DNA from: Alphaproteobacteria bacterium | Lineage (GTDB): Bacteria > Pseudomonadota > Alphaproteobacteria > Micavibrionales > SZUA-601 | Assembly (NCBI GenBank): GCA_965246875.1 | Contig: CBDFFU010000003.1 | Location: forward strand, 338,771-402,770 | Direction: 5' to 3' | DNA length: 64,000 bases | Shown: one piece after another, positions 1-64,000 of the stretch | Layout of the letters: the number at the start of each line of letters is the position of its first letter | Position numbering within the stretch: the first letter of the stretch is position 1 | Program-made: the position numbers and the translations under genes | Notes under the pieces: generated by a model | Databases searched by the model: none | What the model was told of the DNA's origin: nothing | The model's input: only the letters and a program-made list of their open reading frames with translations

Positions 1-13
1 AATCAGATATTGC

Positions 14-1039
14 TTACCGGCTCAACCGCCGCAACACATCGTCCAACTGATCCAGATTTTTATAACCGATCGCGATGCGTCCGGCATTTCCTTTGCCGGT
101 TTCGATCTCGACGCTCAAGCCCAACATGTCACTGATCGATTTTTCCAGTGCCAGAATATCCGCCGTTTTCGGGCCGCCGGTTGCTGCTGCATTGTTCACC
201 TGACCAGCTATTTTTCCTGTTACAGTTTTTACACTGGACGGGTGACGGTCACTCCCGCGATATTTATTCGCTTCAATCTGCGCCAGTTTCTCGGCGTCGC
301 GCACCGATAAATTCTGTTTCAAGATCGTGTCGGCCAACGCTTGCGGGTCTTTCGCTTTGATCAACACGCGCGCGTGGCCCGCCGTCAATTTGCCGCTGGT
401 CAGTAAATCCAGCAACGTGCTGTCCAGCGTCAGCATGCGCAAGCTGTTGCTGATATGCGAACGGGATTTACCGATGATCTGCGCCAGATCGTCTTGCGTA
501 TATTGGTATTCATCCAACAAGCGTTGATAGCCTTGCGCTTCGTCAACCGGATTTAAATCTTCGCGCTGCAGGTTTTCAATCAGCGCAATCTGCAGTGCCT
601 GTTCCGGCGTAAAGCTGCGCACGATCACCGGCAGCTCATGCAACGGCACCAGTTGCGCGGCGCGCCAGCGGCGTTCACCCGCAATAATTTCATAGGTTGC
701 GCCATTGTCTGCTGGCATATCCAATGCGCGCACCATCAAGGGCTGCAACACGCCGTGCTGTTTCATGCTTTCCGCTAGCTCGATCAAACTGTCATCGTTA
801 AAGGTGCGGCGCGGTTGAAAACGGCTGGCTTGCAAGGCGGTGATCGGTACACGCAAAACGCCTTGCTGATTATTTTGGGCCTGATTTTTTGGTGTCGCTC
901 CAGTGTTTGCATCGTTATTGTTGACTTTGGCTGTCGTCGCTGCATCACCGGCATAGGCCACATTATATTGCGGCTGTTCGTCATCGCCGAACAAGGCATT
1001 CAACCCACGGCCCAATCGTTTATTATTTTTCTGTTCCAT
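14..1039 (-). CDS. parB: Chromosome partitioning protein ParB
   Basis: 341-aa ORF with N-terminal LGRGLNALF peptide, GERRWRAA ParB-box motif and an HTH region. It lies directly downstream of parA. Confidence 0.95.
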   Translation of the reverse strand: MEQKNNKRLGRGLNALFGDDEQPQYNVAYAGDAATTAKVNNNDANTGATPKNQAQNNQQGVLRVPITALQASRFQPRRTFNDDSLIELAESMKQHGVLQPLMVRALDMPADNGATYEIIAGERRWRAAQLVPLHELPVIVRSFTPEQALQIALIENLQREDLNPVDEAQGYQRLLDEYQYTQDDLAQIIGKSRSHISNSLRMLTLDSTLLDLLTSGKLTAGHARVLIKAKDPQALADTILKQNLSVRDAEKLAQIEANKYRGSDRHPSSVKTVTGKIAGQVNNAAATGGPKTADILALEKSISDMLGLSVEIETGKGNAGRIAIGYKNLDQLDDVLRRLSR

Positions 1040-1051
1040 GGTGATATCCTC

Positions 1052-1951
1052 TTAAGCGATGGCTTTTTCAGGTTGCGCAGCGTGTGGGTTTTCCGGTGCA
1101 ACAAATTGTTTCTCACGTTTCAAAAATTCACCGGCCAATTGCACATAGGCCTGCGCGCCGGTTGATTTCAAATCATAGACCAGCACGGGCAACCCGTAAC
1201 TTGGTGCTTCCGATACACGCACGTTGCGCGGAATCACAGTCTGATACACTTTGTCGCCAAAGAAACTGCGCACATCATCTTCGACCGTGCCGCTCAATGC
1301 ATTGCGCTTGTCGTACATCGTCAGAACGATACCCTGCAATTCCAGCAACGGATTAAAGCTGCGCTTGACGCGCTCGATCGTTTTAATCAGCTGGCTAAGA
1401 CCTTCCAGCGCATAAAATTCCGTTTGCAGCGGCACCAAAATAGCGTCGGACGAAACCAACGCGTTTAATGTCAATAAATTCAAAGAGGGCGGGCAATCCA
1501 ACAGGACGTAATCGATATCCATAGACGATTGATGCAACGCATCACTTAAGCGATATTCGCGACGATCTTCATTGACCAGCTCGATTTCGGCGCCTGACAA
1601 ATGCACGGAACTGGGCGCCACAAACAGACGTGGTACCTTGCAGGATAACATCACCTGTTCGACAGTTTTTTCAGCAAATAGAATATCGTATGAGCCGATA
1701 TCGCGTTGTGTCCGGTCAATCCCCAATCCGGTTGATGCATTGCCTTGTGGGTCGAGGTCAACAATTAAAACGTTTTTACCAACGGCAGCCAAAGCTGTGG
1801 CCAGATTGACCGTTGTGGTGGTTTTACCTACGCCGCCCTTCTGATTGGCGACGGCTACGATCCGGCCCTGAAAAACACGCTGGGCTAAGCCCAAAGGAGA
1901 CGGGGTATCATTCATAATATTTACCGTACTCAAACCGTACTGAGAAGTCAA
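1052..1951 (-). CDS. parA: Chromosome partitioning ATPase ParA/Soj
   Basis: Deviant Walker A motif VANQKGGVGKTTT. The TTG start at 1951 overlaps the rsmG stop (TTGA). An alternative ATG at 1915 is possible. Confidence 0.93.
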   Translation of the reverse strand: MTSQYGLSTVNIMNDTPSPLGLAQRVFQGRIVAVANQKGGVGKTTTTVNLATALAAVGKNVLIVDLDPQGNASTGLGIDRTQRDIGSYDILFAEKTVEQVMLSCKVPRLFVAPSSVHLSGAEIELVNEDRREYRLSDALHQSSMDIDYVLLDCPPSLNLLTLNALVSSDAILVPLQTEFYALEGLSQLIKTIERVKRSFNPLLELQGIVLTMYDKRNALSGTVEDDVRSFFGDKVYQTVIPRNVRVSEAPSYGLPVLVYDLKSTGAQAYVQLAGEFLKREKQFVAPENPHAAQPEKAIA

Positions 1952-2571
1952 AGCTTTTCCAATCGTAAAATTTTTGCTTTTTTATCTGTAACCGATTGAA
2001 ATGTTTCTATTTTATAGGACTTAAGCAGCTGATCAGTAATTTCGGTATCGGCTTGCTCACCTTTGGGGAACAGAAATCGGTTTGAATAAGGACCAGCCCA
2101 ATCCATTAATTGCTGTGTTGTCGCCAAAGCCCGCGCTGTGACCAAATCAAACGTCTGCGCTGGCAATTTTTCAACCCTTTCTGTAATAATGGTTATATTT
2201 TGAAGCCTGGCTACCCGTATGGCTTCGCGCAAGAAAATACATTTGCGCCGGTCGCTCTCGACCAAGGTAAAGGCAACTTGATTATCAGCCAGGATAGATA
2301 GGACAATGGCTGGAAATCCGCCACCACTGCCGATATCCAGAATGCTTTTGGTATGGGATGGAATAAGGGAGAAGAGTTGCGCCGAATCAATAATGTGACG
2401 CCACCAGATATCGGGGATTGTCGCCGGACTGATTAAATTAATCGCTTTTTGCCATTCCAGTGTTAAAGAGACATAGGCCTCCAGTGGCGAGACAACGCGT
2501 TCCAAAAATGTTTCACGTGAAACATTTGGTATTTCTTGCAGGTATTTCAATGACTTGGAATCAATCACCAT
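1948..2571 (-). CDS. rsmG: 16S rRNA (guanine527-N7)-methyltransferase RsmG (GidB)
   Basis: SAM-binding motif DIGSGGGFPAIVL and the alphaproteobacterial NVSRETF N-terminus. The ORF track extends to 2625 (MFHVKHF...), but that extension is just the upstream parS palindrome read as codons. The start is taken at MVIDSK (2571). Confidence 0.88.
   Translation of the reverse strand: MVIDSKSLKYLQEIPNVSRETFLERVVSPLEAYVSLTLEWQKAINLISPATIPDIWWRHIIDSAQLFSLIPSHTKSILDIGSGGGFPAIVLSILADNQVAFTLVESDRRKCIFLREAIRVARLQNITIITERVEKLPAQTFDLVTARALATTQQLMDWAGPYSNRFLFPKGEQADTEITDQLLKSYKIETFQSVTDKKAKILRLEKL
2509..2524. promoter_or_regulatory. parS: parS centromere site 1 (TGTTTCACGTGAAACA), inside rsmG codons VSRET
   Basis: Exact match to the parS consensus TGTTNCACGTGAAACA. 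It is the core of a 22-bp perfect palindrome, AAATGTTTCACGTGAAACATTT. Confidence 0.85.
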
Positions 2572-2604
2572 GAAGCGTTGTGTACCTTTTTGTTCCTGAA
2601 ATCT

Positions 2605-2653
2605 AAAATGTTTCACGTGAAACATTTGCCCTTTTATATATTGATTTCAATAT
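2605..2653. repeat. Composite repeat copy A: parS palindrome + TTGCCCTTTTAT + second palindrome ATATTGA-TT-TCAATAT
   Basis: About 49 bp, near-identical to 2942-2990. The second inverted repeat is at 2638-2653. Confidence 0.8.
2609..2624. promoter_or_regulatory. parS: parS centromere site 2, just upstream of rsmG
   Basis: The identical 22-bp palindrome, about 40 bp upstream of the rsmG start. It may overlap the rsmG-parAB promoter. Confidence 0.85.
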
Positions 2654-2941
2654 GTTACACGAAGTGGCGCATTTGTAAAGCCGCATCCTTGATAAACCAT
2701 GTCTGGTATCATCTCTCCATCACCATCCCAGATTTTGCCATAGTGGAAAAATTGCGCAGCGGCAGTCTTTAGGATCTCGTTACAATCTGATTAAAAAAGT
2801 GGTTCACAAAATATGCTTGATAATATATTGATAGTATAAGTATATATGTATACTGAGAATATCACAGACAAATCACTAGGCGATTTGTGGGATAGCTCCA
2901 GAGAATAATCACACTTTAGTATGCGCAAGAGTTCTTGACTG

Positions 2942-2990
2942 AAAATGTTTCACGTGAAACATTTGCCCTTTTTATATTGAAATTCAATAT
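2942..2990. repeat. Composite repeat copy B: parS palindrome + TTGCCCTTTTTAT + ATATTGA-AAT-TCAATAT
   Basis: Direct repeat of 2605-2653 with two small indels. The second inverted repeat is at 2974-2990. Confidence 0.8.
2946..2961. promoter_or_regulatory. parS: parS centromere site 3, just downstream of the mnmG stop
   Basis: The identical 22-bp palindrome, 35 bp from the mnmG stop codon (2996). Confidence 0.85.
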
Positions 2991-2995
2991 ATTAA

Positions 2996-4894
2996 TTAAG
3001 CGGCGTCCGTCTGTTTTTGCGCCGGTTTACGCACATAGCGCAACAAGGCGGTTAAGGCTGCTGGGGTCACACCGGGGATGCGGCCTGCTGCGCCAAGGGT
3101 GGTGGGTTTAGCCGCCGCCAATTTCAAACGCAATTCGGTCGACAGGCTGCCGATTTGGGTGTAATCCAGATTTTCTGGCAAAACCAAGCCTTCATCTTTG
3201 CGGAAGGCGTGAATATCTGCGTCCTGGCGTTGCAGATAACCGCTATATTGGGCATCGATACTGATTTGCTCAACAATAGCTGGTTCCACTGTGCCAAGCT
3301 CTGGCCAGATCGGGAGCAGCATGTCGAATGTCACATGTGGATAGCTGAGCAGCTCTGCGATCGTCCGGCGTGTACCGTCCTGATTAATCGCAATGCCAAA
3401 TTTCGCCAGATGGTTCGGCGTCGCGTTGAGGCCATGCACCATGTCGTGGGCCTGTTGCAGTTTTGCGGATTTCTCGCCCCATGCGTTTTGACGAGCAATC
3501 CCCACACAACCAATGGCAATTCCTCTATCGGTTAGGCGCTGATCGGCATTGTCGGCGCGTAAGGACAAACGGTACTCGGCACGAGATGTGAACATGCGAT
3601 AAGGCTCTGGTGCGCCGCGGCTGATGAGGTCATCGACTAACACACCCATATAGGCGGTCGCGCGGTCGAGGGTAAAGGTTTCACCTGTGCCGCGTGCATC
3701 CAAAGCCGCATTGACACCAGCGATTACCCCTTGCGCACCCGCTTCTTCATAACCGGTTGTGCCATTAATCTGGCCCGCCAGATACAATCCCGGCACAGCT
3801 TTAACCGCCAACCGGTTATCCAATTCGCGCGGGTCAACATAATCGTACTCGATCGCATAGCCATATTGCTTGACGACCACGTTTTCTAACCCCTTGATGG
3901 AACGGATCAATGCATCCTGCACATCAACGGGCAATGACGTCGAAATGCCATTGGGATAGACTGTATTATCGTCCAGACCTTCCGGTTCCAAAAAAATCTG
4001 GTGACGTTCTTTGTCAGCAAAGCGCACAATTTTGTCCTCAATCGACGGGCAATAGCGTGGCCCGGACGAACTAATCTGCCCGGAATACATTGGTGAACGA
4101 TGCAGATTATCCTTGATAATCTGATGTGTGTGGAGCGTGGTATGCGTAATGTAACAGGAAATTTGTGGTACATCGACAGATGCGTTCAGAAACGAAAACG
4201 GCGTTGGCGGCTTGTCGCCCGGCTGTTCTTCACAGACTGACCAGTCGATGGTCGACCCATCCAGACGCGCCGGTGTTCCGGTTTTCAAGCGTCCCTGCCG
4301 CAAACCGAAGGCCAACAGACTTTCAGCCAGTTTCACGGTTGGGGCTTCACCCACCCGGCCACCCGGTGTTTGCGTTTCGCCTTGGTGAATAATGCCATGT
4401 AGAAATGTGCCGGTCGTCAAGACGACAGCCTTCGCGCTTAACCTATTACCATGTCCATCGACAACACCGACGACGCGGGTCCGACCTTCGGGCCCATTCT
4501 CGATGATGAAGTCATCTGCACCACCACCGGCCAGCGTTAAATTCCCTTGTTGCTTTAATAAATTTTGAATAGCGTTGCGATAGAGCTTCCGGTCAGCTTG
4601 CGCGCGCGGCCCACGGACGGCAGCACCTTTTGAGGCATTCAACATACGAAACTGGATGCCAGCCCGGTCAATCGCCTTGCCCATCAATCCATCCAGCGCA
4701 TCGATCTCACGCACCAGATGTCCCTTGCCCAAGCCGCCAATGGCCGGGTTGCACGACATGACGCCGATCGTTTCAATGTTATGCGTCAATAACAAGGTCT
4801 TGGCGCCTGTCCGCGCAGCTGCAGCTGCGGCTTCGGTGCCAGCATGGCCGCCACCGATGACGATGACGTCGTAAGATTGGGAAGAGTTTATCAT
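2996..4894 (-). CDS. mnmG: tRNA uridine-5-carboxymethylaminomethyl modification enzyme MnmG (GidA)
   Basis: 632 aa with FAD motif [16 protein letters not shown] and [23 protein letters not shown]. Confidence 0.97.
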
Positions 4895-4993
4895 TTAGGG
4901 ACGCTATCACACATAGGCTGATTTTTCCAGAAAATTCGCTTGCTATTTTAACAGAATCCAATACCATGCTACGGATCATAAACAGGAGTGGTC

Positions 4994-5212
4994 ATGGGAA
5001 ATGATTATCGTAAGGCATTAGAACAATTTTATGGTGCTGCTGTTCCGAAATATACGCGTAAACTACAAACAGTGGGTTTAAAGAATGGTCAGCATGTAGC
5101 AACTGATACGCGCAATACCGATCATGCTGCTGGCTTATTCACTCAGAATAAATCGCATGAAAATTCTGATACAATTAAAAAAGTTGGACCTGGCTTCCAC
5201 ATGTCGAGCTAA
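4994..5212 (+). CDS. Small AT-rich orphan protein (72 aa)
   Basis: AGGAG lies 5 nt upstream of the ATG. The ORF fills the otherwise unexplained 320-bp gap between mnmG and mnmE. No recognisable family. Confidence 0.3.
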   Translation: MGNDYRKALEQFYGAAVPKYTRKLQTVGLKNGQHVATDTRNTDHAAGLFTQNKSHENSDTIKKVGPGFHMSS

Positions 5213-5213
5213 T

Positions 5214-6563
5214 TCACTTCCCGATACAAAAATCACGAAAAATGACGTCGAGCAAATCTTCGACATCGATGCGGCCGGTCAGGCGGCCCAAGCTGCGCGC
5301 GGCGATGCGTAAATCTTCGACAACTAATTCAATCGGTGTATGCTCCGGCTGATCCATGCCGCTACGGCAACGCTCTAACGCTTGCGCGGCTTCATGCACA
5401 GTATCACGATGACGCGCGCGCGTGAGGAGTGGTGCGCCGGTGGCGCGTTGTGTTTTCTGTTGCAATTGTGTGGTGATCGCCTGCAACAATTGATCAATCC
5501 CCTCACCTGTTGTTGTGCTGATCACTAACGTCTGTGCATCCGGTGTGATGTTTGCCAGATCCGCTTTGGTTTGCACAACCAGTGTTGAACCATCAATCAA
5601 TGACGCTGTTTCCAAATCGCGTTCTTGTGTGCCATCGAATAAGGCCAACACCAGATCTGCATCGGCCACACGCGCCCGCGCGCGGCGAATGCCCTCCGCT
5701 TCGATGATATCATCCGTCTCACGCAATCCCGCCGTATCAACCAAAATCACGGGTAGTCCGCCTAGGTTCAATGGCACTTCGATAATGTCACGCGTCGTTC
5801 CCGCTTGTGGTGTGACAATGGCAACATCGCGTTTCGCCAGCGCATTGAGCAGACTGGATTTCCCAGCGTTTGGCGCACCAATAATGGGAACAACAAACCC
5901 GTCGCGCAACCGTTCACCCAGACCTTTGTCGTCCAGATGATGCTGCAGGTCTGCAATTAATTGATCTAACTGTGGTGTGATAGCCGCAAAAACATCGGGC
6001 GGCACATCCTCTTCATCGACGAAATCAATATAGGCTTCGGCATAAGCCAGAATACGAATGACCTGATCGCGCCAGCCTTCGTATAAAATATACAGCCCGC
6101 CACCCAGTTGGTTGGCCGCAATTTCCGCTTGCGCATCGGTTTCGGCGGCGACCAGATCGGCAATCGCTTCGGCTTTGGTCAGATCGATTTTTCCATTTAA
6201 ATATGCACGTTTGGAAAATTCACCAGGTTCGGCGTAACGCATATCAGCATTGCTGTCTTTTAAAGCCGTGAGGATTTTTTGAATGACGGCGCGCCCGCCA
6301 TGCAATTGAAATTCCGCAATGTCTTCTCCCGTAAAGGTATTGGGTGCTTTGAAATACAGGCACAACCCCTCGTCCAGCAATTGTCCCGAAACCGGATGAA
6401 ACAATTGCGCGAATTGGGCGAAGCGCGGCGGTGGCAACGGTTTGCGCGTCAATGACGTGATGGCACCGGCCGACCCCGGCCCCGACACGCGGATGATTGC
6501 CAACGTACCACCCGTCGCCGTGGACAGGGCCATGATGGTGTCGTTGGGAATTAATGTCTGCAT
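5214..6563 (-). CDS. mnmE: tRNA modification GTPase MnmE (TrmE)
   Basis: 449 aa with G1 motif GAPNAGKSSLLN, TTRD, DTAG and the C-terminal CIGK. Confidence 0.96.
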   Translation of the reverse strand: MQTLIPNDTIMALSTATGGTLAIIRVSGPGSAGAITSLTRKPLPPPRFAQFAQLFHPVSGQLLDEGLCLYFKAPNTFTGEDIAEFQLHGGRAVIQKILTALKDSNADMRYAEPGEFSKRAYLNGKIDLTKAEAIADLVAAETDAQAEIAANQLGGGLYILYEGWRDQVIRILAYAEAYIDFVDEEDVPPDVFAAITPQLDQLIADLQHHLDDKGLGERLRDGFVVPIIGAPNAGKSSLLNALAKRDVAIVTPQAGTTRDIIEVPLNLGGLPVILVDTAGLRETDDIIEAEGIRRARARVADADLVLALFDGTQERDLETASLIDGSTLVVQTKADLANITPDAQTLVISTTTGEGIDQLLQAITTQLQQKTQRATGAPLLTRARHRDTVHEAAQALERCRSGMDQPEHTPIELVVEDLRIAARSLGRLTGRIDVEDLLDVIFRDFCIGK

Positions 6564-6652
6564 GGGCCGCAGGATAACAGGAAAAAAGCGTTGTGACAGG
6601 CTTGTACAACAGGTGATTTTGAGTTATCCATAATTAAACGAGGAGACTTGGC

Positions 6653-7417
6653 ATGCATGACGAAAACGTTTTTGATGCTAATAGAGACTATGTTTGCACA
6701 CTAAGGCATGCATACGACATGCATCCCGGAACGCCGGACGAAAAACAGCAAGTCAAATTTTTGCGCTGGCAAAGCGCCGTATACTCCATAGCTAATAAAC
6801 AAGAGCAGTTGCTTTCTTCTAGGTGCGATGGGACCGATCACAGTGCTGTCTTGGCTTACAATATTATACGTCAGTCGAAAAATAATTTGCAAATTGCAGC
6901 GTTCGACTTAACGCATACCGCTTATAACACCAAACCTTTGGAAGCTGTTTTAATATCGTTTATTACAGGCAAAGGGGATATCACACTGTTGACAAATGCG
7001 GATAATTTTGAACAATCAAACACAGTCATTGACACGCTCAAGACATATGCGACATCGCATGAATATAATGATCATATTCATATCTACCTGACCGATGAGT
7101 TACCAATGGTTGCTTCACAAAATTTCAACCCTAATCAATCAACACATTCTGGTGCTATCGTTATTGGTGATGATCGTATGTATGCTGCGGAATGTAATTC
7201 ACAAAATCATTATTTATTTTCATTTAATGACGTAGAGAAAAGTGGAAATCTTGCTCTTGCTTTTCAAACGTCTCTTAAAACAGCAACCAAACAAACATTA
7301 GCTAATCCTGAAAAGATTGCTGAACAGCGGCAAAATTTGAAAAAACTTGCAGAGCAAAATTCGATCACTAATCGTTTCAAGAGAATATTTGGCCTTGGAC
7401 AGAAGCTGACCGCTTAA
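6653..7417 (+). CDS. Hypothetical protein, AT-rich orphan
   Basis: 254-aa ORF with a GAGGAG RBS upstream. It has A/T-ending codon bias unlike its neighbours. No motif recognised. Confidence 0.55.
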   Translation: MHDENVFDANRDYVCTLRHAYDMHPGTPDEKQQVKFLRWQSAVYSIANKQEQLLSSRCDGTDHSAVLAYNIIRQSKNNLQIAAFDLTHTAYNTKPLEAVLISFITGKGDITLLTNADNFEQSNTVIDTLKTYATSHEYNDHIHIYLTDELPMVASQNFNPNQSTHSGAIVIGDDRMYAAECNSQNHYLFSFNDVEKSGNLALAFQTSLKTATKQTLANPEKIAEQRQNLKKLAEQNSITNRFKRIFGLGQKLTA

Positions 7418-7423
7418 AGCAAT

Positions 7424-7720
7424 CTACTTCTTTGCTTTCGCCGCACCCGCATTCGCGCGGCTTGATGCGGCGGTCGTCATGATCTTGCCGAAGAAATCCT
7501 GCATGTTCGCCATGCCCTGGCTCATCCCCTGATTCATAAAGGATCCCCACATCTGGGTCATCTTGTCGGGCTCCATCAATTTAAGGTTCTCAAGCGTTTT
7601 GTCGCGCATGATATTCATCATTTCGTCCTGCAACGGTTTGACATCGGGCAACCCCATAAACGTGCGGGCTTCGTCAGGGGTGCAATCGACATTGATGGTC
7701 AGTTTCATGGGTGTATCCAA
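7424..7720 (-). CDS. Small conserved protein, resembles DUF6489 family
   Basis: 98 aa. The N-terminus KLTINVDCTPDEARTFMGLPDVKPLQ resembles small alphaproteobacterial proteins I recall as DUF6489. This is from memory only. Confidence 0.45.
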   Translation of the reverse strand: MDTPMKLTINVDCTPDEARTFMGLPDVKPLQDEMMNIMRDKTLENLKLMEPDKMTQMWGSFMNQGMSQGMANMQDFFGKIMTTAASSRANAGAAKAKK

Positions 7721-7842
7721 TGCGGTTGAATATCTGTTTCAACCCTGATTTTACCGCGCCACAAAAATGTTGCAACCGCGAAGGGAGGCGCTAGACTAAT
7801 AACATTGCTTCACCACATTGTCACCTGCTGTAGGAGACCCTA

Positions 7843-8310
7843 TTGGTTAGCCAATCTGATCCATCTGTGAACATGCACAGCCATTTGTGCGACATGTCGG
7901 CATTGAACGCAACAGACCGGGTTTTTTATCTGTACTTTTTGCAAAAGCAATTGCTGACCAATTTAAAAGAAACCGAAAATCTGGATGAGGACGCTGCCCT
8001 GCAAACGCTTAATGGCCGTCAGGTCTGGCCCGGCGCTTCGATTGCCTACCATCCCTTCGCTGTGGGCATTGGTGCGGCAATTAAACCTGTTACCAACCTG
8101 TCATCTACGCCCCTGGATGTCATACTCAATCCCGCGACAGATTGGTGCAGCGGGCCGTTGACCCGTGATGATTTTGGCTTTGGCGACGAGCCGGTCTCGG
8201 TTGAAGAGGCTTATGAGAGCCATATTTTCAATCTGCACACAGCACAAAACTATGCACAACGCTGGCATAATCCGTTACGCAAGGAATCCAAATCGCTGAA
8301 TATCGGGTAA
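7843..8310 (+). CDS. Hypothetical protein
   Basis: 155-aa ORF with codon usage like the core genes. No family recognised. Confidence 0.45.
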   Translation: MVSQSDPSVNMHSHLCDMSALNATDRVFYLYFLQKQLLTNLKETENLDEDAALQTLNGRQVWPGASIAYHPFAVGIGAAIKPVTNLSSTPLDVILNPATDWCSGPLTRDDFGFGDEPVSVEEAYESHIFNLHTAQNYAQRWHNPLRKESKSLNIG

Positions 8311-8355
8311 TTCTCGGCTTTACTTTACAGGCGTTCTGCAACATATAGAACGCAC

Positions 8356-9465
8356 ATGTTGCAACAGCTTACCCTCTCGCATTTTCGGCATATCGCGGAT
8401 AAACGTTACACTGATTTGGGCGCTATCAATCTGCTGCTGGGTCCCAACGGGGCCGGCAAAACGAATGTCCTGGAAGCGATTTCACTATTGTCACCCGGCA
8501 AGGGCATGCGTGGTGCGACGCCCGCGCTGTGGCGGCAATCCACTGCGGCATTATCGGATGGTTGGGCAATTAATGGGGTGATCCAAGATAGTCTTGACGG
8601 GCTCAGTATAGCGACCGGTTCACCACCCAATGACCCCACGTCCATCAAGCGCGTCGTGTCGATTAACCGCACCGTGCAATCATCGCAACAATCCCTGACC
8701 GATATCTTGGCGGTCATCTGGCTGACGCCGCAAATGGATGGTTTGTTTCTGGCCGACATCGGGGAACGGCGCCGGTTTTTTGACCGACTGATTTATGCGT
8801 TATATCCCGATCATGCGAAATATCTGGCGATCTATGAGAACGGGTTGCGGCAGCGGAACAGATTGCTGAAACAGCAACAGCGCGACGTGTTCTGGTATCG
8901 CGCCTTGCACCACACGATGAGCGGCCCGGCGGTTGCCATTGCCGCCGCGCGCAATGATGTCATCGCGCAATTGAATGGCTGGATGGAGGCAACGGATTTG
9001 AACATGCCCCTGCCCTTGCTCAGCGTCGACGGGCTGGCAGAAAATGCCTTACAAACTGCGCGTGCGACTGATGTGGAAGCGTTGTTACGCGACACCTGGG
9101 ACCGTCAATTGTCAGACGATCTGCAACATGGGTCAACGCAACACGGCCCGCACCGCAGTGATTTCAGTGCGATGTATCGGGCCAAAAATATCGATGCGAA
9201 GTTTTGTTCGACGGGCGAGCAGAAATCATTATTGCTCAGTGTTATCCTCAGCCATGCGGCATGGGTGAAAGATCATGATCGGTCCCGGCCGCTGATTATT
9301 CTGCTGGATGATATCGCGGCGCATTTCGACGAACTCCGGCGGAATTATTTGTATGACTACATGCCGCAACTGCCCGCGCAAATCTGGTTGACGGGAACGG
9401 ACCGGAATGATTTCGAGGGGTTGTTGGCGAGTGCGCAGAGTGATGTGCAGGTGTTGGAGCTATAA
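8356..9465 (+). CDS. recF: DNA replication and repair protein RecF
   Basis: 369 aa with Walker A GPNGAGKTNVLEA, an SMC-like signature STGEQKSLLL, and Walker B ILLDD. Confidence 0.93.
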   Translation: MLQQLTLSHFRHIADKRYTDLGAINLLLGPNGAGKTNVLEAISLLSPGKGMRGATPALWRQSTAALSDGWAINGVIQDSLDGLSIATGSPPNDPTSIKRVVSINRTVQSSQQSLTDILAVIWLTPQMDGLFLADIGERRRFFDRLIYALYPDHAKYLAIYENGLRQRNRLLKQQQRDVFWYRALHHTMSGPAVAIAAARNDVIAQLNGWMEATDLNMPLPLLSVDGLAENALQTARATDVEALLRDTWDRQLSDDLQHGSTQHGPHRSDFSAMYRAKNIDAKFCSTGEQKSLLLSVILSHAAWVKDHDRSRPLIILLDDIAAHFDELRRNYLYDYMPQLPAQIWLTGTDRNDFEGLLASAQSDVQVLEL

Positions 9466-9473
9466 TTGCCGTC

Positions 9474-9520
9474 ATCCTTGAAGGAACCCGTAAGGGTGAC
9501 ATTCAGGATTTCATCTTTTT
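9474..9520 (+). terminator. Possible rho-independent terminator after recF
   Basis: Imperfect hairpin ATCCT(T)GAA...ACCC-GTAA-GGGT...TTCAGGAT followed by TTCATCTTTTT. Confidence 0.35.
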
Positions 9521-9622
9521 ATGTTGAGATGTGTTCCTTTGCGAGGAAGGGGATATCTGCTGCCACGGTAGCCCGCATCACGCTCACGTTGTTTGTTGTC
9601 CGGGATGACGATGTTTTATAAA

Positions 9623-10048
9623 TCAAAACGGTTTTACCACCACCAAAATCACAATTCCGATCAACAAAAGGATCGGCGCTTCGTTCAGGATGCGATAAAA
9701 TTTTCCAGTGTGTGTAATCTCGTCACGTTCAAACGCTTTGCGCGTTTTGGCCAGGTAACCGTGATAGCCCAGCATCAAGACGACTAAAAAAAGTTTGGCG
9801 TGCAGCCAGCCCTGTTTCATCCAGTCGGGATTGAGCGCGATCAACGATAGTCCTAACAGAAATGTGACAATCAACGCCGGGTTCATGATCAGGCGCAGCA
9901 ATTTGCGTTCCATCACCTTAAATGTCTCGCGCGTATTTTGATCGGCTGTTTCCGCGTGATAAACAAACAACCGCGGCAGATAAAACAAACCTGCCATCCA
10001 GCTGGTAAAAGCAACAATGTGAAACGCTTTGAGATAATCGTATAGCAT
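9623..10048 (-). CDS. hemJ: Protoporphyrinogen IX oxidase HemJ
   Basis: 141-aa membrane protein. The N-terminus LKAFHIVAFTSWMAGLFYLPRLFVYH is typical of the HemJ (UPF0093) family. Confidence 0.85.
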   Translation of the reverse strand: MLYDYLKAFHIVAFTSWMAGLFYLPRLFVYHAETADQNTRETFKVMERKLLRLIMNPALIVTFLLGLSLIALNPDWMKQGWLHAKLFLVVLMLGYHGYLAKTRKAFERDEITHTGKFYRILNEAPILLLIGIVILVVVKPF

Positions 10049-10149
10049 GATGACAGCCTTGATTTAAAAAATGTACCTTTCAACCTAGCGTTTTGGCACA
10101 TTGAAGCAATCAGTCAGGCATCTGATGACCAGCGATTTATCTTGATTTA

Positions 10150-10168
10150 TGTACCAAAAATTGGTACA
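10150..10168. promoter_or_regulatory. Palindromic operator candidate upstream of parD
   Basis: Perfect inverted repeat TGTACCAA-AAA-TTGGTACA, 34 bp upstream of the parD ATG, followed by TATAAAT. Type II TA operons are usually autoregulated at such sites. Confidence 0.5.
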
Positions 10169-10201
10169 ATTATAAATATTCTCTTCTTAAAGGATATTGT
10201 A

Positions 10202-10447
10202 ATGAAGCATAACACCTCGATTGCCGTTGGCGCGCATTTTGACGGCTTTATTCAACATCAGCTCGACACGGGCCGTTATACCTCAAAAAGCGAAATCATA
10301 CGGGCGGGTCTGCGTCTTTTGGAACAGGAAGAGGAAAAATTGCAGCATCTCAGGCAAGCGCTGACCGACGGCGAAAACAGCGGCTTTGTTGCTGATTTCA
10401 ATCCACAAACGTTCAAGGCCAGCCTAAAACGCGGTAACACCTCCTGA
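10202..10447 (+). CDS. parD: Type II antitoxin, ParD family (ribbon-helix-helix)
   Basis: MKHNTSIAVGAHFDGFIQHQLDTGRYTSKSEIIRAGLRLLEQEE is typical of ParD/CC2985-type antitoxins. The stop overlaps the toxin start. Confidence 0.85.
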   Translation: MKHNTSIAVGAHFDGFIQHQLDTGRYTSKSEIIRAGLRLLEQEEEKLQHLRQALTDGENSGFVADFNPQTFKASLKRGNTS

Positions 10448-10749
10448 TGACGTGCTATCGGATCAGCTACTTGGCTCACGGTGATCTTGAATCTATCTGG
10501 CGTTTCACCACTGAACAATGGTCACTCAGTCAGGCCAATTATTATATTGATACCCTTTTCGACTGTCTCGATGCCGTTGCAAGCCGATCGTTACAAGGCA
10601 AAGCTATCGATGCGATCCGGTCGGGTTATCAGAAGGTGTCATGTGGTCGCCATATCATCTTTTTTCGGTTTGGTGATGACGGCATTGCCGAAATTATCAG
10701 GATTTTGCATGACAGCATGGATATCGAAAGACGACTGGCAGATCGCTGA
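10447..10749 (+). CDS. parE: Type II toxin, ParE/RelE family
   Basis: 100 aa with a ParE-like pattern (DLESIWRFT..., IIFFRF...IEIIRILHDSMD). It is translationally coupled to parD. Confidence 0.85.
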   Translation: MTCYRISYLAHGDLESIWRFTTEQWSLSQANYYIDTLFDCLDAVASRSLQGKAIDAIRSGYQKVSCGRHIIFFRFGDDGIAEIIRILHDSMDIERRLADR

Positions 10750-10751
10750 TT

Positions 10752-11882
10752 TCAGTCTTTCTTTTGACAGCAGGCAAAAATTTTGTCGGTCGTTGCGCGG
10801 CGCTGGCAGCACCAGCTGAATTGTGGTGGGCAGATGCTTTTGCCATCGTCGGGATTGTCAGAGAAAATTCCCGTGCGGCCCACCCAACGCTTGATCTGAT
10901 AGGCCAGACCTGCGATAAATTTGCGATGCGTGCCAACGGTTGGCACGACGGCGTAGTAGGGCACACCGTGTTCATGCGCGACTTCGGCATATTCAATGCC
11001 CAGTTCGACGATCGTTTCGACATGCTCGCTGACAAAGGCGTGCGGGTAAATAATCAACGGCACTTTGTCATGGCCGGCACGTTTGATCTCGTCTTCGGTT
11101 TGCGGCCCCAGCCAGGCTTGCGGGCCAACCTTGGATTGGTAGGAAATCACATAGTCCAGATCCGGGATGTTGAGTTCGGCCAAAATCGCCTTGACAGTTT
11201 GTTCACATTGATATTGGTACGGATCGCCCTGTTTGATGATTTTGACCGGCAATGAATGCGCGGAAAATAACACACGCGGCAAGCGGCCCGTCGCCGTTAC
11301 ACATTTATCAATTTCCGTTTTGACGTGTTCGGTGGAGGCCGCAATAAAACCAGGTTCAGTTGGGTAACAGCAAATGGCGGTCGGTTCCTTGGTGTAGCCG
11401 TATGATTTTGCCACCTGCTGCCATTGTTCCAGTGACGACCAGAATGTCGTTGACGACAATTGCGGGTATAATGAAACGAGGAACAATTGATCCGGTTTGA
11501 ACGCCTGCACCTGTGCGACAACCGTGTCCGCCATCGGATGCCAGTACCGCATGCAGGTATAAATCCGCACATCGTCGGCCAGATCTTGCAGATGCGGCAA
11601 CAAGGCAGCGGCCTGGGCCAGCGTGTTTTCCAGCAACGGCGACCCGCCGCCTATTTCATTGTAGGACGTCAAGGCCGGTCCCTTGCCGCGCAAGATGCTG
11701 ATTATCTTTGCAAAGACAATCCGCAGCGGTGTCGGAAACGGGATGATGTTTTTATCCATGAAAAAATTGAACAGGAACGGCTTGATCGTCGCACGCCCGG
11801 TAGGCCCGCCCAGATTAAACAGGACGATCGCCGCTGTGGTTTTTGCCGGTGTATCGGAAACAATTGGTTTTTCAGTATGCAT
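10752..11882 (-). CDS. hemH: Ferrochelatase
   Basis: 376 aa with a ferrochelatase fold signature (VLFSAHSLP, IIYPHAFVSEHVETIVELGIEY). It has a Cys-rich C-terminal tail, CPPQFSWCC...ACC. Confidence 0.92.
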   Translation of the reverse strand: MHTEKPIVSDTPAKTTAAIVLFNLGGPTGRATIKPFLFNFFMDKNIIPFPTPLRIVFAKIISILRGKGPALTSYNEIGGGSPLLENTLAQAAALLPHLQDLADDVRIYTCMRYWHPMADTVVAQVQAFKPDQLFLVSLYPQLSSTTFWSSLEQWQQVAKSYGYTKEPTAICCYPTEPGFIAASTEHVKTEIDKCVTATGRLPRVLFSAHSLPVKIIKQGDPYQYQCEQTVKAILAELNIPDLDYVISYQSKVGPQAWLGPQTEDEIKRAGHDKVPLIIYPHAFVSEHVETIVELGIEYAEVAHEHGVPYYAVVPTVGTHRKFIAGLAYQIKRWVGRTGIFSDNPDDGKSICPPQFSWCCQRRATTDKIFACCQKKD

Positions 11883-12924
11883 GGTTTTTCACAAGTTCTA
11901 AAAGCTGTTGGACATGATCGATGGGAATGGATGGCATGACACCATGGCCCAGATTAAAGATAAACGGACGGTCTTTCATCATGTTCAGAATATGCTGCGT
12001 TTTGCGGATCAGGATATCGCCGCCGCTTAACAAGACAGCCGGATCCAGATTGCCCTGCAGCGTCAAATGCGCTGGCAGATGTTCGATGACCCCGTGCAGA
12101 TCGACGCTCCAATCCAGTCCCAAGCCATTCACGCCGGTTTCCTGGGCGTAAATTATCATGTGTGGCCCACCGATGCGCGGGAAACCGATGATGGGAATGT
12201 CGGGATAGGCTTGCTTGACGCGCGTGATAATGGCTTGTGTTGGTTTGACGATATAGTCATGAAATTCATGTGTATGGCCGCTCAACAAACCTGCCCAGCT
12301 TTCAAACAATTGCACGACATCCGCACCGGCTTTGATCTGTTCGCAGAGATAATGCACAGTGGCATCGACGATGTGAACGAGCAACGCTTTTAATTTATCC
12401 GGCGCAGCAAAGGCCCAATGTTTCGCGGCCAGGAAATCGTCGTGATTGCGGCCCGCGATCATGTAACAGGCCACCGTCCACGGACTGCCGGCAAAACCGA
12501 TCAGCGTTTTATCCGAGCTAAGTTGTTGTTTGACCAGCCGCAATGTGTCATAAATGGGCAGCAATTTATCGGGGTCGAATTGTAAAGCGATATCGTTTTC
12601 ACTCATGGCCGGCATCGTCGGCCCCTCGCCCTTGACGAATTGCACATCCAGACCCAGCGCATACGGAATGACCAGAATATCCGAAAAGAGGATCGCCGCA
12701 TCGATCTGCGGAAACCGGCGCAAAGGCTGCAGCGTGATCTCGGACGCTAAAGCCGGGTTGAACACCATAGCCATGAACCCGCCAGCGTCGGCGCGCAAGG
12801 CACGATATTCCGGCAGATAACGGCCAGCCTGCCGCATCAGCCAGACGGGCGGCGGTGTCACGATCTCGCCCGACAAGGCGCGGAGTAACGGAGAGTGAGA
12901 CAGAGTATCGGTCATAAACATCAC
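11872..12924 (-). CDS. hemE: Uroporphyrinogen decarboxylase
   Basis: 350 aa with PVWLMRQAGRYLPEY and the URO-D signature. It overlaps hemH by 11 nt. Confidence 0.95.
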   Translation of the reverse strand: MMFMTDTLSHSPLLRALSGEIVTPPPVWLMRQAGRYLPEYRALRADAGGFMAMVFNPALASEITLQPLRRFPQIDAAILFSDILVIPYALGLDVQFVKGEGPTMPAMSENDIALQFDPDKLLPIYDTLRLVKQQLSSDKTLIGFAGSPWTVACYMIAGRNHDDFLAAKHWAFAAPDKLKALLVHIVDATVHYLCEQIKAGADVVQLFESWAGLLSGHTHEFHDYIVKPTQAIITRVKQAYPDIPIIGFPRIGGPHMIIYAQETGVNGLGLDWSVDLHGVIEHLPAHLTLQGNLDPAVLLSGGDILIRKTQHILNMMKDRPFIFNLGHGVMPSIPIDHVQQLLELVKNHAY

Positions 12925-13133
12925 AGAACAGACTACAAAAGGCTGACTTTGTTATAAGGCAAAATTTCAAAACCTCTATCTGTGAATCGCTGATTGTTGG
13001 TTTAAAATGGAATCCTTTCATACCCGGCCTGCTGACTTTAATGAAAAGGTAGGAGTCATAGGGCTGTGGATTATGTGGATAAGTTTTATCCCCCGGTTTA
13101 TCCACAAGGTTATCCCCACAGGCGTTTGAATGT

Positions 13134-13148
13134 TTAACAAACTGTTAA
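13134..13148. promoter_or_regulatory. CtrA-type box TTAA-N7-TTAA (TTAACAAACTGTTAA)
   Basis: Exact match to the TTAA-N7-TTAA half-site spacing, inside the origin gap. Confidence 0.6.
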
Positions 13149-13163
13149 TAACATTCATTTGCG

Positions 13164-13178
13164 TTAATCACTTGTTAA
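13164..13178. promoter_or_regulatory. CtrA-type box TTAA-N7-TTAA (TTAATCACTTGTTAA)
   Basis: Second exact TTAA-N7-TTAA site, 30 bp from the first. Confidence 0.6.
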
Positions 13179-13326
13179 CTTATATCCACAGCCCTGTGTG
13201 TGGGTGGGGATAAGATTGGGCGTTACTGAACGCACCATAAATTAAAACAACTTTGAGGTAATTTTAATATTGCACTGGCATAGTCGAAACCTTAAAATAG
13301 ACCGATCACAACTGTCAGGATAACAC

Positions 13327-13947
13327 ATGCATCAATTGCCGTGGGACGAATACGATGCCGAGCAAACTCCCCGCTTGGTCGCCGAAATCAACACCCAGAT
13401 GAAAGATGTCAAATTCGACGATACCTATACCACTGTCCGTGTACAAAGCGTCCCGTTTTATGCCGAACACGATTTGATCGAGCTGACCGATGCCACCAAA
13501 ACGCCGGCACTGGTGCGTCGCGCGATTTACAAGCCAGGCGATTTTTACATTCTCAACTGGACCAACCAGCCAATTTATACGGCGAACGAAAAAGCGCCGA
13601 TTATCATCAACGAAGACAATTCGGCTGTTTACGTTAATTTCTTTTTTCACTTCGTCAAAGGCCGTCACGGCCGTTTTGTGCTGATTGACGGGCCAGAGCA
13701 GATTAACTGGAGCGAAGAGCCACCCGAAAAAGGCATGGCTGCCCTGCGCAACATGATCAAGCCGTTGGCTGTGACCGATACCGAAGATGACGGTACGATC
13801 AATCTGCTGTCGTACATGGTGTTCAAAGACTCGCTGTTCCGCGCCAAAGTGCAGGTGAAACGCGACGGGATGGTCAGCCTCACCGACGAAGCGCTGGTCG
13901 TCGAGGGCATGCCGATCATCGAAGACGTCGTGCCAGACGAAGGCTAA
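13327..13947 (+). CDS. Hypothetical protein flanking the origin
   Basis: 206-aa ORF with core-like codon usage. It occupies the origin-flank position that a conserved hypothetical gene holds in Caulobacter and Rickettsia. No motif recognised. Confidence 0.55.
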   Translation: MHQLPWDEYDAEQTPRLVAEINTQMKDVKFDDTYTTVRVQSVPFYAEHDLIELTDATKTPALVRRAIYKPGDFYILNWTNQPIYTANEKAPIIINEDNSAVYVNFFFHFVKGRHGRFVLIDGPEQINWSEEPPEKGMAALRNMIKPLAVTDTEDDGTINLLSYMVFKDSLFRAKVQVKRDGMVSLTDEALVVEGMPIIEDVVPDEG

Positions 13948-13964
13948 AGCGCGGCCTAAATACT

Positions 13965-14537
13965 TTAATTCATAGCGGGCGATAACAGCGCGTCGATGGA
14001 TGCCTGCGTTTGCTCTGGCTGTGGCACACGGCGTAAAATGGCCTGCATCATTTGCGCCATCTCCGGATTGTTCAACGTCAGAAAGTCGTTGTGACTGACG
14101 ATCTGTTTTTGCACGGAGGCGACAAAAGCCGGGTAGGCTGGCTGTTGCCGGTAAGCCGTAATGAGTTTTAATTTCGCGGCCTTATCCAAGGTGCCATTGG
14201 CGGGATTATCCATGAGCAGCATGGCCACCGCCGTGCTGTCGATGCCCAGATCAACCGTGTCATCATATTGATACCCCATGAGAACTACACTGCTGGTGGC
14301 GGCACTTTTCAGGAACAGGATATCCAGGTCGTCGGTGCGCGGCAAAGTGAAAGCGCTATCGGGGTTAACGGTGGCCAGCGGTACGCCAAAGACAGTTTCG
14401 ATGGATGCGGCGGTCAAAGAGGGCAACAGAACGGGTGGAACATTGACTCGTCCGGCCAGATCGGCGCCATGGGCCGTTGTATAGGCGAAGACTAAACAGA
14501 GGCTTGTCAGGCAAGCCACAAAAAACCGGATACGCAT
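13965..14537 (-). CDS. Secreted or periplasmic hypothetical protein
   Basis: 190 aa with Sec signal MRIRFFVACLTSLCLVFAYTTAHGA. No family recognised. Confidence 0.55.
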   Translation of the reverse strand: MRIRFFVACLTSLCLVFAYTTAHGADLAGRVNVPPVLLPSLTAASIETVFGVPLATVNPDSAFTLPRTDDLDILFLKSAATSSVVLMGYQYDDTVDLGIDSTAVAMLLMDNPANGTLDKAAKLKLITAYRQQPAYPAFVASVQKQIVSHNDFLTLNNPEMAQMMQAILRRVPQPEQTQASIDALLSPAMN

Positions 14538-14695
14538 TCTACGCCCTTGTTCAGTATTTTAAATATGTCCCCATCCATTATAGTGATGACATCTTGATGA
14601 TGCGTTAAACCGTGCGTTGATTCGCAAGGGCGATTGCCCAAACCCGGCATAAGACAGTATGATTGTGCCATTGCAATAAGACGAGTGAATTGATC

Positions 14696-15391
14696 ATGCG
14701 GCATATCGTTCTGGATACCGAGACAACAGGCTTTAATGCCGAGACAGACGACCGGCTGGTCGAAATCGGCGCGGTGGAGGTCTTCAATTATGTGCCAACC
14801 GGCAAGATTTTTCACAAATATATTAATCCGCAACGTGAAGTGGGCGAAGGGGCCGTGGCCGTCCATGGGCTGACGCTGGAACGGTTGCAAAACGAACCAC
14901 TGTTTGCCGAGATTTACGATGAGTTCATGGCCTTTATCGGTGACAGCCCACTGGTGATTCACAACGCGGAATTCGACATGCGGTTTCTGCGTGCCGAGGC
15001 CAAGCGGATGGGCATGCCACCGTTGCCGATGGAGCGGGCAATTGATACCCTGGCGATGGCGCGCAAGAAATATCCGGGCGCGCCGAACTCGCTCGATGCC
15101 CTGTGCAAACGTTTCAACATCGACAATTCCAGCCGCACCTATCACGGCGCGTTGCTGGATGCCTTGCTGCTGGCCGACGTTTATCTGGAGCTGGCGGGCG
15201 GTGCACAGCCGGATTTAGTATTGTCGTCCAAAGCAGTTACGACCTCTACCGACAGCAGCAGCTTATCAGGTGCAAGCGCAACCATTAAAAACTGGCCTGC
15301 ACGGGTCTTTCCGCTGACAGCGGACGAGGAAAAGGCACACCATGTGATGGTGGACAGTATCAAGGGAGCGGTGTGGGTGTCTGAGGTTTGA
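14696..15391 (+). CDS. dnaQ: DNA polymerase III epsilon subunit (3'-5' exonuclease)
   Basis: ExoI motif VLDTETTG, ExoII motif LVIHNAEFD, and ExoIII-epsilon HGALLDALLLADVY. The start is taken at MRHIVLD. Confidence 0.92.
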   Translation: MRHIVLDTETTGFNAETDDRLVEIGAVEVFNYVPTGKIFHKYINPQREVGEGAVAVHGLTLERLQNEPLFAEIYDEFMAFIGDSPLVIHNAEFDMRFLRAEAKRMGMPPLPMERAIDTLAMARKKYPGAPNSLDALCKRFNIDNSSRTYHGALLDALLLADVYLELAGGAQPDLVLSSKAVTTSTDSSSLSGASATIKNWPARVFPLTADEEKAHHVMVDSIKGAVWVSEV

Positions 15392-15471
15392 TAACGAAAA
15401 CCATAATTTAACATATTGACAAATCGTTTAAAATATGATCTAATTGCTAAGCGACCAAAAAGGAGAATAAT

Positions 15472-15927
15472 ATGCCCGAATCCCGTTTGAGAATGAGCCA
15501 AAATTTACGCGATACTTTAGCGCGGACTGAAAATGCTACAAAGGTCTCACCGGAATTTTTGGACAGCGCCGATAGACCAATATTGTTGGACGACGTGCTT
15601 AACTTTTTTGATCAGCGAGAGGGCACTCATAAATATAATATCATTGTGACAAGTATCGAAAAAGATCCGAAACGAGGCTTGGTTCTGAAAGGTGAAAATC
15701 TAAGTGGACAAAGACTAGAATTGGATCAGACACAGTTTGAAAAGTTTGATCCATCTTCCGATGCAGAAAAAGTGCTCGTTATTTCTAAAACTGCTATTCA
15801 GCGCGAGAATGATCGCAAACACCGCGATGCTTTGACTTTAAAAGTCGATTCATCAGCGGAAGCGACTACACTTGTGCCGACGTCTGTATTGAGAGGCAAA
15901 ATATTGAAAAATGACAAAATGAAATGA
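15472..15927 (+). CDS. Hypothetical protein, AT-rich orphan
   Basis: 151 aa with a strong RBS (AAAGGAGAATAATATG). No family recognised. Confidence 0.5.
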   Translation: MPESRLRMSQNLRDTLARTENATKVSPEFLDSADRPILLDDVLNFFDQREGTHKYNIIVTSIEKDPKRGLVLKGENLSGQRLELDQTQFEKFDPSSDAEKVLVISKTAIQRENDRKHRDALTLKVDSSAEATTLVPTSVLRGKILKNDKMK

Positions 15928-16036
15928 TTTAAGTAGTCTAGCCAAAAACGCAAACTATATGCTCCAGACCAGCAAGACAGTTAATCAGCATGACGCTAGC
16001 TTAATTTTTTTAAAATTTTCAAATCGGCGGAATGTC

Positions 16037-16360
16037 ATGGAAAAACAAGTCATGGATAGTGCAGGGCCTGTGCCTGAACAGATTGAATTTCTGATCACGG
16101 GTGATATTGATGCTCTTGTTCAGCATCCACAGTTTGACGAGATCATGACACCGAATACGATGTCCTGGACAAAAATCGAGAAAGATCAATGGATTTATTA
16201 TCAGGTTGGCAATGATGAATTTTATTATTCCGTCGAGCCACCCGGTTTGCAGATGATGTTTAATGACACCATAACCTATCAAAAAGCAAAGCAGATAGCA
16301 GATGAAGTGATCCACAACATCGTGAAGTGCGGTTTGTCCGTAGAGCTAGCAGAAATTTAG
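16037..16360 (+). CDS. Hypothetical protein, AT-rich orphan
   Basis: 107 aa counted from the internal ATG; the ORF is open from 15959. No family recognised. Confidence 0.4.
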   Translation: MEKQVMDSAGPVPEQIEFLITGDIDALVQHPQFDEIMTPNTMSWTKIEKDQWIYYQVGNDEFYYSVEPPGLQMMFNDTITYQKAKQIADEVIHNIVKCGLSVELAEI

Positions 16361-16438
16361 CTGGTCGATCGCACCCGCATTGGCATCAACAAGAATAATC
16401 CAGCCATATTGCTGTTATAAACTCCAACTTAGATACAA

Positions 16439-17132
16439 TCATGTCAATTTCGTTCTCGCTTTTTTCAGCAGACTTTCGCGGTAGTGTGGCTCGTCGAGTT
16501 TGTTCACGTTGCCGGGTGGGATGGGTTTGGCCATTTGCCAGAGGAAGTCGAATTGCGCCTTGAACGTGTCGGCAATTGCCTGGCTGCGGATGATGATAGT
16601 GCGTTTCGTGTCCCACATGATAAACGTAATAGGGAATGACGCCCAGCAAGGCGGGCGAAATCCAGCGGCAGGATTCCGGTCGTGAGATAAAGAAATCATC
16701 GTCGTCGCGAAACAGCATGCGGTCGCGGAATTCGGTTTTGATCTGATGGTGATAGTAATCGATCGATTCTTCCGGGGTATATTTCACATACAGGCGGTCG
16801 TCGATGCCCAGCATGCACACCTCGTCTGCCGGTGTGCGCATGCACAAGAATAAATCGTCATTGAGTTTGCGCATGAAATCATCGCCTTGATGTTCGATCA
16901 TCTCGAAAATCTCGGCATGTTTCTGTACACCGTTGTTACCCAGAAAGGTAATCCCAGCCGCCTGCAAGGTGTGCCGGATCGTTTGCAAGGTGGACAGGCG
17001 CGGTGAGCCGAGATAACGTTCGATATTGTTGATGCTGGGCAGCGACAGGCCGGACCTGGCCGCCAGATCCGATTGTTTCCAGTTCAGCAAGGCGCGCGCA
17101 GCCTTGATCTGTTCGACTGTTATGACATGCAT
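16439..17132 (-). pseudogene. XRE-family HTH transcriptional regulator with an apparent -1/+1 frameshift
   Basis: The N-terminal HTH (IKAARALLNWKQSDLAARSGLSLPSINNIERY) is in one frame to about 16640. A protein-like C-terminus (PITFIMWDTKRTIIIRSQAIADTFKAQFDFLWQM...) continues in another frame to a stop at 16439. The tail of the original frame is low-complexity nonsense. Confidence 0.6.
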
Positions 17133-17245
17133 GGAAAATACGAGTCCTGCGTAGAATGTGTCTGTTAAGTATGTCTAACACCTATAAAAACATGTTTAAT
17201 GCGTAAAATATGTTTGGTATCGTGTGTGCGAACAAGGAGATAATA

Positions 17246-18092
17246 ATGAACAATTTAAAACACACCCTACTCGGTTTCGGTCTGGCATTGGGCCTTGATC
17301 CTGACAACCCCCGCCCATGCAGATCTGCCGAATGAGCCGGTGTTTGCCCGCGTGATGAAAACCAAAACTATCAATTGCGGCTATTTCGTTTGGGCGCCGT
17401 ATATCACCAAAGACGTCAACACCGGCAAATTTGCCGGTATCAATTACGAGATCATGGAGGCGATCGCCAAAAACCTGCAGCTCAAGCTGAACTGGAGTGC
17501 TGAAGTCGGCGTTGGTGATACCGTTGCCGCCTTGAATAATGGCAAAGCGGATGTCATGTGCATTTCTCTGTGGCCCAGCGTTTTGCGCACGTCTCAAATG
17601 ACCTTCACCAATCCTGTTTTTCATGACAAGGTGTATGCCGTAGTCAGAGCCGACGATACGCGCTTTGACGGCGATCTGGAAAAAGCCAACAAAAAAGGGG
17701 TCAAGGTTGCAGGGATTGACGGCGATACGACAGCGGAAATCGCGGCCGAGAAATTGCCGAACGCAACGCAGGCTTTATTGCCGGAACTGGCATCTGGCTC
17801 CGATATCCTGATGAATGTCCTGACCCGCAAAGCCGATATCGCTATCATCGATGAAGCGTTATACAACGACTTTTCACGCAGCAATCCGGGTAAGCTGAAA
17901 CAGGTGCCGGGGCTTGGTGCCATCCGCGTGTTTAGCGAACATATTGCGGTGAAAGAAGGCGAATATCATTTGCGGGATATGATCAATGTCTCGTTACAGC
18001 AATTGATCAATGACGGCGTGATTGACAGGATCACGGCAAAATATTCCAAGGAATACAAATCGGAATTTATTCCGCCGCGGAAGAGTTTTTAA
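17246..18092 (+). pseudogene. Family-3 (amino-acid type) ABC substrate-binding protein with an apparent frameshift in the signal peptide
   Basis: RBS AAGGAGA plus the ATG at 17246 encode MNNLKHTLLGFGLALGL. The rest of the signal peptide and the mature protein (ILTTPAHA/DLPNEP...) are in a different frame from 17295. Removing one T near 17295 restores a perfect signal peptide. Confidence 0.6.
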
Positions 18093-18183
18093 AGAACGTC
18101 ATATAGACAAACGAAATCCCGGATATTTCCGCGGCGGCCGACCGCTAGCGCAAATTCCGGGATGACGAAAAATGACTGCTGAA

Positions 18184-19308
18184 TTACACCCGCATCGGCA
18201 TCAAGACGAACAATCCGGCCATGTCGCTGTTGTCCTGCAGGATGGCAGGGGAGGCGCTGTCTGAGACGATCAGGCGGGTTTCGGCGTCGATGATCTGGGT
18301 GACGTCCATCAGGTAACGCGCGTTAAAGCCGATATCGACGTCATTGAGACCGTCATATTCGACTTCGCACTCTTCGGTCGCCGAGCCGCTTTCGGCATTG
18401 CTGGCGGAGAGGGTGAGGGTTTTACCCTTAATCGACAGTTTCACCGCGCGCGTTTTTTCAGCAGCGAGCGTTGCCACACGATCAACGGCTTTGGCAAATG
18501 ATTTCGTGTCGAGGATCACGGTTTTATCGAGACCTTGTGGGATCACGCGCTCGTAATCGGGATAAGTGCCATCGATCACTTTTGATGTAAAGGTTACATG
18601 GTCGAATGTGAAGCGCACCATTTTATCGGAGAGTTCGACGCGGATGTCGTCGCCGGCTTCGTCAAGCAAGCGGCGCAATTCCAGAATGGTTTTTTTCGGA
18701 ATAATGACACCTGGCATGTTTTGCGCGCCGTCCGGCAATGTCGTTTGATAACGCGCCAGGCGGTGACCGTCGGTAGCCACCGTGCGCAACACAGGCAGAC
18801 CGTCAAAGCTGGTCGGGTGCATATAAATGCCGTTGAGGTAATAACGCGCTTCTTCGGATGACATCGCGAAACGGGTGCGGTCGATCATGGTGCGCAGGAT
18901 GCTGGCAGGGATGGCAAAACTGTGCGACGCTTTGTGCGTGTTCATTTCCGGGAAATCGTCCCGCGGCAAACAGCCGAGCTTGAAGTTCGAGCGGCCGGCC
19001 TTGATCGTCATGGCCGTGCCGGCTTCGTTGATCTGGATATGCAACGTCGCATCGTCCGGCAATTTGCGCACGATATCATAGAGCATGTGGACAGGAACGG
19101 TTGTGGCACCATTTTCACCGACAGAGGCCGGAATGGCATCGACCATTTCCATGTCCATGTCGGTCGCGGCCAGGGATAGCGTGTTGTTTTCCGTGACCAG
19201 CAGCACGTTGGCTAAAATCGGAATGGTTGTGCGTTTTTCAACGACGCTTTGCACGTGGGACAAGGCTTTGAGCAAGGCGGCGCGTTCAACAGAAAATTGC
19301 ATGGCCAT
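18184..19308 (-). CDS. dnaN: DNA polymerase III beta sliding clamp
   Basis: MQFSVERAALLKAL...ILANVLL and the three-domain length fit DnaN. The start is probably at 19308 or 19302 rather than the ORF-track 19350. Confidence 0.94.
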   Translation of the reverse strand: MAMQFSVERAALLKALSHVQSVVEKRTTIPILANVLLVTENNTLSLAATDMDMEMVDAIPASVGENGATTVPVHMLYDIVRKLPDDATLHIQINEAGTAMTIKAGRSNFKLGCLPRDDFPEMNTHKASHSFAIPASILRTMIDRTRFAMSSEEARYYLNGIYMHPTSFDGLPVLRTVATDGHRLARYQTTLPDGAQNMPGVIIPKKTILELRRLLDEAGDDIRVELSDKMVRFTFDHVTFTSKVIDGTYPDYERVIPQGLDKTVILDTKSFAKAVDRVATLAAEKTRAVKLSIKGKTLTLSASNAESGSATEECEVEYDGLNDVDIGFNARYLMDVTQIIDAETRLIVSDSASPAILQDNSDMAGLFVLMPMRV

Positions 19309-19596
19309 CGGGGAAAAGCTCCAAACACGGTGAAAGCGAAAGATAATCAATTTAGTTAAGAATTTTTAACATTCCGCGCACGGTGTGGCAAGGGTCAAAA
19401 CGGAAGGGGCAGATTTGATCTTAATATGTGATTTTTGTAATATAAATTCATAATACAAATCACGTCATGGCCAATCGGTTTTTGAAACATAACTTACGAA
19501 GGGTCGCTAAAGCACGCTGTTACCCATAAATCTTCTTGACATAAGGATAAAACCGTCTCACATTTAAGACCTCTAACCTGAGGAGAGGATGAGACC

Positions 19597-20130
19597 ATGA
19601 ACCAGCCCTATGCTTATGCTGCTATCGATGACAATCAACTGATTTCCGATTTTCGCTCCCTGACGCCGGACGAGGCGGACAAGGCAACGCGGGGTTTTTC
19701 GCATCTGGATAAAAGCGAGGTGCCGTATGTGGCATTCATTCCGTGGATCCAGCAAGCGCAAGGCAATTTGAACCAGCAGCAATTGCTGGGATTGTATTTT
19801 GCAGCCGGGGCAATGGTCGCGCCGGAATCCAGTGCGGATAGACGATTAACGGCTATAATGAGCGAATATTGCCAAGACGTTGCGCGAGCGGAAGGGGGGC
19901 AAGCCAGTCCTTTGCCCTCTATACATTTTAACCCTGATCATATGCGCCGTGATGTGACGCGCGATCATATTCAAGGTATTACCAGCTATTGTTTTGAACA
20001 CGAAAAAGATTTGGCAGGTGCAACATCATTTTTTGCGCAAGCCATCAGAGATAAATGTGACGGTGTACGGCAGATTATTGCCGCTCAACCGAAAATCAAA
20101 AATGCTGACGAGTATGCGCAAAGTTGCTGA
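19597..20130 (+). CDS. Hypothetical protein
   Basis: 177 aa with RBS GAGGAGAGG upstream. No family recognised. Confidence 0.5.
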   Translation: MNQPYAYAAIDDNQLISDFRSLTPDEADKATRGFSHLDKSEVPYVAFIPWIQQAQGNLNQQQLLGLYFAAGAMVAPESSADRRLTAIMSEYCQDVARAEGGQASPLPSIHFNPDHMRRDVTRDHIQGITSYCFEHEKDLAGATSFFAQAIRDKCDGVRQIIAAQPKIKNADEYAQSC

Positions 20131-20139
20131 TCAATAAAA

Positions 20140-21138
20140 CTATCTTTCCAAGATTTCCGCCAGCCCATTTGTCTGCCGCAACATGGCATCTGTCATGCAG
20201 GGCTGGCGGGTCCAGTGGGAGCCGAACGGGATAAATTCCAAGGTGCTGTTCGGCCAGCGTTGATGCACGTCCCACGCCGTTTGCGGTGGGCAGACGGCGT
20301 CGACACGGCCATTGATGATGGTGCAGGGAACATGGCCGAGCCGATGTAATTGTTGCAGCAAACGTGTCGTGTCCAAAAAACAATCCTGCCCGATATAATG
20401 TGTTTCGAGCAAGGCAATGCTGAAGGCCTGACCGCGGGCAATATCCTGTTCAATTTCGACCAGTTTGTCAGCCGGCAACGGATATTGCATGACCATTAAT
20501 GTGGTTTCCCAGATCAACCATTGGCGGATGCATTCAGCCAGTCGCGCCGCATCATCTGGTTTAGGGTGATGAAAAATAGTGATGTAAGACGCGAAGGGCA
20601 CAGTGCGTTCAGTCTCTGTCAGCGGTGACAGAAAATTTTGGTAGGCATCCGGAAACAAAGCGGCCCCCACACCATCGGGCAACAGGAAATCACGCACCTC
20701 TTGTGGCCGGCCTAAAAATACACCGCCCAGCATGACACCGCTGACATGATTGGTATGTTGCGTCACATACGCCATTGCCAAGGCTGACCCCCAAGAATAG
20801 CCGAATAATGCCCATTGTGTAATACCGCAATGCTGGCGCAACAGGTTCATGTCGGCAACAAGATGATCAGTGGTGTTATCATTCATCGATGCAAACGGTG
20901 TGCTTTTGCCGCAACCGCGCTGATCGAAGAGAATGATGCGGTAACGCTGTGGGTCAAACAAACGCCGATGCCGTGGATAAATGGAACCGCCCGGTCCGCC
21001 ATGCAAAAAGACGACCGGAATACCACCGGGATTGCCACACGATTCCCAATAGATCGTATGACCCTGACCGACATTGAGATGACCTGTGTCGTAGGGTTCG
21101 ATCTCGGGATACAGCTCTAAATAATCAGCGTTCATCAT
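20140..21138 (-). CDS. pip: Prolyl aminopeptidase (proline iminopeptidase, S33 alpha/beta hydrolase)
   Basis: GHTIYWESCGNPGGIPVVFLHGGPGG and the nucleophile elbow GYSWGS. Confidence 0.88.
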   Translation of the reverse strand: MMNADYLELYPEIEPYDTGHLNVGQGHTIYWESCGNPGGIPVVFLHGGPGGSIYPRHRRLFDPQRYRIILFDQRGCGKSTPFASMNDNTTDHLVADMNLLRQHCGITQWALFGYSWGSALAMAYVTQHTNHVSGVMLGGVFLGRPQEVRDFLLPDGVGAALFPDAYQNFLSPLTETERTVPFASYITIFHHPKPDDAARLAECIRQWLIWETTLMVMQYPLPADKLVEIEQDIARGQAFSIALLETHYIGQDCFLDTTRLLQQLHRLGHVPCTIINGRVDAVCPPQTAWDVHQRWPNSTLEFIPFGSHWTRQPCMTDAMLRQTNGLAEILER

Positions 21139-21223
21139 GTTCCTGTATAGGCCATGTCAGGCAAAGGGTGGAAAAACAAGATACATTATGATAGAGGTGG
21201 AAGCCTGTTTTGCAAAGTTATTT

Positions 21224-22174
21224 ATGATTATCAATGAGGATATTAGCGTGATCGATATTGAATATTGGCAGACACGTGCCAAAGAAACCTTGTATATCGT
21301 GTCTGGTGTATTGAGTTCGTGCCTGGGCCTCAAAGGGTTTTTGCTGCCCAATCATTTTCTGGATGGCGGCGTCAACGGGATTGCGTTGCTGTTGCGTGAA
21401 GCGACTGGTTTGCCGTTGCCGTTATTGATCGTGTTGATCAGTGCGCCGTTTATTGTGATCGGCATGAAAACAATCTCCAAATATTTTGCACTGCGCACCT
21501 TTCTGGCGATTAGCTTGCTGGCCTTGTGTCTGGTCTTTTTACCGATGCCGCATGTGACCAAGGATGCGTTTCTGGTGGCGTTATTCGGCGGATTCTTTTT
21601 GGGGCTGGGGATAGGGCTTGCTATTCATGGCAATGCCGTCATCGATGGCACAGAAGTTCTGGCGATTTATATCAGCCGGCACACACCATTGACGGTTGGT
21701 GGCGTGATTTTCATGATCAATGTCTGCATCTTTGCGGTCGCCGCGTGGATGGAAGGCGTCGAGATTGCCATGTATGCCATGATCACCTATCTGGCTGCCG
21801 CGCGTACGGTGGATTTTGTGCTGAACGGGGTCGAAGAATACACAGCCATCACCATTGTCAGTGAAAAACCGAAAAAAGTGCAAAAAGCCCTGACGCAAGT
21901 GCTGGGCTATGGCGTCACGATATACCAGGGCCTGCGCGGCGTTGGCCATACGGGCGAATGGAGCAATCAGAATGCCAATCAGCAAGAGCGCGTCATTTTG
22001 CAAACGATTGTGACCCGCCTGGAAGTGCGGCGCGTGATCAACGCGGTGTCGCGGATCGATTCCAATGCCTTTATGTTTGAGCAGCGGATTGCCGATGCTT
22101 TTGGCGGCAAGATCAACAAGAAAACGCATATTGGCAAGCCGCTGGAAGAAGGGCATACGCACAGCGACTTGTAA
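21224..22174 (+). CDS. YitT-family membrane protein (DUF161/DUF2179)
   Basis: GLKGFLLPNHFLDGGVNGIALLL, multiple TM segments and a C-terminal DUF2179-like domain. The start is uncertain (21188 or 21224). Confidence 0.75.
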   Translation: MIINEDISVIDIEYWQTRAKETLYIVSGVLSSCLGLKGFLLPNHFLDGGVNGIALLLREATGLPLPLLIVLISAPFIVIGMKTISKYFALRTFLAISLLALCLVFLPMPHVTKDAFLVALFGGFFLGLGIGLAIHGNAVIDGTEVLAIYISRHTPLTVGGVIFMINVCIFAVAAWMEGVEIAMYAMITYLAAARTVDFVLNGVEEYTAITIVSEKPKKVQKALTQVLGYGVTIYQGLRGVGHTGEWSNQNANQQERVILQTIVTRLEVRRVINAVSRIDSNAFMFEQRIADAFGGKINKKTHIGKPLEEGHTHSDL

Positions 22175-22187
22175 AAGTATAAAATTT

Positions 22188-23423
22188 TTATGTCGATAGA
22201 CACAATCCCAGGCCAACGCTGCCCAGTTTGTTGTCGTCATACAATTGCGCGTGCGGGAAACGGGTTTGCCAGAGATTTTGAAAAAATGGCAGAGATGTTG
22301 AACCGCCCGTCAGGATCAAGGCGCTGATATCGGATGCGGTTACGCCGGCTTTGTTTAAGCAATCATCCATGCTGTGAATAACGGGCGACAAAATTTTATT
22401 GAATGCGGTGTTCATTTGGCTTTGGGTCATGGATGCCGCCAGGGCGTGATCAAGAAATGTATAATCAAGCACGGCATCATTGTTTGTTGATAACGCGATT
22501 TTCGCCTGTTCGCTGATATTCAGAATTTTGTGTGCCAATTGGTCTTCTAAAACCTGTTCCAGCCGGATCAATTTTTCGGGTTGCTGGGCGGCGGGGATCG
22601 TTTGGCGCACCCAGTTTTTGTTTTGCGGCGTGTAACAGAACATGATCCGGCTCCAGTCCGACAGATCGAAATACAGCGCCGATGGCAGTTCCAGATTTTT
22701 TTCACCGTAGAGGTCACCCATGCCCAGTAACGGCATCGCAGTTTGCAGGTTGATGGTTTTATCACAATCATTGCCGCCGATACGCACACCCGTATTGGCC
22801 AGAATATCCCGCTGGCGGTCATGACCGGGTAACGTATCAGGGCGTAGCCGGATCACGGAAAAATCCGACGTGCCGCCGCCAATATCGATGACCAGCGCCA
22901 GTTGGTCCTGCGCCAGTTTCCGCTCGTGACTTAACGCGCCGGCGATGGGTTCATATTGAAACGCAATGTTTTCAAACCCCAGTGCCTTGCCGATCAGGCG
23001 CAACGCATCCTCGGCGCGCGCATCGGCGTCAGGGTCAGAATCCTGAAAATGCACCGGACGGCCAAGTGTGACGGATGTGAGCGTTTCGCCGATCTGCGCT
23101 TCGGCCACCTGTTTGATGTGTTGCAAAAACATACCAATAATGTCGGTAAAGCTGTGCCGCACACCGTTGATCAATGTGCCGTTTTGCATCAAGGCTGTGC
23201 CCAACACGCGTTTGAGACTGCGCATAAACCGGCCGTCTTCACCATTCAAATACGCATTGACCGCCGCACGGCCGAACAAAGGTCTGGCGTATTTGATAGT
23301 GGGGAAAAACAGCGCGCTGGGAATGGTGGTGTAGCCGTCCTCCAGCGTGATCAGCTGAGGACCCGCAGACGTTAAAACGGACAACGTCGTATTGGACGTG
23401 CCAAAATCAATCCCGCAATGCAT
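22188..23423 (-). CDS. Hsp70/actin-fold ATPase family protein (YegD-like)
   Basis: N-terminal CGIDFGTSNTT phosphate-1 motif and VIDIGGGTSDFSV. At 411 aa it lacks the substrate-binding domain of DnaK. Confidence 0.8.
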   Translation of the reverse strand: MHCGIDFGTSNTTLSVLTSAGPQLITLEDGYTTIPSALFFPTIKYARPLFGRAAVNAYLNGEDGRFMRSLKRVLGTALMQNGTLINGVRHSFTDIIGMFLQHIKQVAEAQIGETLTSVTLGRPVHFQDSDPDADARAEDALRLIGKALGFENIAFQYEPIAGALSHERKLAQDQLALVIDIGGGTSDFSVIRLRPDTLPGHDRQRDILANTGVRIGGNDCDKTINLQTAMPLLGMGDLYGEKNLELPSALYFDLSDWSRIMFCYTPQNKNWVRQTIPAAQQPEKLIRLEQVLEDQLAHKILNISEQAKIALSTNNDAVLDYTFLDHALAASMTQSQMNTAFNKILSPVIHSMDDCLNKAGVTASDISALILTGGSTSLPFFQNLWQTRFPHAQLYDDNKLGSVGLGLCLST

Positions 23424-23588
23424 GACAAAAAATCCCTTCCGTCACAGACGCGCAAGGCAGGCAGCCATTCACGGGCTTAAGAACAAAAGCAAGAGTGTGG
23501 GGAGTGGCCAGTCTCCTGCAAAATGGCCGGTTGTCAAGAGGGTATGGCTTGATATGATGACGCTAACATTTTGAAGAGGCTTAGAAAA

Positions 23589-24815
23589 ATGAAAACACAA
23601 TCAGCCAATCTATCGCGTAACACTATATTGCTGATCATCGTGTCAGCCTTGGGTTACTTCGTTGATGTGTATGATCTGCTACTGTTTAGTGCCGTGCGGC
23701 AAAAAAGCCTGCTGGATTTAGGCATTAGTGCTGCAGATTCATTAAATGTGGGTTTGCGTTTGTTGAATATTCAAATGGCCGGCATGGTGATCGGCGGCAT
23801 TGTCTGGGGGGTGTTGGGCGATAAGAAAGGCCGCATTTCTGTTTTGTTCGGTTCCATCATTTTATATTCTGTTGCTAATGTATTGAATGCTTATATCACC
23901 AGCATCCCGCAATATGAGATCTTGCGTTTTATTGCCGGTTTTGGGCTGGCCGGTGAATTGGGCGCAGGCATTACGCTGGTGGCCGAAACCATGTCCAGCG
24001 ACAAACGCGGCTTGGGCACGATGTTTGTAACGGCGATCGGATTTTTGGGTGCAGTGGCTGCGTCATTTGTTGGCCTACACGCTGAGTGGCGCACCGCGTT
24101 TCTCATTGGCGGCGCTATGGGACTGGTGCTGTTAGCCATGCGGTTTGGCCTCTATGAATCCGGCTTATATCACCACATGGAACAAACCTCAGCGCGGCGC
24201 GGCGTCTTTTTTGATCTGTTTCGCCGGAAAGATTTGTTTTTTAAATATATCAAAGCGATTGGCACCGGTATTCCGTGTTATTTTACAGTCGCCGTGCTGA
24301 TCACCGGAGCGCCGGAAATTGCCAAAGCCCTGGGTTTTGCAGAGGGAATGAGTGCCGGACTGGCGATCATGATTTGCTATTCCGCAATGTCGATAGGCGG
24401 GATTGTCGGGTTGCTGTATAGCCAGTATACGCGCAGTCGCAAGAAAGCATTGTATGCGCTGCATCTCATCGGACTTGGCGGAATTTTGACATTGTTCCTG
24501 ATTCCTTTGCCAAATCTCAACGCGTTTTATCTCTGTTATTTCGTTATTGGCTTTGCAGTTGGCTATGTGTCATTATGTGTGACAGTGGCAGCAGAAAGTT
24601 TCGGCACCAATTTGCGTGCAACGGTGACAACCAGTGTGCCGAACATGGTGCGCGGGGCGACTATCCCTATTACATTGACATTTGCTGCATTAAAAGGGTC
24701 ACTCGGTATGATTGAAGCGGGTTTAATTGTGGGTTGTACAGTTGTCGCTTTGGCATTGTTGGCTACGTGGCACATTGAAGAAACTTTTGGCCGTGATCTG
24801 GATTTTGTGGAGTAG
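23589..24815 (+). CDS. MFS transporter
   Basis: About 12 predicted TM segments and the MFS loop motif GDKKGR. The RBS AAGAGG precedes the ATG at 23589. Confidence 0.85.
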   Translation: MKTQSANLSRNTILLIIVSALGYFVDVYDLLLFSAVRQKSLLDLGISAADSLNVGLRLLNIQMAGMVIGGIVWGVLGDKKGRISVLFGSIILYSVANVLNAYITSIPQYEILRFIAGFGLAGELGAGITLVAETMSSDKRGLGTMFVTAIGFLGAVAASFVGLHAEWRTAFLIGGAMGLVLLAMRFGLYESGLYHHMEQTSARRGVFFDLFRRKDLFFKYIKAIGTGIPCYFTVAVLITGAPEIAKALGFAEGMSAGLAIMICYSAMSIGGIVGLLYSQYTRSRKKALYALHLIGLGGILTLFLIPLPNLNAFYLCYFVIGFAVGYVSLCVTVAAESFGTNLRATVTTSVPNMVRGATIPITLTFAALKGSLGMIEAGLIVGCTVVALALLATWHIEETFGRDLDFVE

Positions 24816-24818
24816 ACC

Positions 24819-25280
24819 ATGACGGTCGATTACAGTTATACGCGCGTCAAAGCGATGGGGTTGGTGTGGCGTGATGCGACGCGGGCGCAACTGTTGCTGG
24901 AACAAATTCAGGACCCGGATGGAACTTTGTTGGGCTTTCGTCCCCTGGGTGGCAGCATTGAGTTCGGCGAGAAATCGTGGGAAGCATTGGAGCGGGGATT
25001 TATGGAAGAACTGGGCGAGGATATCGCCATCACACGATTGCACGGCGTGTTTGAAAATATGTTTACGTGGGCGGGTGTGCCGGGGCATGAGATCGTATTT
25101 TTATATGATACCGAATTGTTGAATAAACAAACCTATGCTGATGATATTATTGAGCGCATCGATGTCTCGACCGATGCATTATTGGCCAAAACCGCACATT
25201 GGCTGAACCCGTTTGCCTTGCCACAGGGCAAGCCGCTGTTTCCATTGGGGCTGGCTGACCAGTTAAAAGGTGCCGCATGA
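24819..25280 (+). CDS. NUDIX hydrolase (paralogue 1)
   Basis: Nudix box GGSIEFGEKSWEALERGFMEELGE. It starts 4 nt after the MFS stop. Confidence 0.85.
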   Translation: MTVDYSYTRVKAMGLVWRDATRAQLLLEQIQDPDGTLLGFRPLGGSIEFGEKSWEALERGFMEELGEDIAITRLHGVFENMFTWAGVPGHEIVFLYDTELLNKQTYADDIIERIDVSTDALLAKTAHWLNPFALPQGKPLFPLGLADQLKGAA

Positions 25281-25708
25281 CCCCTATCATCAAAGCGAAA
25301 ACGTATGCGTTGATCCGGCGCCATCATGAGATTTTGCTGGAAGCCGTAATAGAGGATGGTGCTGTAAAAGGGTATCGGCCCTTGGGTGGCACGATTGAAT
25401 TTCAGGAAAGCGCTGTGCATGGTGTCGCGCGTGAAATCAAGGAGGAGCTGGGCGAGGATGTCACAGTCGGGCCATTATTCTGCGTGTCTGAGGAAATATT
25501 CACCTACAACGGCGCGTCACATCATGAAGTCGCCTTTATTCATGACTGCGCGTTCGTCAATCAGGCTGTGTATCATTCCGAGACGATTGAACGTATCGAC
25601 ACGGCACATGGTATTCGCATTCAGGCACAATGGCTCGACCCGTTAAACCTGCCAGACGGTGCACCATTATTCCCCACTGATTTGGCAGTGGCGTTAAAGC
25701 GGGAATGA
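25277..25708 (+). CDS. NUDIX hydrolase (paralogue 2)
   Basis: Nudix box GGTIEFQESAVHGVAREIKEELGE. It is clearly a paralogue of the upstream gene and shares an ATGA start/stop overlap with it. Confidence 0.85.
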   Translation: MTPIIKAKTYALIRRHHEILLEAVIEDGAVKGYRPLGGTIEFQESAVHGVAREIKEELGEDVTVGPLFCVSEEIFTYNGASHHEVAFIHDCAFVNQAVYHSETIERIDTAHGIRIQAQWLDPLNLPDGAPLFPTDLAVALKRE

Positions 25709-26304
25709 TTACGCATCTGTTGATCAAACCGGCGCATAAGCAGCCGATGGTGGCGGTTGATGAGATGCATGTGACAGCTCATAATGGGATTGTCGGAACT
25801 GTGCGCTCGTCACCATTGCGGCAAGTGTTGTTATTGGAGGATGCCACGTTGCAGGAGTTTCAATTGCAACCCGGCGATTTGCGTGAAAACATTATCGTGC
25901 GTGAAATGGATTTATACCGATTGCCATCGGGCAGTATCTTGCAGATCGGCAATGTGCAAATCGCGCTGACAATTTTGTGCGAACCGTGCAAAATTATTGC
26001 CAATAAAGTTGACCTCAAGGCGATCCGCGACAAACGCGGTTATCTGGGGCGGTTTTTAAATGACGGTGTGATCCGTGTGGATGATAACATTATTGTGACA
26101 GAGCAGCACGTTGAGCCTGTACCCGAAATTCCGGTAGAGCGGATCAAATGGTATCTGCAAAAAATCGATACACCCATTCTGGCCGCTGACCTGATGTGGC
26201 AAGTGGGCCTGGCATCATCCTATTGCCGCGCGTTGCCTGCGATGTTGAAGAAGCATCCTGATATTGCTGAAATTAAGATTATTTTTCAGCGGCAGTTGTT
26301 TTAG
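25705..26304 (+). CDS. MOSC domain-containing protein
   Basis: GDLRENIIV...LQIGNVQIALTILCEPC matches the MOSC beta-barrel with its conserved Cys. It has an ATGA overlap with NUDIX-2 and an extra C-terminal region of about 60 aa. Confidence 0.75.
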   Translation: MITHLLIKPAHKQPMVAVDEMHVTAHNGIVGTVRSSPLRQVLLLEDATLQEFQLQPGDLRENIIVREMDLYRLPSGSILQIGNVQIALTILCEPCKIIANKVDLKAIRDKRGYLGRFLNDGVIRVDDNIIVTEQHVEPVPEIPVERIKWYLQKIDTPILAADLMWQVGLASSYCRALPAMLKKHPDIAEIKIIFQRQLF

Positions 26305-26342
26305 GATTAAGTTTGAGTGTATTACACGAATTATTGGATAGC

Positions 26343-26642
26343 TCAATAATCAAAAATTTTTATAGGAATTGGCAGGTCTTTTGCAAAATAACCTATCACT
26401 GTTACTGCACAAAACGCGGCAATTAAGCACGACAAAAACCGAAAGACGTCTTTTTTTCTGGGATTACGGCTTGCAACGTCCAATAACAATTTAAAACCAC
26501 AACCACATATACAAAAAGCTAAAATGATTAATAATGGAAAAGCAAATAAGATTGAGCCAAAAATAAAGATGATAGCAGAGGTAAAAATCAAAAGCATTTT
26601 TAAAGGCGTATAAAAACGCTCAAGATAAGATTTATCTTCCAT
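26343..26642 (-). CDS. Small AT-rich membrane protein
   Basis: 99 aa with about three hydrophobic helices. No family recognised. Confidence 0.4.
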   Translation of the reverse strand: MEDKSYLERFYTPLKMLLIFTSAIIFIFGSILFAFPLLIILAFCICGCGFKLLLDVASRNPRKKDVFRFLSCLIAAFCAVTVIGYFAKDLPIPIKIFDY

Positions 26643-26677
26643 GAAATAACCTTTAAACTGTTTAAAATACTTTTGAT

Positions 26678-29014
26678 TTAGTTTCGCAACGGTTTCCCCG
26701 TATCCAGCATGGTTTGAATGCGGTTCAGCGTGCCTTCACGGCGGACGAGCTGGTTGAAAGCGGTGCGTTCCTGTTTCAGGATGTGTGCCTCGTCGACGGG
26801 GATTGTACTGTCAGCATCTTTGCCACCCGATAAGACATCGGCCAGCGCTTCGGAGACAACGCCGTCATAGGGTGTGGCGGCACCTTTTTTCTGAAAATCG
26901 CTAACGGCCAGCATCATGGCGGTTTTACCGGATGGACCGGGCAGAGCGATCAGACGGTCACGCGCCGGGGCAGTGTAGTTTACGGCAAGCTTTAACGCTT
27001 GTTGTTTGGCGTCGAACAAGAGACGGTCTTTATTCATCACAACTTTATCGACGCCATCGCGCAAGTAGAGCAGGTCGAACGCTTCGGCGGCGGAGGTTGA
27101 GGTTTTGGCAGTGGAAATGATTTCAAAGGCCTTGATGACAGGCACCATCGGGCCTGATTTCGGTCCGGCTTTTTCTTTCTGGCGGAACAGCATTTCGGTG
27201 CAACCGCCCCAGCCGGGGATCAGGCCGACACCGACCTCGACAAGGCCCATATAGAGTTCGGCATGCGCCATGACGACGTCGGAATGCAACAGGATTTCAC
27301 AGCCGCCGCCGAGTGCCATGCCAGATGGCGCGCTAACGACCGGGAACGGGGCGTATTGCAACAGGGAATAAGTTTTCTGGCCGGCCTCAACCAGTTCCTC
27401 GATCTGACCAAACAAGCCGACATTGAGGGCAAAGAGTGCCAGACCGATATTGGCACCGACCGAAAAATTATCGGCTTCGTTGTGAATGACGAGGGCTTTG
27501 AATTGTTTCTCTGGCCCGGTGAGTGACACGGCCTTTTGCAACTGAGCAAAAATATCGGTGTCAATCGCATTCATCTTGGAATGAAATTCCGCACATAGCA
27601 CGCCGTCGCCGATATCCCACAAGGAGGCAGACGCGTTTTTCGCGACGGGTTGGGATTGGCGTTTGATATCGCTGAGCAGCAACACGCCATCGGCGCGTTT
27701 GACGTCGTGATACACGCCATCGGTACCAAGAAATTGGAGAACACCATTTTCGGTTTTATAAAACGTGCGACCGCGGGCAATTTCCAAGAAGGGTGGAATG
27801 GCGAGGCCGCGTTTTTCACTTTGGGCGATCAGCCAGTCACTGCCGACCTGGTCGATCATTTCAAACGGGCCGAATTTCCAGTTGAAGCCCCATTGCATGG
27901 CGCGATCAACTTGTACGATATCGTCAGCGATTTGAGGAACGAGACTAACAGCATAGTGCAAGGTCGGCACCATGACAGACAGTGCATAGGCGCCGAATTG
28001 ATCCGGATGTTCGAGAACGGCGCGCAAGCCTTTTTTACCGGCATTGGCGGCCGCGAGGTCGGATTTTTTCTCAGGCTTATAGTCGCCGCTTTGCAGGTCG
28101 AGCGCTTCTTTTTGCTTTTTACCACCCTCGGTATTCAAGCGGTAAAAACCACCCTTCCCTTTGCGGCCCGTGTAGCCATCAGCGATGAGTGTGTTGATCA
28201 ATGGCAGATCGCGATAGGCGGAGCGATAGGCATCGTCAGCGGGCAAATTATCCAATAACGATTTTGAGAGATGCGGCATCAGATCGAGGCCAACGAGATC
28301 GACTAAACCGAACACACCGGTTTTCGGCACGCCGATTGGTTTACTCAACAAGGCATCGGCATCTTCGACGGACATATGTTGGTCGAACGCTGCATTAATG
28401 GCCGTCGTCATCCAGAAGACGCCCAGACGGTTAGCGATAAAGCCGGCGGTGTCTTTGCAATTGACGATGCCTTTGCCCAACACAACGTCACCGAAGTGAC
28501 GCACACGATCAGCCATGGCGATGTCTGTTTTTTCGCCGGTAACGATTTCCAACAGGCGCATGTAACGCGGCGGATTGAAAAAGTGCGAGATCAGGAAATG
28601 GGATTGGAATTCAGGTGACTGGTTTTCGATGAGTTTATGCAGCGGGATAGTGGAGGTGTTCGATGACACAATCGTGTCCGGCCCGCGGTTGGCGGTAATT
28701 TTTTGATAGAGATCATGCTTGATATCGAGCCGTTCGATAATGGCTTCAATCACCCAATCGACATCTTTCAGCACGGATAAATCATCGTCGATATTGCCGG
28801 GTGTCACCAGCTTCGCATTCTTGGCATGCATAAAAGGCGCTGGTGACGTCTTGAGCATTTTCTCAATCGCATCACGCGCAACCTTGTTGCGGTCAGCCGG
28901 GTCTTTGACAATGTCGAGCAGATGCACCGGAATGCCGGCATTCGCCATATGGGCGGCGATCGCAGCCCCCATGACGCCGGCACCGATGACGGCAACTTTT
29001 TTAATGCTGGACAT
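26678..29014 (-). CDS. Bifunctional 3-hydroxyacyl-CoA dehydrogenase / enoyl-CoA hydratase (FadN-type domain order)
   Basis: 778 aa. The N-terminus has the NAD motif VIGAGVMGAAIA and a 3HCDH domain. The C-terminus has a crotonase-fold region. Confidence 0.88.
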   Translation of the reverse strand: MSSIKKVAVIGAGVMGAAIAAHMANAGIPVHLLDIVKDPADRNKVARDAIEKMLKTSPAPFMHAKNAKLVTPGNIDDDLSVLKDVDWVIEAIIERLDIKHDLYQKITANRGPDTIVSSNTSTIPLHKLIENQSPEFQSHFLISHFFNPPRYMRLLEIVTGEKTDIAMADRVRHFGDVVLGKGIVNCKDTAGFIANRLGVFWMTTAINAAFDQHMSVEDADALLSKPIGVPKTGVFGLVDLVGLDLMPHLSKSLLDNLPADDAYRSAYRDLPLINTLIADGYTGRKGKGGFYRLNTEGGKKQKEALDLQSGDYKPEKKSDLAAANAGKKGLRAVLEHPDQFGAYALSVMVPTLHYAVSLVPQIADDIVQVDRAMQWGFNWKFGPFEMIDQVGSDWLIAQSEKRGLAIPPFLEIARGRTFYKTENGVLQFLGTDGVYHDVKRADGVLLLSDIKRQSQPVAKNASASLWDIGDGVLCAEFHSKMNAIDTDIFAQLQKAVSLTGPEKQFKALVIHNEADNFSVGANIGLALFALNVGLFGQIEELVEAGQKTYSLLQYAPFPVVSAPSGMALGGGCEILLHSDVVMAHAELYMGLVEVGVGLIPGWGGCTEMLFRQKEKAGPKSGPMVPVIKAFEIISTAKTSTSAAEAFDLLYLRDGVDKVVMNKDRLLFDAKQQALKLAVNYTAPARDRLIALPGPSGKTAMMLAVSDFQKKGAATPYDGVVSEALADVLSGGKDADSTIPVDEAHILKQERTAFNQLVRREGTLNRIQTMLDTGKPLRN

Positions 29015-29798
29015 GGTCTTTGCCTTTCGCTCCGGATGATCCGGGATGTTTATTATTTATAGGTGGTGCATGTGGATCGGTGATCGTGCCATCAGGTAAA
29101 ACGACCGCATGGATCATGGCGGGATCAATCGATGGCACATCATCCAGGCTGATTTCGAGGCTATCGGTTTCAATCTCTTTGCCATCGGCCCAGTTGTAGC
29201 GGCTGAAGGCACTGCCAAGGTTGATTGGATCTTTCCCGATGGGCACGATAATCTCTGATTTATAAATCCCGTAGTCGGCCGCATTTAAAACGGTAAGAAG
29301 GCGTATATTATTGATATAAACGCGAAGGTAAGAGAACCCATCACCATCATATGGTTCGCGCAAGGTTTTTTCGTCGGTCTGATAAATGGCGCCGTAACAA
29401 ATGGTTTTTTCAACACGAACGTCATACATTTTATTGTCTTGTTTAAGTTTGTAGTAATCGATGTTTGTCGTATTGGTCAGTGTCATCTCACCGTTATTGA
29501 CACAGGACGAATTATTGAGGGCTGGCATGTCGACGGAAACGGGTTTGAAAAAATCGTCGCCCGACGGTGTGTGTAAAACAGGTTTTTGGGCGTTAAAACT
29601 GGTCGTTTCCGTGTAATAAGGCGTTTCACGATGCGACAAGGCGTTCATGAAATCATTGTAATGGTCTAAGCCTTTTTGACCGTATTTTTGAAAATACACA
29701 CTGTCGCGAGTTTCCGGCTCATAATCTTTGCCAGCATGGGCATAGCAGACGCTGGATAGCATGATCATCATAAAATAAACGATGATGGGGGCATGCAT
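29001..29798 (-). CDS. Secreted orphan protein embedded in the beta-oxidation operon
   Basis: Sec signal MHAPIIVYFMMIMLSSVCYAHA/GKDY. Its ATG overlaps the thiolase stop (TAATG), and its 3' end overlaps the dehydrogenase start by 14 nt. It is AT-richer than both neighbours. Confidence 0.55.
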   Translation of the reverse strand: MHAPIIVYFMMIMLSSVCYAHAGKDYEPETRDSVYFQKYGQKGLDHYNDFMNALSHRETPYYTETTSFNAQKPVLHTPSGDDFFKPVSVDMPALNNSSCVNNGEMTLTNTTNIDYYKLKQDNKMYDVRVEKTICYGAIYQTDEKTLREPYDGDGFSYLRVYINNIRLLTVLNAADYGIYKSEIIVPIGKDPINLGSAFSRYNWADGKEIETDSLEISLDDVPSIDPAMIHAVVLPDGTITDPHAPPINNKHPGSSGAKGKDHVQH

Positions 29799-30919
29799 TA
29801 CACACGCTCCAAAATCGTCGCAATCCCCTGTCCGCCGCCGATGCACATGGTGGCCAGCGCGTATTGTTTGTTTTCACGTTGCAGCAGCGAGGCCGCTTTG
29901 CCGGTGATGCGCGCGCCACTGGCGCCGAGTGGATGACCCAGCGCAATGGCACCGCCATCGAGATTGATCTTGTCCAGCGGGATGTTGAGTTCCGTGATCA
30001 CGCCGAGTGCCTGTGCGGCAAAGGCTTCGTTGAGTTCAAAGATATCGATGTCGTCGATTGTCAAACCGGCACGTTCCAGAGCCTTGTGCGCTGCGGGAAC
30101 CGGACCGAGGCCCATGACATCTGGTGCACAGCCAGAGACCGCCATGGCTTTGATTTTTGCGAGCGGTTTGAGGCCGTGTTTTTTGGCGAAATCAGCTGAG
30201 CACACCAGAACGGCAGACGCGCCATCCGTGATGGGGCTGGAGGTGGCGGCGGTGACTGTGCCATTAGCGTCGAAGGCGGGTTTGAGTGTTGCCATCGTTT
30301 CCAGTGAGGCATCACCACGGATGCCGCCATCGGTTTTGACGTCACCGATGGGAACAATTTCAGCGTCGAGTTTACCAGCAGTTTGTGCAGCAGCCGCTTT
30401 TTGATGTGAGGCCAAGGCGAACTTTTCTTGGGCGACACGCGAAATAGCATGTTTCTTGCCGACATTTTCGGCGGTTTCACCCATGCTGATATAAGCGGCC
30501 GAGGATGCGGCCAGGCCCGGGTTCGGCATCGGGTTGTAACCGCCCATCGGCACGCGCGACATGCTCTCAAGCCCAGCAGCGATATAAGCATCACCCGCAC
30601 CGGCCATGATTTTGGCCGCGGCATCGTGAATGGTTTGCATCGACGAGCCGCAAAAGCGGTTGACGGTGACACCCGCTACAGTCTGCGGCAGGCCAGCCAG
30701 TTGGCCCACGATACGGCCAATGTTGAACCCTTGCTCGGCTTCCGGAAACGCGCAGCCAACCGCCAGATCTTCGATCAGATTGGCATCCACTCCGGTTTCA
30801 ACAATCAACGCGCGAATGACGGCGGCCAGGAGATCGTCTGGCCGCGTCTTGGCAAAGCTACCCTTATTCGCCAGTTGAAAGGCGCTGCGTTTATAGCCGG
30901 CAATCACGACATCGGTCAT
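29798..30919 (-). CDS. fadA: Acetyl-CoA C-acyltransferase (3-ketoacyl-CoA thiolase)
   Basis: Active-site motif NRFCGSSMQ, plus NEAFAAQ, GGAIALGHPLGASG and CIGGGQG. Confidence 0.92.
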   Translation of the reverse strand: MTDVVIAGYKRSAFQLANKGSFAKTRPDDLLAAVIRALIVETGVDANLIEDLAVGCAFPEAEQGFNIGRIVGQLAGLPQTVAGVTVNRFCGSSMQTIHDAAAKIMAGAGDAYIAAGLESMSRVPMGGYNPMPNPGLAASSAAYISMGETAENVGKKHAISRVAQEKFALASHQKAAAAQTAGKLDAEIVPIGDVKTDGGIRGDASLETMATLKPAFDANGTVTAATSSPITDGASAVLVCSADFAKKHGLKPLAKIKAMAVSGCAPDVMGLGPVPAAHKALERAGLTIDDIDIFELNEAFAAQALGVITELNIPLDKINLDGGAIALGHPLGASGARITGKAASLLQRENKQYALATMCIGGGQGIATILERV

Positions 30920-31139
30920 AATGGGAAGTCTCCTGACTGAATTTAATATTATCCATTTAAACAGACGGGCTTTAAGAAAGATTTAGGATGCAGTTGTGCG
31001 AATGCGAGGGGGACGAGAGTAAAACAATAAAATGATCGATGTTTTGGCGTGGATGAAGGTTTCTTTAAGGCATGTGTTGGATTGAAAATTAATTGTTAAC
31101 ACAATGCTCATCCCGTCACTGGAAACTTATTGGCAGACT

Positions 31140-31958
31140 TTAGAGCAGGATATGCGCCAGCTGTGCCAATTGCCACAGCCCCAAGTCGGAGGGTTGCAAA
31201 CGGTCATGCGTGATGATCGCTAATTGGCTTTGTGTGGCAGCGGTGATTTGTGCTGCAGTGAAATGTGATAACCCCATGCCGTATCGGTGGCTCATGCCCA
31301 GTAGGATCATGTCTTCGCGCTGCGCAGCAGGCGTCAATGTGCGCCAACGCGTTGCGCGCAGGCCACGAGTTTTAGTGATGCCGTTTTCTGTCACGCGCGA
31401 CCAGCCGCCAAAGGCGATGATATTACCATGGGCCGCAATATGATTTTGATAAGGACTTTGGTGATGTGCGGCAGCGGCGTGAAAGCGGTCATAGAACAAC
31501 AGGCCTTGTTCATTTAACCAGTGTTGCAATGTTTGCCAGACTGTAAAATCCTGCAGGCCATAAACGCTGATATGTGTGACACCTTGTTGTAACACAGCGG
31601 CAATTTGCATTTGATAATGTTTCGGTTGGCGGCGGTGATCCCAATGGATAATGGCATCAATGACTTTGCCGCTGGCTGCAATGTCCGGAGTGATGTGTGT
31701 GATGGGAAGAGACAGCCTTGTAACAGCCGGTTGCGTCAATAAAAATGACAAGGTTGCAGGTTGCGTGATTTCACAGGTGATGTGGGGAATTATTGTCAGC
31801 CTATTCTGATGCATCGTCAAAAATGCATACGTTGTTTGCAGATCACCGCTGACAATATAAGCGAGTGCAAACGCCTGTTGCAGCCGTTCAGGTGCAACCC
31901 GTGTGACGCGCCGTAAATCAACAAACAAGGCCGAAGATTGAATCAAGAGTGACGTCAT
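31140..31958 (-). CDS. Degenerate HemW/HemN-like protein lacking the radical-SAM motif
   Basis: The C-terminal two thirds align by eye to HemW landmarks (THISVYGL ~ PHIS.YxL; ILLGMSHRYGMGL ~ LGLR..G). There is no CxxxCxxC motif, and the protein is about 100 aa shorter than HemW. Confidence 0.4.
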   Translation of the reverse strand: MTSLLIQSSALFVDLRRVTRVAPERLQQAFALAYIVSGDLQTTYAFLTMHQNRLTIIPHITCEITQPATLSFLLTQPAVTRLSLPITHITPDIAASGKVIDAIIHWDHRRQPKHYQMQIAAVLQQGVTHISVYGLQDFTVWQTLQHWLNEQGLLFYDRFHAAAAHHQSPYQNHIAAHGNIIAFGGWSRVTENGITKTRGLRATRWRTLTPAAQREDMILLGMSHRYGMGLSHFTAAQITAATQSQLAIITHDRLQPSDLGLWQLAQLAHILL

Positions 31959-32144
31959 AATAACGATTATAGCGATGGTTGAACATTGGCGAAATTGGAG
32001 TTTATAACGCCATGGTTTAAAGATTAAAAAATAGGACTTTATTGTAAAGCAGGCCTGTATAAACAGCCCGGAAAGCGATGCAGGGCCTTGAATAAAGTGG
32101 CTGCTATACTTGTCATACGTAATTGGTCAGGTAAACTGTGGCTC

Positions 32145-32621
32145 ATGAAAAATATCATTCAAATGATGGGCTTTGTGTTCATCGCGATCGCCCTGCTGGC
32201 CGCCCTCACCGCCTGCAGCAAGCCGTCTGGCCCGTTTACGGTCAACGATCCCTTCATTCGCGCGACACCGCAAACAATCTCTGCCGGTTATTTCACGATT
32301 ACCAATCACACCAAGGCCGATGAAACATTGGTCAGTATGACAGCAGACTGGGCCGGCCGTATCGAATTCCACATGATGCAAGCGGACAAAGACAAACCGG
32401 ATGTCATGAACATGGTGCCAGTTGCCGACATCGTTGTGCCAGCGGGAAAAACCGTCGCGTTTCAACCTGGTGGCTTGCATGTGATGCTCTACGATCTCAA
32501 AGGCCCCATGGAAGTCGGCGAAACGCGTGAAGCGACACTGAATTTAAAAGCCGGCGCGCCATTAAAAATTGAATTCAAAGTGAAGCCGATTACCTACAAG
32601 GGGTTAGAGAACCATCATTAA
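32145..32621 (+). CDS. Copper chaperone PCu(A)C (DUF461), lipoprotein
   Basis: Lipobox LLAALTAC and the Cu(I) motif pattern H-M...M...GGLHVML. Confidence 0.8.
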   Translation: MKNIIQMMGFVFIAIALLAALTACSKPSGPFTVNDPFIRATPQTISAGYFTITNHTKADETLVSMTADWAGRIEFHMMQADKDKPDVMNMVPVADIVVPAGKTVAFQPGGLHVMLYDLKGPMEVGETREATLNLKAGAPLKIEFKVKPITYKGLENHH

Positions 32622-32742
32622 ATTGATGTTTCTTCTAAATAAAGCGCTAAGTTATTTTCTTGGCTTCCTGTTAAGGCAATGCAGCGCATAAAACAGATTG
32701 CGATTTTTATACGCGTCTATGCCGGACAGAGAAAATTAACTT

Positions 32743-33723
32743 ATGAGCACTCTTTATCAAAACCATATTGCAATTATTGACTGGGCAGCCAGTCAATTAT
32801 CATTTGATGGTCACAGCGATGTCATCCCTATTGTCGAAACACCATGGTCCAGCGTGTTGCGAATTAATACAGCGCAAGGTGCCGTTTATTTAAAGCAGGC
32901 ACCGGGTGAATTGTTTATCGAGGCCGAGGTTATCCAAGCCTGCCGTCATGCATGCGGGATATCGTTTATCCCCAAAATCATCGCCACGAACAAAGAATTG
33001 TCCTGTTTCCTGATGTCAGCGTGCGGCGACGTATCGTTGCGCACCTTGTTTGCCGGGCAGCCTGACATGACTCAAATTGTGCAAGGCGTGCAACTGTACC
33101 GCGAGATGCAACGCATGACCGTGCCGCATGTCGATGCATTTCTCGCTTTCGGCATACCGGACTGGCGGTTGGAGTGCTTGCCACAGCTTTATCAGAATCT
33201 TGCCTGTGATGATGCGTTTTTGCAGGCAGAAAATGTACCGACGGATGATATAAAACAGCTGCAGGATTTAACCGTGCCATTCGAGGCAGTGTGCAAAGAA
33301 TTGGCCGGTTTTAATATTTCAGCATGTTTGAGTCACAGTGACATTCATGATAATAACATGCTGATCGACACAGCAACGCAACAGATCAGTATTATCGATT
33401 TGGGAGAATGTGCTGTTGATCATCCATTCCTATCACTGGCCGCATGTCTAACCCGAATGGCGGCGCGTTACCAGATCGTGCCGGAATCGCCCGATTACCA
33501 CATGTTTCAGAATGCCTGTTTCAGCGGATTTCTAGCCTCAGACAATGATATGCAACAGGCGATCAGGCTGACGCATAAATTATTGCCGTTTTACAGCCTT
33601 CTGGTGCATATGCGGCTGATGCGTGCCGGGGGCGATAATCTAAAAGCGCTGCCACGCATGCAGGGCCGTATCAAAACTAGCTGGTCGCGGTATATACAGG
33701 CAATGATACGGATTGATGAATAA
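32743..33723 (+). CDS. Phosphotransferase (APH/choline-kinase family)
   Basis: Catalytic loop SHSDIHDNNMLID, followed by IIDLGE. Confidence 0.75.
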   Translation: MSTLYQNHIAIIDWAASQLSFDGHSDVIPIVETPWSSVLRINTAQGAVYLKQAPGELFIEAEVIQACRHACGISFIPKIIATNKELSCFLMSACGDVSLRTLFAGQPDMTQIVQGVQLYREMQRMTVPHVDAFLAFGIPDWRLECLPQLYQNLACDDAFLQAENVPTDDIKQLQDLTVPFEAVCKELAGFNISACLSHSDIHDNNMLIDTATQQISIIDLGECAVDHPFLSLAACLTRMAARYQIVPESPDYHMFQNACFSGFLASDNDMQQAIRLTHKLLPFYSLLVHMRLMRAGGDNLKALPRMQGRIKTSWSRYIQAMIRIDE

Positions 33724-33768
33724 TGATTGTGAAATATTACTAACCTTATACTATTGGAATAATTAATC

Positions 33769-34404
33769 ATGGAATTGCAAGATCACATATTTGCAAGCAT
33801 TGATGCATATACCAGAGGAGAAATCGAACATTCTCTGCATCATGTTTGCATAGCTGTTGAGGGCGCGACTAGAAATTTTTTCAATAAAGACAAAGTTTCA
33901 AATAAAGATTATAAAAATTTTGTAAGAAATTATTATTGGATTATTGAACCAATGATTGGCGGAGGAATTAATTTAGAAGAAACTAAATTTTCTGGCGCTA
34001 AAATTACAGATGGATATGAAAATCTGATTTTAGATCCAGATCTGGCAGATATAATATATCATATTTTTAGATGTAGTAACGCGCACTCTAAAGCTGTAAC
34101 AAGCAACTATCAATTATTACCATTTAGAGACGGGTATTCAGAATGGATAATTGCTGATGGATTAGTACAAATGCCAGAAAGAGTCATATGGGCGTTAATT
34201 GCTATCTGTGTATTTTCAAAAGGAAATTTACAAATCAAAACTTCTGGGGAATACCACTTAACTTGGGGTAGCGAAAGTTTGGGAATAGACACAAGAATCT
34301 TTTTGATAAAGGATTGGTGGGGCAAAGAAAATGATTTTAAAACATTTATAGATAAGCAGAATATACTTAGAGTAACTTTTAAAAATTTAAATTTTGCTTC
34401 CTGA
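33769..34404 (+). CDS. AT-rich orphan protein with an Rx4H motif (possible HEPN-like)
   Basis: 211 aa with very A/T-biased codons. FRCSNAHS (R101-H106, nt 34069-34086) fits the HEPN Rx4-6H pattern. Otherwise unrecognised. Confidence 0.5.
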   Translation: MELQDHIFASIDAYTRGEIEHSLHHVCIAVEGATRNFFNKDKVSNKDYKNFVRNYYWIIEPMIGGGINLEETKFSGAKITDGYENLILDPDLADIIYHIFRCSNAHSKAVTSNYQLLPFRDGYSEWIIADGLVQMPERVIWALIAICVFSKGNLQIKTSGEYHLTWGSESLGIDTRIFLIKDWWGKENDFKTFIDKQNILRVTFKNLNFAS

Positions 34405-34416
34405 ATAATAAATATT

Positions 34417-34899
34417 TTAAATTTTCTTCTCCAACCCCAACAAAAATTCCTTCACCTTCAACCCACCCGCAAATCCCGTCAGGGTACCATTGGCACCAAT
34501 GACGCGGTGACAGGGGGTGATGATGGAGATTGGATTGCGGCCGTTGGCGGCGCCCACGGCGCGGACAGCTTTGGGGTTGCCGATAGTTTGGGCGATCTGG
34601 CTATAGCTGCGCGTCTCGCCGAATGGGATAGCGCATAAAGCCTGCCAAACACTGCGCTGAAAATCGGTGCCTTTGAAATCCAACGGTACCGAAAACGATT
34701 GGCGCTTACCGGCGAAATAATCGCTCAGTTGCTGTTTGGTATCCAGCAAAATGGGATGATCTTGGCTCTCTGTTAAATTGGCTAACCGCACACGGTTTGT
34801 TTTATCATATTCCCACAAAATCGCGGCCAAGCCTTGATCGCTGGCGACCAGTTTTAAAGCGCCAACGGGCGACGGCATCATGGTATAAGACAATGTCAT
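34417..34899 (-). CDS. ogt: Methylated-DNA--protein-cysteine methyltransferase
   Basis: Active site IITPCHRVIG and the upstream YSQIA...NP helix-turn-wing region. Confidence 0.92.
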   Translation of the reverse strand: MTLSYTMMPSPVGALKLVASDQGLAAILWEYDKTNRVRLANLTESQDHPILLDTKQQLSDYFAGKRQSFSVPLDFKGTDFQRSVWQALCAIPFGETRSYSQIAQTIGNPKAVRAVGAANGRNPISIITPCHRVIGANGTLTGFAGGLKVKEFLLGLEKKI

Positions 34900-35040
34900 G
34901 GCGGGTTTGCGTGAAATTCCGTGATACTGTAAAAATTGTGACAGATCAGTTTAGATGCAAGCCGTTCAAACGACAACATAATCTTAAATATTTTGCGCTT
35001 ACATCATAGGAAAATCAGTAAACATCGCAGGTTACCAGAG

Positions 35041-35586
35041 ATGAATAGATATATGTTCACGATCATGACAGGTGTAATGATGGCCGCGCTGCCAGCCTGG
35101 GCAGACGACGCAGCGCCACCGCAAATTCAAGCGTTGACATTGGAGGGCGCGCCGATCGCGTCAAAGCATTTTCAATCTGGCGATAATGACTTTCGCGAAC
35201 GGCATACACTGGCCATCGCAAAAGTGGAAACGCGCGACTACGGCAATTGGGGGTTATATGTGTTGACGCCAAACAGTGTGGAGCGCACGTCGGTCGGGAT
35301 CGGCTATGTGACCGACCCGTATGTGATCCAGTTCAACCCGAACGGCGTTGGCACACCGCGGCTGGAAATCACGGGCGCGATTGGTGCCGTCACCGGCTAT
35401 CAGGATTATCCCGTGCCATTACTAGCCGGGCAGGGGCGGTTGGTCGTCTATGAGCAGGATCGTTTGAGTGTTGGCGCATCCATGGCCGTTATGCCCTATA
35501 TCATGGAAGATAAAACACGCGACGAAACAAAACTGGGCATCGTTGGCACGACGCCGTTCTTCAGTTTACGTTACGCATTTCAATGA
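35041..35586 (+). CDS. Putative small outer-membrane beta-barrel protein
   Basis: Sec signal MNRYMFTIMTGVMMAALPAWA/DD, an alternating amphipathic pattern, and a C-terminal FSLRYAFQ. The family is not recognised. Confidence 0.45.
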   Translation: MNRYMFTIMTGVMMAALPAWADDAAPPQIQALTLEGAPIASKHFQSGDNDFRERHTLAIAKVETRDYGNWGLYVLTPNSVERTSVGIGYVTDPYVIQFNPNGVGTPRLEITGAIGAVTGYQDYPVPLLAGQGRLVVYEQDRLSVGASMAVMPYIMEDKTRDETKLGIVGTTPFFSLRYAFQ

Positions 35587-36560
35587 TAATCTCGTTCGAC
35601 CAGATCCGGCAGCAAGCACATCATGTGTGTGAGCTGGCCCAGCATGTCACCCTTCATCCCGAGCGTTTTGCAGCGTTTGTTCCGCAGTTGAGACATGTCA
35701 GTGCCGAACCATGGTTTCACTCGCTACCGGTTAAAATCAACCAGACGGATTTTGAAAGCGCCTTGCGCTTTTCACTCATGTTCAATGCCACCAGTTTTTG
35801 CTACTGGCAAAAACCAAAATGGCGGCTGGTTTATGAGGGTGTAGAACTGGGCGGCGCATTTTCATTGGCGACCTGTTATGCTCTGGCGATCAACGGCGAT
35901 AGAGGTTTGCTGGAACCGGAGCGTTGGGCTAATTTGTCTTTAGATCAATATAGCAGCATCACAGCCGTGTCATCCGGCATATCACTACCATTAAGCGCCG
36001 AACGTTTGCAAGCGTTGCAGATGATTGGCAGTTATTTGTGTGACCATCATCACGGGTCAGTCCAAAATTTTATCACGGCTCATGATCATGACGCGGAACG
36101 CATTCTACAAACCTTGGCGACGGCGTTTTACGGCTTTGACGATGTGCATGATTATCACGGGCAAACCGTGCCCTTTCTGAAACGGGCGCAACTGACGCTG
36201 GCCGATCTGTCATCGTTGTATCAGCATCATACGGGCAATGGGCTGCGTCAGGCTGAACATATCACGGCCTGTGCGGATTATAAATTGCCACAAATCATGC
36301 GGCATTACGGGTTACTCTCGTATAGCGACGAGCTGGCACAACACATTGACACTGAGCAACAGCTGCCGTCTGGCAGCACCATGGAAATCGAAATCCGTGC
36401 GGGAACGATTGAGATTGTCGAGTTGCTGCGCCAAGTGTTTCGTGATGTTTATCAGCAGAACCTGACAGCCAATCAGATCAGCGACCAGATTTGGCTGTTG
36501 TCGCAAAACGATATCACCGGTCTTCAGCCGCATCACCGCACAGTGACGATGTATTATTAA
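35583..36560 (+). CDS. Queuosine-salvage family protein (DUF2419 / Qng1-like)
   Basis: FNATSFCYW and ADYKLPQIMRHYGLLSYSDEL...GSTMEIEIRAGTIEIVE resemble DUF2419 signatures as I recall them. It has an ATGA overlap with the upstream gene. Confidence 0.6.
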   Translation: MIISFDQIRQQAHHVCELAQHVTLHPERFAAFVPQLRHVSAEPWFHSLPVKINQTDFESALRFSLMFNATSFCYWQKPKWRLVYEGVELGGAFSLATCYALAINGDRGLLEPERWANLSLDQYSSITAVSSGISLPLSAERLQALQMIGSYLCDHHHGSVQNFITAHDHDAERILQTLATAFYGFDDVHDYHGQTVPFLKRAQLTLADLSSLYQHHTGNGLRQAEHITACADYKLPQIMRHYGLLSYSDELAQHIDTEQQLPSGSTMEIEIRAGTIEIVELLRQVFRDVYQQNLTANQISDQIWLLSQNDITGLQPHHRTVTMYY

Positions 36561-46068: not shown

Positions 46069-46500
46069 TTATTTATGCACCGCAGCCGCAGCGTGTGGCA
46101 TAGGCGGTGGAGGAGACATGGAGGATGCCTCGTCTTTGCCCATGGGAGGAGGCGGTGGTGGCATTTCACCGGCCATCTCTGGTGGTGGTAATGCTTCATG
46201 ACCATCGTGGGTCATGGCCATCGGCGGCGGCGGTTTCGGGATGCCTTTGGCAATCATACAGGCATCCATGGCAGCATGATCCGGTTTGCCCGTTGCATCT
46301 TTGGCGACTGAGCCGCTACAGCTGGCTATTGCGGCTTCGATCATTGCTTTATCGGGCATGACACCAGGTGCAGAGGAAGACGATTTTACCATTTCACTGC
46401 TGGAGGATGAGGTCGTGGTACTGACAACATCCGCGGCAAAGGCGCCGCTGGCGAAACAGGTGGTCAGAAAAAGGGCCGCAAAAAAATTAGATGAACGCAT
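46069..46500 (-). CDS. Secreted Pro/Met/His-rich protein
   Basis: Sec signal MRSSNFFAALFLTTCFASGAFA/AD. The C-terminal half is PPPPMAMTHDGHEALPPPEMAGEMPPPPPPMGKD...PPPPMPH. Confidence 0.6.
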   Translation of the reverse strand: MRSSNFFAALFLTTCFASGAFAADVVSTTTSSSSSEMVKSSSSAPGVMPDKAMIEAAIASCSGSVAKDATGKPDHAAMDACMIAKGIPKPPPPMAMTHDGHEALPPPEMAGEMPPPPPPMGKDEASSMSPPPPMPHAAAAVHK

Positions 46501-46624
46501 GAGAACTCCTAAACGGGGGCAGATTATTTATGATATGACATAATGTTGAACAAGCTGTTAAGCCGGTTCTGGTCGAGTCAGGATTGGTTTTGTATAGTGA
46601 TATTGCAAACAAAGTGAGTGTGTG

Positions 46625-47077
46625 ATGATACCATGTCGCGAATTAAAACCAGCCGACCGTGAAGCAGCAATTGATATCATTGCTGCCTGCTTTGGTGAAA
46701 CAAAACGGCAAGCCGGGGCAGAGGATATTGAGTCATCACTAAGTCAGGATAGCTATCGCGCCACGACATTTGTGGCGACCGATGCGCAAGGTCAAATAAT
46801 TGGTATGATCCAGTCGATCAGTGGCTATATCGCGTTTAACTTACGCTGTTTCGCCTGGCTGGCTGTATTGCCCGACTATCGAGGCAAGGGTATTGGCAAA
46901 CTCTTGTTACACCATGCCGAGCAGCAAGCAATTACAGAGCATTTCGCCGGTCACGCCGGCACGTTCATGCTATCAGCACAATTTCATCCACCTTACTATG
47001 AGTCAGTTGGATATCATAGTGGCGGCGTGACGCATGACGGCAATCCCATTCTGGTGAAACATTATCAACCGGATTAA
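46625..47077 (+). CDS. GNAT-family N-acetyltransferase
   Basis: Acetyl-CoA motif LAVLPDYRGKGIGKLLLHHAE. Confidence 0.8.
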   Translation: MIPCRELKPADREAAIDIIAACFGETKRQAGAEDIESSLSQDSYRATTFVATDAQGQIIGMIQSISGYIAFNLRCFAWLAVLPDYRGKGIGKLLLHHAEQQAITEHFAGHAGTFMLSAQFHPPYYESVGYHSGGVTHDGNPILVKHYQPD

Positions 47078-47144
47078 AATTGTCTTTTGGTCTGATCCTG
47101 TTACGATTAGCCATCTTTAAAATAGTTTTATAAGAGAATTTACC

Positions 47145-47717
47145 ATGTCAGACGCCGTGTTTATCCATGAAAGCGCCTATGTCGATGAGCCGACGACAAT
47201 AGGCGTGGGATCAAAAGTGTGGCACTTCGCGCATATTCTGCCGCGCTGTACCATCGGGACGAACGTGACTATCGGGCAAAACGTTGTGGTTGGCCCGGAT
47301 GTGACGATTGGCAACAATTGCAAGATCCAAAACAATGTCAGCGTCTATAAGGGCGTCGAACTGGAAGATGGCGTGTTTTGCGGCCCGAGTTGCGTGTTTA
47401 CCAATGTCAATAATCCGCGTTCCGAAATTAACCGCCAAGGCGAATTTCGTGCGACGCCAGTGCGTCGTGGCGCGACGATTGGCGCGAATGCCACCATCGT
47501 GTGCGGCCATGAATTGGGCGCCTATTGTTTTATCGCCGCCGGTGCCGTCGTCACCAAAGACGTGCCGCCCTTTGCCTTGATGGCCGGCGTTCCCGCCAAA
47601 CGTATCGGCTGGGTCAGCCATGATTGTGAAAAACTCGGGCCGGACCTGGTCTGCCGGGCCACCGGACGGCGTTATCGTGAAACCGGCAAAGACCGCCTGG
47701 AAGAAATTACCGGCTGA
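47145..47717 (+). CDS. wbpD: Hexapeptide-repeat N-acetyltransferase, WbpD/WlbB-like
   Basis: Left-handed beta-helix repeats and the C-terminal GVPAKRIGW. Its context with WbpA/B/E-like genes supports the call. Confidence 0.65.
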
Positions 47718-48902
47718 TTACGCGCTGATGGCAGCTGTGGCAGACACATTTGCTTTCTGCTTCATCACGGGCAACACTTCACGCACACAATTAATAATGT
47801 AATCCTGTGTTGCGGTATCCATGTATGGATGCATCGGCAGGCTCAACACTTGTGCTGCCAGTTTTTCAGCCACCGGCAAGATGTTCGTCGCGCGCGGGAA
47901 ATGCTGGTAGGCCGTTTGCTGATGCAACGGTTTGGGATAATACACCGCCGTTGGCACACCTTTGGCCTTCAGCTGTTCTGCGACACCATCACGATCCATA
48001 CCTTCAATGCGCAACGTGTATTGCGCCCAGCTGGAGGTATTGTCGGCACGTAAGGTTGGTGTGATCGCCACATCGCTCAAGGCTTCGTTGTAACGTGTAG
48101 CGACTTTTTGGCGGTCAAGCAATTCCTGTGGAAACAGTTTCAGTTTCTCGATTAGTACCGCGGCCTGCAGGGTATCCAGACGGGCGTTCAAACCGATACG
48201 CGCATTGTCGTATTTGTGCGTGCCTTTGCCGTGCACGCGAATGGACTGCAAGGTCTGCGCCAAGGCATCGTCGTCGGTAAAACACGCGCCGCCGTCGCCA
48301 TAGCAACCCAGTGGTTTGGCCGGGAAAAAGCTGGTGGCGGTGGCCAGACCAATCGTGCCGACATCGCGGCCCTGGTACGACGCGCCAAAGCTTTGTGCGG
48401 CATCAGCCAGCAACCACACATCATGCTTGGCGCAAATCGCCTCAATCTCGGTGTAATCGGCAGGCTGGCCAAACAGGTCGACGCTGATGACGCAACGCGG
48501 CGTCAAATTATTGTCACGCGTCACTTTAATCGCTTGTTGCAAGCTTTTGCTGCACATGTTGAAGCTGTCAGGTTGAATATCGACCATGACCGGCGTCGCG
48601 CCGCACAACGCCACCGCTTCGGCCGTCGCGGCAAAGGTAAAGGTTGGCACAAAGACGGCGTCACCCGGACCGATATTTTTCGCCATCAAAATCATCACCA
48701 GTGCATCGGTGCCATTGGCACAGGAAATACAATGTTTGGCACCGCAAAAATCCGCCAGCTGTTTTTCAAGCGCTGCAACTTCCGGCCCCATGATATAGCC
48801 ACCGTGATTGACGACATCTAAAATCGCCGTGTCGACAGCCTGACCCATTTTGAGGCGCTGGGCGTTGAGGTCGATGAATTGAATCGGATCTTGGCGGGTC
48901 AT
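47718..48902 (-). CDS. wbpE: DegT/DnrJ/EryC1-family PLP aminotransferase, WbpE/WlbC-like
   Basis: 394-aa DegT-type fold (IQFIDLNAQ...). It lies adjacent to the WbpB-like oxidoreductase. Confidence 0.65.
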   Translation of the reverse strand: MTRQDPIQFIDLNAQRLKMGQAVDTAILDVVNHGGYIMGPEVAALEKQLADFCGAKHCISCANGTDALVMILMAKNIGPGDAVFVPTFTFAATAEAVALCGATPVMVDIQPDSFNMCSKSLQQAIKVTRDNNLTPRCVISVDLFGQPADYTEIEAICAKHDVWLLADAAQSFGASYQGRDVGTIGLATATSFFPAKPLGCYGDGGACFTDDDALAQTLQSIRVHGKGTHKYDNARIGLNARLDTLQAAVLIEKLKLFPQELLDRQKVATRYNEALSDVAITPTLRADNTSSWAQYTLRIEGMDRDGVAEQLKAKGVPTAVYYPKPLHQQTAYQHFPRATNILPVAEKLAAQVLSLPMHPYMDTATQDYIINCVREVLPVMKQKANVSATAAISA

Positions 48903-48925
48903 GTGGTCATTCTTTCTGTGTAAAA

Positions 48926-49912
48926 CTAGGCGGCTTTGGCAAGTATGTGCGGCTGCTGACCGGTCTGGGCCAGAATGCGCAACACGCGCAAGCCTTCATG
49001 CCCATCAGTTAATGGTGTTGTGTTATTGGCAATGCAATCGACGAAATGCCGGCACTCGGCGCGCAGCGGTTCGCTCTCTGTAACATCGATCAAAACAGCA
49101 TCGTTCTTGGTCAAGGTTGGTGGCGTTGTCGTGGTATCCATGCCATGCGGATAAACTTTCAGTTTTTCCGCGAATGGCAGGCTGTCTTCGAATACCGCCA
49201 TGCCTTTGTCACCGATCACGGTCAGACGCTGCTCTTTAAACGGGCTGAGCCACGACGTGTGAATATGGGCGGTGACATTGTTCGGAAAGGTCAGATCGAT
49301 AAAGCCGATATCGGCAATGCCGGGTTGCAGCACCGCGTTCGATGAATGCGTGACAGACGTCGGTTCGGTGCCGGTCAACGCCATGATCATCGACAGATCG
49401 TGTGGTGCAAAACTCCACAGCACGTTTTCTTCATGCCGGATTTTACCGAGGCTCATGCGGTTGGAATCGATATGACGGATCGTGCCAAGTGTGCCCTCCG
49501 TCACCAGTTTCTTGAGAGCTGTGAAACACGGATGATAATTGAGAATATGGCCCACCATCAGACGGCGGTCCTGTTTCGCGGCAGCGGCAATAATTTTCTC
49601 GGCGTCAGGAATAGTCAAGGCCAGCGGTTTTTCCACAAACAGATGTTTGCCGGCCGCCAGAGCTTCCAGCGCCATCGGTGCATGCAACGCGGCAGGTGTC
49701 GCCAACGCAATGCCGGTAACGGCGGGATCAGCCAGCAGTTCGGCCCAGCTTTTAGCCGGCACGTTATACTGTGTGGCGAATTGGCTGGCGGTATCAGGAT
49801 TGGCATCGGACACAGCGGCCAGAGCATCAAGACCGGCAAAGGCTTTGATGAGATTTTTGCCCCAGTAGCCACAGCCACTGACAGCAATTTTAATCGTTTG
49901 AGAGTTCGTCAT
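48926..49912 (-). CDS. wbpB: Gfo/Idh/MocA oxidoreductase, WbpB/WlbA-like
   Basis: N-terminal Rossmann motif IAVSGCGYWGKN, 328 aa, and the operon context. Confidence 0.65.
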   Translation of the reverse strand: MTNSQTIKIAVSGCGYWGKNLIKAFAGLDALAAVSDANPDTASQFATQYNVPAKSWAELLADPAVTGIALATPAALHAPMALEALAAGKHLFVEKPLALTIPDAEKIIAAAAKQDRRLMVGHILNYHPCFTALKKLVTEGTLGTIRHIDSNRMSLGKIRHEENVLWSFAPHDLSMIMALTGTEPTSVTHSSNAVLQPGIADIGFIDLTFPNNVTAHIHTSWLSPFKEQRLTVIGDKGMAVFEDSLPFAEKLKVYPHGMDTTTTPPTLTKNDAVLIDVTESEPLRAECRHFVDCIANNTTPLTDGHEGLRVLRILAQTGQQPHILAKAA

Positions 49913-50056
49913 GGCGGCGATTATGGGTGATTCCGCGCCTAAAAAAAAGAAAATTATGTGCCGTTTCTAAAGAAAATGTGAATTTTATTGACTTGAACCC
50001 GTCAAAAGGTTTATGAATAGCGCATTCCTTACACATGCTGCCGATCGTGGGTCTTT

Positions 50057-51427
50057 ATGCTTAAGTCATTGAAAACAGTACCGTCTGCAACTCCTGACCC
50101 GGTGTCGGCCCAAGAATTGAGCCAGAAAATAAAGACGCGTGAAGCAACCGTTGGCGTCATTGGCCTCGGTTATGTTGGCTTGCCCCTGGTTTTAGCTTTT
50201 GCCAAGCAAAACTTCAAATTAATCGGGTTTGATATTGACCAAACCAAAGTTGATGCCCTCAAAGCCGGCCAATCCTACATTCAACATATTCCGGGCGAAC
50301 CGCTGCAGGAGTTGGTCAGCAAGCAACAATTCATCCCGACAACTGACTTTACCAAAGTGCATGATGCCGACGTTTTGATCATTTGCGTCCCGACACCGTT
50401 GTCGAAAAACCGCATGCCGGATATGACCTATATCGAAAAAACCGGCCATGCGCTGAAAAAACACCTCCGTCCGGGACATTTTGTCGTGTTGGAATCGACG
50501 GTTTACCCAGGCACGACGACCGATATTCTCAAGCCGATTCTGGAAGAATCCGGCCTGGTCGAAGGCAAAGACTTCTTCCTGGCGTTTTCACCGGAACGCG
50601 AAGATCCAGGCAATAAAGATTACGATACGTCAACCATTCCAAAAGTTGTTGGTGCCGATTCCGCCGAAGGCCGCTTGCTGGTGACAACGCTTTATGGCGA
50701 AGTGATCAAAACCGTTGTGCCGGTTTCATCCAGTGCGACCGCTGAAGCCGTAAAACTCACCGAGAATATTTTTCGCTCCGTCAACATTGCTTTAGTGAAT
50801 GAACTGAAAGTGATTTACGGCATGATGGGGATTGATATTTGGGAAGTCATCGACGGTGCCAAGACCAAACCGTTCGGGTTCATGCCGTTTTATCCGGGTC
50901 CGGGCCTGGGCGGCCACTGTATTCCGATTGATCCATTCTATTTGACATGGAAAGCCCGTGAAGCGGATATTCCGACGCGATTTATCGAGCTGGCCGGTGA
51001 AGTAAATTCTGCCATGCCGATGCACACCGTGCGCGCGACATCTGATGCCATGAATGATAAACTGGGCAAAGCGATGAAAGGATCGAAGATCCTGGTTGTC
51101 GGTTTGGCTTATAAAAAGAATATCGATGACATGCGTGAAAGCCCGTCATTGAAAATCATCGAATTACTGGAAGATAAGGGTGCTGCTGTTGATTTCTACG
51201 ACCCGCATATCCCGACTGTCGTACCAACGCGTGAACACCCAGCTTTGACCGGCCGTCAATCGGTGACATTGGATGCCAAAACGATTCAATCCTATGACAC
51301 GCTGGTGATTTGCACCGATCACGACGTGATCGAGTGGAACCTGGTCGGCCAAAACGCGAAGCTAATCATCGATACGCGTAACGCCATGAAGAATGTGACG
51401 GATCGCAGCAATATTGTGAAAGCTTAA
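50057..51427 (+). CDS. wbpA: Nucleotide-sugar 6-dehydrogenase (UDP-GlcNAc/ManNAc dehydrogenase class, WbpA-like)
   Basis: GVIGLGYVGLPL and the catalytic region GLGGHCIPIDP, 456 aa. Confidence 0.75.
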   Translation: MLKSLKTVPSATPDPVSAQELSQKIKTREATVGVIGLGYVGLPLVLAFAKQNFKLIGFDIDQTKVDALKAGQSYIQHIPGEPLQELVSKQQFIPTTDFTKVHDADVLIICVPTPLSKNRMPDMTYIEKTGHALKKHLRPGHFVVLESTVYPGTTTDILKPILEESGLVEGKDFFLAFSPEREDPGNKDYDTSTIPKVVGADSAEGRLLVTTLYGEVIKTVVPVSSSATAEAVKLTENIFRSVNIALVNELKVIYGMMGIDIWEVIDGAKTKPFGFMPFYPGPGLGGHCIPIDPFYLTWKAREADIPTRFIELAGEVNSAMPMHTVRATSDAMNDKLGKAMKGSKILVVGLAYKKNIDDMRESPSLKIIELLEDKGAAVDFYDPHIPTVVPTREHPALTGRQSVTLDAKTIQSYDTLVICTDHDVIEWNLVGQNAKLIIDTRNAMKNVTDRSNIVKA

Positions 51428-51444
51428 GTTTTAAAAATACCGAT

Positions 51445-51476
51445 AAAAAAGGCGCCCGCATGAGGCGCCTTTTTTG
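51445..51476. terminator. Bidirectional rho-independent terminator
   Basis: AAAAAA-GGCGCC-CGCATGA-GGCGCC-TTTTTTG, between convergent genes. Confidence 0.8.
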
Positions 51477-51493
51477 TTGCTCGATTACGGTGT

Positions 51494-52642
51494 TTAGTGT
51501 GCGCGAACCTCTTTAGTCGCGCAGAATTTATCATAGAAGCTTTTCGGCACACGGTTCAGTTTCAACATGACCCAGAAAAACGGGCGGAACAATTCAAACC
51601 GGCGTTTGTAGGTTTTGTATTCCCAGTAATCCTTGATCGGTGATTGGGCCCAGGCGTCAAATTCGGCGTCGGAAAATTTCAGGCGTTTTTTCACCAAGTC
51701 GATAATGTCGGTCGGATAGGCTTGCGGTGTTTTCAATCTCTCCAAAGCTTCATTGCGTGTCATCTGACCAGAACGTACAAGGGCGGCATGTTCCCACAGC
51801 CGCGTATCCAGCTTGGCTTTTTGCGCGAAGACAAACAAATGGTTGAACGCTGTAAAACGGTTCTCTAAATGATGGCCGTTATACCATTCCCAGCCATAGG
51901 TGTCCTGCAGCATGATTTTGGCAGCGGCTTTATCGTAATCCATGTAATAGATCGGGCGAATGCGCTGCAGATTGCGTAGCGTATAACCAACGAATTTAAA
52001 GAACGGCAAGTTCGGGTATTTCTTCATCTTGCGCTGGCCGAATTTGTCGTGGACATCCTTGATGATGCGCCCGTCCATGTATATCCAGCCCAGTGGCGCC
52101 ACGCCTTCGGTGCGGAACGAGTGGCCGTTGATGATGTAACCGATATTGTGTTTGGTGGCGGCTTCATACAAGACGGAGGTCAGGCCGATATCGGTCGGCA
52201 TGTCGACTTCCTTGAGGCCCGACAAAATAAAGGCACGGAACAAATCGTCCATTTCTTTGTTGTCGCCCACATGGGTGTACAGATCGACGCCCAGCGGTTC
52301 CAGTACTTTATAGATGTTTTGCGTGGCAATTTCGGAATTCCACGTATTATCGAAATGAGCTGCCAGGACCCGTAGGTTGTATTTGGTGACCAAAACATGG
52401 GCGAGGTAAGACGAGTCACAGCCGCCACTGACACCCAAGACGCAATCGTATTTCTTGCCTTTGCCGGCTTTTTTCATTTCGTCGGCGAGGGCCTGGAGTT
52501 TTTTCTGGCCCTCTTCGCCGGACGGATAGGTCGCGCACATTTCATCATGCTGGTGACAGTAATTACACACATCCTTATCGTCGAACGTAATATTGGGGAG
52601 AGTTTCGTCGTAAATACAACGCGAGCAGATGTGTGTGGTCAT
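51494..52642 (-). CDS. wbpG: N-acetyl sugar amidotransferase (WbpG/WbuX family, PP-loop)
   Basis: N-terminal Cys pairs CSRC...CNYC and PP-loop GVSGGCDSSY. It is followed by HisF- and HisH-like genes. Confidence 0.75.
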   Translation of the reverse strand: MTTHICSRCIYDETLPNITFDDKDVCNYCHQHDEMCATYPSGEEGQKKLQALADEMKKAGKGKKYDCVLGVSGGCDSSYLAHVLVTKYNLRVLAAHFDNTWNSEIATQNIYKVLEPLGVDLYTHVGDNKEMDDLFRAFILSGLKEVDMPTDIGLTSVLYEAATKHNIGYIINGHSFRTEGVAPLGWIYMDGRIIKDVHDKFGQRKMKKYPNLPFFKFVGYTLRNLQRIRPIYYMDYDKAAAKIMLQDTYGWEWYNGHHLENRFTAFNHLFVFAQKAKLDTRLWEHAALVRSGQMTRNEALERLKTPQAYPTDIIDLVKKRLKFSDAEFDAWAQSPIKDYWEYKTYKRRFELFRPFFWVMLKLNRVPKSFYDKFCATKEVRAH

Positions 52643-52652
52643 GGGGCCTTTA

Positions 52653-53426
52653 TTATCGCGCTTGGGCAGCTTGCAGTATGTCGTCGATCAGAGGTCTCGT
52701 TGGGAAATTGATCAGAACGCCTCTTTCAATTCCTTTATAGACAAAGATACTGCCCGCAGCAACGGCAGAGGCCCCCCGGCGCAACGGCTGGTGAAGATCC
52801 TCCCGGCTGCCAGCCCCGCCACACGCAATCACCGGAATATTAACGTTTTTGGCGATCAGCTCGATCATCGCCAGATCATACCCCTGCCAGGTGCCGTCAC
52901 GGTCAACATCGTTCAGTAAAATCTCGCCAACACCTTGCCGTTCAAGCTGTCTGGCATAATCAACGGGCGACACGGGGATCTTCACCCGGCCCGAGGTGAT
53001 GTAGACGCACGGCTTACCGAACAAGTTACGTTTAATATCAATGGAGGCAACAATGGCCTGTGACCCATAGATATTAACGGCCTGGCGGATGAGGTCGGGT
53101 TGCAGATAGGCAGCGCTGTTCAAGACGACTTTCTCGATGCCGATGGAAAAAATGGTTTGAATGTCATCCAGATTATTCAAGCCGCCACCATAGGACAGCG
53201 GCACCCAGCATTCACTGGCCAGATTGCGGATGAGGTCAAAATCGGGCCGGCGTTTTTCGCGTGTGGCCGTAATATCCAGAATAACGATCTCGTCGACTTC
53301 GAACCGGTTGAACAGGTTGATGACATTCACCGGATCGCCGACATAGTGCGGTTTTTTGAATTTTGTCGTTTTGACAAACCCGCCATCGGCGATCAGCAAA
53401 CAGGGAATGATCCGTGGCAATAACAT
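52653..53426 (-). CDS. hisF: Imidazole-glycerol-phosphate-synthase cyclase-subunit paralogue (polysaccharide-cluster HisF)
   Basis: IIPCLLIADGGFVKTTKF...YVGDPVNVINLF and a (beta/alpha)8 pattern. Its location suggests a WbuZ/HisF2-type role rather than histidine biosynthesis. Confidence 0.75.
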   Translation of the reverse strand: MLLPRIIPCLLIADGGFVKTTKFKKPHYVGDPVNVINLFNRFEVDEIVILDITATREKRRPDFDLIRNLASECWVPLSYGGGLNNLDDIQTIFSIGIEKVVLNSAAYLQPDLIRQAVNIYGSQAIVASIDIKRNLFGKPCVYITSGRVKIPVSPVDYARQLERQGVGEILLNDVDRDGTWQGYDLAMIELIAKNVNIPVIACGGAGSREDLHQPLRRGASAVAAGSIFVYKGIERGVLINFPTRPLIDDILQAAQAR

Positions 53427-54053
53427 TTACAGCTCCGCGAAATTTTTCAGGAGCTGCAAGCCATAGCGATGGCTTTTCTCCGGGTGGAACTGCACACCGT
53501 AAATATTGTCGTGCTGGACGATCGATGGAAAGTCATAGCCGTAATAGGTCGTGCCGGCCGCATGGGTCGGATTGTCCAGTACATAGTGAAAGGAATGCAC
53601 GTGGTAAAAACGCGCTTCATCCAGCTCACTTAATAAACGTGAGTCGGGGTTGGTTTTGCGCACCGGGTTCCAGCCCATATGGGGAATTTTCAAGGACGGG
53701 TCGGTAAACGAAAAGCGGCGCACGTGACCGGGAATCCAGCCAAATCCAGTGGCTTCCGGGCTTTCTTCGCTGTCATTGGCCAGCAATTGCATGCCGAGGC
53801 AAATGCCCAGGATCGGAATCTTGTCCTGCAATATCTTGTGATTCAGTGCGTAGATAAAACCGCGGTCATTGAGGTTTTGCATGGCACGCCCAAACGCACC
53901 GACGCCCGGCAAAATAATTTTTTGCGCGTCCACCAGCTGATCGGGTGTCGTGATAATGCGCGCTTGTGTGCCACATTTTTTCAGCATGTTCGGAATGGCA
54001 CCGATATTGCCACAGCCATAATTGATGATGGTGATGGTATCAGTCTTGGCCAT
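53427..54053 (-). CDS. hisH: Glutamine amidotransferase subunit paralogue (polysaccharide-cluster HisH)
   Basis: ITIINYGCGNIGAI, the catalytic GICLGMQLL, and the C-terminal FHPEKS. Confidence 0.78.
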   Translation of the reverse strand: MAKTDTITIINYGCGNIGAIPNMLKKCGTQARIITTPDQLVDAQKIILPGVGAFGRAMQNLNDRGFIYALNHKILQDKIPILGICLGMQLLANDSEESPEATGFGWIPGHVRRFSFTDPSLKIPHMGWNPVRKTNPDSRLLSELDEARFYHVHSFHYVLDNPTHAAGTTYYGYDFPSIVQHDNIYGVQFHPEKSHRYGLQLLKNFAEL

Positions 54054-54615
54054 TGCTCAATTCACCATAAACCAACTCAATTTTATCACTGTCCACTGTT
54101 ATCATGCCAATCTTTTTCGCCGGATTGCCCGCCATGATGGTGCGGTCAGGAACGTTGCTGTTCACAAAACTATTGGCGGCGATCACGCATTGCGCACCGA
54201 TCGTCACGTTTTTATTGATGATCGACTGGCTGCCGATATAGGTGTTATCGCCAATCGACACGGGTCCGGTTGCCATTGGCAAGGTGCCACCACTCAATGT
54301 TTTAAGGATATTGTCATGCGTGTAGATATGGACATTGGCGGCAATGGTGCAACCATCACCGATGGTGACAGATGCAGCACTGCCATCCAGCATGACGCCC
54401 GGACCGATCCAGACATTCTCGCCGACGGTGATTTTGCCGAACACAAATGCGCTGTTGTAGATATTGCTTTTTGCTCCAAAGCCCAACCGTTCGGCGCGCT
54501 CCCAGCGGTCAAACATGGCGTCTTGAAACGGCAAATCCCGCTGGTACGTCTCTTGTAGTTCCTGGCTGCGCGCGATGTACAGGGCAGCAAGTTCGTCCTT
54601 AAGCGGCATTGTCAA
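54040..54615 (-). CDS. Hexapeptide-repeat acyltransferase (LacA/WbbJ-like)
   Basis: Left-handed beta-helix repeats and AGNPAKKIG. It overlaps both neighbouring genes. Confidence 0.7.
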   Translation of the reverse strand: MTMPLKDELAALYIARSQELQETYQRDLPFQDAMFDRWERAERLGFGAKSNIYNSAFVFGKITVGENVWIGPGVMLDGSAASVTIGDGCTIAANVHIYTHDNILKTLSGGTLPMATGPVSIGDNTYIGSQSIINKNVTIGAQCVIAANSFVNSNVPDRTIMAGNPAKKIGMITVDSDKIELVYGELSNGQD

Positions 54616-55594
54616 TATTCATGACGCGCTTGTAATAATCGGCGGTCAATGGAATGCCTTCTTCCAGATCCACTTCAGCGGTGAAGCCGATAATGTCGGT
54701 TGATTGGCGTGTGTCCGGCATCCGCAGTTCGATATCGGCATGCGTTTTTGTCTGGAATTTGATGTCCGATTTGGAATTTAAAATCCGCACGATCGCGTTT
54801 GCCAATCCGTAAATCGTCAGCGTTGATCGGGCATTGCCGATATTGAAAGACTTGCCGACCGCATCCGGGTTGGTCATGCAGATCATCGTTGCGCGCACCA
54901 TGTCTTCGACATAGCACCAGGCGCGGATCTGGCTGCCGTCGCCGTGAATTGTAATCGTTTCGTTTTTAATGGCCTTTTGCACGAAGATCGACAACGCGCC
55001 TTCGCCAACCTGACCCGGGCCATAAATATTGAACGGGCGGACGATCACGGTCGGCATCGCGTGTTTTTTGAAATAGGCATAGGCGTAATGTTCATTCGCC
55101 AGTTTTGACAATGCATAGGTCCAGCGTGCTTCGCCAACAGCACCAATGACCGCCGGTTTTTGTTCGTGGCTCATAAAGGATTCGCCGCCAAACACTTCGC
55201 TGGTCGAGAATAAGACGATGCGTTCCAAATCCTTGAGCAGGAGGCAAGCTTTCAGCACGTTGTTTGTGCCTTCGATATTGACGTTCAACGTGTTAACCGG
55301 GTCTTTAATCACCGTGTCAACACCGGCAATGGCGGCGCAATGCACCACATAATTTGGCTGATGCTCGGTGAACAGTGTTTCAAGCGTCGCCAGATCCATG
55401 ATGTCGCCCTTGATCAGCGTCAGGTTTTTGTGCGACAGGATGGCAGAATGCTGAATGGCGTTACGATCCAGGGTATCGAACGCAATAACTTTGTTGTCGG
55501 CCACCAATTGGGCTGCGAGTGTGGAGCCGATAAAACCGCCGCCGCCGGTGATCAGAATGGTTTTGTCTTTGATAGGCAAGGGGATCGTGGTCAC
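54599..55594 (-). CDS. NAD-dependent sugar epimerase/dehydratase (extended SDR)
   Basis: ILITGGGGFIGS and the catalytic YALSK. Confidence 0.8.
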   Translation of the reverse strand: MTTIPLPIKDKTILITGGGGFIGSTLAAQLVADNKVIAFDTLDRNAIQHSAILSHKNLTLIKGDIMDLATLETLFTEHQPNYVVHCAAIAGVDTVIKDPVNTLNVNIEGTNNVLKACLLLKDLERIVLFSTSEVFGGESFMSHEQKPAVIGAVGEARWTYALSKLANEHYAYAYFKKHAMPTVIVRPFNIYGPGQVGEGALSIFVQKAIKNETITIHGDGSQIRAWCYVEDMVRATMICMTNPDAVGKSFNIGNARSTLTIYGLANAIVRILNSKSDIKFQTKTHADIELRMPDTRQSTDIIGFTAEVDLEEGIPLTADYYKRVMNIDNAA

Positions 55595-55597
55595 GTT

Positions 55598-56737
55598 TTA
55601 AAAACTCCGTAAGGATTGAACAACATAAGCATAGTCGGCGGCAGACATTTTATTGTGCAGCGGCAAAGCCATGCTCTTGTCATAGCAGGCTTTCGCGCCC
55701 GGGCAATCAGCATCGGACAGCCCATAGCGATTTTTGTAATAGCCCAACATATGAATGGCCTGTGTGCCGGGGCGGGTGCCAATGCCTAAAGCCAGCAATT
55801 TATCCATGATGATATCGCGGGGGAATGGTGCTTTGTCCGGGTCAACCATCACGACATAGGCCTGCCACGAATGGGTCGCATAGGAGGGTGTTTCAGGTGC
55901 GGTGATCCAGGAAATATCCTGCAATTGCGTGTTATACCAGTTGGCCCACTGCTGACGCTCGGCGATAAAGCCCGGCAATTTTTGCAACTGCACGATGCCC
56001 ATGGCGGCTTGCACGTCCGTCATCCGATAATTGAAACCGACGACATCAAAATCGGCGAGAAGAGACGGGCGGCTGCCTTGTGTGCGCATGGCTTCGGATA
56101 CCGAAGCACCATGATTGCGCAATACGCCCATTTTTTCTTGCAGCATTGCATCGTTGGTGGTCACCATCCCGCCTTCGCCGGTGGTCAGCACCTTGCGCGG
56201 ATGGAATGAAAAGGCCGCCGCATCGGCCAAACCGCCGGCAAACTGCCCTTTATATTGGGCGCCAACGGCACAGGCGGCGTCTTCCAGAATAAACATATGC
56301 TCTGGTACGGCGGCTCTGACTGCGTCCATATCGGCACACAGGCCAAACAAGTGCACCGGAATGATCGCCTTGGTTTTCGCTGTCAGCTTCGCTTTGATCT
56401 GCTTGACGTCAATATTATATGTCGCTGGATCGACATCGATAAACACCGGAGTGGCACCGCAATATTCAACGGCATTGGCCGTCGCCACCCACGAAAAGGA
56501 TGGCACGATGACCTCGTCACCTGCTGTAATACCGGCAGCGGCCAGTGCCACATGCAACCCCGTGGTGCAGGATGTCACGGCCAGTGCATGTTTGACGTCA
56601 AACGCGGCGCAAAAATCTTTTTCAAACGCGGCGACGCGCGGCCCTTGGGTCAGCCAGCCGCTTTCGATCGGGCCTTTCATGGCCTGCCATTCAGCGTCAT
56701 CAACGGATGGCAAGGAAAGTGCGATCTGACGTGTCAT
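55598..56737 (-). CDS. DegT/DnrJ/EryC1-family PLP aminotransferase (second copy)
   Basis: 379-aa DegT-type pattern (ESGWLTQGP, FSFHPRKVLTTGEGGM). Confidence 0.8.
   Translation of the reverse strand: MTRQIALSLPSVDDAEWQAMKGPIESGWLTQGPRVAAFEKDFCAAFDVKHALAVTSCTTGLHVALAAAGITAGDEVIVPSFSWVATANAVEYCGATPVFIDVDPATYNIDVKQIKAKLTAKTKAIIPVHLFGLCADMDAVRAAVPEHMFILEDAACAVGAQYKGQFAGGLADAAAFSFHPRKVLTTGEGGMVTTNDAMLQEKMGVLRNHGASVSEAMRTQGSRPSLLADFDVVGFNYRMTDVQAAMGIVQLQKLPGFIAERQQWANWYNTQLQDISWITAPETPSYATHSWQAYVVMVDPDKAPFPRDIIMDKLLALGIGTRPGTQAIHMLGYYKNRYGLSDADCPGAKACYDKSMALPLHNKMSAADYAYVVQSLRSF

Positions 56738-64000: not shown

What the first reader, a model, noticed from the sequence alone, without database searches (positions are those of the whole stretch)
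2505..2990. Three identical 22-bp parS palindromes; two sit in a duplicated composite module bracketing an unexplained 290-bp spacer
AAATGTTTCACGTGAAACATTT occurs three times; its core is the parS consensus TGTTNCACGTGAAACA. One copy lies inside rsmG, where it encodes VSRET.

The other two are embedded in ~49-bp direct repeats (2605-2653 and 2942-2990). Each repeat also carries a second, different palindrome, ATATTGA-N2/3-TCAATAT, 13-14 bp away.

These modules flank an AT-rich non-coding segment that splits rsmG from mnmG, which I would expect to be adjacent. The segment contains a small hairpin (2868-2888) and no ORF of 60 aa or more on the coding strand.

parS near parAB is textbook. The paired second palindrome and the bracketed spacer are not explained by it. 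They could be a binding site for a second factor, a promoter/operator for rsmG-parAB, or a small RNA locus.
Basis: partly seen in the sequence, partly recalled or inferred. Interest (0 to 1): 0.55.

Follow-up and report, generated by a model that had tools for sequence, protein, structure and literature searches.

The report
Duplicated promoter-like parS module at parAB
These are three ordinary chromosome-partition (parS) sites at the head of the rsmG-parA-parB operon, about 10 kb from the replication origin; the third arose when this lineage copied a 53-bp "AT-rich promoter-like element + parS" unit around 288 bp of orphan non-coding DNA.

Summary
The 22-mer AAATGTTTCACGTGAAACATTT occurs at 2506, 2606 and 2943. 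Two copies sit in 53-bp direct repeats (50 of 54 aligned columns identical) that bracket 288 bp.

Twelve loci from ten related genomes of the same uncultured alphaproteobacterial clade were compared. Eight genomes have a mnmG-rsmG gap of only 82-108 bp; in two the genes overlap. The ancestral state is one parS in that gap plus one in rsmG codons 16-21. The window's gap is 424 bp, which equals 87 + 337, one repeat period. The third parS is therefore a lineage-specific duplication with insertion.

The "second palindrome" is not conserved as a palindrome. What is conserved is a directional AT-rich element (TATTGA ... TAYAAA). It lies on the operon-upstream side of intergenic parS, with TTGA exactly 22 nt from the core in 8 of 13 modules and in 0 of 248 flanks from distant relatives. 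It reads best as the rsmG-parAB promoter with parS near +1. A promoter/parS overlap has been proposed upstream of mycobacterial gidB.

The spacer has no homologue, no Rfam match, no fold signal, no credible ORF, and is absent from relatives. The origin lies elsewhere, at 12.9-13.3 kb next to hemE.

Verdict: a new member of a known kind, of low to moderate interest.

The parts
14..1039 (-). parB (341 aa), with the GERRWRAA CTP-binding motif and an HTH
   Evidence: TIGR00180 match at 4.7e-54; translation
1052..1915 (-). parA (287 aa from ATG 1915), with the deviant Walker A KGGVGKTT
   Evidence: ParA-family matches; translation
1948..2571 (-). rsmG/gidB (207 aa from ATG 2571). The longer 225-aa ORF that starts at 2625 begins inside parS-2 and is probably a mis-called start.
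   Evidence: TIGR00138 match at 1.2e-39. Relatives are 198-204 aa and align from M1.
2506..2527 (.). parS-1, inside rsmG codons 16-22 (NVSRETF). Ancestral; present in nearly all alphaproteobacterial rsmG loci sampled.
2606..2627 (.). parS-2, in module 1 (rsmG-proximal)
2943..2964 (.). parS-3, in module 2 (mnmG-proximal)
2605..2657 (-). Module 1: parS plus the AT-rich upstream element. On the minus strand it reads GTGTAA (2660-2655), 16 nt, TATAAA (2638-2633), then parS. It includes the palindrome 2638-2653.
   Evidence: direct-repeat family D1; alignment; conserved element in relatives
2942..2994 (-). Module 2: the same unit abutting the mnmG stop codon. On the minus strand it reads TTAATT (2999-2994, overlapping stop codon 2996-2998), 17 nt, TATAAA (2976-2971), then parS. 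It includes the palindrome 2974-2990.
2658..2941 (.). Orphan AT-rich spacer (38.5% GC over 2654-2941), absent from all relatives. No homologue, no RNA family, no fold signal and no credible ORF.
2796..2833 (-). Possible decayed third copy of the module, with the right half of parS lost. Weak evidence.
   Evidence: Local alignment to module 1 was reached by 2 of 500 dinucleotide shuffles; family D2
2868..2888 (.). Small hairpin ACAAATC-N7-GATTTGT inside the spacer. No evidence of function.
   Evidence: sequence; whole-spacer fold is not better than shuffles
2996..4894 (-). mnmG/gidA (632 aa)
   Evidence: TIGR00136 match at 6e-243

Best explanation
The three 22-mers are the origin-proximal centromere (parS) sites of a canonical chromosomal ParABS system. 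The system sits at the head of the rsmG-parA-parB operon, about 10 kb from oriC.

**History.** Two sites are ancestral to this uncultured alphaproteobacterial clade. One lies in the short mnmG-rsmG gap and one in rsmG codons 16-21. The third was created in this lineage by a 337-bp event. That event duplicated a 53-bp unit (an AT-rich upstream element plus parS) and left 288 bp of orphan, compositionally native non-coding DNA between the copies.

**Function of the element (inferred).** Across the clade the element is directional, not dyad-symmetric. It most likely is the internal promoter of rsmG-parAB. Its -35 overlaps the mnmG stop codon and its TAYAAA -10 ends 7-10 nt before the parS core. 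Transcription would then start at about the edge of parS, so bound ParB would hinder RNA polymerase (autoregulation).

**Net effect here (inferred).** This genome has one extra ParB loading site within 460 bp and two tandem promoter/parS units. The spacer acts as filler or a long leader, not as a gene.

**Shown versus inferred.** The parS identity, the ancestral state, the duplication and the conservation and orientation of the element are shown. Promoter activity, ParB repression and the molecular mechanism of the duplication are inferred.
For: **The partition system is canonical**
- The sites match the parS consensus and are unique in 64 kb.
- ParB (GERRWRAA motif) and ParA (KGGVGKTT) lie directly downstream.
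- oriC is next to hemE, with 6 DnaA boxes at 13065-13213 and two TTAA-N7-TTAA boxes at 13134-13178.

**The ancestral state has two sites**
- In L002, L003/4, L005, L007/8, L009, L090, L092 and L093 the mnmG-rsmG gap is 82-108 bp. It holds one parS, with a second one 98-119 bp downstream in rsmG.
- The window gap is 424 bp = 87 + 337.
- The repeats have 50 of 54 identical columns.
- Their outer and inner flanks, and the spacer, show no similarity to each other or to rsmG or mnmG.

**The AT-rich element is conserved and directional**
- TTGA lies exactly 22 nt before the parS core in 8 of 13 modules of the clade. It does so in 0 of 248 parS flanks from 80 distant loci.
- The element is always on the operon-upstream side.
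- It was also copied with parS into the rsmG-parA gap of L007, L009 and L090.
- In L092 it lies downstream of parS but still upstream of rsmG.

**Promoter-like hexamers recur at one position**
- L009: TTGCAA-17-TATAAT.
- L007: TTGTAA-17-TATAAA.
- L003: TTGATT-17-AATAAT.
- Window module 1: GTGTAA-16-TATAAA (read from the sequence; not among the scan's top three for that module).
- Window module 2: TTAATT-17-TATAAA.

**Literature precedent**
- In M. bovis BCG the -10 of a gidB promoter overlaps a putative parS. In M. smegmatis a parS lies in the 5' end of gidB (PMC2346475).
- ParB represses promoters that overlap or adjoin parS (PMC4010829, PMC7022226).
Against: - The hexamers in the two window copies are weak: 3/6 for -35 and 5/6 for -10, lacking the final T. 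The tool's own scan did not call them.
- The best-conserved motif (TATTGA) would fall in the -35/-10 spacer, which a plain promoter model does not explain.
- The clade's sequences are related, so part of the conservation may be inheritance rather than constraint.
- L006 and L091 manage without any mnmG-rsmG gap, so an internal promoter is not obligatory.
- No transcript or ParB-binding data exist.
- Only 64 kb of a 1.32-Mb genome could be searched for other copies of the module or spacer.
- The mechanism that produced a 53-bp duplication around 288 bp of unrelated DNA is unknown.
Confidence: 0.6

Rival explanations
1. Composite centromere. The AT-rich element is a binding site for a second protein, such as IHF, another nucleoid protein or a clade-specific regulator. 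It would be phased on the same DNA face as parS and would assist or modulate the partition complex, as the IHF site does within P1 plasmid parS.
For: - The TTGA-to-parS spacing is fixed at 22 nt in 8 of 13 modules.
- On the bottom strand, three relatives' modules (L007 gap 1, L009 gaps 1 and 2) match the IHF consensus WATCAANNNNTTR perfectly. Most others match with one mismatch (read from the sequences; the consensus is from my own knowledge).
- TATTGA would be unexplained if it merely sat in a promoter spacer.
Against: - Both window copies miss the IHF consensus by one base.
- The dyad seen in the window is not conserved, which argues against a dimeric regulator.
- In L092 the element lies on the other side of parS and follows rsmG instead.
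- In L002 and L003 the spacing is 18 and 21 nt.
- TATTGAWWT is not enriched elsewhere in the window.
- AT-rich DNA matches the IHF consensus easily.
Confidence: 0.15
2. Relic of an integrated element. The two modules are attL/attR-like direct repeats left by site-specific or Campbell-type integration of a circular DNA that carried a parS-containing homology. The interior was later deleted down to 288 bp.
For: - The repeats are 53 bp with a 31-bp perfect core followed by divergence, as at att sites.
- The interior is unrelated to both flanks and has no homologue.
- 53 bp is far too long for a transposon target duplication.
Against: - There is no integrase, no cargo and no credible ORF.
- There is no similarity to plasmids, phages or viral contigs.
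- Spacer GC (38.5%) is typical of this genome's own intergenic DNA.
- The incoming DNA would have had to carry this clade's own AT-rich element as well as parS.
- A possible decayed third module inside the spacer points to local serial duplication instead.
Confidence: 0.12
3. The spacer encodes a small RNA or small protein. It would be expressed from the parS-3 module or from within, possibly under ParB control.
For: - An AT-rich 288-bp non-coding stretch lies directly downstream of a promoter-like module.
- It holds a small hairpin at 2868-2888.
- Short ORFs exist: 45 aa with a TTG start at 2928-2791, and 20-21 aa with ATG starts.
Against: - There is no Rfam match even at E<=10 or window-wide.
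- Fold energy is no better than shuffles on either strand (z +0.26 and -0.19).
- No terminator was found.
- The ORFs lack Shine-Dalgarno sequences and have no family match.
- The segment is absent from all relatives, so nothing is conserved.
Confidence: 0.06
4. The dyad is an RNA stem-loop at the 3' end of mnmG mRNA (a stabiliser or weak terminator), not a DNA-level signal.
For: An inverted repeat of different sequence lies right after the mnmG stop in several relatives:
- L093: TTGTATT-AA-AATACAA
- L002: GTATTT-N6-AAATAC
- Window: ATATTGA-ATT-TCAATAT

This looks like compensatory change.
Against: - The stems are AU-only and 5-8 bp long. On the coding strand they are followed by an A-run, not a U-run, and no terminator was called.
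- L005, L007 and L009 have no convincing dyad.
- The same element occurs in rsmG-parA gaps and in window module 1, where it does not follow mnmG.
Confidence: 0.07

Closest known systems
Chromosomal ParABS centromere clusters, e.g. Caulobacter crescentus parS sites about 8 kb from Cori (PMC5815017)
   Same: - The core is the perfect TGTTTCACGTGAAACA.
- Several sites cluster tightly beside parAB, some inside coding sequence.
- The cluster is about 10 kb from a hemE-linked origin that has DnaA and CtrA-type boxes.
- ParB has the CTP motif.
   Different: - Only three sites, all within 460 bp, are seen in the 64 kb available.
- One of them can be shown to be a recent local duplicate.
[quoted passage not shown]
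   Same: - One parS lies immediately upstream of gidB/rsmG, overlapping or abutting a sigma-70-like -10.
- A second parS lies in the 5' end of gidB.
- ParB control of gidB-parAB transcription is the proposed function.
   Different: - The phylum differs.
- Here parS lies just downstream of the -10, at about +1, rather than under it.
- The promoter is inferred from conservation only.
- The unit is duplicated.
ParB-repressed promoters next to parS3/parS4 in Pseudomonas aeruginosa and near parS1 in Vibrio cholerae (PMC7022226, PMC4010829)
   Same: An intergenic parS lies close to a promoter, so ParB binding or spreading lowers transcription.
   Different: - Those sites regulate unrelated neighbouring genes.
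- In V. cholerae the chromosomal par operon itself is reported not to be autorepressed.
- Here the target would be the par operon itself.
P1 plasmid parS (ParB boxes flanking an IHF site)
   Same: A composite centromere in which a second, AT-rich protein-binding element sits at fixed phase beside the ParB sites.
   Different: - The ParB family and site architecture differ.
- The IHF match here is imperfect and untested.
- The element tracks the downstream gene rather than parS in L092.

Membership tests
Chromosomal ParABS centromere (parS) | 16-bp palindrome matching TGTTNCACGTGAAACA | tested here: met
   Three perfect TGTTTCACGTGAAACA sites, each extended to an identical 22-bp palindrome.
Chromosomal ParABS centromere (parS) | Cognate ParB (HTH, GERRxRA CTP motif) and a ParA Walker ATPase encoded in the genome | tested here: met
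   parB at 14-1039 has a TIGR00180 match and GERRWRAA. parA at 1052-1915 has KGGVGKTT.
Chromosomal ParABS centromere (parS) | Origin-proximal location | tested here: met
   A DnaA-box cluster at 13065-13213 and CtrA-type boxes lie next to hemE. GC skew changes sign at about 8 kb. The sites lie about 10 kb away.
Chromosomal ParABS centromere (parS) | Sites conserved at orthologous positions in relatives | tested here: met
   The parS in the mnmG-rsmG gap and the parS in rsmG are present in 8 related genomes. The rsmG parS is present in most of 80 distant loci.
Chromosomal ParABS centromere (parS) | ParB binding and partition function | not testable with these tools
   Needs ChIP-seq, EMSA or a plasmid-stabilisation assay.
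ParB-regulated promoter overlapping parS | Sigma-70-type -35/-10 placed so that parS overlaps the -10 to +20 region | tested here: inconclusive
   A candidate recurs at one position in 8 of 13 modules. It is good in L009 and L007 but only 3/6 + 5/6 in both window copies. The tool's scan did not call it.
ParB-regulated promoter overlapping parS | Mapped transcription start and ParB-dependent repression | not testable with these tools
   Needs 5'-RACE or dRNA-seq, and reporter assays with and without ParB.
MITE / IS-type insertion | Terminal inverted repeats, a short (2-14 bp) target duplication, and multiple copies | tested here: not met
   The only inverted repeats are parS itself and the AT dyads. 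The duplication is 53 bp. There is no other copy in the 64-kb window or in 95 loci. The rest of the genome was not available.
Integrated element with attL/attR | Direct repeats flanking DNA that carries an integrase or cargo, or matches a known mobile element | tested here: not met
   Direct repeats are present. The interior has no ORF above 45 aa and no plasmid, phage or viral match.
Small regulatory RNA | Known family match, or conserved/stable structure with a promoter and terminator | tested here: not met
   No Rfam match. Fold z-scores are +0.26 and -0.19. No terminator. The segment is absent from relatives.
Replication origin (oriC) | Cluster of DnaA boxes with an AT-rich unwinding region | tested here: not met
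   There is no DnaA box (up to 1 mismatch) in 2572-2995. The cluster lies at 13065-13213.
P1-type composite parS with IHF site | IHF consensus WATCAANNNNTTR at fixed phase next to the ParB sites | tested here: inconclusive
   The match is perfect in 3 relatives' modules and has one mismatch in both window copies (sequences). No binding data exist.

The most novel reading that the evidence does not exclude
The clade-specific AT-rich element, held exactly 22 nt from the parS core and copied together with parS at least twice in this clade, may not be just a promoter. It could be the docking site of a second centromere-associated factor. The 'element + parS' cassette would then be the unit by which bacterial centromere clusters grow, and the window would have caught one such expansion soon after it happened.
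Probability: 0.1. Interest if true: 0.6.

Novelty: new member of a known kind. Interest (0 to 1): 0.25.

Why it matters
- **Annotation value.** The result places the centromere and the origin of an uncultured, small-genome (1.32-Mb contig) alphaproteobacterium. It also corrects a probable rsmG start-codon call.
- **Centromere growth.** This is a natural, datable example of a parS cluster gaining a site by local duplication next to existing sites. Tran et al. (PMC5815017) raise how centromere regions expand as an open question. They argue that new sites are tolerated best near the native cluster.
- **Possible autoregulation.** If the promoter/parS overlap is real, this clade would have a chromosomal par operon autoregulated through its own centromere. 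That has been proposed for mycobacteria but is not established for chromosomes.
- **Limits.** None of this is surprising to a specialist, and the 288-bp spacer shows no sign of function.

Tried and rejected
1. **Tandem duplication of flanking gene sequence.** The spacer shows no similarity to the rsmG 5' end or the mnmG 3' end. The regions downstream of the two modules are not homologous. An apparent extension of the repeat by about 12 nt into the mnmG 3' end is not significant.
2. **Dispersed repeat.** There is no other copy of the module or spacer in the window or in 95 fetched loci. TATTGAWWT is not enriched.
3. **Known RNA.** Rfam found nothing at E<=10 locally or at gathering thresholds window-wide, and there are no tRNAs.
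4. **Structured RNA.** The spacer folds no better than shuffles. The z of -2.67 for the whole gap only reflects the two identical parS palindromes pairing.
5. **Mobile-element origin.** There is no plasmid, phage or viral similarity. Two viral-contig hits to TATTGA-N22-parS are unrelated low-GC sequences.
6. **Origin of replication.** The DnaA boxes lie elsewhere.
7. **Close relatives among species-representative genomes.** None was found. The single hit is an unrelated Thermoflavimicrobium locus. The source genome itself is not in the contig index and carries no name.
8. **Internal periodicity of the spacer.** None was found. There is only a marginal decayed module at 2796-2833.
Full report
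**1.

The 22-bp palindrome AAATGTTTCACGTGAAACATTT occurs at 2506-2527, 2606-2627 and 2943-2964. No further site appears within three mismatches in 64 kb, and shuffles give none. The 16-bp core TGTTTCACGTGAAACA is likewise limited to these three places.

The second and third copies lie in a direct repeat, 2605-2657 and 2942-2994. The repeat is 53 nt with 50 of 54 identical aligned columns and a 31-nt exact core. Each repeat carries ATATTGA-N2/3-TCAATAT, which occurs nowhere else in the window. The hairpin at 2868-2888 is there.

**2. Gene context**

All genes here are on the minus strand:

| Gene | Coordinates |
|---|---|
| parB | 14-1039 |
| parA | 1052-1915 |
| rsmG | 1948-2571 |
| mnmG | 2996-4894 |
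| mnmE | 5214-6563 |

- ParB carries GERRWRAA and ParA carries KGGVGKTT.
- parS-1 lies in rsmG and encodes NVSRETF. This motif is invariant among the closest RsmG proteins.
- The longest rsmG ORF (225 aa, the form deposited in public databases) starts at an ATG inside parS-2 (MFHVKH...). Relatives are 198-204 aa and align from the ATG at 2571, so the long form is probably a mis-called start.

**3. The origin lies elsewhere**

- Six DnaA boxes (two perfect) cluster at 13065-13213, in the 402-bp gap next to hemE.
- Two of the window's three TTAA-N7-TTAA (CtrA-type) boxes are there too, at 13134-13178.
- GC skew changes sign near 8 kb.
- The parS cluster therefore sits about 10 kb from a classical alphaproteobacterial origin, much as in Caulobacter, where the distance is about 8 kb (PMC5815017).
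- The mnmG-rsmG gap contains no DnaA box.

**4. What relatives show**

The organism is a deep, sparsely sampled alphaproteobacterium. The source contig is 1.32 Mb. The nearest RsmG is 67% identical, and no close species-representative genome exists.

Twelve loci from ten related genomes were fetched.

- In eight genomes the mnmG-rsmG gap is 82-108 bp. It holds one parS, with the second parS 98-119 bp further on in rsmG.
- In two genomes (L006, L091) the genes overlap and only the rsmG site is present.
- None has anything resembling the window's spacer.

The window's gap is 424 bp, which equals 87 + 337, exactly one repeat period more than the ancestral length. The third parS is therefore derived. 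It came from a lineage-specific event that duplicated about 53 bp and left 288 bp between the copies.

In 80 more distant alphaproteobacterial loci, the rsmG parS is nearly universal. The other site usually lies at the mnmG 5' end or inside mnmG.

**5. What the duplicated unit is**

Thirteen intergenic parS modules of the clade were aligned. The sequence on the operon-upstream side of parS is conserved: TAA-TATATTGA-WWT ... TAYAAA. The sequence on the other side is not.

- TTGA lies exactly 22 nt before the core in 8 of 13 modules. Near-misses are L090 gap 2 (CTGA) and L093 (TTGT) at 22 nt, L003 at 21 nt and L002 at 18 nt.
- It does so in 0 of 248 parS flanks from the distant loci.
- The element always points the same way as the operon.
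- In L007/8, L009 and L090 a third parS lies in an enlarged rsmG-parA gap, and it carries the same element. The unit has therefore been copied as a whole at least twice in the clade.
- In L092 the element (TTGATTT...TATAAAAGGG) lies downstream of parS but still upstream of rsmG. It thus follows the gene rather than the centromere site.

L005, L007 and L009 have no convincing inverted repeat. L093 and L002 have dyads of unrelated sequence. That both window copies are palindromic is a consequence of the recent duplication, not independent evidence.

**6. Most likely function of the element**

A scan for -35/-10 pairs finds a candidate at the same position in most modules. The -35 overlaps or abuts the mnmG stop codon, and the -10 ends 7-10 nt before the parS core.

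| Module | Candidate |
|---|---|
| L009 | TTGCAA-17-TATAAT |
| L007 | TTGTAA-17-TATAAA |
| L003 | TTGATT-17-AATAAT |
| L002 | TTGATT-18-TACAAA |
| L093 | CTGATA-16-TACAAA |
| Window module 1 | GTGTAA-16-TATAAA (read from the sequence; not among the scan's top three) |
| Window module 2 | TTAATT-17-TATAAA |

Transcription would start at about the edge of parS. ParB bound there would be placed like a repressor.

This arrangement has a direct precedent. In M. bovis BCG the -10 of a sigma-70-like gidB promoter overlaps a putative parS, and in M. smegmatis a parS lies in the 5' end of gidB (PMC2346475). ParB is known to repress promoters that overlap or adjoin parS (PMC4010829, PMC7022226).

There are weaknesses.

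- The window's hexamers are poor, and the tool's own scan did not call them.
- The best-conserved motif, TATTGA, would sit in the promoter spacer.
- Two relatives lack the gap altogether.

I put about 0.5 on the promoter/operator reading. I put about 0.85-0.9 on the evolutionary account (ancestral pair plus a recent duplicate).

**7. The spacer (2658-2941)**

- It has no similarity to the flanking genes, to anything else in the window or to any fetched locus at DNA or translated level.
- It has no similarity to plasmids, phages or viral contigs.
- It has no Rfam match, and its fold is no better than shuffles on either strand.
- No terminator was found.
- It has only short ORFs without ribosome-binding sites or family matches.
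- Its GC content (38.5% over 2654-2941) is typical of this genome's intergenic DNA.
- The regions just downstream of the two modules are not homologous. A simple tandem duplication of a larger ancestral segment is therefore excluded.
- One stretch, 2796-2833, resembles the module with the right half of parS lost. Only 2 of 500 shuffles reached the score. This hints weakly at serial local duplication and decay.

How a 53-bp duplication came to enclose 288 bp of unrelated DNA remains unexplained. A relic of an integrated element is possible but has no positive support.

**8. Comparison with the known, and verdict**

- Every testable defining feature of a chromosomal ParABS centromere is met.
- Membership in 'ParB-regulated promoter' is plausible but untested.
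- Membership in MITE/IS elements, att-flanked elements, small RNAs and oriC is not met.

The finding is a new member of a known kind. Its modest points of interest are two. It is a clean natural example of a parS cluster gaining a site by local duplication beside existing sites, which bears on a question raised in PMC5815017. It also shows a clade-specific, phase-locked AT-rich element next to parS. Of its three suggested functions, promoter/operator is favoured, a second factor remains open and a small RNA is unsupported.

Noticed in passing
window 12925-13326: Probable oriC in the gap next to hemE (11872-12924, minus strand). It has six DnaA boxes (two perfect) at 13065-13213. Two of the window's three TTAA-N7-TTAA CtrA-type boxes lie at 13134-13148 and 13164-13178. 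The cumulative GC-skew minimum is nearer 6-8 kb, a few kb away from the box cluster.
   Followed up: partly
window 2571-2625: The deposited RsmG (225 aa, P0001) starts at an ATG inside parS-2 (MFHVKHF...). Relatives are 198-204 aa and align from the ATG at 2571, so the long form is probably a start-codon mis-call caused by the parS sequence.
   Followed up: partly
L007 4600-4989; L009 4088-4365; L090 about 1294-1600: In three related genomes the rsmG-parA gap is enlarged (276-388 bp in L007 and L009). It holds a third parS with the same AT-rich element, plus GC-rich REP-like palindromes (GTCATCCCGGA...TCCGGGATGAC) and a good promoter-like TGGACA-16-TAGGAT just before parA.
   Followed up: partly
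L056 about 2512, L067 about 2469, L010 about 287; most of L010-L089: In distant alphaproteobacteria, parS sites lie inside coding sequence. One is in the mnmG C-terminal domain (reading VFHVKH or MFHVKH), or about 1.9 kb upstream at the mnmG 5' end. One is in rsmG codons 16-21. The rsmG site is nearly universal among the 80 loci.
   Followed up: partly
L092 170-251: In this relative, parS directly follows the mnmG stop. The TTGATTT...TATAAAAGGG element lies downstream of parS, just before the rsmG GTG start. This is the reverse of the order in all other modules.
   Followed up: no
window 4988-5212 (+), 6653-7417 (+), 7843-8310 (+), 13327-13947 (+): Four ORFs around the origin region (74, 254, 155 and 206 aa) have no Pfam match. 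The first three, which were also tested against NCBIfam, have no match there either. The 6653-7417 ORF is unusually AT-rich (33-38% GC in 7000-7400).
   Followed up: partly
window 1-64000: There is no tRNA gene and no Rfam family at gathering threshold anywhere in the 64 kb.
   Followed up: yes
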